From the NCBI RefSeq assembly GCF_018977255.1, contig NW_024704742.1, positions 71,860,001 through 71,924,000 of the forward strand: a stretch of 64,000 bases of DNA, written 5' to 3'. The position numbers and the translations under genes were made by a program. Positions 1-64,000 of the stretch are shown here, piece by piece (position 1 is the stretch's first letter; each line of letters begins with the position of its first letter). The stretch is from Callorhinchus milii (taxonomy: Eukaryota). The notes beneath the pieces are model-generated. The model was given only the letters and a program-made list of their open reading frames with translations, was not told where the DNA came from and made no database searches.

Positions 1-837
1 TGTCCCACCTATTGCCCAGCCTCAGCAAAAGATCCATCCTGACCCCCTGGATGGATTCCAGTGTGAAAGTTTAATGTCTGACCTGCTCAGACCCAATTCT
101 CTCCAAAGATGAACTTCATATAAAGCTCATACACGCTGCAGCTTGCACAGTCCGCAGTCATTGACATATGAGCTTTGGTTTGGTTCAGTCAGCTCAGCTG
201 AAGTGATTTGGCAGTGCAGCCCAGCATCCTGTTTGCCTTGTTTGTTGTTGCCTCACACTGTTTGGACATGCTGAGAGACAAGTCAGCTCACACTCCTGGG
301 TCTCTCTCAACTTCCCCCCTTGGCACGTTCTTTGTCTCCCGTCCATGGGGTAGAATAGGATAGGTTCCAGGGAACGTAACCTGAGCTGCAGGCTTTCACA
401 CTGCCCATGCTGCTCATCCGAGTGAGTGAGCGAGCAAAGGAGCAGTGCATTTTAAGTGCAGGAGAGGTGGGGGGGCCGGGGTGCCTTTGTGACTTATCTG
501 ATCTCTTGACATTATTCCAATTGTCTTGACCCATTCACACCACCGGCTGCTGCCACCCTTCAGCTGCGGGTCCTGTGAGCCATCCCTGGGGCTGTGACTG
601 CTGACCTCGTGGTTTCCTTTTATTGTGTTTGGATGTCATCAACCTGATTCAGCCGCCGGGCAGGTCAACAGTGGGAAGGCAGCTATCTACCTGGGGTGGG
701 GGCAGGCAAAGAGCTTTCTGGGGTCCGTCTCTCTGTGCCTTCTCTTGAACTATTTCTTAACCCCCCCCTCCCCTTTCTCATTCCCCTCTCTCACTATTTC
801 TTCTGTATTTGCCCATTTCTCTATTTACTCTATTTAT

Positions 838-1118
838 CTGTTTACCTAGCAGTAAGTAGGAGCCCGGTTGTTAGTCGATTGGTGAATCGCTTTCCGTGGC
901 TAATAAACCTTCCAACAAAAACATTTTTTCAATTTATGAAAATTAATTATCAATTTATGACTGTTTGTAGGATACTGCTGTGCACAATTAACTGCCGCAT
1001 TTCACCCACAAAAACAGTCAATTCATTTTACAATATATTCTGTGAAACGCTTTGAGATGTCTCAACAACATGATAAGGCGCTATATCAAATATATTATAG
1101 TTATTTTGATATTATTAT
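838..1118 (+). mobile_element. tRNA-derived SINE (family A), 5'-truncated copy
   Basis: Shares the body (ctgtttacctagcagtaagtagg...) and the L2-like tail (gtgaagcgctttgagac...ggcgctatatcaaat + TTA repeat) with more than 25 copies in the window. Confidence 0.85.
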
Positions 1119-2129
1119 GTCTCCCCCCTTGTTCTTTCTCTCCTCTAACTTCTCTCTCCTTTTTCATTTTCTTTCTATTTCTTTCACTTCCCCTATTTCT
1201 CATCTCTCTTCTTTCTATTCTCTCTCTCACTCTATCAAAGCTTTGTTCCAGGTTTATAGCAGTCTCCAATTTACGGTAATTCTTAATAAGAAATTTGTAA
1301 CTATTGAATTACACCAAACGTATTTAAAAAAAATTGTTTAGGATTTTTTTCATTACACAATTTCTTATTAAGAAATCAGTTAAGAAATACTGCAAACTAG
1401 ACCTCCTGAACTCTCATCAGGACATCCATCCGGCTGGCTTGTTGATTAGCATCCCTGATGCTAATTTGTCAATTTCCTTCATTAATGTGTGATGAGTGGA
1501 ATATTAGGACAGCTTTAATTGGGGCAGGTATGAGGGCAAATCTTTACTAAATGATCTGAAGGGTTAAATGTTGAATTAAGTGGCCCATAATGTTCTCTTT
1601 GAATGAGTGTTGTGTCCTGCGGATGGAACAATGGCAAGGCTGGACTTGATAATTACCTCCCACCAGGAGTTGTGCCCCTCACTGGCTGTTCCCATCTTCT
1701 CACACTTACACATGAAAATTGCTGCTTGCTATTTCAGAACTGCTTGATCTGACATGTCCTGCTCGTCCTGGTCTTGGGCTGAGCGGAGCCACTCTCCTGG
1801 CCAGTGCAGTGTCCCGGGTGGGGGGGGGGACTTTTTCCAGGAAACAACAACAACTTGCATTTATTTTGAGTCCTCGCGCAGGGTGGTGTCCCAGAGAGCT
1901 TGAAAGTAACGGTGCATGACCCCGAGGAGGGTGGAGGTGACTGTAGGCATGGATAAAGAGGAAAGTCTTCAGGCAAAAAACAACCAAAAATTGGTGACTT
2001 TGGAGCAGGATTGTTCCCTTAAAATTGGTGAGCTCTTAAATTATCCCTGCGATGCTCCAATTCTGGTCCTCTGTCATGGAGCACTTTCACTGTTCATCCT
2101 GTTTTTTAGGGGAGGTGGGTGTCAGCTTC

Positions 2130-2548
2130 CCACCTACACGTGGAAATCCCAGAGATAGATTGTTGGAATGGAATGTGCACTCTCTCCCTGGAAGGACACA
2201 TCGTGTTTACCTAATTGTGGATTAAGTATTACCTAATTCCAAAGCGTATTAAGTGCAAGTTGGCAAGAGCCAAGGCTTGGGGACCCCAGAGTGTGTGTTG
2301 AGGAAACTGCTGGAGTCTAACCAGCTAATACCGCATAACCTGCCATTGATAGCACTGTCTTGCAAGCTTTCCCGCTGATTGTCCAGCTAGGACCACCCTA
2401 CCCGTTAGAGCTTTGGCTTGCAGGGTTAACAGGAGCTGAGTGGGATGACTCCCTGGGTCCGCAGTATTCCAGGGCACTGCTGATGAAAGCCCAGCCTGGC
2501 TCATCGGCAGGACCTGGAAGGGCAGACCAGTCACTGGGGGCAGAGAGT
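2130..2548. repeat. Unclassified dispersed repeat with a hairpin cassette; other copies at ~6448-6800, 14950-15075, 40865-41120 and 43030-43300
   Basis: Direct sequence similarity among the copies, e.g. ctgctggagtctaaccagctaa and gctttggcttgcagggttaacagga. Confidence 0.75.
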
Positions 2549-2978
2549 TGCATTAATATATGCAGGGTAGCATCCCAGAACACTCGACAGCGGCAGAACA
2601 CGACGCTGAGCCGAGGGGAGGAGGAAGTAACCATAGCCACAGCCAAAGATGAAGGTTTTCAGGCTTGACATGAAGATGGGGAAGGAAGGGGCAAGGCGGA
2701 GGGATGGCGGCTGAAAGTGTGGCCACCAATAATGGAACGGAGGGCAAGAGGGACATGCAGAAGGCGTTTGGAGTATGGAAACTTGCCTAAGGTTTTGCCC
2801 CATCCAGGAATCAAATCTGGGTCCTTTCGCTTGCGAGGCGAGTGCTCTATTTTGATGTTTGGATGGAGGAGAAAGGATTAGAGGGAATGAGGCGGTGTGG
2901 AGGCCTGTTGGGCAGAATGGCATGTTTCTGTGCTCTTTGGTATGGAGTCACTGTTTTCTTTTTTTCTTTTTTTTTTAG

Positions 2979-3005
2979 CTCTGGGAAGCTCAGAAGATCA
3001 AGCAG
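2979..3005 (+). CDS. SFXN5: Sideroflexin-5 coding microexon (LWEAQKIKQ), phase 0/0; first SFXN5 exon recognisable in the window
   Basis: Long poly-T tract + AG at 2977-78 and GT donor at 3006. The translation matches the vertebrate SFXN5 segment LWSAQKIKQ. Confidence 0.92.
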
Positions 3006-3324
3006 GTGAGCTTTTAGTTTTTACTGGTTCACTCTTATCAGTGAGACTATACTGTATAGAATCAGAATCTTCCCCCCTGTCGCCCATCCCTCTGAGGCGG
3101 GGGGATGGGGAGCTGCGGGAGTGGCCTGTGAAGTGGGGGGGGTGCTCGGGAGGGGGCGGGGACGGGTGTTGTGAAGTGGGGTAGGGGGGCTGTGAGGCAG
3201 GGGGTGAGGTGAGGGAGGGTCCTGGGAGGTGGGTTGTGCGCAGGGAGGAACGAGGCTGGGGGAGGATTTTGTGAGGCAGGGAGGGGGGCAAGGGCTGTGA
3301 GGTGGGGAGCTTGGCGGAGGGTTT

Positions 3325-3645
3325 GTGAGACCTCTGCGACCATACCAATCTGTCTGCTCCCTCCGCTCACTGGCCTGCTCCACGTCCCCCGCCTGCCTGC
3401 CTGACCATCGGTGGTCGGCCCTCATCCTTTCTGCCGACCCTCTAGAACTCCATCCGGAGCCCTTAACCCTCACCCCCTCCCTTGCCTCCTTCAAGGTCCG
3501 TCTCAAGAACTTCCTCTTTGATCATGTCTTTGATCACTCTCCTACCCCCACCCCCTTGCCCCCCCACCCTTCTTTATCCCAACCCCCAGCTTGGGTACAA
3601 ACCCTTGACGTGAAAGGTGCTGCACAAATGTAATTTGTATTTGTG
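3325..3645 (+). mobile_element. L2-clade LINE 3' fragment
   Basis: Encodes the L2 ORF2 C-terminus (SLASFKVRLKNFLF), followed by the L2 tail ...gacgtgaaaggtgctgcacaaatgtaatttg. Confidence 0.8.
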
Positions 3646-3780
3646 TTGGGTGTACAGCGTCGAGATCTAGCTCACTGCCGCTCCCTGTCCTGATGTCTTG
3701 CCAACTGACAGTTACCTGAAATCAACGAGTCAGTGAATTGCGACTTCCTCTGAATCTCCATGCTTTCTCTTTTCTCTCAG

Positions 3781-3835
3781 GCCATCATACACCCAGACAC
3801 TAACCAAAAGATTTTTATGCCGTTCCGAATGTCAG
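3781..3835 (+). CDS. SFXN5: SFXN5 exon (AIIHPDTNQKIFMPFRMS-G), phase 0/1
   Basis: tttctctcag acceptor and g|gtaac donor. Contains the sideroflexin HPDT and FRMS motifs. Confidence 0.96.
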
Positions 3836-4396
3836 GTAACTCATCAACAACTTGCACTTATATAGCACCCTCCACGCAGGATAGCGTCTCAGAGCACTTA
3901 ATGGTGGGTGGTGACCGTAAGCACAGTCAAAAAGGAAGGTTTTCTTGAAAAAGTGGAAGGGGTGGGGGGACACAGTGTTTCTTTGAATAATCATCTCTCC
4001 CCCTTCTCTCCGAGAGAGAGAGAAAGCACTTCCACACACACTCGGGACCCCCATGCCTTGTTTCTCACCAACTTGCACTGAAGACTTTATTTAAGCAGAG
4101 CGTGTCCCACCAGAGGGAGAGTACCCATTCCATTCCTCAAACAGTGAAATTCCTGTGTGTAGGTGGCTAGTTTGGATACTGAACACAGTGATAGGTTTCC
4201 TCGTGCTGGACATCATGTTGACCAAAACAATCTCAGCAAATTGTGTACTCTCAGCGGGGGTGCAGAGCAGCGTGTGTTTTCCATGGGGGAGGCGGGGCGG
4301 GGGGGTGGAGAGAGAGAGAGAGAACGGACGGGAAACACTGGGAGAGAGAGGGAGCCAGCAAGCAGCGAGGTTTCATGGTCTGACTCTCTCTTGCAG

Positions 4397-4422
4397 GTTT
4401 CGTTCCCTTCGGAACCCCCATT
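4397..4422 (+). CDS. SFXN5: SFXN5 26-nt exon (G-FVPFGTPI), phase 1/0
   Basis: ttgcag acceptor and gtgagt donor. Matches SFXN5 GYIPFGTPI and the phase fits both neighbours. Confidence 0.93.
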
Positions 4423-4499
4423 GTGAGTATTTTTATTCTGTTTCAGTTGCATTTTACCCGTCCTTGTAAAGCGTTTGGAGGTGTCATTGTTGTTACTAT

Positions 4500-4830
4500 A
4501 AGTAATAATAATCTTGCATTTCATATAACGCTTTATCATGTCGTTGAGACGTCTCAGCGCTTCACAGGATATACTGTACATTTTGTGGGCAAAATGCAGC
4601 AGCCAGTTGCGCACAGCAGTTTCCTACAAACAGTCATGGATTGAAGGACCAATTTTTTTTGGAGTGGGGGAGAGGGATTATTACCCCCGGAAAACGATCG
4701 ACCAATCGATTAACTGGGTTCCTACTTACTGCAAGATAAACAGGCGTACGGACTAAGGAAACCTAAAGTTTCACCCTGCCTGGGAATCGAACACAGGTCC
4801 ACTTGCTTGGGGGAGTTCACTAACTATTCA
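4500..4830 (-). mobile_element. SINE family A, near full length
   Basis: Reverse complement of head, body and tail. Confidence 0.85.
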
Positions 4831-5026
4831 CTAACGTAGTGATGCAGTCGGACTCCACGTAGTGTCTCATCCCGACACTCGCTTGGTAATGGTCAGTTAT
4901 TAGCTGGCTCATATTGCCTCTGGGTGAGGTTGTGATTCAAGCCTTTGGACACTCACATTCATGGCTCACTTAATGGTCTCTTCCTGGGCTGCTCAGCTCT
5001 TCAATATCTACCTGTTTTCTCTGCAG

Positions 5027-5080
5027 GTTATTGGCCTTCTGCTACCAAACCAGACCTTGGCATCAACTATCTTCTGGCAG
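5027..5080 (+). CDS. SFXN5: SFXN5 exon (VIGLLLPNQTLASTIFWQ)
   Basis: ctgcag acceptor and gtaagg donor. Near-identical to SFXN5 VVGLLLPNQTLASTVFWQ. Confidence 0.96.
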
Positions 5081-5343
5081 GTAAGGAGCCCTGCACCGAG
5101 ACAGCCTCACATCATCACTCTGGATTCGGTCAGGCTGAGGCCGCATGTCATTTGTATTGGAAACCTTAGTTGGGAAGTCAGGTGATGGATCGAGACATCA
5201 GTCATGTTCAATAAGAGTGTAACCCATGCTGTCACTGACCTGGGAGTGTGGACAGACAGTGTAGAGGCAGCTTTACTCTGTCTCTGACCCGTGCTGTAGA
5301 GTGAGTTTGCATTAAAGAAATATGATGTTTCACTTTATTGCAG

Positions 5344-5400
5344 ACATTGAACCAGAGCCATAACGCCTGTGTGAATTATGCAAATAGGAACGCAAGCAAG
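5344..5400 (+). CDS. SFXN5: SFXN5 exon (TLNQSHNACVNYANRNASK)
   Basis: ttgcag acceptor and gtgaga donor. Contains the sideroflexin NQSxNAxVNYxNR motif. Confidence 0.96.
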
Positions 5401-6042
5401 GTGAGAGATTTACTATTTTACATAAAACTTCACGGCTGTTTTTTCTCCTGTCTGTCTTCAAACTTATGGAAACCAAATGGGGGAATTCACCTCAAAACCT
5501 CGAAGACTTTGACATCCTCCAATGGATCTCCATCACGGATTAAAGTCCTCATTGGATGGGGTGGGAGAGGTAATTGAGGGGATTATAGGGAGAAACTATG
5601 CCTGTTAGTTGGTAACTTGAAGGTATCAATTTTAGATCATTGTCAAAATAACAAAGGGAGTGGTGTGTGAGAATTTTCATTGTGCATATTGATCGCACAC
5701 AAAATACAGAGCAAGCCTGTTGGAAGGCTGGTGGATGAGGTTGCCTGTAACGTAGGTGTCTTGAGGATCCCTGGTTACCTGTAATGTAGCACACCAATGG
5801 CGTCGACCGGCTGGCTTCCTGCCGAGTATAGGAAGTCGATCAGTGTCTGCCGTCAGTGACATCAACGATGACCCAGAAGTCATTTTTTGGCAGATCTGTT
5901 ATACCTCAAGGATCTGAGACACTGTCGTGAAATGCTGTGTAAATCCCATTGAGATATCATCAGCACATTTGTGATGAGGAACTTTCACTCCGATCAATTT
6001 GTCTTACTCAACATGTTCCTTTTCCCTTCCATCCCTCTGCAG

Positions 6043-6108
6043 GTGACCTCCAGATTTACGTTCGCCCTGGGTTACTGTGGTGCTGTAACCAGCGCAGTCT
6101 CAATAGCG
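6043..6108 (+). CDS. SFXN5: SFXN5 exon (VTSRFTFALGYCGAVTSAVSIA)
   Basis: Pyrimidine tract + ctgcag acceptor and gtgagt donor. Its 22 codons align to [22 protein letters not shown]. Confidence 0.93.
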
Positions 6109-7678
6109 GTGAGTAACATTCAGTCTGCACCCAGAGAAAGTCAGCTGCTCATATGCTGGGGTGTGTAGTGTACACCAGTCAGTGTCTTGTCTGTTATTTG
6201 GGACATTGCTGTGCGCAATTGGCTGCCGCGTTCACCCACAAATATACAGTCAACTCAATGTGTGTTCTGTGAAGCGCTTTGGGACGTCCTCCCGACGTGA
6301 AAAGCGCTATATCAAATGCAAGGATTATTATTATTATTATTATTCTCCTCGGGGTTGAACTTGCTCCAAGGTGACATTTCTGGCAACAGAATATCAGAAT
6401 CGAGTCCACTCCCTGTGGCCGTGTCTAGTCTGGCTCCTGAGCCAGGTGGATCCACAGTATTCCAGTGCACTACTGATGACAGCCCAGCCTAACTCATCGG
6501 CAGGACTTGGGAGGGCAGACCAGTCACTGGGGGAAGCTCCTGTTAAACCAGAAAGCCAAAGCCCTAACAGTAAGGATGATCCTAGCTGGACAAGCAGCAG
6601 GAAAACCTGCCAGGCAGTGTTCCCAACAGGCAAATGCAGTTTTAGCTGGTTAAATTCTAGCAGGCACCCCAACTGCTCCTGGGATCTCCAAAACTTGGCT
6701 CTTGGCAATCTGTGACTAATACTCTCCAGAATGAGGTAAGCAGGGTGCATCTCTCCATGGAGAGAGAAAGCTTTGTTTCATCCAAACACCGGTAAATTTC
6801 CATAATCGTGCACAGTTTTAAATTTAAGTCAGGTGGTCTGAAGGCTAAAACTTTAGAATTTAATATTAAAGGGCTTACCATCTTCCTGTTTGACATTGCA
6901 GGCTGCAGTCTTAGGGTAGCTCTCCCTGGGCATGGAGTCCTATAGTGTATTGGTTAATTGTTAGTCGATTGTCACGATCGCTTTCTGGGGTAATAATTAC
7001 TTCAAAAAATAATAATTTGTGGGACACTGCTGTACGCAATTGGCTGCCGTGTTTCACCCACAAAATATAGTCAGTTCACTTTACAGTATATTCAGTGAAA
7101 CATTTGAGATGTCTCAACGACATGATAAAGTGCTATATGCAAGAATTATTATATTATTGTGTTGGATTCAGGGATCCCTGGCAGGTGATGGCCGTGCAAT
7201 GCAGTGAATCCGCTTTTATTTCTGATGAAATATTTCCATTTATTTTTCTCGCTCCTTGCGCGGTTCTAGTTAATCCTACGAGGTCTGTCTGTGTGCTCCC
7301 CGATAATGGTTTGTGAGCGGTATGGCGGCACCGTGTGTGATTCTAGCCACACAGCTCATTGCAGCTTTTCGCACTGTGCTGAGAGAGAGAGAGCAGGGTG
7401 TCTGCCACCAGCTGAGCCAGGCACAGCCCCTACTGGCACTTCCACATAACATCCAGCCCACCATCCTCTGATTGCTGCACTGAATCACACAGGTGTGAGC
7501 AACAGTGTGGTGCTACCTGGGAGTGAGATATAGGCTGGAATCTAATGCAGGAGTTTTCGGGGGGGAGGGGGGGCGTATACAGAATCACACCCCCCTCCAG
7601 GAGTGAGGTACAGGCTAGAATCTAATCCAGGTTTCGGGGGATGATTTCCCTCTCCCCCTCTCTCCTGCCCTTTTTCAG

Positions 7679-7769
7679 GTGGGCCTCAATCGTTTCATCC
7701 AGAAAACCAAACAGTTCAGCCCAGCCGCCAGGTTACTGATCCAGAGGTTTGTGCCGTTCCCTGCAGTGG
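7679..7769 (+). CDS. SFXN5: SFXN5 exon ([31 protein letters not shown]), phase 0/1
   Basis: tttttcag acceptor and g|gtgagt donor. Contains the RFVPFPAV sideroflexin motif. Confidence 0.96.
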
Positions 7770-7889
7770 GTGAGTCACACAGCCCATCACTCTTATGGCT
7801 CTCAATTCAGTTCAGTTGCAGGGAGCCACTTGTTGTTCATCTCCAGGCACATATATAGAGGGGAGATGAAGATATGTAGGAAAGAACAA

Positions 7890-8340
7890 CCACAAATTAC
7901 ATTTATATTGCACCTTTCATGTCGGGAGGACGTCCCAAAGCGCTGGACAGTCAAGGAATTGGATGCAAGCTGGTGGTTGGGTTCAGGGGGGATGGAGGGC
8001 AGGGAAAGTGGGGATGGGAAGATGACCAAAGTCACGGTCGAAGAGGAAGGTCTTGAGACGTGCCTTGAAGGATGCAAGGGAGAGTGAAAGGTGGAGGGAC
8101 TGTGGGATGGAGTTCTCGTGGGCATGGGCTGAAAGCCTGACTGCCGATGGGTTGGCAGGGTGGGGACATGGAGCACGCCAGAGCCCACCGAGCAGAGAGA
8201 GTTAGATATCACACAGGTAGGGAGGAGCAAGGACGTGGAGGGCTTTGAAAGTGAGGACTAGGATTTTGAACTCTATCCTCTGGGGGATGGGGGGGAGCTA
8301 ATGGAGCCAGGCGAAGGTGGGTGTGATAGGTTCACAATCT
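7890..8340 (-). mobile_element. L2 LINE 3' fragment
   Basis: L2 tail at ~7890 and L2 ORF2 C-terminal sequence (aaatcctagtcctcactttcaaagcc). Confidence 0.8.
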
Positions 8341-8825
8341 TTTTTAATAAATGTCTCAATGATGTGATGGTCGGGCTGGGATCAGATTGGCTGAGGGGTT
8401 TATTATTCTAATCTCCCTGGTGATCTTGGGAAAGGTGCGCTGCAACAATGTAAGTTCTTGTCTGCTCTCAGGCCTGCTCTGGTGGTGCTGGGAGCCACTG
8501 ACTGTCCCAGCTGGGTGATGCCAGCTTGCTTTGTTGCCTTATGATTGTGGAGCTGCCGTGGCCGAGGGTCCAGGGTTGTGAAGGCTCTGGGGAGGCCAGG
8601 GTCTGCTTATGGGTTAGAATGCTCATTAAATAGTTTTATTAATTCTACCCCATTGGATTTTTATCCCCCAAAAGTACCTCCCCCCCCCATTCCCCTCCTC
8701 TCTCTCCCCCATTCCCCTCCCCCCCCATTCCCTTCCTCTCTCCCCCCACCACCCCCCTCCTCTTACCTTACCCTGTCTTCCCCAGCTCAACATTGAGCTC
8801 CCCACTGTTAAGTGCTCTGAGACAC

Positions 8826-9670
8826 TACAACAACAACATTACATTTGTATAGCGCCATTGACGTCAGAAGGACATCACAAGGCTCTGGACAATCAGTGTT
8901 TTGGACCCCGAGCTGGGGGACAGGATTGGGGAGAGCGGAAGGCAGAGGGGGAATGAGGGTGACCGAAGGCACCCTCAAAGAGGAGCGTCTTGAGACACGT
9001 CTTGAAGGAGGCAAGGCAGGGGGCGAGGCGGAGGGACTACGGGATGGAGTTTGAGAGGGTAGGGGTAGAGTGGCTGGAGGCCCACCCACCAATGGTGGGC
9101 CGTGCAAGGCGGGGGACATGAAGCAGTTTAGAGCCCGCTGAGTGGAGGGAGCGGGCAGGGTGGTAGGGAGTTAAAAGGTCACAGAGGTAGGGGGGAGCAA
9201 GGCCATGGAGGGTGTGAAGGTGCGGAGCAGGATCTTGAACTGTATCCCCTGTGTGTTGGGAAGCCAGTGGAGTCGGGCGAGGATGGGGGTAATAGGGTCA
9301 TGGAGCCTGGTGCGGGAAAGGACATGGGCTGCAGATTCCTGGATGATCTGCAGCCTATGGAGGGAGGAGTTGGGGAGGCCGACATCCAGAGAGTTTGCGT
9401 TGTCGAGCCTGGAGTAATGAATGCATGTATGAGGTTCTCATCGGCCTGCGGTGTGAGATAGTGGCAGAGCCAAGTGATTTTTGCGGAGATGGGGCAAGGC
9501 GGAGAGGGTCACGGCGCAGATCTGGGGTATAAAGGACATTTGAGAGTCGAACAGGACGCAAAGGTTCCGTATTGGCTCCATGAAAAGTAGAGTCCATCCA
9601 TAGAGGCAGATGGTGTCAGCGCCGAGGTCTGGAGTCGCTGATGGGAGCCAAGCAGGAGGGCGTCGGTCTT
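8826..9670 (-). mobile_element. L2 LINE 3' ~0.85 kb fragment
   Basis: (CAA)n tail; sequence collinear with the adjacent L2 copy. Confidence 0.85.
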
Positions 9671-9679
9671 GTGAACATT

Positions 9680-12540
9680 CAACAACAACAAGATTACATT
9701 TGTATAGCGCCGTTCAGGTTGGGAGGACGTTCCAAGGCGCTGGACAGTGTACAGCATTTCAGACCCGAGCTGGGGTTGGGGGGGGAGGGGAAGAGGTTGA
9801 CTAATGGCATAGTAGAGGAGGAGGATTTTGAGGCGGGACTTGAAGGAGGCTAAGGAGGGGGCGAGGCGGAGTGATTGGAGGATGGAGTTCCAGAGGTTGG
9901 GGGCAGAGTGACTGAAGGCTCTCCTGCCAATGGCGGGGCGGGTGGGTCGGGAGACGTGGAGCCGGCTGAGCAGAGGGAGCAGGCGGGTTGGTAGGGGGTT
10001 AGGAGGTCACAGAGATAGAGTGGGGCGAGGCCATTCATGGCTTTGTAGGTGAGGACCAGGATTTTGAACTGGATCCTCTGAAAGATAGGAAGTCAATGGA
10101 GTCAGGCGAGAATGGGGGAGATGGGGTCACAAAGTTTGGGGCGGGAGAGGACATGGGCTGCAGAGTTCTGGATTATCTGCAGCCTGTGGAGGGAAGAGTT
10201 AGGAAGGCTGACAAGCAGGGCGTTTGCATAGTCGAGCCTGGAGGTGATGAAGGCATGAACAAGAGTTTCAGCGGCCTGAGGGGTAAGGTAGTAGCGGAGT
10301 CGGGCGATGTTATGGAGGTGAGGGAATGCAGAGCGGGTCATGGCTTGGATGTGGGGAAGAAAAGACAGTTGAGGGGCGAACAAGACACTGAGGTTCCTGA
10401 CTGGCGGTGAGTTGAAGTGTGCAACCATGGAGGTTGATGCTGCCGGAGCCTGAGGTGCTGAGGCGCTGGCGTGAGCCAATCAGGAGGGCCTCAGTCTTGT
10501 TCACATTCAACTGTAGGAAATTTGCCCTCATCCAGGACTTGATGTCCGACAGGCAGTCTGTCAGCACAGCAGAGGTCCTGAAGTTGAGGGTGGACGCAGA
10601 AAGATATTGTTGGGTGTCATCCGCATACATATGGAAGTTGACCCCATGTCTGTGAATGATGTCACCAAGGTGGAGCATGTAGATATTAAAGAGGAGAGGG
10701 CCAAGGACAGAGCCCTGGGGGACCCCAGACGTGACAGTGCGGGGGCTGGAGGAGAAACCATTAAAGGCAACAAAGTGGAGATGGTGAAAGAGATAGGAAT
10801 CGAAGCAGGCAAGGACAGTTCCACGAAGATTAAGTAAGGAGGAGAGGCAGTGTTTGAGGGTGGAATAGTCGACGGTGTCGAAGGCGGCAAAGGTCAAGGA
10901 GGACAAGGAGGTAGAGGGAGAGAGGGAGCCCTGATCACAGATGTTCAGAATGTCATTAATGACTTTGGCCAGGGCTGTTTCCGTGCTGTGGGCAGCGCGG
11001 AAGCCGGATTGGAGGGGTTCAAAGAGGGAATGGCGAGAGAGAAAGCGGAGCTGGGATGCGACGATTCGTTCCAGGAGAGGAATGGGAGGTTAGAGATGGG
11101 GCGGTAGCTGAAGAGTAGAGATGGGTCCAGGGAAGGTTTTTTCAGGATGGGGGTGATGACAGCTGTTTTTAGGGGGGTTGGAACTGAACCGGTTGACAAG
11201 GAGAGGTTGATGACGTTGGACAGGAGATTGGCCAAAAGGTGGAACTTGGAGATGAGGAGAGGGGGAGCAGGTGGTGGAGTTGAGTTTGCGAACAATCGTG
11301 GAGAGGGAGGAGGGAGAGAAAGGGTCGAAGGAGTATAGGGGGGGGAATGGGTCATGAGGGAGAGGTGATGTGGGGGTGGCTGTGGACAGGGCAGAGATGG
11401 CTGAACGTATCCCCTCCATTTTGGTTTTGAGGAAATCCAGCATCTCCTCACAGTTGGAGTTTGAGAGGATGGGCGTGGCGTGGCAAGGTGGACAGAGGAG
11501 ACAGTTTGTGATGGAAAAGAGAAGTCAGGGGGTGGCCTTTGCCTCCAAGATAACCTTGGAGTAGAAGGAGAATTTGGCGGAGGTAAGAGCGCAGTGGTAG
11601 ATCTTGGTGTGGTGGAGCCAGATCTGCCGATGGACCGTTAGTTTGGAATTGGTCCAGGCGCATTCGTCAGCTCGCACTTGTGCCTTGAGGGAACGGAGAT
11701 GGCTGGTGTACCAGGGGGATTTACGGGAGCATGAGGTAGTTCGGGAGGTGAGAGGGGCAAGGGAGTCCAGAATGGAGGAGAGGGAGTTGTGGAGAAAAGT
11801 GAGTGAGGAGGGGAAATCGGTCAGGGAGGGCCAGAGGTGCCGGAGTTCAGATGACTCCAGGGAAGTGGAGAGGGAGGAAATTTTTTTCCATGGACAATAT
11901 GTGATGATGGAGGGTTGAGAAAAGGGAAGGGGGATGGAGGTGTTGAGGGAGATGGAAGTGGTGGTCCGAGATGGCTTTATCGATGATGGTGATGTCCAAG
12001 ACGGCGAGGCCCCGGGTGATCACCAGGTCAACGGGGTGGCCATGGACGTTGGTGAGAGAGTGGATGAGAAGGGAGAAGTTAAGGGAAGAGAGGAGGGAGA
12101 AGTCGGCAGAGGTAGAGCAGGAGGGGGTGAATTGGAGGTTGAAGTCGCCAGGGATTAGGAGGCGTTCAGAGCAGAGGGAGAGGGAAGATAGGAGGGTGGA
12201 GATGTCCGAGAGGAAGGTGGGGGAAGGCTTGGATGGACAGTAGACAAGGAGGATTTTGAGGGAGAGCCTGGAGGGGTGGTAGAGGGTAAGGTGTTCGAAG
12301 GAGGGGAGAATTCCTGAGGAGTAAGGGGAAAGGCCAAGGCGGGACCGGGAGATGAGAGCCACACCACCGCCACAGCAATTAGGCCGTGGGGTTTGGTGTA
12401 AGGAGTAACCTGGAGGTATGGCCTCAACTAGTGGGAAGGTGTCGCCTGGGGTGACCCAGGTTTTGGTGAGGGCGAGGATGTCGATATTTTCCTCGACGGT
12501 GTGGTCATGGATTGTGAGGGACTTGTTGGTTAATGAGGGG
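9680..12540 (-). mobile_element. Decayed L2 LINE with most of ORF2 (APE endonuclease + reverse transcriptase), frameshifted
   Basis: ORF pieces GVPQGSVLGPLLFNIYM...HMYADDTQ (RT), YRPISNLPFLS, AAETLVHAFITSRLDYAN and endonuclease-like GDFN...GHPVDLV...SDH. Confidence 0.92.
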
Positions 12541-12559
12541 ACAACTGCAGGAAGTTAGC

Positions 12560-13290
12560 TCTTATCCAGGAGTTGATGTCCGACGGGCAGTCTGAGAACA
12601 GCAGTGATCCTACTGACACTGCAGTCGACAATGTCGAAGTAGCAGAGATCGAGGAGGACAAGGAGGTAGAGAGAGCCCAGGTCGCAGATGTTCAGAATGT
12701 TGTTAGTGACTTTGACCAGGGATGTTTCTGTGCTGTGGGCAGTGCAGAAACCCGATTGGAGGGTTTCAATGAGGGAATGGTGGGAGAGGAAAGAACGAAG
12801 CTAAGACACGACGATTCGTTGCAGGGCCTGGAAGAGGAAAGGGAGGTTGGAGATGGGGTGATAGCTGGAGAGTCCAAGAAAGAGTTTTGTGGATGGGGGT
12901 GAGGACAGCTGTTTTAGGGGAGTGAGAACAGTGCCAGTGGATAACAAGAGGTTGATAATGCAGTTAAAAGAGGTGCCAGGAGGTGGAGCTGGGAGGTGGG
13001 GATGGGTTCAAGGGAGCATTTTTGAAATGATGGAGGTGAGGAAACTGGGGGAGGCAGGGTCGAAGGTGTACAGGGAGAGATAGGTGGGGGCCTTGGCATG
13101 AGGGGGAGGTGGCGAGGGGGACGGAGGAGAGGTAGCCGAATGAATCCCCTCAATTTTGGATTCGAGAAAGTTCAACATCTCACAGTTGGAATTGGAGGAG
13201 AGGATGGGCGAGGCACGGGAAGGTGGACTATGATTAGTGATTAGTGGTGGAGAATAGGAGCCTGGGATTGTCCTGGTCCTCCAAGATTAT
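12560..13290 (-). mobile_element. Additional internal L2 ORF2 fragment
   Basis: Homologous to 10850-11560. Confidence 0.75.
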
Positions 13291-13738
13291 CTACACTTAT
13301 AAAGGACACTGCAAATGGAAGTTAGTGTTGTGAAGTGCTTCACAGTGATGATGGAGCTCACGAGAAAGGTTTGGATGAAGAAGACCCCAGCCCATCTGAT
13401 CTCATCCTTCAGAACACCCACCCTACCGTTACCCCCCCCCCCCCCCACCAACCATCACAGTATCAAGCTGGACTAGTTTTTAAATGAGTCCAGTGTTCTT
13501 GTTTCAACTACTCTTCCTGGTAACCTGTTCCAGTCGGTAATCCCCTCTGAGACATCTCTGAGTTCTGGAGATCCCTGGGCCATCTGATCAATGGTTACTC
13601 GGAGGAGGGGAAGGGGGAGAGGATATTGTCCAAAGATGTTGAAGGGAGAGCGAGCATCAAGGCAGAGTTCTAGAACCTGGATGATAGAGTAAAACTCACA
13701 CAAGTCATATCTTTATAAATTGTAAAATCAACACCCAA

Positions 13739-14444
13739 AAGGGTGGTCCAATCTTTTGGATGTTGTGGGCTGGATGCCACATTTGAGAAATGTTCACGGG
13801 CTGCATAAACAATATTTTGATTTTTCCTTTGTAGAAACATAAAATAATTTTACATCATCCTATGTTTTAAATTGTGTGACTATATTACTTTATAATGATC
13901 ATCTCAAATGGAAATATATGCATCAAATGTTTTAATGCATTAAAGTCAAAACACAAGATATTAACTCAGCATATAGAGGCCCCTAGAGAGAATGCTCAAC
14001 AAACCAAAACAAATTAAATCCATAATTGCATAACTAACGCTGAACTCCTTCAACACGGATATGACTTGCAAGCAAACAAGACACTGAGGTTTTCCATTAC
14101 TTTCAATAAACAAATAATCCACTTCCCACTTGCACTGAAATCCTCTACTTTCCATATCTACCTTGCGTTTTCTACTGAGACTCCTAGTCCTGTTGTTTTA
14201 GAATTGCAAAATACTCCTGCTGCTGCTTACTGCGTCTCCCCAAGTTACACAAGGCTTGAGGCAGCATGAAACGTGACTCCCCCTCTCTGCCTCTGCCCCT
14301 TCCTGTCACTCTCCACTCTGCCTTGTGGAGACTTGCCAGAAGAGAGGCGGAGCCAGGAGGTAAAGCAGTGAGGTCGAAAATTGTTTGTGGGCCAGACAAA
14401 ATCATCCATTGGGCCAGTTGTGGGCCACCTGCTGGATAACACTG
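13739..14444 (-). mobile_element. Internally deleted hAT (Charlie/SPIN/Buster-like) DNA transposon
   Basis: ORF 13961-14155 (FQCKWEVDYLFIESNGKPQCLVC) resembles the N-terminal zinc finger of Charlie/GTF2IRD2-type transposases. Ends are degenerate (CAGTGTTATCCAG / aagggtggtccaa) with GGCCC-rich subterminal repeats. Confidence 0.75.
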
Positions 14445-15858
14445 GCCTAAGTCATACATTCAGTTAAATTTCTTTGCACCAATCATTTATCACCTAACTT
14501 TGTTCCTCCACCCTCCATTTCTCCAGAATTTACCAGCTGCATTGAATTGTGAGAAATTTAGTTTTGATCCATCAATGCATGCGCTGAGGAACTTTATTTC
14601 CAGCGATTCCAACCCTTGCCAATAAGTACACATGTCAAGACGCATTCAATTGTGAGAAATGTAGACTTGACCCGTCACCTGCACACTTACCAGCTGCAGT
14701 GAAGTACACATGCACAATGTTGATTATTGATTAAATCAGATTTTATACATCTTATATAAGTTTGCCTGCAACTCAGACTTCGCGTAAGTCATATGAAATG
14801 TTATAGTCCTGACTGATATGACTTATGTGAGTTTATAGTGTATAAGAACAAAGGTTCTCTCTTTTTGGTGGTGTTTGGTCAGCTGGATGACTGATGCATG
14901 TGAAAACTGTGATTAAGAGCCTCCAATTCAGACTTAAAGACCCACATAGAAATTCTTGTGTCTGAAAAGGAATATGCATTCTCTCCCTGGAGGGATGCAA
15001 CCTACTTACCTAATTCCGGAGAGTACTAGGCACAGGTTGGCAAGAGCCAAGGCTTGGAGACCCCAGGGTAAACTGGGAAAGCAGTGGGAAGCTCTCCAGT
15101 GGCTTTTGATGGCAAACTGCGGTTGTAGTTTGTTAAACTCCACCAGGTCTGCATGGCTCAGGTACCTCACTACTGAGACAACCACCGAGGGTTGACTCAA
15201 ACTTGACATTGCATTGCCAAGCAGGTCAACTGGGAGCCAGTTCAACTTCAAGGAAAGGCTGCTTACTGTATTATTTGTCAATCCACAAGACAGTTTAAAT
15301 TCAATAGTTCCTTTATTTCAACCTTACACTCCTGAACACTCTGCCCAGTCACTTTCCCAGAATCCTTTTATGCTTCCTACTTGCTTTTCATTGTCAATCT
15401 CCAATTGCCAATTTAACCTTAAAGCAATATGCAACATTTACCTCCCCACTCACCACCCCCACTCTGAGGATAGTCACTAGTTGGTGGATCTGTGATGATT
15501 CCTATATTAATGGGGCTGGTTTCCTTTTCTGTTGCAAAATCTTTATTGATGTGATGCTTCAAAACAGGAATAGGATATGTCTTTCACCCTGCAGGAGATC
15601 AGGTTTCAGGGTAAAGGATAGAGGGCAGCAGTGGATGGATGAGCCATCAGAAGCACAACACAAAGCTATTGAGGTCACTCCGAACATAGACCACAGGCAA
15701 TGTACCCCAGTGTGAAACAGGTAATTGCCAACAAAATAGTGTTATGGAGCCCCTGTGTGTATCATAGAGAATAGCAGCCCAGTGTAACATGGTAGTAGTG
15801 AACACAGTTGCCGTTATGTGGATGTGTTACTGACCTATGTTTGTTCTGTTGCCCACAG

Positions 15859-15974
15859 CCAGTGCAAATATCTGCAATGTGGTCCTGATGAGGCATAGTG
15901 AGCTCATCGAAGGGATCTCCGTGCTTGACGAAGAAGGGAAATTCGTCGGTTCATCCAAGATTGCTGCAAGCCAT
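15859..15974 (+). CDS. SFXN5: SFXN5 exon ([39 protein letters not shown]), phase 1/0
   Basis: ccacag acceptor and gtaagt donor. Strong match to SFXN5 [12 protein letters not shown]...GSSKIAARH. Confidence 0.96.
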
Positions 15975-16115
15975 GTAAGTATTTCAGTCTATCCCAGTGC
16001 TTCACTGATTGCCACAGCGAGCTTTACTCTTTATCTGTCACTGACCTAGCAGTGTGGACGGACAGTGTAGAGAAAGCATCACTCTGTCTCTAGCCCATGC
16101 TGTCGCTGGCCTGGA

Positions 16116-16484
16116 CAGAGAGTATCCACAAAGTCCTGTTACCCCCTGTTACAAAACAGTGATGTGAGACTACGGACAAGCTGAAACAAGCTGTCAGAGA
16201 TGTATTTCACCTCCTCACTCCATTCATGTTGCAGAAGATGTCGCATCTTAAAGCAATATCAACACTTACCTCCCCCCAATCACCCCCACTCTGAGGAGTG
16301 ATCATTATCTGCCATGAAAATCCTCACTCACACACCGATCCTCTGGACGTCTAAATGTAGTTAAACACTGAATACAATTAAGTACTTCTAAATACAATTA
16401 TCACAGTGTTTCCACATGTTTCAGCTGTTGGTCAGTGCACTGCAGAAAAATACATGGGGGTAACAGGACTTTGTGAACACCCTG
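16116..16484. mobile_element. Tc1/mariner-like MITE
   Basis: Perfect 20-bp inverted repeats cacaaagtcctgttaccccc (16127-16146 / 16456-16475). The right end ...caccctg|TA fits a CAGGGTG terminus and a TA target. Confidence 0.75.
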
Positions 16485-16664
16485 TAGAGGGCGCTTTACT
16501 CTGACTCTAAGCCTTGCTGATTTGGGAGTGCTGGATGGACAGAGTAGAGGGAGCTTTAATCCATGCAGTTGCTGACCTTTTGGATACACAGTGTAGAGGT
16601 AGCATCTTCCACCCACTCTGACTGGTTCTACCCTACCTTTGGTGTATCTTTACAGTAATCTATA

Positions 16665-17017
16665 TATAATAATCCTTGCATTTGATATAGCACCTTATCA
16701 CGTCTTCGAGATGTCTCAAAGCATTTCACAGAATATACTATGAAGTGAATTGACTGTGTATTTTGTTGGTGCCAGCCAATTGCGCACAGCAGTGTCCCAC
16801 AAATAGTCGTGGATTGAGTGACCAAATTATTTTATTTTGGGGTGGAAGGAGGGATTATTACTTCCAATCGATTAACAATCTGGTTCCTATTTACTGCTAA
16901 GTAAATAGAGGTGTGTGGAGTGAGGAAATTTGCCTGAGGTTTAGCCCTGCCCGGAAATCAAACCCAGGTTCTCTCACTTGTGAGGTGAGTGCTCTAACCA
17001 CTAAGCTACAGGACTCC
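16665..17017 (-). mobile_element. SINE family A, full length
   Basis: Head ggagtcctgtagcttagtggttagagcac... with Pol III A/B boxes, then body and tail. Confidence 0.9.
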
Positions 17018-17164
17018 ACATCAATGTATATCTTGTAAAGTGCTTTGAGACATCTCAACGACGTGATAAGGCATTGTATCAAATGCAAGGATTATTATTA
17101 TCTGTATCTGTCTTTCTGTGTTTCTCTGTTCGAGACTGAGCTGGAAATGATTATTTTGTTGCAG

Positions 17165-17250
17165 GCACTGATGGAGACAGCCCTGACCAGGGTGGTCCTT
17201 CCTATCCCTGTCCTGGTCATTCCTCCAATCCTGATGTCCCTGCTGGAGAG
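17165..17250 (+). CDS. SFXN5: SFXN5 exon ([29 protein letters not shown]), phase 0/2
   Basis: ttgcag acceptor and ag|gttagt donor. Matches [21 protein letters not shown]. Confidence 0.96.
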
Positions 17251-17850
17251 GTTAGTCTTGGTGTGATAACACAGTGAGAGGTTAGCGCTGGTGTGATAAC
17301 ACAGTGAGAGGTTAGCGCTGGTGTGATAACACAGTGAGAGGTTAGCGCTGGTGTGATATCACAGTGAGAGGTCAGTGTTGGTGTAATATCAAAGTGAGAG
17401 GTCAGTGTTGGTGTAATATCACAGTGATAGGTCAGTGCTGATGTGATATCAGAGTGAGAGGTCAGTGCTGGTGTGATATCAGAGTGAGAGGTTAGTGCTG
17501 GTGTGGTATCAGAGTGAGAGGTCAGTGCTGATGTGATATCAGAGTGAGAGGTCAGTGCTGGTGTGATATCAGAGTGAGAGGTCAGTGCTGGTGTGATATC
17601 AGAGTGAGAGGTTAGTGCTGGTGTGGTATCTGAGTGAGAGGTCAGTGCTGGTGTGATATCAGAGTGAGAGGTTAGTGCTGGTGTGATATCAGAGTGAGAG
17701 GTTAGTGCTGGTGTGGTATCAGAGTGAGAGGTCAGTGCTGGTGTGATATCAGAGTGAGAGGTTAGTGCTGGTGTGGTATCTGAGTGAGAGGTCAGTGCTG
17801 GTGTGATATCAGAGTGAGAGGTTAGTGCTGGTGTGATATTACAGTGAGTG
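17251..17850 (+). repeat. Minisatellite, 20 x 30 bp (gttagtgctggtgtgatatcagagtgagag)
   Basis: Exact 30-bp periodicity starting at the first intron base after the SFXN5 exon. Confidence 0.97.
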
Positions 17851-20630
17851 GTAAGGAGAGGTTAGTTGACTCTCACACCACGATGGAATCACACCCTGCG
17901 TGATGCTCTGCCACTCCACCCCCCACCCCGCAGGGTCATGACTCCGTTGCCCTTGACTGTGTGCTGTGGCCGTCTTTTATTTTGGTTGCCCGGGGAGGTC
18001 ACACAAGCGAGAGGCCCTGAGTTTGATTCCCAGGCAGGGCTAAACCTCAAGCAAGTTTCCTTACTCCACACGGCTCTGTTTACCTAGCAGTAAATAGGAA
18101 CCGGATTGTTAGTCAATTGGTGGATCGCTTTTCCGGAGGTAATAATCCCTCCTCTGTTAAAGAGATCAGACGTAAGCTAAGGTTCAACACTCATTACCAC
18201 AGAGTGGCCTTACCTAATGAGGTACAAATGGTCTTTAGCAGCCTGGTTGTGTTATCACTGTCAACCAGTGCAAGGTGTTCCTAGGCTCTGAGCTGTCATA
18301 AACACGGCCCGCACTTTACTAAACAGGCCGCCAGCTATTCGTGTATTCCATATGAACAAACCTGGTCAAATCTTTCCGAAGAATGTACAAAAGGTTTGGG
18401 ATGGGAGCAGAATTGAGGGATAGTGCTCTCAGAGAGCCAGGTGGCCACACAGCCTATGCTGCAATATTCTGTTCTTCTCCCAATGCAATGTGGGCATTAC
18501 AGTAAAGGTGGCTCAAGGGTAGCGCTCTCGCCTCAGTCAGAAGGTTCAAGCCCCACGTATTGATCTTGAGCTCACAGTCCAGGGTGACACACCAATACAG
18601 TACAAAATTACATTTGTTTAGCGCCTTTTCCCGTCGGGAGGACAGTTATACACAAATTGGCTGCCGTGTTTGCCCACAAAATACCCAGTCATTGCACTTT
18701 TGGGTAATTCCTGTGAAGCATTTTGAGACGCCCTCCGGACATGAAAGGCACGATATTAAATGCAAAGATTATTATTGTAAAGAAACCAATGTTTCCAAAA
18801 CATGGGCGCTTTTGGTTACATAATCTCATCAGAAGCTAATGCAATAATCACTCTGCCTTCTGCTCTCCTCAAATCATAATTTCTGTTGGGATTTGGGCTG
18901 GGAAAAAAAGGGCAGTTTTTGTAATGCTTTCAATGTGAAAACAATTGTAACCTGGGATTTCTTACATACTTGAGTGTCAGGAGATATTTCTTGATCGGTT
19001 TTTGGGTGTGAAACACCGCCATAGCCTGACATCAGAACTTTCAGGGCTCTTTCACATCACACACAGAAGCCACTGAGAGAGGCACAAGAGAGTTAATTAT
19101 AATAATAATCAAAATAATCCTTGCATTTGATATAGCGCCTTATTACATCGTTGAGACTTCTCAAAGCGCTTCACAGAATATACTGTATAATGGATTGAAT
19201 AATTAGTAGGATTGTTAACCCCAGAAAGCGAAACGCCAATTGACTAACAACAACAACAACTTGCACTTCTATAGCGCCCTCCATGCAGGGTAGAGTCTCA
19301 GAGCGCTTAACAGGGCCGAAGCCTAACTCCAAGCCGGGGTGGAGGTGGCCGTAAGCATGGTCGAAGAGGAAGGTTTACAGTCTTCCCAAATACTTCCTAA
19401 ATACCCCCAGATCACTCCCTCCCTCTCGGATTGCAAAACCCATCTGAAAACCTCAGGAAAGCTGCTTTATCTGAGGTGCTCTCCTTCAGGTGAGATGTTA
19501 AACCGAGGTTCCTTCTGTATCTGTTCAGGTCGATATTTTGCAGTCACTCCACTTTACAGTGTAAAGCGCTTTGAAACTTTTCGACGATGCTATATCAAAT
19601 GCAAGGATTATTATTCTGTTAAAGATAATAATAATCCTTGCATTTGATATAGCGCTTTTCATGTCGGGAGGATGTCCCAAAGCGCTTCACAGAACACACT
19701 GTAAAGTGAATTGACTGTATATTTGTGGGTGAACGCGGCAGCCAATTGCGCACAGCAATGTCCCACAAACAGTCGTAGATTGAAAATGACCAATTTATTA
19801 TTGTTTTTGGTTTTGGAGGGATTATTATCCCATGGCACAATTTGAAAAGAGTGTCTCCTGATGTCCTAGCTAACAATCCCACAGAAATAAATTGGTCATT
19901 CACTTTCCAGCTGTTTGTGAAACAGTGCTGAATGCTATTTGGCTGCTGTGTTCACCTATGAAATACAGTCACTGTTCTTTACAGTACATCCTGCAAAGAG
20001 CTTTGAGATGTTTCTCCTGGTGATGAGGCTTAAGGATCAAATCCAAGGAGTATTATTAATCATTCACATCCAAACATTGATTCCTGTAAAGTGTAATGAC
20101 TGCTTATTTTTGCAGCCAGTTTTAACACAGCAACAGCTCGCAAACAGCCATGAAATTAATGATTTTATCTGGCGCATTATTGGCCAGGACACAGTGAGAG
20201 AGAAACTCCCTTCTCTTTTCCAATAGCACCACGGGATTTTTAAAGTCCACCTGAACATGCACAGACGGGGAGCTGGATTTCAGGGTTAGGAGACTTGGGA
20301 ATTAGTGTGAACCCTTTTGTATTCAGTGTTTTAATAAAATACATGAGTTCCAATTAAGGTTGCACCGTGCTCGTGTTAATTAGTTTGTTAATGAGAGCAG
20401 AGGTGAAGAGCCCGAGTCACTGGAGGTGTCCGACCTGGGGAGGAGATTCACACCTCCCATCACCAACACGCTTTAGTTCAGTGACAGCAGGTCTCAATCT
20501 CCATTTTCACTGTGTTCAACCTGAGCTGTTATGGAAATACTCTGTGTAAGACCTGTTTTGTACCAGCCTGTAAATAAATGGACAACTGAGTGGAGTCACT
20601 GTCCTCGGGTGCATGGACATGGCTTTAGCT

Positions 20631-21000
20631 TAATAATAATAATAATCCTTGCATTTGATACAGAGTCTTATGATGTTGCTGAGACTGCTCAAAGCGCTTC
20701 ACAGAATATACTACAAAGTGAATTGACTGTATATTTTGTGGGTGAAATGCAGCAGACAATTGCACACAGCAATGACCCACAATTCATCCTGGATTGAGTG
20801 AACCAATTTTTTTTTAAAAAATGGTATTATTACCACTGGAAAGCGATCCACCAATCAACTAACAATCAGGTTCCTACTTACTGCTAGGTAAACAGACGTG
20901 TGATAAGGAAACTGCCTAAAGTTTCACCCTGCCTGGGAATTCAATCAGGATCCTTTCGCTTGCGAGGCGAGTGCTCTAACCACTACACTGCAGAACTCCG
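20631..21000 (-). mobile_element. SINE family A, full length
   Basis: Reverse-complement head at ~20940-21000, then body and tail. Confidence 0.88.
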
Positions 21001-21509
21001 TAATGTTATTATTGGACTTTCCTGGGAGGGTGTGGATTCTCTACCCGGTCCCCTCCCACACATACATACATACATACATACATACATACATACATACATA
21101 CACACACAGAGGATGATGAGAATGTGGAACTCACTGCTGAACTTGTGGTTAAAGTACAAAAAATGAACTAAATGAGGGAAAGGGGAAGGGCTTGGGTCAA
21201 GCCTACCTTTGTCCAGCCTGTTTTGGGGGATTATAAACACTGGCAGAGTCTGACGTGTTTCTTTGCTGTCTCATTCTATGCAATTGAGCTCATAGTCCAG
21301 GCTGACGCTTCAGTGCAGTGCTGGGGGGAGAGAGTGCTACATTGTTAGAGACGCAGTCCTTTGGATGAGACATTAAACTGAGGCCTGTCTGTGCCTGTTT
21401 AGGCGGTCATTAAAGATCTTGTGATGCTTTAGGGAAAGAGAAGGGAGTTTCTCCTTGGTTTAATACCTCAACTATGGGTGGAGAGTTTAAAATTAATTAT
21501 ATTTCAAAA

Positions 21510-21790
21510 CAACAACAAATTGTATTTATATTGCACCTTTCACATTGCAAGGATGTCCCAAGGTGCTCAACAGTCAAGGGTTTGCATGGGGCATGGAGCA
21601 GGTCAGTTTTCTCCGAGCGAAGGGAGCGGACAGGAGGTTTTAGCACGTTACAGAGGCAGGGAGGAATAAGATTGCAGAGGGCTTTAAAGCTGAGGATAAG
21701 GATTTTAAACTTGATCCTCTGGGGGATGAGGAACCAGGGGAGCCGGGGGACGATGGGGGTGATGGGCTCACGAAGTTTAGTGCGGAATAA
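21510..21790 (-). mobile_element. L2 3' fragment ending ~30 nt upstream of an SFXN5 acceptor
   Basis: L2 tail plus the [17 protein letters not shown]2 motif. Confidence 0.78.
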
Positions 21791-21823
21791 AATACTCACA
21801 AGCGTCCTTGTTTTTCCATCCAG

Positions 21824-21941
21824 GACGTCGCTGGTGAGGTCGCGGCCCAAGCTGAGCCTCCCCATACAGAGTCTTGTCTGCCTGGTTGCCTTCGGACTCG
21901 CACTGCCTGTCGCCATCTCTCTCTTTCCACAGATGTCAGAG
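21824..21941 (+). CDS. SFXN5: SFXN5 exon ([40 protein letters not shown]), phase 2/0
   Basis: atccag acceptor and gtcagt donor. Contains the ALPxAISLFPQ motif. Confidence 0.96.
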
Positions 21942-22144
21942 GTCAGTGAACTCAGGGCGGTGAAACATTGCTGCCCCTCCCACCCATTCACTCCGTAAGT
22001 CCTGGGTTAATACCCAAATGACTGCCCCAATGGAGCCTTTAACAAGTTCTGCAAACCGTGTGTAAATGTTGGAAGTCGCTGTGTAGTCACAGGGTGAGGG
22101 CGTGTTTTTCAGAAGGACACTGGCAGAAACTCAAATGGTTCTTT

Positions 22145-22335
22145 AACAGGCAGACAGGACATCGGTTTTAATAAATCTCATCCGCAGGACGGCACCTTCG
22201 ACAATGCAGCGCTCTCCCCACCAGCGCTGCACTGAAGCCTTAGCCTGGACTGCGAGCTCAGAGTCCCCGACATGGAGCTTGTAGGCACAACCTCCTGACT
22301 CGGAGACGAGAGCGTGAGCGGCTGAGCTACAGTGA
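22145..22335 (-). mobile_element. Deu-domain SINE (SacSINE1/LmeSINE-like), 5' part; related pieces at 19860-20265, 21285-21470, 31640-31960, 34160-34570, 46715-47025 and 56270-56490
   Basis: tRNA-like head followed by gtccaggctga...ttcagtgcag...gtgccgtcct...ggatgaga...ttaaaccgagg...gttcaggtggac...aaagatccc, recognised from memory as Deu-domain sequence. Confidence 0.7.
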
Positions 22336-23059
22336 GACTGGAGGCAGATTGCGGGTGTCCAGCAGTTAAGAGCTTTGAAGAGTTTAGAACCATGAATGGG
22401 GTTTACAGCCTTGTGGGGAAAGCAGTGTTTACAGCCAAGGGCACAACCACACCTGCAGCGCCTTCCGCACCCAGCACACATGTTTACATTCTTCTAATTC
22501 GCGGCTCTAGTGTTGGGCCCCAGACCTGACACCTGATCCCCTCCGCACCTGAGTGCTGCCTTTAGCCTCTCCCTGGAGTCACGAAGGGGGTGGCCTGGTG
22601 GGGGGGAGGGGCACACAGCAGCTGCACCACAGGTCAGCCACACACCCGGCTTCCATTCAAATGCCCCCGGAAACTTGGTGGGAATGATCGTCTGCGGAGG
22701 AGTGGACCAGCGTGGCATATGTAATACGAGTCCCATAGGCTAGTCAGTGAGAGAAAGGAATGAACAACAACAAATTACATTTATAATTCATTTATGCCTT
22801 TCACATCGGAAGGAAGTCTCAAGGTGCTGGGACTTGAAGGATACAATATAAATGTGTAAGGTATAATGACTGTGTAATGACTTTTTTAGGTTCTCACTGA
22901 GACTTCTCTGTAGGCTGAGAACCCTGGCTTGTGTAACTGTTGCTCACAGTTCATCTCTCTGGTACTGGAGAGCAGTCCTTCCTGTTGGTCCCTTTGCACC
23001 ATAATGAGGAATGAGGAACTCAACAGTGCTTATCTGGGCCCAAGCAATCAATGTCCTCA

Positions 23060-23400
23060 GTAACTTAGTAAATGGTTAGAGCACTCGCCTTGCAAGTAAG
23101 AGGACTAGAGTTCTATTCCCGGGCAGGGCGAAACTTTAGGTAAGTCTCCTTACTCCACACGCCTCTATTTACCTAGCAGTAAGTAAGAATCATGTTGTTA
23201 GGCGATTGGCGGATCGCTTTCCGAGGACAATGATAAAAAGTTTCGTCACTCAATCCATGACTGTTTGTGTGATACTGCTGTGTGCAATTGTCTGCTGCAT
23301 TTCACTCACAAATACATAATCCATTTTACAATTTATTCTGTGAAGCGCTTTGAGACATCTCAATGACGTGATAAGGTACTATAACAAATGCAAGGATTTT
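23060..23400 (+). mobile_element. SINE family A, near full length
   Basis: Head, body and tail present. Confidence 0.87.
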
Positions 23401-24044
23401 GCTTATAACATCTTATACAACTCTATAAGATCCTCACTGAGATCTCTCCCTCTACGCTGATGAGCCTTGGCTTGTGAAACCGTTGCTCACAATTCATCTC
23501 CCTGGGAAGCAGTCTTGTGCTGTCCTTTGCAACTTAAGTCCCGTGTAGCACTGGTCAGACACTCTCTCTCTGTGAGCTCTGATGTACCGAGGCTTTCAAA
23601 GTCAATCTTGTCAATCGGTCTCGGAGCTGAACAAATGTTGCTGGGGTCCCAGCTGGGGAGGCATAGGAAGCCAGTGAAGACCTGTGGAGCTTAAGGCATT
23701 GTCAAGCTCCTGGGCGAGAGACACCACTGTTAGGGAAACAGATGCCTGATTTGTCGCTGCTAATCACTTCTCTCCCTCATAGGGGAAGGTGTGAAGAGGA
23801 ATTTGCAGGGTGATCGCTGGGACAGGCATACAGCCAGTTCTCTAATGATGCCTCAGGGGCTGGACAGGGCCCAGCTGAACTCTATGCAGAGTGGGGGGAG
23901 GGGTAGGGGGAATGACAATTAAAGGAAAGAGAGTGGGCGGGGGAATATAGATCTTCCTGCAAATGGCTGTCCAAATAATAATAATAATACTTAAATTTGA
24001 TATAGTGCTTTATCAGGTTGTTGAGACATTTCAAAGCAAAACAA

Positions 24045-24796
24045 AATAATTTCTATTTTCTGAATGGTGAGAAACTAAGGACGGTGGTGAAGTAAAGGGA
24101 TTTGTGTGTCCACGTATACAAATCACTAAAAACAAGCTCACAGATACAAAAAGTTATCAAAAAGGCTGATGGGATGTTGGTCTTTATCTCAAGGGGGCGA
24201 GAATATGAAGGAGAGGAAATGATGCTTCAACTATACAGAGCCTTGGTCAGACCCTATCTGGAGTACTGCGTTTTGGGCATCGCACCTCAGTAGGATGTAT
24301 TGGTTCTGGAGGGGGTGCAGCGCAGATTCACAGAATGATACCAGGACTAAAAGAGTTAAATTATAAGGACAGTTTGCATAAACTTGGTCTCTATTCCCTT
24401 GAGATTAGAAGATTGAGGGGTGATCTCATTGAGGATTTTAAAATGTTAAAGGGATTTGATAAGGTAGCTACAGAGAAACTATTTCCTTTGGTGGGGAATC
24501 TGGAACAAGGGGGAATCATCTTAAAGTTAGAGCTAAGCCATTCAGGAGTAAAATCAGGAGGCAGTTTTTCACCCAAAATCTAGTGGAAATCTGGAACTTT
24601 CTCCCCCAAAGGGCTGTGGATGCTGGATCAATTCAAATTTTCAAGACTGATGTGAATAGATGTTTGTTAGGTCAGGGTATCAAGGGATATGGGGCAAAGG
24701 CAGGTAATTGGAGTTGAGGTACAGATCAGCCGTGATCTTATAGAATGATGGAATAGTCTCAAGGGGCTGAATGGCCTACTCCTGTTCCTATGTTCA
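24045..24796 (+). mobile_element. CR1-clade LINE 3' fragment
   Basis: Encodes MLQLYRALVRPYLEYCV and LGLYSLEIRRLRGDLIE. The 3' end reads gggctgaatggcctactcctgttcctatgttc. Confidence 0.92.
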
Positions 24797-25132
24797 CAGG
24801 ATACTGTAAAGTGGATTGACTGTGTATTTTGTGGATGAAACTCGGCAGTCAGTTGTGCACAGCAGTGTCCGACAAACATTTTTTACTAGCTTCTGGTATC
24901 CAGTCTGTGTCCCCTTTTCCTGTGATGGTGAATCACTTGCTCTAAGTTTGGGCATGAAGTCTTGTATTAAAACACATTGTTATAATAATAAATCCTTGCA
25001 TTTGATACAGCGCCTTTCATGTCAGGAGAATATTTCTGGTTTCACTATCAAGTGTAGTGACTGTGTTTTTCATAGTTAAATGCGTCAGTCAATTTGCCCA
25101 GAGCCATCCTACAAACAGCCATGAAGTGAATA

Positions 25133-26490
25133 ACAACAACAACAACTTGCATTTTACATAGCACTCTCCACACAGGGTAGCATCTCAGAGCGCTTAACAG
25201 TGGCAGAGCCTGACTCTAAGCCAGAGGGGGGAGGGGGAGGTGGCCATAAGAACGATAGAAGAGGAAGGTTTTCAGGCAGGACTTGAAAAAGGGGAGAGAG
25301 GGGGCAAGGCGGAGGGATTGAGGAAAAGTGTTCCAGAGTTTCAGGGTGTAGTGGCTGAAAGTGTGACCTCCGATGGTGGGGCGGAGGGTGCAAGGGACGA
25401 GTAGGAGGCAGATGCCAGTCAAGTGGAAGCGCAGGGTGGTAGATTGAGGAATGAGGAGGTCGGCGAGTTTGGGAGGTAACAGGGAGTGAAGTGATTTGAA
25501 TACGAGTGCGAGGACCTTGAAGTCGATCCATTCGTTGATGGGGAGCCAGTGGAGCCTGGCTAGAACTGGTGAGATGTGGGTACGGAGGTTGGTCGGGTCA
25601 GTATGAGGGCAGCAGAGTTTGAATGATCTGGATCTTTTGAATGGTGCAGCTGGGGAGACTAGTGAGGAGTGCGTTGGAGTAATCCAGGCGGGAGGTGACA
25701 AATGTGTGCATGAGGGTTTTGGCTGCATTTGGGGAAAGGTACGGTCGGAGGCGGGCAATGTGGCGGGGGTGGAAGAAGGCGGTCCTGGTCAGGGACCGGA
25801 TGTGAGGGGGGAAGGACAGCTGGGGGTCGAACCGGACGCCTAAATTACACACTGGTTCAGTGAGTCTGAAGGAGAGCCCAGGGAGGTTGAGTTCAGTTCC
25901 ACAGAAGTGAAGATATTGACGGGAGGCAAGGAGTATGGCTTCCGCCTTGTCCACATTCAGCTGCAGGACATTTGGACTCATTTAGGCCCTGATGTCTGCC
26001 AGACAAGCTGATAGAATATCGGCAGACCTGGAGTTGGTACTGGAGGAGGCAAAGTAGATTTGTGTGTCATCCGCATACATGTGGAAGTTTACCCCGGGTC
26101 AGCGGATGATATCGCCCAGAGGGAGCGTATGGATAAGGAAAAGAGGGCCAAGGATGGGGTACCCTGCAGTTGACCGGGTGGGAGCGGGAGGAGAAACCAT
26201 TTGCTGAAATGAAATGGAGGTGGTTGGTTAAGTAGGACTCGAACCATGTGAGTACGGTCCCACTAAAGTGGATGAGGGAGGGAAGGTAGTGGAGGAGGAT
26301 GGCGTGGTCGACTGTGTTGAACACTGCAAAGAGATCCAGGAGGACGAGGAGGCAGAGAGAGCCCTGGTCACAAATAGAGAGGACGTTGTTTGTGACTTTG
26401 ACATGCGCTGTCTCTGTGCTGTGGGTAGGGCAAAAACCAGACTGCAGGGGCTCGAGGAGGGAGTGGAGGGAGAGGTGTGACTGAAGTTCA
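25133..26490 (-). mobile_element. L2 LINE 3' ~1.35 kb with RT remnants
   Basis: Encodes LEPLQSGF..HSTETA, FVTSRLDYSNALL and LHWLPI..IDFKVL, with a (CAA)n tail. Confidence 0.9.
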
Positions 26491-26861
26491 CCTGCCACAA
26501 GGCAACAGTACCCCAGAATAATCAATTTTATCTGGGGTATTGTTGACTAGGACACCAGGAAAGACAAACTCCTTTCTCTTTTTCAATAGTGCCACAAGAT
26601 CTTTAATGTCCACCTGAACAGGCAAACAGTTTAACGTCTAATCCAAAGGACGATCTGAGACCCCAACTGCATTTGAGAGAATGGTGTAAATGCTTAGTAC
26701 CATAGAAATATGGTGCGCAATTGGCTGCCGCGTTTTGCCCATAAATATACAGTCAATTCACTTTACAGCATATTCTGTGAAGTGCTTTGAGACATCGAGG
26801 AGATGTGAAAAGCGCTATATCAAATACAAGGATTATTATTATTATAGAAATAGCATTGCAT

Positions 26862-27690
26862 AGAACCATAGAAATTCACAGCACAGGAGGCAGCCATTCG
26901 GCCCATCATGTTTGTACCACGCCCTCGAGAACCATCCTTTCAGTCCCATTTCCCTATCCTTTTCGCCACACCCCTGCAGCTGATTCTTTTTTATGTATTT
27001 GTCTAGTTCCCTTTTTGAAAGGTAATGTGGATTGTGCCTCAATCACCGCTCCTACCAGAGGATTCTATATCCCAACTTCTCCATTTGCTTCTTTACTAAC
27101 CATCTTACATCATATGATTTGAGTCACTGACTCACTGACCAGTGGAGATAATGTCTCCCCATTGTCTCTATCTAAACTCCTTATCATTTAAAGACCTCGA
27201 TGTGCTAACGGAAAGATTCCCAGTTTTTCCAGTTTCCACTCATAAGCCAAACCTCTCATCCCCGGTATTATCCTAGTAAATCTCTGCATCCTCACCTTGA
27301 TATTTTTCCTAAAGTGGGGTGACCGAAACTGGATGCAATATTCTAGCTTCTGTTTAACTAACGATTTCTATAAATTTAGCATTACCTCTTTGCTTTTATA
27401 TTCTATATAAATGGAGTAGAATAGAGAGCTCCATTGGAGTGAGGAGCTTTTATATTCTATGGTCACCTTCCTCCCCCTCCCTGGCTCGGCCCCGGGATCC
27501 GTTACTGTGAAGCGCTCTGAGACGCCGTCCAGCGTGGAGGGTGCCATATAAATCCAAGTTTATGTTGTATATCCCTATTTGTAATTTAGGATTCCATTAG
27601 CTTTTTGACAGCTTTATACACATACCTCCCACCTTAAAGTATTGATGTAGGTTAACCTCTAGGTCCCCTTTACTCCTGCATTCCTTTTGA
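26862..27690 (-). mobile_element. CR1-like LINE 3' fragment, interrupted by a short + strand L2 end (27461-27567)
   Basis: CR1-type tail (atagaaccatagaa...gccattcggcccatc) and gaccgaaactggatgcaatattctag (the RxEYCIQFW region). Confidence 0.75.
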
Positions 27691-28902
27691 GGAAAATGCT
27701 AAGGGAAAGAGCAGGGAATGGGAGTAGAATAGAGAGCTCCATTGGAGTGAGGAGCAGCACAGACACGATCAAGAGAGAGCAGGGAATGGGATTAGACTAG
27801 AAAGCTCTAGTGGGGGAATGAGCATCAGGACAGGCACGATGGGGAGAGCAGGGAATGGGATTAGACTAGAAAGCTCTAGTGGGGGAACGAGCATCAGGAC
27901 AGATGCAGACTGGAATTATCCACTGTCTCTTATTCCTAGTAAGCAGGTATGCACTTTGAGCTGAGAGGGTTAAGGGTGGAACTGATTGAGGTCTTTACTG
28001 TTAACAAGGGTCTCGAGGGGATGAAATAGTGACTGGTTATTCCCGCTGCTTGGCCAGTCAGTCAGACACAGTTTTAGTTCCCTACTCCAGTCCCAATTTC
28101 AACAGTGTTTGATTAATGCTCAGTTGAGGCTGCCCTCATCGTGCTGATCTCATTAGGTCTGAAATTTCTCAATTTTAAATTTGAAATTCAAGGCAACACA
28201 ACTTGCATTTGCACAGCACCTTTCACATCGGAAGGACATCACAAAGTGCTTCACCGAGTTGATGGGGTGAAGGAAGGAGAGAGTGAGTGAGACGCTCCGG
28301 ATTTGTGAAAAATGGCTTAAATTCTGACTTAATTTGGAAGTTTGTTCCCAAAGTTCGCGAAAAACCATCTTCCCGATCTAGACCATTTTGCCAAATTTTT
28401 TATTTGAAGATTAGGGGCTGCAGCTTGAGAATTTCAGCATACGTGAAGGGATTGTTCTGCCTCAGACTGGGAAAGAGGACTGTTTTCCCAGCGCTTGTCA
28501 GCCCGGCAGTGAACAGGCGCTGGATCAAAAGGTTAATCAAGTCAGGATCTGGTGAGTCACCAAATCGCGAGCCGTCTCACAGCACAGCAAGTGCCACATC
28601 TCCACAGGTGTCTGCTCCCTGCACACCGGTGAGTGAGAAAGAATTCACAGCATTATTATTCCCAGTGAGCAGGTTTGCACTTCCTGCTGAGAAAGGTTAA
28701 AGGGCAACCTGATTGGGATCTTCACCATGACACAAGGGCACGAGGGCGTGAAATAGTGACTGGATATTCCCGCTCTCGGCCAGTCAGTCAGTCCCGAGAG
28801 GCACACGTTTAAGGGGTATAAAGGGGAGGTTAGACACCACTGTGTCCACGTAGAGCGGGGTCAGGTGGGGTTCTTTGTCATAACCCACAGCAGAGGTGGA
28901 GT

Positions 28903-29235
28903 GGAGTCCTGTAGTTTAAGGGTTACAGCACTCGCATTGCAAGCGAGAGGACCGAGGTTTGATTCTCAGGCAGGGCAAAACATTGGACAAGTTTCCTGCC
29001 TATACACACCTCTGTTTATTTAGCAGTAAGTAAGAACCCGGTGGCACTTTCTGGGGGTGATAATCCTCCCCCCACCAAAAAACGAAATAAAGAAAATATG
29101 ATCATTTGCGGGACATTGCTGTGCATAATTGGCTGCCACGTTTGCCCACAAAATATAGTCAGTCCATTTCATAATATATTTTGTGAAGCGCTTTAAGACA
29201 TCTCAACAATATCAAATGCAAGGATTATTATATAT
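28903..29235 (+). mobile_element. SINE family A, full length with small deletions
   Basis: Starts ggagtcctgtag and ends aaatgcaaggattatta. Confidence 0.88.
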
Positions 29236-29942
29236 TATTGGGAAAGAGAAAGGAGTCTGGCAAGGACGATCGGTGTGTGAGATGATCAGAATCTGGGTCA
29301 GCACCCTTTATTAACCCAAAGGCACTATCATAATTATAGTAACAATCATCTTTAATCATTTTTGCGTCTGATCTGGTGCCTACAACATCAAAACAATTCA
29401 GAGTGCCTCACAGAAAGTTGCTGTCAGGTGTTGTGTATGTGTTTTTAAGGCAATCGCGAGGTGAAGCGACTTACCTGGAGGATTATGGGAGAGACTTCCG
29501 CAGTCCTGTCTAGCTCCACATTAGCGTCAAAACTCAGATCTGATAAGGAATTTAGGAGTAACTTCTTCACAGAGAGGGATCGAGATTGCAGACTGTGGTT
29601 GAAGCAGAAAGCATGAATTTATTTAAGAGCAAACTTGATCCATTCATGAGGGGTATAGGGGAGGGTGGGTGCTCAGTTGAAACATACATAGTGATACAGC
29701 TCTAAATGGCCTGTCTTTCTCCTGTATCACTGTATTACGCAGTTAGTTCTGGGAAAATCAGAACAATTGATGCTGATTCTTTTCCATTTCCAGGTCTTAG
29801 AAATCCCTCATGCCCTAACACCTTCCTATCTCCGTCCTCCTACCCTACTCCTTTTCTCGCTTGCTCTCTCCTCCGCTAACTCAGGCTTGCTGCCCATCCC
29901 CCACCCTCGCTGTTCTGTCATTTGTGGCCAAGCCTGTAGTCA

Positions 29943-30280
29943 TTAATAATAATTCTTGTATTTGATACAGTGCCTTATTCTGTCACTGAGACATCTCAAA
30001 GCGCTTCACAGAATATATTGTAAAGTGAATTGACTGTATTTTGTGGGCGAAATGCAGCAGCCAATTGCGCACAGCAGCGTCCCACAAACAGTCGTGGATT
30101 GAGTGACCAAATTGTTTTACCGAAATCCAACAATTGACTAACAACCAGGATCCTACTTGCTGCTAGGTAAACAGAGACGGATAGAGTAAGGAAACTTGCC
30201 TAAGTTTTTGCCTTGCCCAGGAATCAAACCCAGGTCCTCTGGTTGCGAGGCGAGCCCTCTAACCACAACGCTACAGGACA
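29943..30280 (-). mobile_element. SINE family A, inserted in an L2 3' fragment
   Basis: The flanks 29790-29940 and 30280-30455 are collinear L2 3' sequence. Confidence 0.82.
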
Positions 30281-33234
30281 ACACCCCCAACTTCTGGAGC
30301 TCCCTCCCTCACCCCCTATCTGTCCTTCAATCCAGTCTTAAAACGTATCTCTTGCCTATGGTCACTCCCTCTCCCCTGTTCGGCAGCTGACCCAGTCTTT
30401 GTCAAGCGCTCATATTATCCTACGTGAGAGGCAGAGCTTAAATGCAAGTTGTTTTAAAGTAAAGCATTGAGTGAGGGACGGAAGATTAACACATCTCTTG
30501 CTTTCTGCCACAATATGTTTCATGTTAATGAGAAGAAGTTGGATTATTGCCAGTCTGACTGCTTTCCATCCACCGCTCAGTGTGCCTGTCAGAGCACTAG
30601 GAGATGTCGGGATGGTGTGGGGGGGTGGCTGTTGACACACTGTTTCTCTCACTCTTGCTGTCTGGCTCTCTCGATCAACGTACATGTACAAAAATCTGGG
30701 CGAGTGTTACTGCACCATGAGATGTCTCTCTGTGGGCCTCATTAACACTGTCGCTCCCGCTCTGTGTGTGTCTGGGTTACAGATCCGCACTGAGGTAGCG
30801 AGTGAGCAGGGGTTCATCAGCGTGGTTCTGAATGAGGCTGGCTGCCGTCCGCTCTCACTGTCCGTGTGTGTGTGTGTATCTGTATGTGTGTTTATTTGTT
30901 TGTTTGTTTATGTGAGACACACTTACACGTTTCCCCTCCCTCGGCTCCCACCCCCAGCTCAGGTGTCCATCCACCACTTTTTAATGCACTATGCGACATC
31001 CTCTCAGTTGAAAGGCGCTGTACAAATGTATATTGTTTTATTGTCAGCGAACTTGTCTTGGTCTCCTCTCTCTTCCTGTGTGTGTGTGTCTCTCTCTGAC
31101 TTTCTCTGCATTTGTCTCTCTCTGACTTTCTTTTTCTCTCCGCGTCTCTGTCTCTTGCCTTGACGTTTACAAGTTGGATTGTTTTCAGTGTATGCTGAGT
31201 GTTGGCATGCATGGTACATCTCCTGGTATGTGTGCAGCACAGGCATCACAGTGTCCCAGTGTGAAGCTGCCCCATTATAGGAACATAGAAACAGTTGGCC
31301 ATTCAGCCCCACTAAAGTCTGTTCCACCATTCTATCAGATCATGGCTAATCTGTACCTCAACTCCATTTACCTGCCTTTGCTCGTATCCCTTGAAACCCT
31401 GACCTAACCAACATCTATCCATCTCAGTCTTGAAAATGTGAATGGATCCAGTATCCATAGCTTTTTGGGGGGAGAATTCCAGATTTCCATTACCCTAGAA
31501 GGGCAGCATTGATCAGTGTTGCAGGGTGCAGCTGCCCCAGTGTAGGAGGATAAAGAAAGTAAGCTTGGAACGACCCTCCAGAAAAGCCAAGGTGTATGAT
31601 GTTGGTGCTGTGTTGAGTGACAGGTCGCTGAGAGTGATAATAATCCTTGCATCTGAAATATGTCTTTCACCCAAGGTGGACATCTCATAGAGCTTCACAC
31701 GATTTACTATAAAGTGTAGTGACTGTGTGTTTTGTAGACAAGTTTGTGCACAGCATTGTCCATCAAACAGCCATGAAATAAATGACCAATTTTCGCTGGG
31801 GAATTGTTTTCCAGGACACGGGAGAAAGAAACACCCTTTTTTTTTTCCAATGTTAAATATTCCACGGGATCTTTAATGTCCACTTCACAGGGCACAGGCC
31901 AGGCCTCAGTTAAATGTCTCATCCGAAGGATGGTGTCTCTGATAATGCAGTGCTCCTCCCATCCCCCAGACAACTATAAAGCATGTATTCAGTGAGTTAG
32001 ACTCAGACAGCCTTGGTTTATTAATCCCAGTTCAAAAGCAAAAAAGTACAATTTTAATAATGTTTCGAAATTCTGCTGCGATCTCTCCTCCGCGACTGTG
32101 TTTACGCTTTTTTCCCTGTCATTAGGGCTTTCTGGAAGGTGATTAGATCTCTAAAACATTTTATAGAGGATAAAACGCTGATTAAGAATTCATTAATACT
32201 GCAAATAGCTGCAAATGCCATCTGGTGTGAGGTTGGGACATATGTGCTGTGCCACACAAGAGGTGTCACTTCCCATAATGCAGCAGCTCAGCTCCCTCCT
32301 TACTTCGGGGCCGTGTCACTTCGCATCAAGACTTCCCTTCTCCGAAGGTAAGAGGCAGCCAAGGTGCGAGTGGCTCTCACAGCTTTTATCAATCACGTCC
32401 CCTATACGTCTGCACAGATCACCTGCTGGGGAGCGGCAGAGCTTCGCACCCTGTGGCTCGAGGGGTGTGTGAACGAGCAAGGCAGTGGCTCAGATGATAA
32501 TAATAATAATCCTTGCATTTTATGTAGCACCTCATCACATCTTCCAGACGCCTCAAAGTGCTTCACAGAATATACTGTAAAGTGAATTGACTATATTTTG
32601 TGGGCGAAATATGGCAGCCAGTGGCGCATTTTTAAAAATAATTGGTTTTAAAGGGATTATTACACCCAGAAAAGCGATCCATCAATTGACTAACAATGTG
32701 CCATCTGCCTGTTTTTTTATAGATACTCACTGCGTTTAACAACAGTGTCCTGTGAACTATCAGATATTGACATCACAGGCTGTTTATCAAATTGCAGGCC
32801 TGTTCTGCTGAAGATATTAAGAGTTTGGGTTAACAATACCTGTGTTTCACCTGGGTCTAAGATCTCCTTGAGCATTGTTTGTGTTCAGTGTGAATATTCC
32901 CAGCTTTGCTGAAGCTGGGAATCAATGCAAGTTGCTGTTAATCCCCACTCCACTACCCGTTGCCTCCGCTTGACTGGCTCTGGCCTCCTGCTTGTCCCTC
33001 GAACCCTCTGTTTCACCATCGGCAGCTAGGCTTTCAGCTACTACAGCCGAGAACTCTCAGCCTCAAACCCCCTCCTTGCCCCCTCCTTCCCCATCTTCAG
33101 ATGGTGACTGAAGACCTTCCTCTTCAACTGTGCGTACTGTCACCTCACCCCAGCTTGGGGTCGTGATCTGCCGCTGTCAAGCACTCTGGGTCGCTATCCT
33201 GTGTGAGGGGCGTTATATAAATGACTATGTGTTT

Positions 33235-33543
33235 TGAGACGTCTCACAGCGCTTCACAGAGTATATTTTGTATATTTTGTGTTCAAAAGACGGTAACCAA
33301 TTGCACACAGCAGTGTCCCACAAACTGTCATGGATTGAGTGACCAAATTATTATTATTATTTTTTTTGAGGAATTATTACCCGCAGAAAAGTGATCCGCC
33401 AATCGACTAACAACCGGGTTCTTGTGCCAGGTAAACAGGTGTTTGGAGTAAGGAAACTTGCCTAACATTTTGCCCCGCCTGGGAATTGAACCCAGGTCCT
33501 CTCGCTTGCACGCGAGCGCTCTAACCACTACACTACAAGTCTC
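33235..33543 (-). mobile_element. SINE family A immediately upstream of the last SFXN5 exon
   Basis: Reverse-complement head ends ~55 nt before the acceptor. Confidence 0.85.
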
Positions 33544-33600
33544 CCAAATTGAGCCAGAAGTTCCTCACTGTTTCTCTCTGTCTCTCTTTTTTCAATCCAG

Positions 33601-33678
33601 ATTGAAACTTCGAAGCTGGAGCCTGAGATTGCGATGGCTACACCCAACCAAACCGTCTTTTATAATAAAGGCTTGTGA
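33601..33678 (+). CDS. SFXN5: SFXN5 terminal coding exon (IETSKLEPEIAMATPNQTVFYNKGL*)
   Basis: Pyrimidine tract + ccag acceptor. Ends in the sideroflexin C-terminal NKGL followed by a stop. Confidence 0.96.
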   Translation: METSKLEPEIAMATPNQTVFYNKGL

Positions 33679-33856
33679 GCAAGCTGGGCTAGACTGAGTT
33701 TAGCTGTGCTGGGGGTTGGGCTGAGCTTGGCTGAAGGCTAGAGAGGGCACAAGAGCAAAGTTCTCAAACATGATTACTGATCAGCAGCGTTGATAATCAT
33801 TTCAGAAGTGAAGTCAAACTCTTGATTGGCTTCTGTCATACAATGACAGTCAAGGT

Positions 33857-33873
33857 ATTAAAATAGAAATAAA
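33857..33873 (+). promoter_or_regulatory. Candidate SFXN5 polyadenylation signals (ATTAAA ~33857, AATAAA 33868-33873)
   Basis: Canonical hexamers about 190 nt after the stop codon. Motif evidence only. Confidence 0.45.
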
Positions 33874-34969
33874 CGCCATTGATTTTTAAGGAGTAAGAGG
33901 GGAGGGGGTCTCACTGTTAGAAACCTATATAAAAAATGCAGCCTTTTCCAGACATTCTGCCCAAAATATAAATTGTGTTGTATTTATAATAATAACCCTT
34001 GTATTTGATATAGCGCCTTATCACGTCTTCGAGACATCTCAAAACGTTTTGCAAAATGTACTGTAAAGCAAATTGACTGTATGTTTTATGTCCCCGTCCG
34101 CATCAGCGGCGGGGTCTGATGTTAAGGAGCTGCCAACAAGAGGAAAGTTAAAGGAAAGGAAGTCTTGTATTTTTACAGTGCCTTATCACATCAGAATGTC
34201 TCAGAACTCTTCATGCTAATCGCTTTCATTTACAGTAGGTGCTTTGTGGAATCCAACTCGGCAGCTGATTTCTGCAGAGTAAGATCCCTCACAGAGCCGT
34301 GAGGGGGTCAGTGCTGATTTATATCTGGGGGCTTGTGGGCCAGGATACCGGAGAAACTGCATTCTCTGCTCCCCAAAGCATGTGATTCTTTGACGTTCGC
34401 CTGAACAGGCATAAATGGGGCCTTGGTTTAACGTCTCATCTGAAGGACGGGGTCTCTTGACAATGTAGTGCTCTCTCTAACACTGAGCTGGAGCGTCAGC
34501 CTGGACTGTGCGCTCAAGAGTCCCCAACGTGGGAGCATGAACTCACAGCCTTCCAACCCAGAGATGAGTGTCCAACCAAAAAGGGCTTTATGATTTGGAA
34601 CACAGGAACATAATATTGTAGTAGACACTGCAACACAGAGAGGGAGAGAGAGAGAGAGAGAGAGCAAGTAACTGAGCTGAGTTTGGGAGGGAATCTCTGA
34701 GGGATGATGTGCGTGTGTAAATGTGCCTCCAATGCCAGGCTCAGGCGCATAGGAACATGGGAATTGCTAAATGATAAAGGTCCATCTAGTTTGCCTTCGA
34801 CCATCCTGGTAGTCACATGCTACAATAATGGTGATGTTGATAGCAATTAATTCTGTAATTCTGCACAATTACCTCAATTACACTGGGTGCTTTGGACATG
34901 GGACTGTGAGAAACACTTTTTATACAATAAATAATGAGCACTGAATTAGCTCAAAGATATCTACTTTGT

Positions 34970-36060
34970 GTGTGTGTGTGTGGAGCCCTGCGTATGTGTC
35001 ATGCTATGTATGTGTGGAGCTCTGTGTATGTGTGTGATGCAGCATATGTGTGGAGCTCTGTGTGTGTGATGCTGTGTATCTGTGGAGCTCTGTGTGATGC
35101 TGTGTATGTGTGGAGCTCTGTGTGTGTGATGCTGTGTATGTGAAGCTCTGTGTGTGATGATGTGTATGTATGGAGTTCTGTGTGTGTGTGTATGTCTGTG
35201 ATGTTGTTATGGATGCACACTCCACCTTACTAAGCCAGTCAAGAACCTTGGGGGTCTTGTTTGACCCTCCTTTCTACCCCACATCCATGCCATGTCCTGT
35301 TCTGCCTTCCCCACCTCTGCAACATCGCCAGGCTCCGACACTGTCTCACACCGCAGGCCGCCGAGACCCTCATACATGCTTTCATAACATCCAAGCTCGA
35401 CTACGCAAACTCCCTGCTTGTTGGCCTCCCCAACTCCCTCCATAGGCTCCAGATCATCCAGAATTCTGCAGCCCAGGTCCTCTCCCGCTCTAGGCTCCGC
35501 AACCCCATCACACCCATCCTCGCCTGACTGCACTGGCTTCCCATCACACAGAGGATACAGTTCAAGATCTTGGTCCTCACCTTCAAGCCCTCCATGGCCT
35601 TGCTCCCCCCTATCTCTGCAACCTTCTAACCCCCTACCAACCTGCCCATTCTCTCCGCTCAGGGCTCTGGCCTGTTTCACATACCCCACCTCACTCGTCC
35701 CACCACTGGTGGGCAGGCCTTCTGCCACTCTGCCCCTACTTTCTGGAACTCCATCCTGCAGTCCCTCTGCATCGCCCCCTCCCTTGCCTTCTTCAAGACC
35801 TGCCTCAAGACCCTCTTTGACCATGCCTTTGATCATCCTCCCTCCCCCACTGCTCTCCATCCTCCCCAATCCTGACCCCCAGCTCGAGTCCGAAACACTG
35901 TCCAGCACCTTGGGACGTCCTCCCGACATGAAAGGCGCTATACAAATATAATTTTGTTGTTGTGATGGTGTGTATGTGTGGAGCTCAGTGTATGTGTAAT
36001 GCTATATTTGTGTGGAGCTCTGTGAGTGTGTATGTGTGAGATGCTGTGTGTGTGTGTGTA
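34970..36060 (+). repeat. ~30-34 bp GT-rich minisatellite (tgtgtggagctctgtgtgtgtgatgctgtgta), split by an L2 insertion at ~35205-35962
   Basis: The same unit occurs on both sides of a + strand L2 3' fragment (AAETLIHAFITSKLDYAN, TTG tail). Confidence 0.85.
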
Positions 36061-36919
36061 TAGGGAGAGACAGAATATAGTGTGCAGCGTTCTGGGACAC
36101 GAGTGTGCAGGTCTGCTGTCAGGTGCACTTGGGCATTAACACTGGCCTCAGCAACCGTTTGTTTATTGTGTTAAGTCTTGTTAGATACACAACGGGTTTT
36201 TCGTCCCTGGAGGGAGACACCTGGTGGCCCCAGCCCTGAGGGGGGTGCGGGGAGATTGTGTTACCCACAGCGACGCACAAGGAATTCTCTCCATAAAATC
36301 ACAGCTCAAGCAGGAGCCTGAGACAGAGAGAGCCATGACCATTCACATCCTCTCACTGGCCGTCCACACTCCCAGGTCAGTGACAGAGCAAAGCATTGTA
36401 CCAGCTCATTTTACTGTATCTTGACGGGGAAAAGAAAGAGGAAGCAGTAAATAGTGTCAGTCCCTGGGTAAGGGCCAAGTTCTCTAGAGTGGAAGGGAGT
36501 GTTCCAGACCACTGCACCCCCACAGGCCCCCCACGAACTCTCCAGTCACCGAGTTCCCCCACCCAAATCCATCTCACCATTCAAAGGGCCACTCTGTTAA
36601 TTGTTCAGCGATGTGCTTAGACTGTAGCCAAGGTAAACAAGCCTCTACTCTCTCAAGTGTCTTGTTAAGGTGACTAAAACTCCAGTCACTCCATACTGTC
36701 ACTGGACAGATTAGTCACTCCGTGGATCCATCCCACCAGAGCTCGCTAATCCCATTTCCTGCTCTCTCCCCATCGTGTCTGTGCTGGTGCTCACTACCCC
36801 ATTGGAGCTCTCTAATCCCATTCCCTGCCCTGTCGCATTTAAATCGTTTTCTTTAAATTCTTATCCAAATACCTTTTTATGTGGATTTTTTTTTCTGGAC
36901 AATGGAGAAATTCTGTTCT

Positions 36920-39900
36920 GTGTCCCCTAGCCCCCGCCATGCCTGCGGGCTGATGATCGCTCTGCTAAGAGCATTTGGCTGCTGCCCCTCACCTGAGCCA
37001 CCCCCTCCCAAAATGCCCCACTCCTACACCCCATTCTTCAGCACTCCCACTCCATCCTTCTCTCCTCCTGCCCACCCCATCTTCTTTTCCTCCTGGACCC
37101 TCCAACACCCTCCCTCTGCTCCAGCCTTGCCATCCTCCATCGGCCTCACCGCAGCACTCAGCGATAGTTGTCTCAGAGCAGCCACCTCAACTGCCCATCC
37201 CCCTCTACTCAGTTAGGCCTGCCTCCCCCCCTCCATCAGGTAAATCCCCTTCTCGCATCCACGTCCTTTCCAATTTCCCCCTCATACTCGACAGTGGTTG
37301 CCCCCAGAATCTACAACCTCCCCCACCTGTGCCTCCACTTGCATTGGCTTCCAAAATTATCTCTCCCTCTTAAGTAAAGCTCTTACTATCCTCAATCTCA
37401 TCCTGGATGAGCAATTACACATCCTCGAGCTCACGGAAACCTGGCTCTCCCCCAGTGATCTCATCCCCCTCGTCGAAGCCACCCCACCTGGTTACGCTTC
37501 TCACCACACCCCTGCCCCAACCAACACAGCGGCGGAGTGGCCCTCATCTCCAAAATCTCCCTTAGTCTATCCCCCTATTCTGGCTGTCCCTTTTAATGAG
37601 CACTCACCCTCTACCTCACCCTCTCTCTCATTCAAATTTTTCCTAGTTTACTGCCCCCCCCAAAACCTCCTGGATGCTTCCTTGTGGATATCTCCCTCTG
37701 CACAAAATAATGGGCAATTTCAAACTTCATCTCAATTCCTCCTGTCCCATCTCTTCTGACTTTGCCACCCTTCTCTCCTCCCTATACGTCACCCACCACG
37801 TAACCTCCCTGACCCATAACCGTGGGCACCCCCTTGACCTTGTCAGCACCCATGGCCTTGACATCTCTGATGTCACCATCAAAGATAAGGCCATCTCAAA
37901 CCACTTGCTCATCTCCCTTTCCTTTCCTATCACCTCCCCTCTACCATCTTTTTCTGCTCACTTCCCCCTGACTCAACAACCCCAACGCAACAACAACTTG
38001 CATTCATATAGTGCCCTCCACACTGTGTGGCATCTCAGAGCGCTTAGCAATGGCGGACCCAAAGGCCAAGACGGGGAGGGGGAAGGTGACCGTATGTGCG
38101 ATTGAAGAGGAAGGTCTTCAGGTGCGGCCTGAAGATGGGGAAGGAAGGGGTGAGGCGAAAGGGTTGAGGGAGGGAGTTCCAAAGTTTCGGGACATAGTGG
38201 CTGAAGGCACGGCCATCGATGGTGGAGCGGAGGAGTCGGTGGACATGGAAGAGGCTGGACCCAATAGAGCGGAGGTAGCTGGTACTGCTATGGGGAGAGA
38301 AGAGGTTGGAGAGATAGGGGGGTGCAAAGGAATGGAGGGATTTAAACACTAAAGTGAGGATCTTGAAGTCGATCCGGTCTCTGACAGTAGAGTTTGGCAA
38401 GGACTGGAGGAATCAGTGTACGAAGTTTGGTGCGGGTGAGAATGCGAGCGATGGAGTTTTGAATGAGCTGAATTTATGAATAGTGGAGGAGGGGAGACCG
38501 GTGAGGAGGGTGTCCAACCGAGAGGTGACAAAGCCATGGACAAGGGTTTCGGCAGCTTTTGGGGAGGAGACGGGCAATAGGCAGAAGTGGAAGAAAGCGG
38601 TGCTGGTCAGGGACCGGATGTGGGGGAGAAAAAATAATTGGGGATGGAACCTGACGTCTAAGTTGCACACGGGTTCGGAGAGTTTTAAGGACAGGTCGGG
38701 TAGGTTGAGGATGTTGGAACCGTGGGACAGAAGACATCGACGGGAGCCAAAGACAAATGGCCTCTCATCCTTGGACCTTCTCTACCTCTGCACTTCCACC
38801 CATAGTGATCCAGACGCAGCTGTCAAGCTGCTAAACGATCACCTCCTCAACCTTCAATTCCTTTGTTCCCCGAAAACCAGGTCCATCTCCAAGCCTACCC
38901 GCTTCCTCTGGTCCAACAGTCATCTCCGCTCCCTCAAATCCCAAACCAAGTCGCTTGAGCGCAGGTGGCACAAAACTGGCCCCGCAGTTCACTGCCAACT
39001 GTGGCTCCAGCATCTTCATACCTACATCCACTCCCTCTCTCAAACCCAAACCATTTTATACTCACAGGACATTCTCAAGGCCAAAAACAACCCCAAAATC
39101 CTGTTCTCCATGACCCAACACCTCCTCCAAGACCCCTCTCAAGCACCCATCTCTCCTTCCTCCCTATCCCCTACCATCACACCGGTGAAGCCCACCACCT
39201 GCTGCCTTGACTCCCTTCCCATCCAGTTTCTGGTTACTCAAATCCCCTTCCTCTGCTCACTACTCGCTGATACAATTAACCAGTCTTTCTCCTCAGGCTC
39301 TGGCCCACACCCCCTCAAAACCACTGTCATCACTTCTCTCCTTAAAAAACCTACCCTCAATCCCTCCAACCTCACAAACTTCAGACCCATCTCAAACCTG
39401 CCCTTCCTGGACAAAGTTTTGGAACGCATCATTGCAAATCAACTTGGCTCACACCTCTCCATCACGCCCTGCTCGAACCCCTCCATTCCGGTTTTCACCT
39501 TGCCCACAGCACAGAGACAGTGCTCATCAAAGTAACAAATTACTTCCTCTCTCTCTCTCTCTCTGTGACAAGGGCTCCCTCTGTCTCCTCGTTCTCCTGG
39601 ACCTCTCCCCTGCGTTCAACACAGTTGATCACCCCATCCTCCTTCACTGTTTCTCCTCCCTCATCCACCTTAGTGGGACCGCACTCGCATGGTTCGAGCC
39701 CTACTTAAAAAACTGCCAACAATACATCTCGGCAAATGATTTTTCCTTCTGCCACCGCCCAGTCACCTACAGGATATTCCAAGGCTCCATCCTTTGCCCC
39801 CTTCTGTTCCTCATCTACGTGTGCTCCCTCTCGGTGATGTCATCCGCAGACACGGGGTCAACTTGTTTTCAAATCTATTCATGCCCTCGCACCTCCCTAC

Positions 39901-40583
39901 TTATCCTATCTGCTTTCCCCCAATTCCACCACCCACTGCCTCCACTTGGGCGGCTCCGGTCTCCTGTTTGTCCCTTGTCCCCTCTGCCCCACCATTGGTG
40001 GCCAAGCCATCAGCCACTACAACAACAACAACAACTTGGATTTAAAAAACGCCCTCCACACCGGACGGCGTCTCAGAGTGCTTCACAGTAACTGATCCGG
40101 GGCCGAGCCAGGGGGAGGGGGAGGAAGGTAACCAAAGGCGCGTTTGAAAAGAAAGGTCTTCAGCCGAAACCTGAAAATAGGAAGAGAGGGGGTGAAGCGA
40201 AGGGAGTGAGGAAGGCAGTTCCAGAGCCTCGGGGCATAGTGGCTGAAAGCACAGCCGCCGAGGGTGGAGTGGAGGACTCTGGGGACAAGAAGCAGGCCAG
40301 ACCCGGTGGAATGAAGGCAACGGGCACTGTTATGAGGATACAGGAGGACAGAGAGGTAGGGGGGCACTATGCCCCGAAACTTTAAAATTCTCTCCTTCAA
40401 TCCCTCTGCCTTGCCTCCCCACTCCTCACCTTCAAATCCAGACTGAAGACCATCCTTTTTGATCGTGCTTACAGTCATCTCCCCCCTGCCTCTCCCCGGC
40501 TTGTTGTCAGACTCTGCCATTCTCAAACGCTCTGGGACGCTACCCTGCGTGAAGGGCGCTGTATAAATGCAAGTTATTGTTGT
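36920..40583. mobile_element. Nested L2 cluster: a long + strand L2 (endonuclease 37340-37930, RT 38755-39860, tail ~40583) interrupted by - strand L2 fragments (37975-38750, 40020-40375)
   Basis: Motifs LELTETWL, GHPLDLV and NFRPISNLPFLDKVLE on +, with opposing (CAA)n tails. Confidence 0.85.
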
Positions 40584-43500
40584 CTTACATTTCGGGAAAC
40601 ACATCAGGAAAAGTTTAAAGGGTTAGTAACAAGACCACAGTTACATTACTTGTCTTTTTTTAGGCGGTCTGTAACCTCCCTGCTGGACATAGAGATGAGG
40701 GGCTGTGACTATGATGGCTGGAATGTAGAGCAGGTTAATGTGAATTTGACCTTTCACACCTGGATTAGGTATTGAGTGTCTCTGAGAGAGAATTTGAAAA
40801 CAAATCAACTATTTTTTTTCTCTCCTATCCTGCCCTCCCCTCTCCTCCCATTCTCTGCACCACGATGTGTGTTGGGATAACTGCTGGAGTCTAACCAGCT
40901 AAAACAGCATAGCCTGCCATTGAGAGCACTGTCTGACAAGCTTTCCTGTTGCTTGTCCAGCTGGGACCACCCTACCCATTAGGGCTTTGGCTTGCAGGGT
41001 TAACAGGATCTGAGTAGGAGGATTCCCTGCCCCCAGTGACTGGTCTACCCTTTCAAATCCTTCTGATGAGCCAGGCTGGGCTGTGCTGTCATCAGCAGTG
41101 CCCTGGAATACTACAGACCATCGAGATGCCACGTTGTCAAACATGTCACCTTGGAGCCAGTTCTCCGCTTACCTCCACTCCACGATGAACTGTCATATAT
41201 TGGTCATTCGACTTCCGACAAGCGTGGGTTTGCGCCCTCACTAGGTGGATGCTGCCTGCGAGCTTCCTGGTGGGCTGAGTGGGAAGAGTCCCTCCCCCAG
41301 TGCCTGGTCTGGTGCTCCCTCCGCACCACCATTGTTGGAGGCCAAGCTTTCAGCTTCCCCAACTTTAAACTGTGGAACCCCCTCCTTTGACCAGTCCCCC
41401 TCGCCCCTCCGCCTCACCCCCTCTATATCTTTAAATCCCACCTCTTCAACCATGTTTATGGTCGCCTCCCCTCCATCTTCTCCCATTCTCTGTGTCTGAC
41501 CTACCACTGTGCAGGGCTTTGAGGCGCTATCCTGTGTGACGAGCGCTATGTAAATGCTAGTTAGCAATGCTGAGTGGCTGTGAAGCATTTGTCTTATGGT
41601 GGTTGTTGTGCTTATAATAATAAATATCTGTACATTTGATACAGCGACTTATCTGAGATGTGAGATGTCTCAATACTGTTGATAGGATTTACTGTAAAGT
41701 TTAGTGACTGTATATTTTGTAAGTAATTGTAGCAGCCAGTTTGCACACAGCAATGTCCCTCAAACAGCCATGAAGTGAGTGAACAATTTTATCTAGGTGA
41801 TTGTCGATCTCTCTCTCACACACTCTCTCCCCTGCTCTCCTCCCTTTTCTCTCCCCGGCTCTCTTGCCCCCTCCCCCGCGCTCTCCCCTCTCTCTCGCGT
41901 TCGGTCTCTCCGCCCACTCTTCTCTCCCGCTCTGCCCCACTTTCTCACCGCCTACTTGCTCCTTCCCCCGCTCTTGTTTTGAGAATAATTACAAGTTAGA
42001 GAGTTAGAGGACTCGCACCATCTCCTTTGGTTTAGTCTCTCATTAACTAAAACTCCTCAGCTGTCAGTAACCCATACCTGACCCCAACCGCACATACACA
42101 AACCAACACCACTGTAATTCCAGTCCCTGCTCTCTCCCCATCGTATCTGTGCTCCCAACTGTCTGGATTTCGAGTGAAGTGCTCAGGTGGGGAAGCGAAC
42201 ACCAGCACAGACACGATGGAGAGAGAGCAGGGAATGGGATTAGGCTAGAGAGCTCCAGTGGGGGAGCAATTGGTTGAATGGCCACCTCCTGTGCTGCAGG
42301 CTTTCTATGAATGAATGAGTGGCAGACAGGTGTGGTGGGGGGGGCGGTGTTGGGGGGGATCGAGATGCTATCGCTAATGAAGGCAGGGAGCAAGAGTATC
42401 CTCTGCACTCTCTGTGGAGCTGCCCTCAATCTCGGCCTCTTTTCATCTTTGCCTGATTCAGTCTTTAGCTGGTTAATGTTCTGTGTTAATGATCTCTCAG
42501 CTATTCTGTTCTCTCCGCTGCCAGTCCGCTGTGCTGTGTGGCAGCAGTGAAGCTACTGCTTTATTAACTCCTTCAGCACTTTGGGACGTCCTCCCGACGT
42601 GAATGGCGCTCTATAAATGTAATTTTGTTGTTGTTGTTCAGTGCCGACAGGGCAGCTTCCGCTTGGGCGGTGGTGTCAGCTAGGTGAGATGCTGACCTTT
42701 CACGTCTGGGACCGGGCGGACATCAGCAAACCTTTCACCTCTGATATGTTGCATTATTCTAAGATATTATAGAACCACAGAATGTTCCGGCACAGAAACC
42801 GTCCATCCAGCCAGTCCAGTCCACCCTGGTGTTTGTCTCCACATGAGCCACCAGGTCTATAACCCCCCTGCTTGCTCTCTCACTCCCACACACACTCTCT
42901 TTTGCTCTCTATCTTACTCTCTCACACACACTCACTCTCTCCTCCACACACACACTTGCTCTCTTTCCCTCAAACTCGCTTCCTGTCTGTCTATCTATCT
43001 CCATGACCCAGCTCTCTTCCCATTCAGTTTCTGTTCACCCTGCAAACCAAAGCCCTAATGGGTAAGATTGTCCTAGTTGGACAAGCAGCGGGAAAGCTTG
43101 CCAGACAGTGCTTTCAATGGCAAGCTATGTGGTTTTAGCTAGTTAGACTCCAGCAGTTACCCAAACGCAAACTCTGGCTCTTGCCAACCTGCGCCTAACA
43201 CTCTCCAGGATTAGGTAAACAGGATGTGTCCCTCCAGTAAGAGAGAGAGAGTGCACATTCCATTCCAGACACAGGGAAATTTCCCCAGTTGTAGGTGGCA
43301 TACACATGTGGAACTAAGTCTGATTTGGATACCTTAAGCACAGTGAAAGATTTCCGTGTGTGTCAGACACTTGGTTGATCAGACTGATGGGTGTCCGCGT
43401 GTGTCAGACACCTGGCTGATCACGGTAATGGGTTTCTGCATGTGTCAAACACCTGGATAAAAAAACACAAATCCAGCATCAAATCTGTACACGCAGTCAA

Positions 43501-44107
43501 CAGCTGATACGGGGTAACTAGGAGGGTAATAGAGGCCAGAACCCTGGGATCGTTTAACTAACAGCTGGACACTGTGATGGGAGGTCGGTCGGGCAGAGAT
43601 TGTGAGAGGATGAAATCAGAAGCGCCGAAATGTCTCCTTCCCCCAACCTCTAGTGTGACCAGGACTGGAGCTGTCCGAACAACCGAACTCTTAAAACTTC
43701 AGAATTTTCAATTTTTCTGCATTTCTTAATGAAAGCCAAACCTTTCAGATAAAGAGGGAAATTTCCACAATAATTCAATGCTAAATTGTAAGACCAAATG
43801 GCCTTGCGGGCTTACAGCGCAGATAACAGTGGAGCTGTGTTACAATGACTGCCATTTTATGCGATTTATTTATTTATTTCGAAAGCTTTAATTGATCAGT
43901 TTCCCACAAAAACAAAATGGCTGACTTCTGGGTCATCAGTTCGCTGCGATGTCACTTCCTGTGCTCTGTGCAAAGCCGGAAGTTACATCATCAGTGACCT
44001 GATTACCACGGATGTCGGACATTTTAGCAGGAGAGGGCGTTATAAACAAATTCATGCTATATGTTATAGTGCGGCGGAGGTGTCGTGGGGGGGAGACCAC
44101 ATGATAT

Positions 44108-44895
44108 CAACAAGAACAAATTACATTTGTTTAGCGCCTTTCACATCAGGAGGACGTCTCAAAGCACTGGACAGTCAGGATCCGCACCCGAGCTGGTGGT
44201 CGGGATCAGGAGGGTTGGAGAGTGGGGAGGGGTAGGGGTAGGAGGGAGACCGAAGGTCAAAGGGGAGGGTCTTGAGACGAGCCTTGAAGAAGGCAAGGGA
44301 GGGCCGAGGAGGAGGGACTGTCGGATGGAGTTCCAGAGGGTGGGGGCAGAGAGACTGAAGGCCCACCCGCAATGGTGGGGCTGGCGAGGTGATGGACGTG
44401 AAGCAGCCTGGAGCCCATTGAGCGGAGGGAGTGGATGGTAGGGGGTTAGGAAGTCACAGAGGTCGGGGGATTGAGGGCAAAGAGGGTTTTGAAAGTGAGG
44501 ACCAGGATCTTGAACTGTATCGTCTGAGGGATGGGGAACCAGTGAACTCGGGCGAGGATGGGTGATAAGGTCTGGTTGGGAGAGTTCTGGATGATCTGCA
44601 GCCGGTGGAGGGAGGAGTTGGGGAGGCCGACAAACAGGGAGTTTGCATAGTGGAGCTTGGATGTGATGTGTGGATGAGGGTCTTGGCGGCCTGGGGTGAA
44701 TGACGGGAGCCGGCCAATGTTGCGGAGGTGGGGAAAGGCAGAGCTGGTCATGGCATGGATGTGGGGGATGAAGGACTGTTGAGGGTCGAGCAGGATGCTG
44801 AGGTTCCGTATTGGCTCTGTGAGGTGTAGACTGCATCCATGAAGGGTGAGGCTGTCAGAGCCCGAGGTATGGAGTCGCTGACTGGAGCCAAGCAG
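44108..44895 (-). mobile_element. L2 LINE 3' fragment just beyond the Emx1 3' region
   Basis: Encodes SKLHYANSLFVGLP...IQFKILVLTFK, with an L2 tail. Confidence 0.87.
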
Positions 44896-45496
44896 GTATC
44901 AGGTGATTGTTGCAGGAAATGTCAAAGAAATATATATATAAAAAAAGGTTATTTTAAGCTTTTTTAATATAATATAATATATATTTATATATATATATAA
45001 TGTGCCGCTGACAACCCGGCGATAACATGGATCAGGTCTCTGACCCGGTCAGTGAAGTGCATTCAGTCTCCAGAGTCTGTCCTCACACAGGAGGAGCTGG
45101 GGCTGGCACTCATTATAACGTCCAACTCGGTGTGAGTGAGGGTGTGTGAAAGGGTTTGTGGGTTGTGTGTGCGTGTGTGTGTGTTCAGCGCTTTAGTCCT
45201 CCTGACGTGAAAGGCGCTATACAGATGTAATGTGTTGTGTTTGTGTGCACGTGTCTGTGTTTGCATGTGAGTGTGTGATTCTTTGTATGTAGGTGTGGCG
45301 TACTTGTGTGTGGGTGTGTGTGAGTTTGTGGGTGTGTGTGTTCAGGTGTAGTATACGTGTGTGTGAGTTTGTGTGAGTGTTTGTGCGTGGGTGTGGTGTA
45401 CAGGTGGTGTGTCGCTATAACATCCCGGCGTTTGCCAGCACACGCATGTGCGCGGTGCAGCTTGCGTGCTGTGGGTTGGCGTACAGTCCTGGGGGC

Positions 45497-45664
45497 TCAG
45501 TCCTCAGAAGTGACGTCCACCTCCTGTGGGCTGGGCTGGCGTGTGGCCAGACGCCAGCGGTTAATGTGGTGCGATCCCTTCCTCTTCGGCCCGCACTCTG
45601 GACCCTCCTCCTCCAGCTTCTGACGCTTGTATTTAGTCCTGCGGTTCTGAAACCACACCTTCAC
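45497..45664 (-). CDS. EMX1: Emx1 exon 3 ([55 protein letters not shown])
   Basis: ttgcag acceptor on -. Encodes homeodomain helix 3 WFQNRR and the Emx C-terminal tail; RTKYK is typical of Emx1. Missed by the ORF track. Confidence 0.96.
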
Positions 45665-48600
45665 CTGCAACACAGCCAGAACGTCAGCTCAACAGCTAAT
45701 AATAATATAATAACAATAATAATCATCCTTTATTTGATATAGAGCCTTATCAAGTTATTACTTACTGCTGGATAACCAGAAATGTGTGGAGTAAGGAAAC
45801 TTGCCTGAGGTTTTGCCTGGGAATCAAACTTGGGTCCTCTTGCTTGTGTGGCAAGCCCTCTAACCACTACACTACATGACTCCAGGCTAACGTCACTGGC
45901 TAATAATAATAATAATAATAATAATGCTTGCATTTGATAGAGTGCCTTATCACGTTGTTGAGCCGTCTCAAAGCGCTTCAACAACAAAAACAACAACTTG
46001 CATTTATATAGAGCCCTTCGCGTGGGGTAGCGTCCCGGAGCACTTGACAGAATTTACTAGCGCACCAATCACTACACTACAGGACTCCATGCTACCGGTT
46101 AATGTTACTGGTTAATGTTACTATCCAGTGCTAGTGGTTAATGTTATTGGCTAATATTACCCACTCACATTGGCAAGGTCACAAGCTGGGTTTGGATGAA
46201 GAAGCATCTGGCTGATCTCATGCCTCCAGAACACTCACCCAACCGCCCTCCAGCACCACAGCATCAAGCTGCTTTTTAGATGAGGCTTCAACCCTGCCCC
46301 CGATTCCTGGTAACCCAGTCGTTAATTACCCTCTGGGTAAAGAAATATTTCCCGGTGTCTGTCCTGAAATTGCCTGTTTACATCTCTAAACCTCTTGTCC
46401 CTGTGTCTTTTGAATCCTATTTAAAATGTTGAAAAGGTCCCCTCTGAGAAAACATTTTTCATACTTCAAAATATCAGCTCATAGCTATATTTTATAATTG
46501 TTCATATTTATGCTGATGTAATCGGGTGTGATTGACAGGTTTTTTTTATAAATGGTAAGTTGATATTTATGACTATTCATAGTGTACAGCTTGAGACAGT
46601 TTGTCTTACAGAATTTAAATAAATAAACAAACAAGTAAATGTCTAAGTACACTAATTAATTAATTAATTAATTAATAACTGACTAAATAGATCTAGTATA
46701 AATAGATCTGAATAAATCCTTGTATTTCATATAGCATCTTATCAAGTTGTTGAGACTTCTCAAAGTATTTCACAGGATTTACTGTTATATACTCTGAATT
46801 TCACTGGTAAAACGCAGCAGCCAGTTTGCACACAGCATGTCCCACAAACAGTCATAAGATGAATGACTGATTGTATCTGGGGATTGTTGGCCAGGACACC
46901 AGGAGAGAGAAACTCCCTTCTCTTTTCCAATAGCACCGCGGGATCTTTAACATCCACCTGAACAGGGCACAAACGGAAGCTTGGTTTAATGTCTCATCAG
47001 AAGGAAGGCATCTCTGACATTGTATGATCAGATTGTAAGATGAAAGTCCCCAACATGGGGCAAGGTTTTGTTTTGTTCAATAACAATTTAATTAGTTATT
47101 ACATTTAATTAATTAAATACATTTATTACGAATAGGTAAAAACAACCTCTCTTACTTCTCTGTGTTTTCAGCACATACTTTCGCCCGCAAAATATACAGT
47201 CAATTCACTTTACAGTATATTCTGTGAAGCACTTTGAGACATCTCGAAGATGTGTTAAGGCGCTATATCAAATATTATAATAATAATAATCCTTGCATTT
47301 GATATACCGCCTTATCACGTCTTTGAGTCATCTTAAAAGTGCTTCACAGGAGACCTTTTCCAAAGTGATGTGTAAATGTATGTTGTTACTGTGTTTGTAA
47401 AGCACATTTCATGTAAACTTGCCCTAATATTACACCAAGATCACAGTGTTAATAAACTGAGACATTGTGGAGCTGGTGAGCTGGATCACTATGTCATAAA
47501 CAGTTAGTAATTCCCACATCTGGTCTTGTGTTTAATAATAACACTATCGCCACTGTAACTGTTGGAGGTCAAAGTCCAAAAGAGACTGAACTGCAGTTAC
47601 CAGAACCTTTTGTGTGTTACAAACGTATCAAAGAGTTGCACCAAATCAAAGTGAAAAAATAATTTGGTCACTCAATCCACAGCTGTTTGTGGGACACTGT
47701 TGTGTGCAATTGGCTGCCGTGTTTCGCCCACAAAATACAGTCAATCCACTTTACAGTATATTCTGTGAAGCGCTTGGGATGTCTTGAAGACGTCAAATAT
47801 ATATCAAATACAAGGATTATTATTATCAGAAAGGGCGCAATTACTGTCACGGAGATGAACACGACAGCTAATCTGCACCGGGATGTCCCGTGCACAGCTG
47901 GGAGGGCAGCGGCCAAGATTTTGGGAGTGAATTTCGGATGGAAGAGAAAGTGCAAGACAAACTGGAGGATAAGTCTTGATAAACAAAGCTAAAACACTCC
48001 CTTCACCTCCACTCGGGCAGAGACGGACAAGACCTGAAAATAATAATCCTTGCATTTGATATAGCGTCTTATCACATCATTGAGACGTCTCAAAGCGCTT
48101 CACAGGATATACTGTAAATTCAATTGAATGTATGATTTGTGGGTGAAACGCAGCACAGCAGTGTCCCACAAACAATCATGGATTGAGTGACCACATTAGT
48201 TTTTTTTGTTGGGAGAGATTATTACCCCCGGAAAGCAATCCACCAATCGACTAACAACCGGGTTCCGACTTAATACAAATAATAATAGTCCTTCCATTTG
48301 ATATAGAGCCTTATCATGTCTCGGAGACGTCTCAAAGCCTTCACAGAATATACTGTAAATTTGTCTACGGTTTCGCCCTAACGGGAATCAAAACCAGGTC
48401 CTCTTGCTTTCGGGGCGAATGCTCTAACCACACACACACACACACACACACTGGTATCTTAGCAACCTCTACCTCCTTCAACTGCAACAGAGCAGTTTAA
48501 CACTTTCAGATCAGGAGGGGTTTGAGCGAAGGGAGAAGTGATTTTCACTGGTGGGCGAGTCAGTGATTGCAGTTTAAAGTGATCATCAGACGACAAAGAG

Positions 48601-50019
48601 CAACTTAGAGAAATCATTACCCACACACACTGGGGTTCAATCTGCCACAGCCTCGTTCACACCAGGAGCACGTCTCAAAGAGCTTTCGCGTTTCACCCAC
48701 AAAATACACAGTCACTCCACTTTACAATGAATCCCGTATGTCTCAACGACAAAATAATAATAATCCTTGCATATAAAGTAAATTGACTGCATATGTTGTG
48801 GGCGATACATAAGACATAAGGCGCTATATCAAATACAGGGATTATTATTACTATATCCCGTGACCGTGTGTTTTGTAGGTGTACGTCAATTCGCACACAG
48901 TGACCAATGCAGTAAATAACATTAAAGTAAAGGGCATTTATTTTAATTAAAAAAAACACTTAATTAATCCATTTTAATTTAAACCACTTAAACCAGCCCA
49001 GAGGCAATAAGTCACCTCTTCATTTTCTTGTGTGAGACATAGCTTGGGTTGGAAGTGTGGGACACTGGAGGGGTTGTTCAACTAATTATTATTTGTGAAA
49101 CGGTTTAAAAATTAATAACAATAATAATAATCCATGCATTTGATATAGTGCCTTATTACATTGTTTAAAAGTCTCAATGTGCTTCACAGAATATACTGCA
49201 AAGTGAATTGACTGTATATTTTGTGGGCGAAACGTGGCAGCCAATATCGCACAGCAGTGTCCGACAAACAGTCTGGATTGAATGACCAATTTTTTTAAAT
49301 TGTAGACTTTTTTTTAATCTCTTTTTTAACTGTAAGATTCTCAGAATTTTAAAGAATGAAAAAAATCATTGCTGATGTGAAAGCCAGCCTGAAGTTCAAA
49401 CCAAACCAAGAAACATTTCAAAATCTCCAAACAAAACAAATCTGGGTTTGGGTTGAATTTCAGGCTGTGTGAATGTGAGGCACCTATTTTATAGGTTGAT
49501 TTTGTGACTTTTTATCTAAAGGGCTGCGTGTGTGTGTGAGAGAGAGAGCGAGAGAGTGAGGCAGAGGGACCCTGTATGTGTATTGCACGGATACTACAAC
49601 AAATTACATTTGTATAGCATCTTTCAAATCAGGAAAATATTAATACTATGTTAATACTATATATAATATATAATACAAATATAATATATAGATAGGAATA
49701 ATATTTATATTTTAATATATACATTTATTGTAAAATGTTAAAATATAAATAGATATCAAATGGAAAGATACACTAGTAATCTTTACATCTGTCAAGTTAT
49801 GATATGATTTTAAACGTAAGTTCTCGCTTTTCTACCCCCTCTTATTTTACTTTAAAAGTATCCAAAGTGAGTGTCTGCTGCTCACACAGCTCTGCCTGGC
49901 CTGCACTTAGCATTTCCCAATGTCAGACAAACACTCAGCCAGGGACATAAAGGGGGCAGCAGGGGGAGAGAGACACAGAGTCAGAGAATTAAACTGTCCT
50001 CGGCCCTGGGTGATATAAA

Positions 50020-50332
50020 TAATAATAATAATAATCCTTGCATTTGATATAGCGCTTTTCACGTCTTCTCGAAGTCTCAAAGCGCTTCACAGAATATACT
50101 GTAAAGTGAATTGACTATATTTGTGGGCGAACGCGGCAGCTAATTGCGCACAGCAATGTCCCACAAACAGTCGTGGATTGAAAATGACCAATTTATTATT
50201 GCTTTGTTTTGGAGGGATTATTATTAGGTGTGTGGAGTAAGGAAACTTGCCCAAGGTTTTGCCCTGCCTGGAATTGAACCCAGGTGTCTCGCGTGCAAGG
50301 CAAGTGCTCTAACCACTGAGCTACAGGACTCC
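50020..50332 (-). mobile_element. SINE family A with an internal deletion
   Basis: Head and tail intact; part of the body is missing. Confidence 0.85.
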
Positions 50333-50404
50333 TCAAATATACAGGGATCACAGCAGGACAGCTCTCTCTGCTCTCTGACACAGTGAATTATAAGCAAATT
50401 GGCA

Positions 50405-51550
50405 GACAGAGAGAGAGAGCATTGAGAGAGAGAAAGAGAGAGCATTGAGAGGGAGAGATGGAAAGAGAGCAGTCAGAGAGAGAGAGAGAGCATTCAGGGA
50501 GAGAGAGTATTCAGATAGAGAGAGTATTCAGATAGAGAGCGAGTATTCAGAGAGAGAGAGAGCAGTCACAGAGAGAGTATTCAGATAGAGAGCGAGTATT
50601 CAGAGAGAGAGAGAGAGCACAGTCACACAGAGAGTATTCAGATAGAGAAAGTAATCAGAGAGAGAGAGCAATCAGAGAGAAAAGGTATTCAGATAGAGAG
50701 TATTTAAAGAGAGAGAGAGAGCAGTCAGGGAGAGAGCAGTCAGAGAGAGTATTCAGATAGAGAGAGAGTATTCAGAGAGAGAGAGCAGAGAGAGAGAGCA
50801 GTCAGAGAGAGAGAGAGAATTCAGATAAAGAGTATTCAGAGAGAGAGGGAGCAGTCAGAGAGAGAGAGAGAGAGAATTCAGATAAAGAGTATTCAGAGAG
50901 AGAGAGAGCAGTCAGAGAGAGAGAGAGAATTCAGATAAAGAGTATTCAGAGAGAGAGAGAGCAGTCAGAGAGAGAGAGAGAGAATTCAGATAAAGAGTAT
51001 TCAGAGAGAGAGAGAGCAGTCAGAGAGAGAGAGAGAATTCAGATAAAGAGTATTCAGAGAGAGAGGGAGCAGTCAGAGAGAGAGAGAGTATTCATATAAA
51101 GAGTATTCACAGACAGAGGGAGCAGTCAGAGAGAGAGAGAGAATTCAGATAAAGAGTATTCAGAGAGAGAGAGAGCAGTCAGAGAGAGAGAGAGAATTCA
51201 GATAAAGAGTATTCAGAGAGAGAGGGAGCAGTCAGAGAGAGAGAGAGAGAATTCAGATAAAGAGTATTCAGAGAGAGAGAGAGCAGTCAGAGAGAGATAG
51301 AGAATTCAGATAAAGAGTATTCAGAGAGAGAGGGAGCAGTCAGAGAGAGAGAGAGTATTCATATAAAGAGTATTCACAGACAGAGGGAGCAGTCAGAGAG
51401 AGAGAGAGAGAGTATTCAGAGGGAGAACGAATTCAGAGAGAGAGAGAGAGAAGTCAGATAGAGTGAGTATTGAGAGAGATCGAGAGTATTCAGAGGGAGA
51501 GAGAGCAGTCAGAGAGAGAGAGTATTGAGAAAGAAAGAGTATTCAGAGGG
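50405..51550 (+). repeat. GA-rich satellite, ~52-56 bp unit (gcagtc(ag)n aattcagataaagagtattc(ag)n), in Emx1 intron 2
   Basis: Visible tandem periodicity, homogeneous in 50800-51400. Confidence 0.93.
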
Positions 51551-51654
51551 AAAGGTGCCCCGTGTGTGTTGCTGTATAGCGACTGAACCCCTCACCTGAC
51601 ACTGAGTTGGGAGTAATGTCTTACATTCATTTTGTGTTGATGCAGAGTTCTGCA

Positions 51655-52160
51655 GTTGTCTATAATAATAATAATTTCTGAGACTGTCACCCAGGAATTA
51701 TTATTATTAGAGAACACTTAATATTATTCATGACCTCTATTGCAAAAAAATCATAAATGAAATGAGTTCTACAATAATAAGAATAAATATTTTGTCTAAC
51801 TATAATTTTTATTGAGAACTTTCCATTATTATTATTGCATTAGTATTATAATTCTGCAATCATAATAATGAAATGCGTTTTCAATCATAATCATTATAAT
51901 TAGACAAACATATTGATTATTAATTCAAAACTTGATTCATAGGCAAAAATATTTAATAATAATTATTATTGCAGGACTCATTTCATAGTTAGACAAAATA
52001 TTAATTAATATTATTACATAACTAATTTCGGAGACAAACGACTAATTATTATTGTAGAACTCATTTCACAATAAGACACAACTATTTATTATTATTGCAG
52101 AACTCATAGTTAAACAAAAATATGTATTATTATTGCAGAGCTCATTTGGTAGTTGGACAA
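51655..52160 (+). repeat. Diverged AT-rich tandem repeat, ~40-45 bp (attattattgcagaactcatttcatagttagacaaaatatt)
   Basis: Recurring attattgcagaactcat / agacaaa blocks. Confidence 0.7.
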
Positions 52161-54949
52161 AAAGTGAACTTTGTTTTACTTGTTCAGGATTTTAGTTGAG
52201 ATTTGTTTTATAAACTTCTGAAAGTTACAATATGTTTTCACGGCACAAACGGTCACTGTTTGTTTCGTTTATAATCTATTTATTTATCCTATTCTCCCCT
52301 CATTTTAGTGTTGGTTGTTTCTTCATTCAGAATTTTAAATAGATTTTTATTCATTTTAAATGGGTTTGACTCCTGAATCTCTTCCCTTTTTAATCTTAAC
52401 TCATTTATTATTTCCTTTTTCTTCTCTCCCTTTTTATTTTCGCGTACATTTACCGCACCTTAACCTTTTTAAAAACTTTTTTTAATTTCAATTTTATTTT
52501 ATTTTCTGATTTTTTCGCTTTTTTGTGAATCTTATTTATATAATTTCATTCACTAACCCTTTGTTTTTGTTTGTTCAATTTTCCCCTCTTTATTTTAAAT
52601 AAAATCTGATTAGTTTTTTAATTGAATTATTAAGCCAGAGAGTGAATATCTCTGCTTTCCATTTCTGATTGCATCCTTTTAAAAATTTAGATAACATTTG
52701 ATGCTATGATTTAAAATAATGCGAGCATTTCTGATAGCATTACTTTAAATCATAAAATAAAAATGATTTTATTTTTGGGGAACACTTCATTTTTAATTTA
52801 CTGAATGCTATTTTTTATAGCTTGTTTTATTTGAGTTTTGTATTCTAAATTTATAATAAAACAATAATAATAATAATAATTATGTTTCTTCCACAGCCAA
52901 TCCACTTCACGGTATATTCTGTGAAGCGCTTTGAGCCGTCTCAACAACACGATAAAGTGCTATATCAAATGCAAGGATTATTATCATTATTATTAATTTC
53001 TCATCGGGAGGACACCTCAAAGCACTTCATGGGATTTACTGTAAAGTGTATGACTGTATTTTGTAGGTGAAGATACCAACCAATTTGCACACAGGAACAA
53101 TCCCACAATCAGCTATGAATTGACTGATTTTATTATTTTTATTATAAAAATATATTATTATTATTTAATGTACTTGCCCTTTGTTTTAACTTTTGTATGT
53201 TTCTTTCNAAAAAAATCCAATTTGAATTTGAATCTGTTTATACTGATTTTCCCCATTATTTTGAAAGTATTTAATTACCCTTATTTAACCTTTGATTTAC
53301 ATTTATTTGGAATTCTCCCTTTTTAAATATTCACAAAATTTGACTGATTTGGAGTCTTATTTTATAAGATTTTCATTTTCGCTTATTTCTGGGTTTTTCC
53401 TCCTTTTTTAAAGATCCATAGAAATTGACAGCACAGAAGTCGGTCATTTAATAATAATCCTTGCATTTGATATAACGCCTTATCAGACGTCTCAAAATGA
53501 TTCACAGGATATACTATCAAGTGTATTTTGTGGGCAAATTGTGCCTGTGCTGGCTTCTTTAAGAGCAAATCTTTCAGTCCTATTTCCCTACCCTTTCCCC
53601 ACACACTTGTTGACTCCTTTTTAAGATATTTTTCTAATTCCCTTTTGAAAGCTAATATGGATTCCACCTCAACCATCGCTCCCGGCAGCACATTCCATAT
53701 CCTAACTACTCTGCGCTTAAGAAAAAAATCTCCTGAACTCCCCATTTGCTCATTTTCAAAATACCCAGTCAATCCACTTTACAATATATTCTGTGAAGCA
53801 CTTTGAGACGTCTCAACGACATGATAAGGCGGTATATCGACTATAAGGATTATTATTATAACTATTTTAAATTGATGCTCTCTAGTAACTAACTCAACAA
53901 ACAGATTTTAATTGTCTAAAACATATACCGTTTCAAATCTTGTTTTTAAATTGTTTTCACTTTAATTTATTCTGTTTTTTGCATTTGTTGTATTTTTTTC
54001 TTTAATTTGTTTAAAAGCAGTCTCTACACTTCATTAAATCCTGTGAAGTTTTTGAGATAATGTTACAAGTGATACTAATAATAATCCTTGCATTTGATCA
54101 TTTTGTAGAGACATCTCAAAGCGCTTCACAAAATATACTGTAAAGTTGATTGACTGTGTATTTTGTGGGGAAACGTGATAAGTGATTATACTAAATGAGA
54201 GGATTAATTGTTTGTATTTTTAAAAATAATTTGTCTTTTTATGACTCTTAATTTTAACCATTTTATTTTCATTTATTCTGATTTTCCCCCTTTTTTTCAA
54301 GGATCCTGATTCTGGATCTTATTGTTTAATCTTTTTTATTTTAATTTATTCTATTTCGTTCCCTGTTTTCTCATTCACCAAAGTCACTGCACTTTTCTTG
54401 ATGTATTGAGGCTGTATTAAATGCAAGGATTCTAATAATTATTATTAAATCGTTATTGAGACATCTCAAAGCGATTCATAGGATATACTGTAAAGTGAAT
54501 TGACTGTGTACTTTGTGGGTGAAACAATAAACAGAAACTTATTTTTTCTAGTACATTTACAGATTCTAAATATTATTTTACACCCTTTTAATTTTTGTTT
54601 ATTCTGATTTTCCCCCTTTTTATTTTCCAATAAATTTTACCAACTTATAAAATGTTATTTTATAGCTCCTTAATTTGCATTTAATGTGTTTTTTTAATGT
54701 GAGCGTTTCGCTCACAAAATACACAGTCAATACACTTTACAGTGTATCCTGTGAAGCATTTTGAAACATCTCAACGATGTGATAAAGCGCTATAAACAAT
54801 TCTAAGTAGTATTATTATTGTTTTCTCTGTTCCATTTTCTAATACTGTAAATTGACTAATTCTGAATTTTATTTTAGAACCTTTTTAGTGTGCATTATTC
54901 TGTAGGGAGGGGGTTTCTTTTAATTTGTGATTATTGTTCCAATAATCGT

Positions 54950-55345
54950 GGAGTCCTGTAGCATAGTGATTAGAGCACTCGCCTCGCAAGGGAGAAGACC
55001 TGGATTCAATTCTCGGGCAGACAAAGCAATGGGCAAGTTTCCTTACTCCACACGCCTCTGTTTACTTAGCAGTAAGTAGGAACCCGATTGTTAGTCGATT
55101 GATGGATTGCTTTCTGGGGTAATAAATCCCTCCAAGAAAATAATAATGATAATTTGGTCACTTAATCCATGACTGTTCTTGGGACATGACTGTTTGTGGG
55201 ACACTGCTGTGTGCAATTGGCTGCCGTGCCGTTTCACCCACAAAATATGCAGTCATTTCACTTTACAGTTTATTCCATGAAGCGTTTGAGACGTCTCAAC
55301 AATGTGATAAAGTGCTATATCAACAGCAAGAATTATTTATTATTG
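54950..55345 (+). mobile_element. SINE family A, full length (tRNA-Ala-like head, CORE-like block, Deu-like block, L2-type tail)
   Basis: A-box-like tagcatagtga, B-box-like ggattcaattc and anticodon-like loop tcgcaa. Carries a small internal duplication of catgactgtt...ggga. Confidence 0.88.
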
Positions 55346-55682
55346 TTATTTTATAACTTCTTAATTTGCATTTAGTGTGTTCTTTTTTCGCTTATATTTA
55401 TTTTCCTTTCTAATAAATTGACTGATTCTTAATTTTATTTTGGAATCTTTTTATTGTGAATTATTCTGGAGGGGTGGGGGGGATTTGGTCCTTTTAATTA
55501 TACATAATAGTAATAATAATAATCCTTGCATTTATATAGCATCCTTCACTCAGAGTACCATCCCACAGCGCTTGATATAAGACCTTATCACTGTAAAGTA
55601 GATTGAATTGTGTGCTGGAGATTGAGTAATTCAGTCCCAGTGAGGATGTGGTTAGAGGTATACTGTGTGTGTGTGTCTGTAC

Positions 55683-55867
55683 CTGGGTTTCGGACAGGCT
55701 CAGACTGCCCGCCAACTGTTTCCTCTCAGCTCCCACCACATAGTGATTTTTCTCAAACGCCTTTTCCAACCTCAGGAGCTGGGACGGGGAGAAGGCGGTG
55801 CGGATGCGTTTGGGTTTCCGAGCGAAAGGTCCATGTAAGAGCAGTGTTTCGTGAGTGGCATCACCCC
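55683..55867 (-). CDS. EMX1: Emx1 exon 2 ([62 protein letters not shown]), 185 nt, phase 1/0
   Basis: CT-rich tract + cag acceptor and cag|gtac donor on -. Emx homeodomain with the Emx1-type [11 protein letters not shown]. Confidence 0.97.
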
Positions 55868-57299
55868 CTGATACACAGAGAGAGAGAGAGAGGGAGAGGT
55901 CAGCAGCGGCTCAGATTATTAAATCGTGTTGGTTTAAAGCTCGGTGTATAACCTGCTATAAATTACTGGTTAGATCCCAGAGGCTCCCTATAGCTGGAAC
56001 TGAACACACCATTACTCGTTTGCTCTTCGCTCAATGATAATAATAATCCTTGCATTTGATATAGTGCTTCACAGAATATACTGTAAAATGAATTGGCTGT
56101 GTCTTATGTGGGAGAACCACGGCAGCCAATTGCACACAGCAGTGTCTCACAAACCGTTGTATTTATTTAATGATATTAGTTTCAATTCAAATGTTTCTCT
56201 TTCCCCCTTTACAGATTTCATTCTGTTATCAATTGCCACCGGCCGAGTGGAGCACTTGATAATCAAAAGAATCTTAGCATTTGAAATTGGGATTTCATGT
56301 CGGGAGGACATCTCAAAAGGCTTCACATAATTCACTGTCAAATGCAGTGACTACAATTGACAGGATCTTTAACGTCCACCTGAACAAGGCACAAATGGAG
56401 TGAGGTTTAACGTCTCATCTGAAGGACGGCATCTCTGACAATGAGGTGCTCTCTCTCCCCCCACAGCATTGGGCTGAAGCGTCACACACTGACACTTTAT
56501 AATATACAATGACATTTTCAATGGAGAGGAACCCTGAGGTTATTATAACTTTAACCTGAACCTTCTGGGTTTATTTAGTCAATTTTACGTAAAATTCAGC
56601 ACTCGCTTCACGGCTGTTTGTGAGGAAACTCACTGCCGCATTCACCTACACAGTCACTGCATTTCACAGTGAATCCGGTGAAGTGCTTTGAGATGTCCTT
56701 CTAAAGTAGAATGTTTTGTATGAGATGTAAACATTTTCATTATTCTATTTTTATTATTTTGATTATTATATTTATTATATGTGTTCCTGTGATTGTGTCT
56801 CTGATAGATAGAAATAGAGAGCTAAGTAGGTAGATAAAACCTCTCTCTCCCTTCTTCACTCTTACTGCCTTCTTTTCCTCCTTTCTACACCTCTCTCTCT
56901 CCCCCCTTCTCTCTCCTCTTTCCAGCGCCTTGGGACGTCCTCCCAACATGGTAGGTGCTAAATGAATGCAGTCTGTTGTTCCTCTCTCTCCTGTTCCCCT
57001 CTCTCCTACATCTCTGTCTCTCACACCTGTGTCGCTGATCTCTAACCACATCCAGTTGGGGTCAGACTGTGGGTGTAAAGCTCTTCATTGTTGGTTTCTT
57101 CCAAAATCTAACTGTTTAAACCAACTACAGGCGGTGAGAACTCACGTGTGTGGGTGATAATAATGATATAGTTTGATATAGCTCCTTATCACATCTTCAA
57201 GACGTCTCAAAGCGCATCGCAGAATGTACTTTAAGTGAATTGACCATATATTTTGTGGGCGAAACGTGATGTGTGCTTTGTGTGTGTTGTTGGGTGCTG

Positions 57300-58075
57300 T
57301 GTTTGGACTCTCTCTCTCAGTCTCTCTCACTCTCTGTCTCACTCTCTCTCTCAGTTTCACTCTCTCTGTCTCTCTCTAACCAGCCATTGCACACAGCGAA
57401 GAATAACCCTTTGATTACTCCCCACACCCCGCTCTCTCACTGTCTCCTCTGTCTCTCTATATATATAGAATTATATATACACCGTATATAATATGCAGTA
57501 TATATATATATCAGTCTCCTCTCTCTCAGTCTCTCTCTGTCTGAGCCTCTTTGTCTCAGTCGCTCTCAGTCTGTCTCTCTCCCTCTCTCGCTCTGTCTCT
57601 CTGACTGATTCGGATTGCAATCTCCATTGATTCTGTTTCTTCCTCTCTCTCCCTCCCTCTCTCTCTCTGTGTCTCCCTCTCTGGATTTCTCTGTCTCTCT
57701 CTCTCTGTGTCTCTCTGTCTCTGTGTGTGTGTGTGTCTCTCTGTCTCTGTGTGTGTGTGTCTGTGTCTCTCTGTTTCTCTCTGTGGGTGTGGGTGTCTCT
57801 CTCTCTGTCTCTGTTTCTGTGTGTGTGTGTGTCTCTCTCTCTCTGCCTCGCTCTCTCTCTCTCTGTGTCTCTGTGTGTGTGTGTGTCTCTCTGTCTCTGT
57901 TTCTCTCTGTGTGTCTCTCTCTCTGTGCCTCTCTCTCTCTCTCTGTCTGTGTGTGTGTCTCTCTCTGTCTCTGTGTGTGTGTGTCTCTCTCTCTCTGTGC
58001 CTCTCTCTCTCTGTCTGTGTGTGTGTATCTCTGTGTGTGCCTCTCTCTCTCTCTCTGTCTGTGTGTGTGTGTGTG

Positions 58076-58107
<32 letters not shown>

Positions 58108-58600
58108 TGTGTGTGTGTGTGTCTCTCTCTCTCTCTCTCTGTGCCTCTCTCTCTCTCTGTGTGTGTGTGTCTCTCTCTGTCTCTGTTTCTCTGTGTGTGC
58201 CTCTCTCTCTCTCTCTGTCTGTGTGTGGGTGTGTGTCTCTCTCTCTCTCTGTCTGTGCCTCTCTCTCTCTGTCTGTGTGTGTCTCTCTCTCTCTCTCTCT
58301 GTGCCTCTCTCTCTCTGTCTGTATGTGTGTGTGTCTCTCTCTGTCTCTGTTTCTCTGTGTGTGCCTCTCTCTCTCTCTGTGTGCCTGTATGTGTGTGTGT
58401 CTCTCTCTGTCTATGTTTCTGTGTGTGTGTCTCTCTCTCTCTGTGTGTGTCTCTCTCTGTCTCTGTTTCTCTGTGTGTGTGTGTCTCTCTCTCAGTGCCT
58501 CTCTCTCTCTCTCTCTCTGTCTGTATGTGTGTGTCTCTCTCTCTGTCTCTGTGTGGGTGTCTCTCTCTGTCTGTGTGTGGGTGTGTCTCTCTGTGTCTCA
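57300..58600 (+). repeat. Compound (CT)n/(GT)n microsatellite tract
   Basis: Direct inspection. The long ORFs here are low-complexity artefacts. Confidence 0.97.
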
Positions 58601-59289
58601 GTTTGAGTCGCTCTCCCTCGAGTTCACAAAATTGTTACAAAGATTGTTTGAAAAAATAGACAATCTGGAGAATAATTGCCAAACCTTCCAGACAAAAATA
58701 TATATAAAGAGAGAGAGAGAGAGACGGGCATACAGAGAGAGAGATACAGATTATTATTATATAGAGAGAGACACACAGACATACATAGAGATACAGATAT
58801 ACTGTGTGTATATATTATATAGAGAGAGACACACAGACATACAGAGAGAGATACTTATATACTGAGTGTATATATAATACTAATTGTTATATAGAGGGAC
58901 ACAAATATACAGAGAGAGAGACACAGATATACTGTGTGTATATATTATTATATAGAGGGACACACAGACATTCAGAGAGAGACACAGGTATACTGTGTAT
59001 ATATATAATACTAATTATTATTATTATTGTATACAGGGACACACACAGATATACAGACACGGGATTCCTCACGGTGGGCTGTGTGTGACTCACAAACAGG
59101 GCTATTAACCTGAATTACACTTATTATTTAATAACCTCCATCCTGAGTCACTCCTCCCTCTCCTGCCTCACCAATTTATTTTCTCTTTTTCACTCCTTCT
59201 CACACTCCTCTCTTTCACAGTCGCTCTCACCATCTCTACACGGTGACCCCCTCCTCACACAGCGGCACTTAGTTTGATCGTTTGAGACC

Positions 59290-59720
59290 CGGGAGGGAGG
59301 CAGAGAGGAGGGGAGAGAGGGGGAGAGAGGGGAGAGAGGGGGAGAGAGGAGGGGAGAGAGGGCAGAGAGGAGGGGAGAGAGGGGGAGGGAGGAGGGGAGA
59401 GAGGGGGAGAGAGGGGGAGAGAGGAGGGGAGAGAGGAGGGGAGAGAGGGCAGAGAGGAGGGGAGAGAGGGGGAGGGAGGGGGGGAGAGGGGGAGAGAGGA
59501 GGGGAGAGAGGGGGAGAGAGGAGGGGAGAGGGGGGAGAGAGGGCAGAGAGGAGGGAGGGGAGAGAGGAGGGCAGAGAGGAGGGGAGAGAGGAGAGAGGGA
59601 GGGAGGCAGTGAGAGAGATAGAGAGATCTGTCACACTCATACAGGGTGTGTAAGTGTGCAAGCTGAGAGAGGGAGGAGATAGAGAGGGGAGGAGAGAGAG
59701 AGAGAGAGAGGAGAGAGATT
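59290..59720 (+). repeat. Polypurine (G/A) tract upstream of Emx1 exon 1
   Basis: Almost pure G/A sequence. Confidence 0.95.
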
Positions 59721-59840
59721 CTAACACAGCTCACCTTAACTGCTGACAAACCAGATCAGAGACTGGTCAGCAGCTCAGTGCCAAGTGAAGGCTTTAAACC
59801 AGGTAAAAGATTCTTAACCGAGCCTGTGTGTGAGGGGTGG

Positions 59841-59875
<35 letters not shown>

Positions 59876-60003
59876 GGATGGAGCCAGACACACAGTGAAG
59901 TGACTGACATACAGTCACCTCTCTCTCTCTCTCTCTGCAGCCATGCTCTGAGCTGAGCTGATCTGATCTGATCTCATCAACACTCCGCTGACTTTATCAT
60001 CAA

Positions 60004-60040
<37 letters not shown>

Positions 60041-60269
60041 GCACATATATTTATATGTATTTTGTGGAGGAGGGGGGCGTTTTATTGCCAAGAAAAAAGT
60101 AAGTAACCCTAAGTGGATTTTTTTTTCCCCCCAAGGAATCAACAACAACAAAAAAATCTCTCTGGTGGGAGTTCAAATAAACTTTTTGCGTATATATCAT
60201 ATACAATTGTGTGTGTGTGTGTGTGTGTGTGTGTACACACCGTCTGTGCAATTATATATATTATATACT

Positions 60270-60313
<44 letters not shown>

Positions 60314-60641
60314 ATGTTCCAACCCACGGCTAAGAGATGTTTCACTATCGAGTCGCTGGTGGCGAAGGATATCCCCCTCTCCCTGGAGGACAGTGTCCGG
60401 GCACCGGCGGCTCTCGCCTATCCCACCGCTTCGGAGGCGTTCGGGAGCGGTTACCCGGCGGTGGGGAGGTCCCTGTATCCGCGCCCGGAGCTGCTGTTCC
60501 CGGAGGCGGTCAGTCAGCCCAGTCTGCCCGCCCCGCCGGACCCCCGCCTCCAGCACAGCTTCTTCACCCCTCAGCACTCCGACCCCCTGAACTTCTACCC
60601 CTGGGTCCTCAGGAACAGGTTCTTCGGGCACAGATTTCAAG
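60314..60641 (+). CDS. EMX1: Emx1 exon 1 (MFQPTAKRCFTIESLVAKD...LNFYPWVLRNRFFGHRFQ-G), 328 nt, phase 1; on the opposite strand to exons 2-3
   Basis: Contains the eh1-like FTIESLV motif, the FYPW hexapeptide and NRFFGHRFQ, with a caag|gtaaga donor. CpG-rich. The phase-1 end joins exon 2 in frame. Confidence 0.95.
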
Positions 60642-60719
60642 GTAAGACACGTCGTCCACACACACACACACACACTGTGTGCACATACACACACATATAC
60701 ACACGTGAATATACTGCAC

Positions 60720-61680
60720 AGAGAGAGAGGGAGAGGGAGGGGGGAGAGAGAGAGAGAGAGGGGTAGGAGGAGAGGGGTAGAGAGAGAGAGAGAGAGGGGT
60801 AGAGGGGTAGGAGGAGAGGGGTAGAGAGAGAGAGAGAGGGGTAGAGGGGTAGGAGGAGAGGGGTAGAGAGAGAGAGAGAGGGGTAGAGGGGTAGGAGGAG
60901 AGAGGGGTAGAGAGAGAGGGACACACAGGGAGACATAGATGGAGAGAGAATGAGAGGGAGAGAGGAAAGAGAGGGACAGAGAGAGAGAGAGCGAAAGAGA
61001 AAGAGAGAGGAAGACAGGAGAAGGGAGAGAGAGAAAGAGAGAAAGGAGAGAGAGAAAGAAGGAGAGAAATAGAAAGAGACAGAGCGTGAAATGGGAAGAG
61101 AGGAAACGAGAGGGTTTGGAGGAAAGAGGGGGTGAAAGAAAAAGAAGAGAAGAGAGAAGAGAGAGAGAGAGGGGGAAAGATGTATTAAAGCGTTCCCCGA
61201 AGGTACGCGAGAGCCCCGACTCTGTGCTCCAGAGAGAGCGGAATATCTTTCGCTATTAGCGATTCGATAGAGAAACATCTCTTAGCAGTTGGTGGGAACA
61301 TTATTCACACACATATATATATATATATAACTTTTTGTGTGTATATATATATGTCTAAATATATACAGCGCCTTGAGACGTCTTCCCGACGTGAAAACTT
61401 CTGTACAATTGTATTAATTTTAATACAAAAAAGAGAAAAGAAAAGAGGGAGAGAGAGAGGAGAGAGAGAGGGGAAAAGGACAAGGAGACAGCAGAAGGGA
61501 GAGTGGGAGGGAGAGAGAGAGAGAGAGAGGAAGGTAGAAGAAGGGAAAGAAAGAGTGAGTTGAGAGAGAGAAAGGAAGAAAGAGAAAAGGGAGGGATGGG
61601 AGAAAAAGAGAAGAAAAAGAAAAAGGGGCGAAAGAAAGAGAAGGAATGAGAGAGAGAGAGAGAGAGGAAGAAAGTACGAG
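60720..61680 (+). repeat. Polypurine tracts downstream of Emx1 exon 1, including a ~43-bp tandem unit
   Basis: Direct inspection. Confidence 0.9.
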
Positions 61681-63487
61681 AGATGTCTTAAAAGAATTAT
61701 TAATAATAATAATCCTTGCATTTGATATAGCGCCTTATCACGCAGTTGAAATGTCTCAAAACGCTTCGCAGAATATACTGTAAAGTGTAGTTAGTGACTG
61801 TATTTTGTGGGTAAAAGTTTTTGTTGAATGAATTATCCTTTATTTGTACACACGCCTTTCTTTATTCACAATTGTTTTCTTAAATTAATTAACAATATTA
61901 ATAACAATAATAATAATCCTAGCATTTGATCCTCATTTGTACGTCGGGAGCATGTCTCAAAGCACTTCATGAAGGTCACTGTAAAGTGTAGTGACTGTGT
62001 AGTCCCACAGCAGTGGAGGAAATAATCTCACTCTGGGTCCAACTCAAAAACCAGCCTCTGTCTCAGTAATAATAATCCTTGCATTTGATACAGCGCTTTA
62101 TCTTGTCTTCGAGACGTCTCAACAGAATATACTGTAAAGTGAATTGACTGTGTATTTTGTGGGCAAAAGAAAACAGTGACAAACAGGAGCAGACGATCCC
62201 TCTATTTCACATCCACAAGTTTCCTCGCACCATCTCTCTCTCATCACCTCAACCACCCCCAGTCTGTCCATGTAGAGTGTCTTGCCCGTTTGCCGTGAGA
62301 GTCTCTGTCTCATCGCGGCTCCAGAGCTGTGGTTATCACACACCCAGTGATCACCAGTTACTGGAAAGTTAACCTCTCCGTCCATGCTCTCTCTCCCCAA
62401 GTTTTCACCTTATTTTGAAACTCCAACCTCTTGTTAAATTTTGCACATAGGAGAAAAACACAGCCAAATTTTACAACCTTTTATTTCCCACTGTGTGGTT
62501 TCCACAGTGCGGATCACTTGTGTTGAACCTATTACCTGATGCCTTGTGTATTGTTGTTTAATTATAATATTTCCATATACAAACAAATAATAGTAATAAT
62601 CCTTGCATTTGATACAGCACCTCATCATGTCGTTGCAACATCTCAAAGCGCCTCACAGGGTATACTGTAAAGTGAATTAACTGTGTATTTTATGGGCAAA
62701 AAATAAAGACTGGTTTAGAGCCTGGAAAAAACAGAGATATATTTGATGAAATGTCTACCTGGCTGCTCATTGGGGATGCTGGTGAGATAACAATAATAAA
62801 GTAATTTGGTCATTCAATCCAAGTTTGTGGGACACTGCTGTGCGCAATTAGCTTCCGCGTTTTGCTCACAAAATATACAGTCAATCCACTTTACAATATA
62901 TTCTGTGAAGTGCTTTGAGTCATCTCAATACACTGATAAGGCGCTATATCAAATGCCAAGATTATTATTAGTAGTAATACAGTATTATAATAAATCTTGC
63001 ATTTAATAAATGCTTTATCACATCATTGAGATGTCTCAAAGTGCTTCACAGGATTTTACTGTGTCTTTATTGGCGAGATGTCTATCTATGTCACAGGTTG
63101 TGTGAGTTTCTCTCTCTGGTTCAATATCACAGCAACTCAGTCAGCAACACGTGGAGTCACGGAATGTTCTGGCACTGAAATCGACCGTTTAACCCGTCCG
63201 GTCAAGACAGGTGTTTGTCTCAGGCACGGCTATATCCTCATTCTCCTGTGGACTCACAGTAGTCTTTAACCTTCCCTTTAATGTCCCTTTTTGTGATGAT
63301 CTTAAACTTGTGCCGCTAGTGACTGAAATCAAAATATCATCCTTCACAGTAACAATGCAAAAACTATATATTTTAATTTTATTCATTTAAAAACAAGCGA
63401 TAAATATATCACCATCAAAAAGTAAGTGTGACTGGGGAGACCGGGTGCTGGCTGAGATATTGTTTTTATATATAAACCTTTTACCTT

Positions 63488-63792
63488 AGGCAAGTTTCCT
63501 TACTCTGCACACCTCTGTTTACTCAGCAGTAAGTAGGAACCCGGTTGTTCGTCGATTGGCAAATCGCTCTCCCGGGGGTAATAATCCCTCAGAAAATAGT
63601 ACTCATAATAATAATAATAATCATTTGGTCACTCAATCTAACGAATGCTTGTGGAACACCGCTGTGTGCAATTTGCTGCCGTGTTTCTCCCACAAAATAC
63701 ACTTACAGCATATTTTGTGATGCGCTTTGAGACGTCTCAACAGTGTGATAAGGCGCTATATCATATGCAAGGATTATTGTTATTATTATTAT
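63488..63792 (+). mobile_element. SINE family A lacking the tRNA head
   Basis: Body and tail present. Confidence 0.85.
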
Positions 63793-64000
63793 AAAAGTAA
63801 TGTGATTTATATTATTTTTAAATCTAAAAACCCAGCTTGCTCTGAGCAGAACTGGGAGTGAACAGTATGATGCAAGTGGGACTTGCAGCTCAAGAATGTG
63901 AGAGAATTTAAACCGAGAAACAGAGAGAGAGAAAATCTTACACTGAACTCAAAGTGTTTTCTCTCTGATTTCCCCCGTGTGAGTCCAACCTTTTCCAAAC

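Follow-up and report, generated by a model that had tools for sequence, protein, structure and literature searches.

The reversed first exon of Emx1 in the elephant shark genome is most likely a local mis-orientation of the assembly

The Emx1 locus and its product

The window, that is the whole stretch of 64,000 nucleotides of Callorhinchus milii DNA that was analysed, holds the three coding exons of Emx1 and a sideroflexin-family gene (PF03820). The latter is found on the plus strand at 15771-16031 and 21762-21947, and is convergent (tail-to-tail) with Emx1 exons 2 and 3. The first-pass annotation of the window had called this neighbour SFXN5, and the PF03820 matches on the plus strand bear out a convergent sideroflexin at the family level. 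The features around Emx1 are, by position in the window:

45497-45664, minus strand: Emx1 exon 3, with the second part of the homeodomain, the C-terminus and a TGA stop (acceptor ...TTGCAG)
55683-55867, minus strand: Emx1 exon 2, with the first part of the homeodomain (acceptor ...TATCAG, donor GTACAG)
56800-58600, on the plus strand: pyrimidine-rich (CT/GT) low-complexity tract (TRF, skew profile)
57027-57051, minus strand: makeshift first coding exon of the model XP_042199659.1, MWLEISDT plus 1 nt
59291-59626, plus strand: G-rich purine tract (self-BLAST)
60314-60641, plus strand: Emx1 exon 1, intact and on the opposite strand from exons 2 and 3 (translation, orthologue alignment)
60719-61055, plus strand: another purine-rich tract of that type, immediately past the exon 1 donor
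61213-61365, minus strand: truncated and diverged copy, in inverted orientation, of the beginning of exon 1 and some 50 nt of 5' flank (tblastn, inverted-repeat search)

All three Emx1 exons are undamaged and their GT/AG splice sites are canonical. They are not co-linear on one strand in the assembly, exon 1 being on the plus strand and exons 2 and 3 on the minus strand. The translations and the reading of the splice sites agree on these points with the first-pass annotation, which had given the same coordinates, the opposite strands and the intact splice sites. Exon 1 consists of 109 codons plus 1 nt (MFQPTAKRCF...FGHRFQ), followed by the donor GTAAGA. The homeodomain (PF00046) is encoded across exons 2 and 3, as seen from the precomputed PF00046 match on XP_042199659.1, which contains both. 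When the coordinates are joined by script, exons 1, 2 and 3 make up 681 nt in which the phases fit, with one open frame of 226 amino acids plus a stop.

Every one of the best database matches of the exon 1 peptide is named EMX1. Aligned with nine orthologues, the peptide has both the conserved start, MF..KRCFTIESLVAKD, and the conserved end, FYPWVLRNRFFGHRFQ; it is 62-74% identical to them, and is altered at positions that are otherwise invariant. The gene resembles EMX1 of other vertebrates, e.g. Scyliorhinus canicula (P0007), Latimeria chalumnae (P0004) and Pristis pectinata (P0072), in its three coding exons, the N-terminal and FYPWVLRNRFFGHRFQ motifs, the division of the homeodomain between exons 2 and 3, and the convergent sideroflexin neighbour. 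It differs from them in that the assembly has exon 1 on the opposite strand, and in that the C. milii protein is rather diverged. Exon 1 was also looked for in public sequencing runs with 29 sampled words, which gave six rows from three studies, the share of words per run being 1.00 (X1-X3), 0.86 (X4), 0.66 (X5) and 0.41 (X6). None of the rows listed is an RNA run, and this search is uninformative on expression.

The joined coding sequence is identical over 226 of 226 residues to UniRef100_V9KTW9, 'Empty spiracles homeobox 1, Callorhinchus milii' (P0251), a record that is also named gi/632979951 XP_007906757.1 'PREDICTED: homeobox protein EMX1'. The records of the same species thus join all three exons, and the earlier reading of the 681 nt as a single gene with a product of 226 amino acids holds. 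Judging from the style of its accession, V9KTW9 presumably comes from a transcript set of 2014. XP_007906757.1 is a RefSeq XP entry with an old gi number, which we take to have been predicted on an earlier genome assembly, and this implies that the exons are co-linear there.

The NCBI model on the present assembly, XP_042199659.1 (P0170), is only 139 amino acids long, and a makeshift exon of eight codons replaces exon 1. The makeshift exon is joined to an acceptor at 55909, which lies 42 nt upstream of the true exon 2, and 57051-57027 + 55909-55683 + 45664-45497 translates exactly to the model. Protein database searches with exon 1 showed no match from the species itself, the best identities being 68% and 63%, and the reason is that the 226-aa protein sits inside a cluster that is represented by the 139-aa model. 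A passage of PMC3964593 states that C. milii transcripts have been deposited. Among the papers listed for Emx1 and the elephant shark, none is about gene structure as far as their titles and the opening lines of their abstracts tell.

Tracts, gaps and a partial copy around exon 1

That exon 1 lies amid low-complexity tracts, as had been noted from the start, is confirmed by TRF and by the strand-skew profile. There is a sharp switch in purine skew at about 58600, and between the pyrimidine-rich tract at 56800-58600 and the purine tract at 60965-61045 the complementarity is 70-76%. The switch at about 58.6 kb was considered as a test of orientation and rejected, since it would be seen at a real and at a false junction alike. 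The G-rich tract at 59291-59626 has an inverted counterpart, C-rich on the plus strand, which lies beyond the window at the window-equivalent positions 66552-68503, and the two are 84-89% identical over 310-350 nt (self-BLAST). Inside the C-rich tract there is an assembly gap of 25 N (window-equivalent 68011-68035). Exon 1 is further bracketed by a second pair of inverted tracts, CT at 57.3-58.6 kb and AG at 60.7-61.2 kb.

A region of 294 kb holds three gaps of this kind, all three adjoining C-rich tracts, and the flipped segment lies within the final 8.7 kb of a gap-free stretch of 118 kb. Its left border has no N gap, and exons 1 and 2 share one gap-free stretch. When DNA from either border or from the right part of the segment was searched against the same genome, each query matched only its own place, at 100%, and dispersed repeats. 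Between the window-equivalent positions 61.6 and 84 kb, there are 169 ORFs of 50 aa or more on the two strands, of which 127 were scanned with Pfam; the other 42 belong to a low-complexity block in which all frames are open (L018:2000-4500) or are other ORFs of L018. Apart from a fragment of RVT_1 and a single chance match below the threshold, the 127 ORFs gave no matches; there was no homeobox match among them, nor any gene that spans a border of the segment and could fix its orientation.

The first-pass annotation had found no exon 1 on the minus strand in 55868-64000, which is wrong in detail, since a decayed partial copy is found at 61365-61213. With tblastn it aligns to amino acids 1-34 of exon 1 (76% identity, E 1.6e-11), and as an inverted repeat it is 76% complementary to the start of exon 1 over 147 nt. 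In a local alignment 74 of 89 coding bases are identical, with 4, 1 and 10 mismatches at the first, second and third codon positions. The copy has a stop after 38 codons and, read by eye, no in-phase donor. Its non-synonymous changes, Q3P, T11S and V16I, all depart from the state that most of the nine orthologues keep (T11 and V16 in 9/9, Q3 in 6/9). The codon-position bias was taken up as a possible sign of a once-functional copy and rejected by hand calculation: 4/1/10 is not clearly different from the 1:1:2 of one constrained and one neutral copy, and the idea of a functional copy was therefore dropped. Judged by its sequence, the minus-strand copy is a pseudo-exon, left by a separate, old and decayed partial duplication of the start of exon 1.

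The orientation of exon 1

The most likely explanation to an exon 1 on the wrong strand is a local mis-orientation in the PacBio CLR/Falcon/HiRise assembly, and not new biology. In the animal, the exons would be co-linear and encode the 226-aa homeodomain protein, whereas the few kilobases with exon 1 would have been inserted backwards in the assembly. This would probably have come about by a false join, or a false closure of a gap, through the inverted tracts when the long reads were assembled or scaffolded or when gaps were filled, and the public annotation would thereby have lost exon 1 and ended up with a truncated EMX1. Mis-orientation across low-complexity tracts was ranked first already in the first-pass annotation; it keeps that place and is strengthened, since the 226-aa record of the same species joins the three exons and since inverted tracts, one of which contains a gap, lie on both sides of the segment. 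The records, with the presumable provenance given above, show the other order, and the borders of the segment lie in repeats and a gap (59291-59626; 66552-68503 with the 25-N gap).

Table 1 of PMC12952989 lists PacBio CLR reads, Falcon, Dovetail Chicago/Hi-C and HiRise for the assembly that the record of XP_042199659.1 names, and inversions persist as a leading error of Hi-C scaffolding according to the abstract of PMC6719893. The locus is like the orientation errors of long-read and Hi-C/Chicago assemblies in that the segment is small, has inverted low-complexity repeats on both sides, adjoins a gap where a contig ends, and belongs to an assembly produced from CLR reads with Falcon and HiRise. 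It is unlike them in that one border has no N gap, hence it is not a simple flipped piece of scaffold. With a gap-free left border the error would sit inside the contig or at a closed gap, which counts against mis-orientation. The same can be said of the G-rich tract on the left side, which with about 340-430 nt is short for a false overlap of long reads, and of the absence of any alternative version (haplotig) of the borders from the assembly.

That the sequenced individual carries a real inversion is clearly less probable, but has to be weighed. A segment of 2-9 kb with the promoter and exon 1 would have been flipped, by breakage or recombination between the inverted tracts, giving a recent, probably polymorphic or heterozygous, null allele of Emx1, and the older records would stem from chromosomes on which the order is normal. 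There are inverted tracts at both breakpoints of the segment, and inverted repeats and H-DNA-type tracts favour genuine inversions as well as false ones. The left border is gap-free sequence, and a heterozygous inversion likewise breaks the contig at one border. The exons are undecayed, which fits a young event, and as Emx1-null mice are viable, a null allele could persist. There is also a known parallel in the human F8 gene, where inversions of intron 22 and intron 1, mediated by inverted repeats, split the gene in haemophilia A. In both genes inverted repeats bracket the first exon or exons, and the flip parts the promoter and exon 1 from an intact remainder, but the repeats at Emx1 are short, imperfect low-complexity tracts with 84-89% identity. 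What speaks against a real inversion is that the records of the same species join the exons, and that an inversion that splits one particular conserved developmental gene is, by a rough estimate, much rarer a priori than an orientation error with CLR reads and Hi-C. Gaps beside C-rich tracts are moreover general in the region (3/3), so the gap needs no inversion. It is rather unlikely that the assembly is right for the sequenced animal; if it were, a very young natural null allele of Emx1, a conserved gene of forebrain patterning, would segregate in elephant sharks beside the co-linear allele of the older records.

Opposite-strand trans-splicing, known from mod(mdg4) in Drosophila, would require that every animal has exon 1 on the opposite strand and joins two separate transcripts, and we regard it as extremely improbable here. 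The likeness is that exons of one mature message are found on both strands of the assembled DNA: the exons united in the protein record lie on opposite strands of this assembly, and the donor and acceptor sites are intact. XP_007906757.1 is however presumably a genome-based prediction, which is unable to join strands and argues for co-linear DNA elsewhere. Both Emx paralogues are co-linear, and no vertebrate coding gene is known to be constitutively trans-spliced from opposite strands. In contrast to mod(mdg4), an explanation at the DNA level is sufficient for Emx1, given the records of the same species and the co-linear paralogues, and trans-splicing is not needed.

The number of Emx genes was settled by six-frame searches of the whole 991.5-Mb assembly, in which exons 1, 2 and 3 of Emx1 are found in one 100% copy each and neither exon 2 nor exon 3 has a duplicate. 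This exon-by-exon search for extra copies had been proposed together with the reading that the plus-strand exon 1 belongs to an inverted duplicate with its other exons outside the window, i.e. that there are two paralogues. It is true that the first part of exon 1 has an inverted partial duplicate at 61365-61213, but the whole-assembly searches refute that reading for this assembly and leave it with next to no probability: each exon is single, the remaining Emx exons belong to two co-linear genes, the only others, on contigs C13 and C7 (54-88% identical), and no homeobox match was found among the 127 ORFs.

Meaning for elephant shark EMX1

The practical value of the analysis is a correction. 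The current EMX1 model of the elephant shark, with 139 amino acids and a makeshift first exon, is an artefact of the locus, and the true EMX1 product is the 226-aa protein that is already on record. Regulatory and comparative work on Emx1 should treat the orientation of the window-equivalent stretch 58.6-68.5 kb as unreliable. If the inversion should after all be true, a slowly evolving vertebrate would carry a natural knockout allele of Emx1, which would be of moderate interest and would involve no new mechanism.

Emx1 exons and the records of their product

The three coding pieces of Emx1 are present as the first-pass annotation had described them, with exon 1 on the + strand and exons 2 and 3 on the - strand, each recognised by its translation and splice sites.

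60314-60641, +: exon 1, 109 residues (MFQPTAKRCF...FGHRFQ) and one extra base, then GTAAGA
55867-55683, -: exon 2, translated from its third base, acceptor TATCAG, donor GTACAG
45664-45497, -: exon 3, acceptor TTGCAG, peptide ending ...TSED, then a stop
15771-16031 and 21762-21947, +: sideroflexin-family gene (PF03820), convergent with Emx1 exons 2 and 3

In an alignment with nine orthologous EMX1 proteins, both the conserved start and the FYPWVLRNRFFGHRFQ end are retained in the exon 1 peptide. This alignment, the exon translations and the convergent sideroflexin gene together mean that the split-strand observation is genuine and that chance can be discounted by a wide margin. The elephant-shark protein also differs at two sites that are invariant in the 9 orthologues (QHSDPLNF for QHRDPLNF, RLEKAFEK for RLERAFEK), and its HPHQLG..HLQHP stretch is shorter than in all 9. 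These changes are unexpected for an animal whose genome is known to encode slowly evolving proteins.

Searching with the peptide of exon 3 leads to 'homeobox protein EMX1 [Callorhinchus milii]' (XP_042199659.1, 139 residues), whose contig, at 139202109 bases, matches in length C1, to which the window belongs. Its N-terminus, MWLEISDT, is a makeshift 25-nt exon of 8 codons inside intron 1 (57051-57027, -) with a GT donor, spliced to an AG site that precedes the conserved exon 2 acceptor by 42 nt (extra 55868-55909, -). The pieces 57051-57027, 55909-55683 and 45664-45497 translate exactly to this model, so the annotation of this assembly failed to reach exon 1. Another record, of 226 aa, shares a 90% cluster with it and carries the names 'Empty spiracles homeobox 1, Callorhinchus milii' (UniRef100_V9KTW9) and 'PREDICTED: homeobox protein EMX1' (gi/632979951, XP_007906757.1). 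The coding sequence joined by coordinates, exon 1 from + and exons 2-3 from -, is identical to it (226/226), and its absence from the exon 1 search results is explained by the fact that these protein searches display cluster representatives only. Judging from accession style, we take V9KTW9 to stem from transcripts JW861113-JW881738 and XP_007906757.1 to have been predicted on an earlier C. milii assembly. Whatever their provenance, records of C. milii itself show all three exons joined as a single normal product. According to the 2014 genome paper (PMC3964593), RNA-seq data were assembled and the transcripts deposited as JW861113-JW881738. Three studies account for the six public runs in which exon 1 sequence is present; four of these runs have ~900 million letters each and come from four samples, and among the matches listed there were no RNA runs with exon 1.

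The EMX1-like record of the thorny skate, Amblyraja radiata (173 aa), likewise lacks the conserved peptide of exon 1, and its N-terminus is unrelated. In cartilaginous fishes, assembly or annotation may repeatedly lose the GC-rich exon 1 from EMX1 models.

Copies of Emx exons in the genome and the window

Six-frame searches of the whole 991.5-Mb assembly (the window being G000:C1:71860001-71924000) returned one 100% copy each of Emx1 exons 1, 2 and 3, and the only other Emx exons are those of two paralogues, both co-linear.

C13: 10204700, 10194944 and 10182357, -: exons of one Emx paralogue
C7: 2966749, 2969216 and 2972802, +: exons of the other

An inverted duplicate gene with its other exons elsewhere, one of the explanations first proposed, was therefore rejected. 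Sideroflexin-family exons were seen at C13:8.62 Mb and C7:0.36, 3.63 and 4.85 Mb, the Emx paralogues being at C13:10.2 and C7:2.97 Mb; all three Emx genes have such exons on the same chromosome within about 2 Mb, a linkage that fits an old Emx-SFXN paralogon.

The first-pass annotation had found no - strand exon 1 in 55868-64000, but a decayed partial copy lies there. With the exon 1 peptide, tblastn against the window gives a second match at 61301-61200 (-), covering aa 1-34 at 76% identity (E 1.6e-11), and this pseudo-exon makes up one side of an inverted repeat of 147 nt (60263-60409 vs 61206-61352, 76% complementary). Local alignment pairs + 60255-60402 with - 61365-61213, with 74/89 identical bases in the coding part (mismatches by codon position 4/1/10) and 45/58 aligned bases identical in the 5' flank. 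As the homology extends into this flank, any flipped piece must cover at least 60255-60641. The pseudo-exon translates to MFPPTAKRCFSIESLIAKDIPLSLEHRVGALAYLRGTL and then a stop, continuing into CT-rich low complexity; inspection by eye found in it no GT donor in the phase required by exon 2. The + copy and the majority of the nine orthologues keep the state from which the pseudo-exon changes Q3P, T11S and V16I depart (T11 and V16 in 9/9, Q3 in 6/9). The early stop, the missing in-phase donor and these departures from conserved residues made us reject it as the missing exon 1 and identify it as an old, decayed partial inverted duplicate.

Tracts and gaps around exon 1

The + strand is pyrimidine-rich at 56800-58600, switches skew sharply at ~58600, and is purine-rich at 58600-61800 except for exon 1 and the pseudo-exon. 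Self-comparison of the extended sequence, with window numbering continued beyond its ends (window-equivalent), pairs a G-rich tract with a large counterpart in inverted orientation; the two match in many registers, with 84-89% identity over 310-350 nt.

59291-59626: G-rich tract
66552-68503, window-equivalent: its inverted counterpart
68011-68035, window-equivalent: 25-N gap within the counterpart

The 294 kb around the window contain three gaps (window-equivalent -93285, -50179 and 68011), each of exactly 25 N, and C-rich pyrimidine tracts adjoin 3/3 of them, which suggests that such tracts regularly halted the assembler or gap filler. Four single Ns at homopolymer edges in the same 294 kb (window 53208; window-equivalent 129161, 155037 and 165642) resemble ambiguous consensus calls rather than gaps. 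Emx1 lies within the gap-free stretch from -50154 to 68010 (118 kb), so that the flipped exon 1 falls in the final 8.7 kb of this stretch. Exon 1 is also flanked by another, weaker pair of inverted tracts, CT at 57.3-58.6 kb and AG at 60.7-61.2 kb, which are 70-76% complementary. Flipping either bracketed segment would give a co-linear Emx1 whose intron 1 would measure about 3 or 11 kb, against ~2 and ~9 kb in the paralogues.

Other repeats were seen in and beyond the window (L017 and L018 being stretches past its end), among them a ~100-nt dispersed, SINE-like repeat containing ...AATAATAATCCTTGCATTTGAT..., with copies in both orientations around Emx1.

61696-61807, 61910-62000, 62867-62978, 63703-63788, 56067-56154 and 57159-57241: copies of the SINE-like repeat
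58753-59021: 131-nt unit x 2.1, composed of ~61-nt units, with similar units at many genome sites
L017:5484-5600 (window-equivalent 69484-69600): 117-nt piece just past the C-rich tract, also present at 98% identity 1.23 Mb along the same contig (C1:73159414-73159530)
L018:6306-6638, + (window-equivalent ~80.3 kb): RVT_1 reverse-transcriptase fragment (E 8.3e-9), likely the remains of a decayed LINE

Orientation of exon 1

We think it probable that the order of exon 1 is a mis-orientation in this assembly, because its borders fall in inverted low-complexity tracts, one bracketing tract contains a gap, the segment sits at a contig end and every exon is undamaged, and because assemblies of this kind contain local orientation errors far more often, by our rough estimate, than conserved developmental genes are split by real inversions. 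It is unlikely that the order shown is an actual structural allele carried by the sequenced animal, produced by a real recent or polymorphic inversion, although the left border runs on without any Ns, the G-rich tract on that side is short, true inversions can likewise be driven by inverted purine/pyrimidine tracts, and a contig break is equally expected from a heterozygous inversion. All other readings taken together are very improbable; opposite-strand trans-splicing is unnecessary, and the presumably genome-based XP_007906757.1 speaks against it.

The C. milii assembly IMCB_Cmil_1.0 was built from PacBio CLR reads with Falcon, Dovetail Chicago + Hi-C and HiRise (Table 1 of PMC12952989), and PMC6719893 describes inversions as still a prominent error of Hi-C scaffolding. 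Genome searches with the border sequences found no alternative haplotig of the left or right border in the assembly, and no gene across a border able to fix the orientation appeared among the 127 of 169 listed ORFs that were scanned, the 42 left out belonging to the low-complexity block L018:2000-4500 and others.

A co-linear Emx1 certainly exists in the records of the species, and what we see is most likely an artefact, an ordinary Emx1 gene whose first exon was flipped in one assembly. What is gained in practice is a corrected public EMX1 gene model: XP_042199659.1 (139 aa) is to be replaced by the 226-aa protein, which is the true EMX1 product and already on record.
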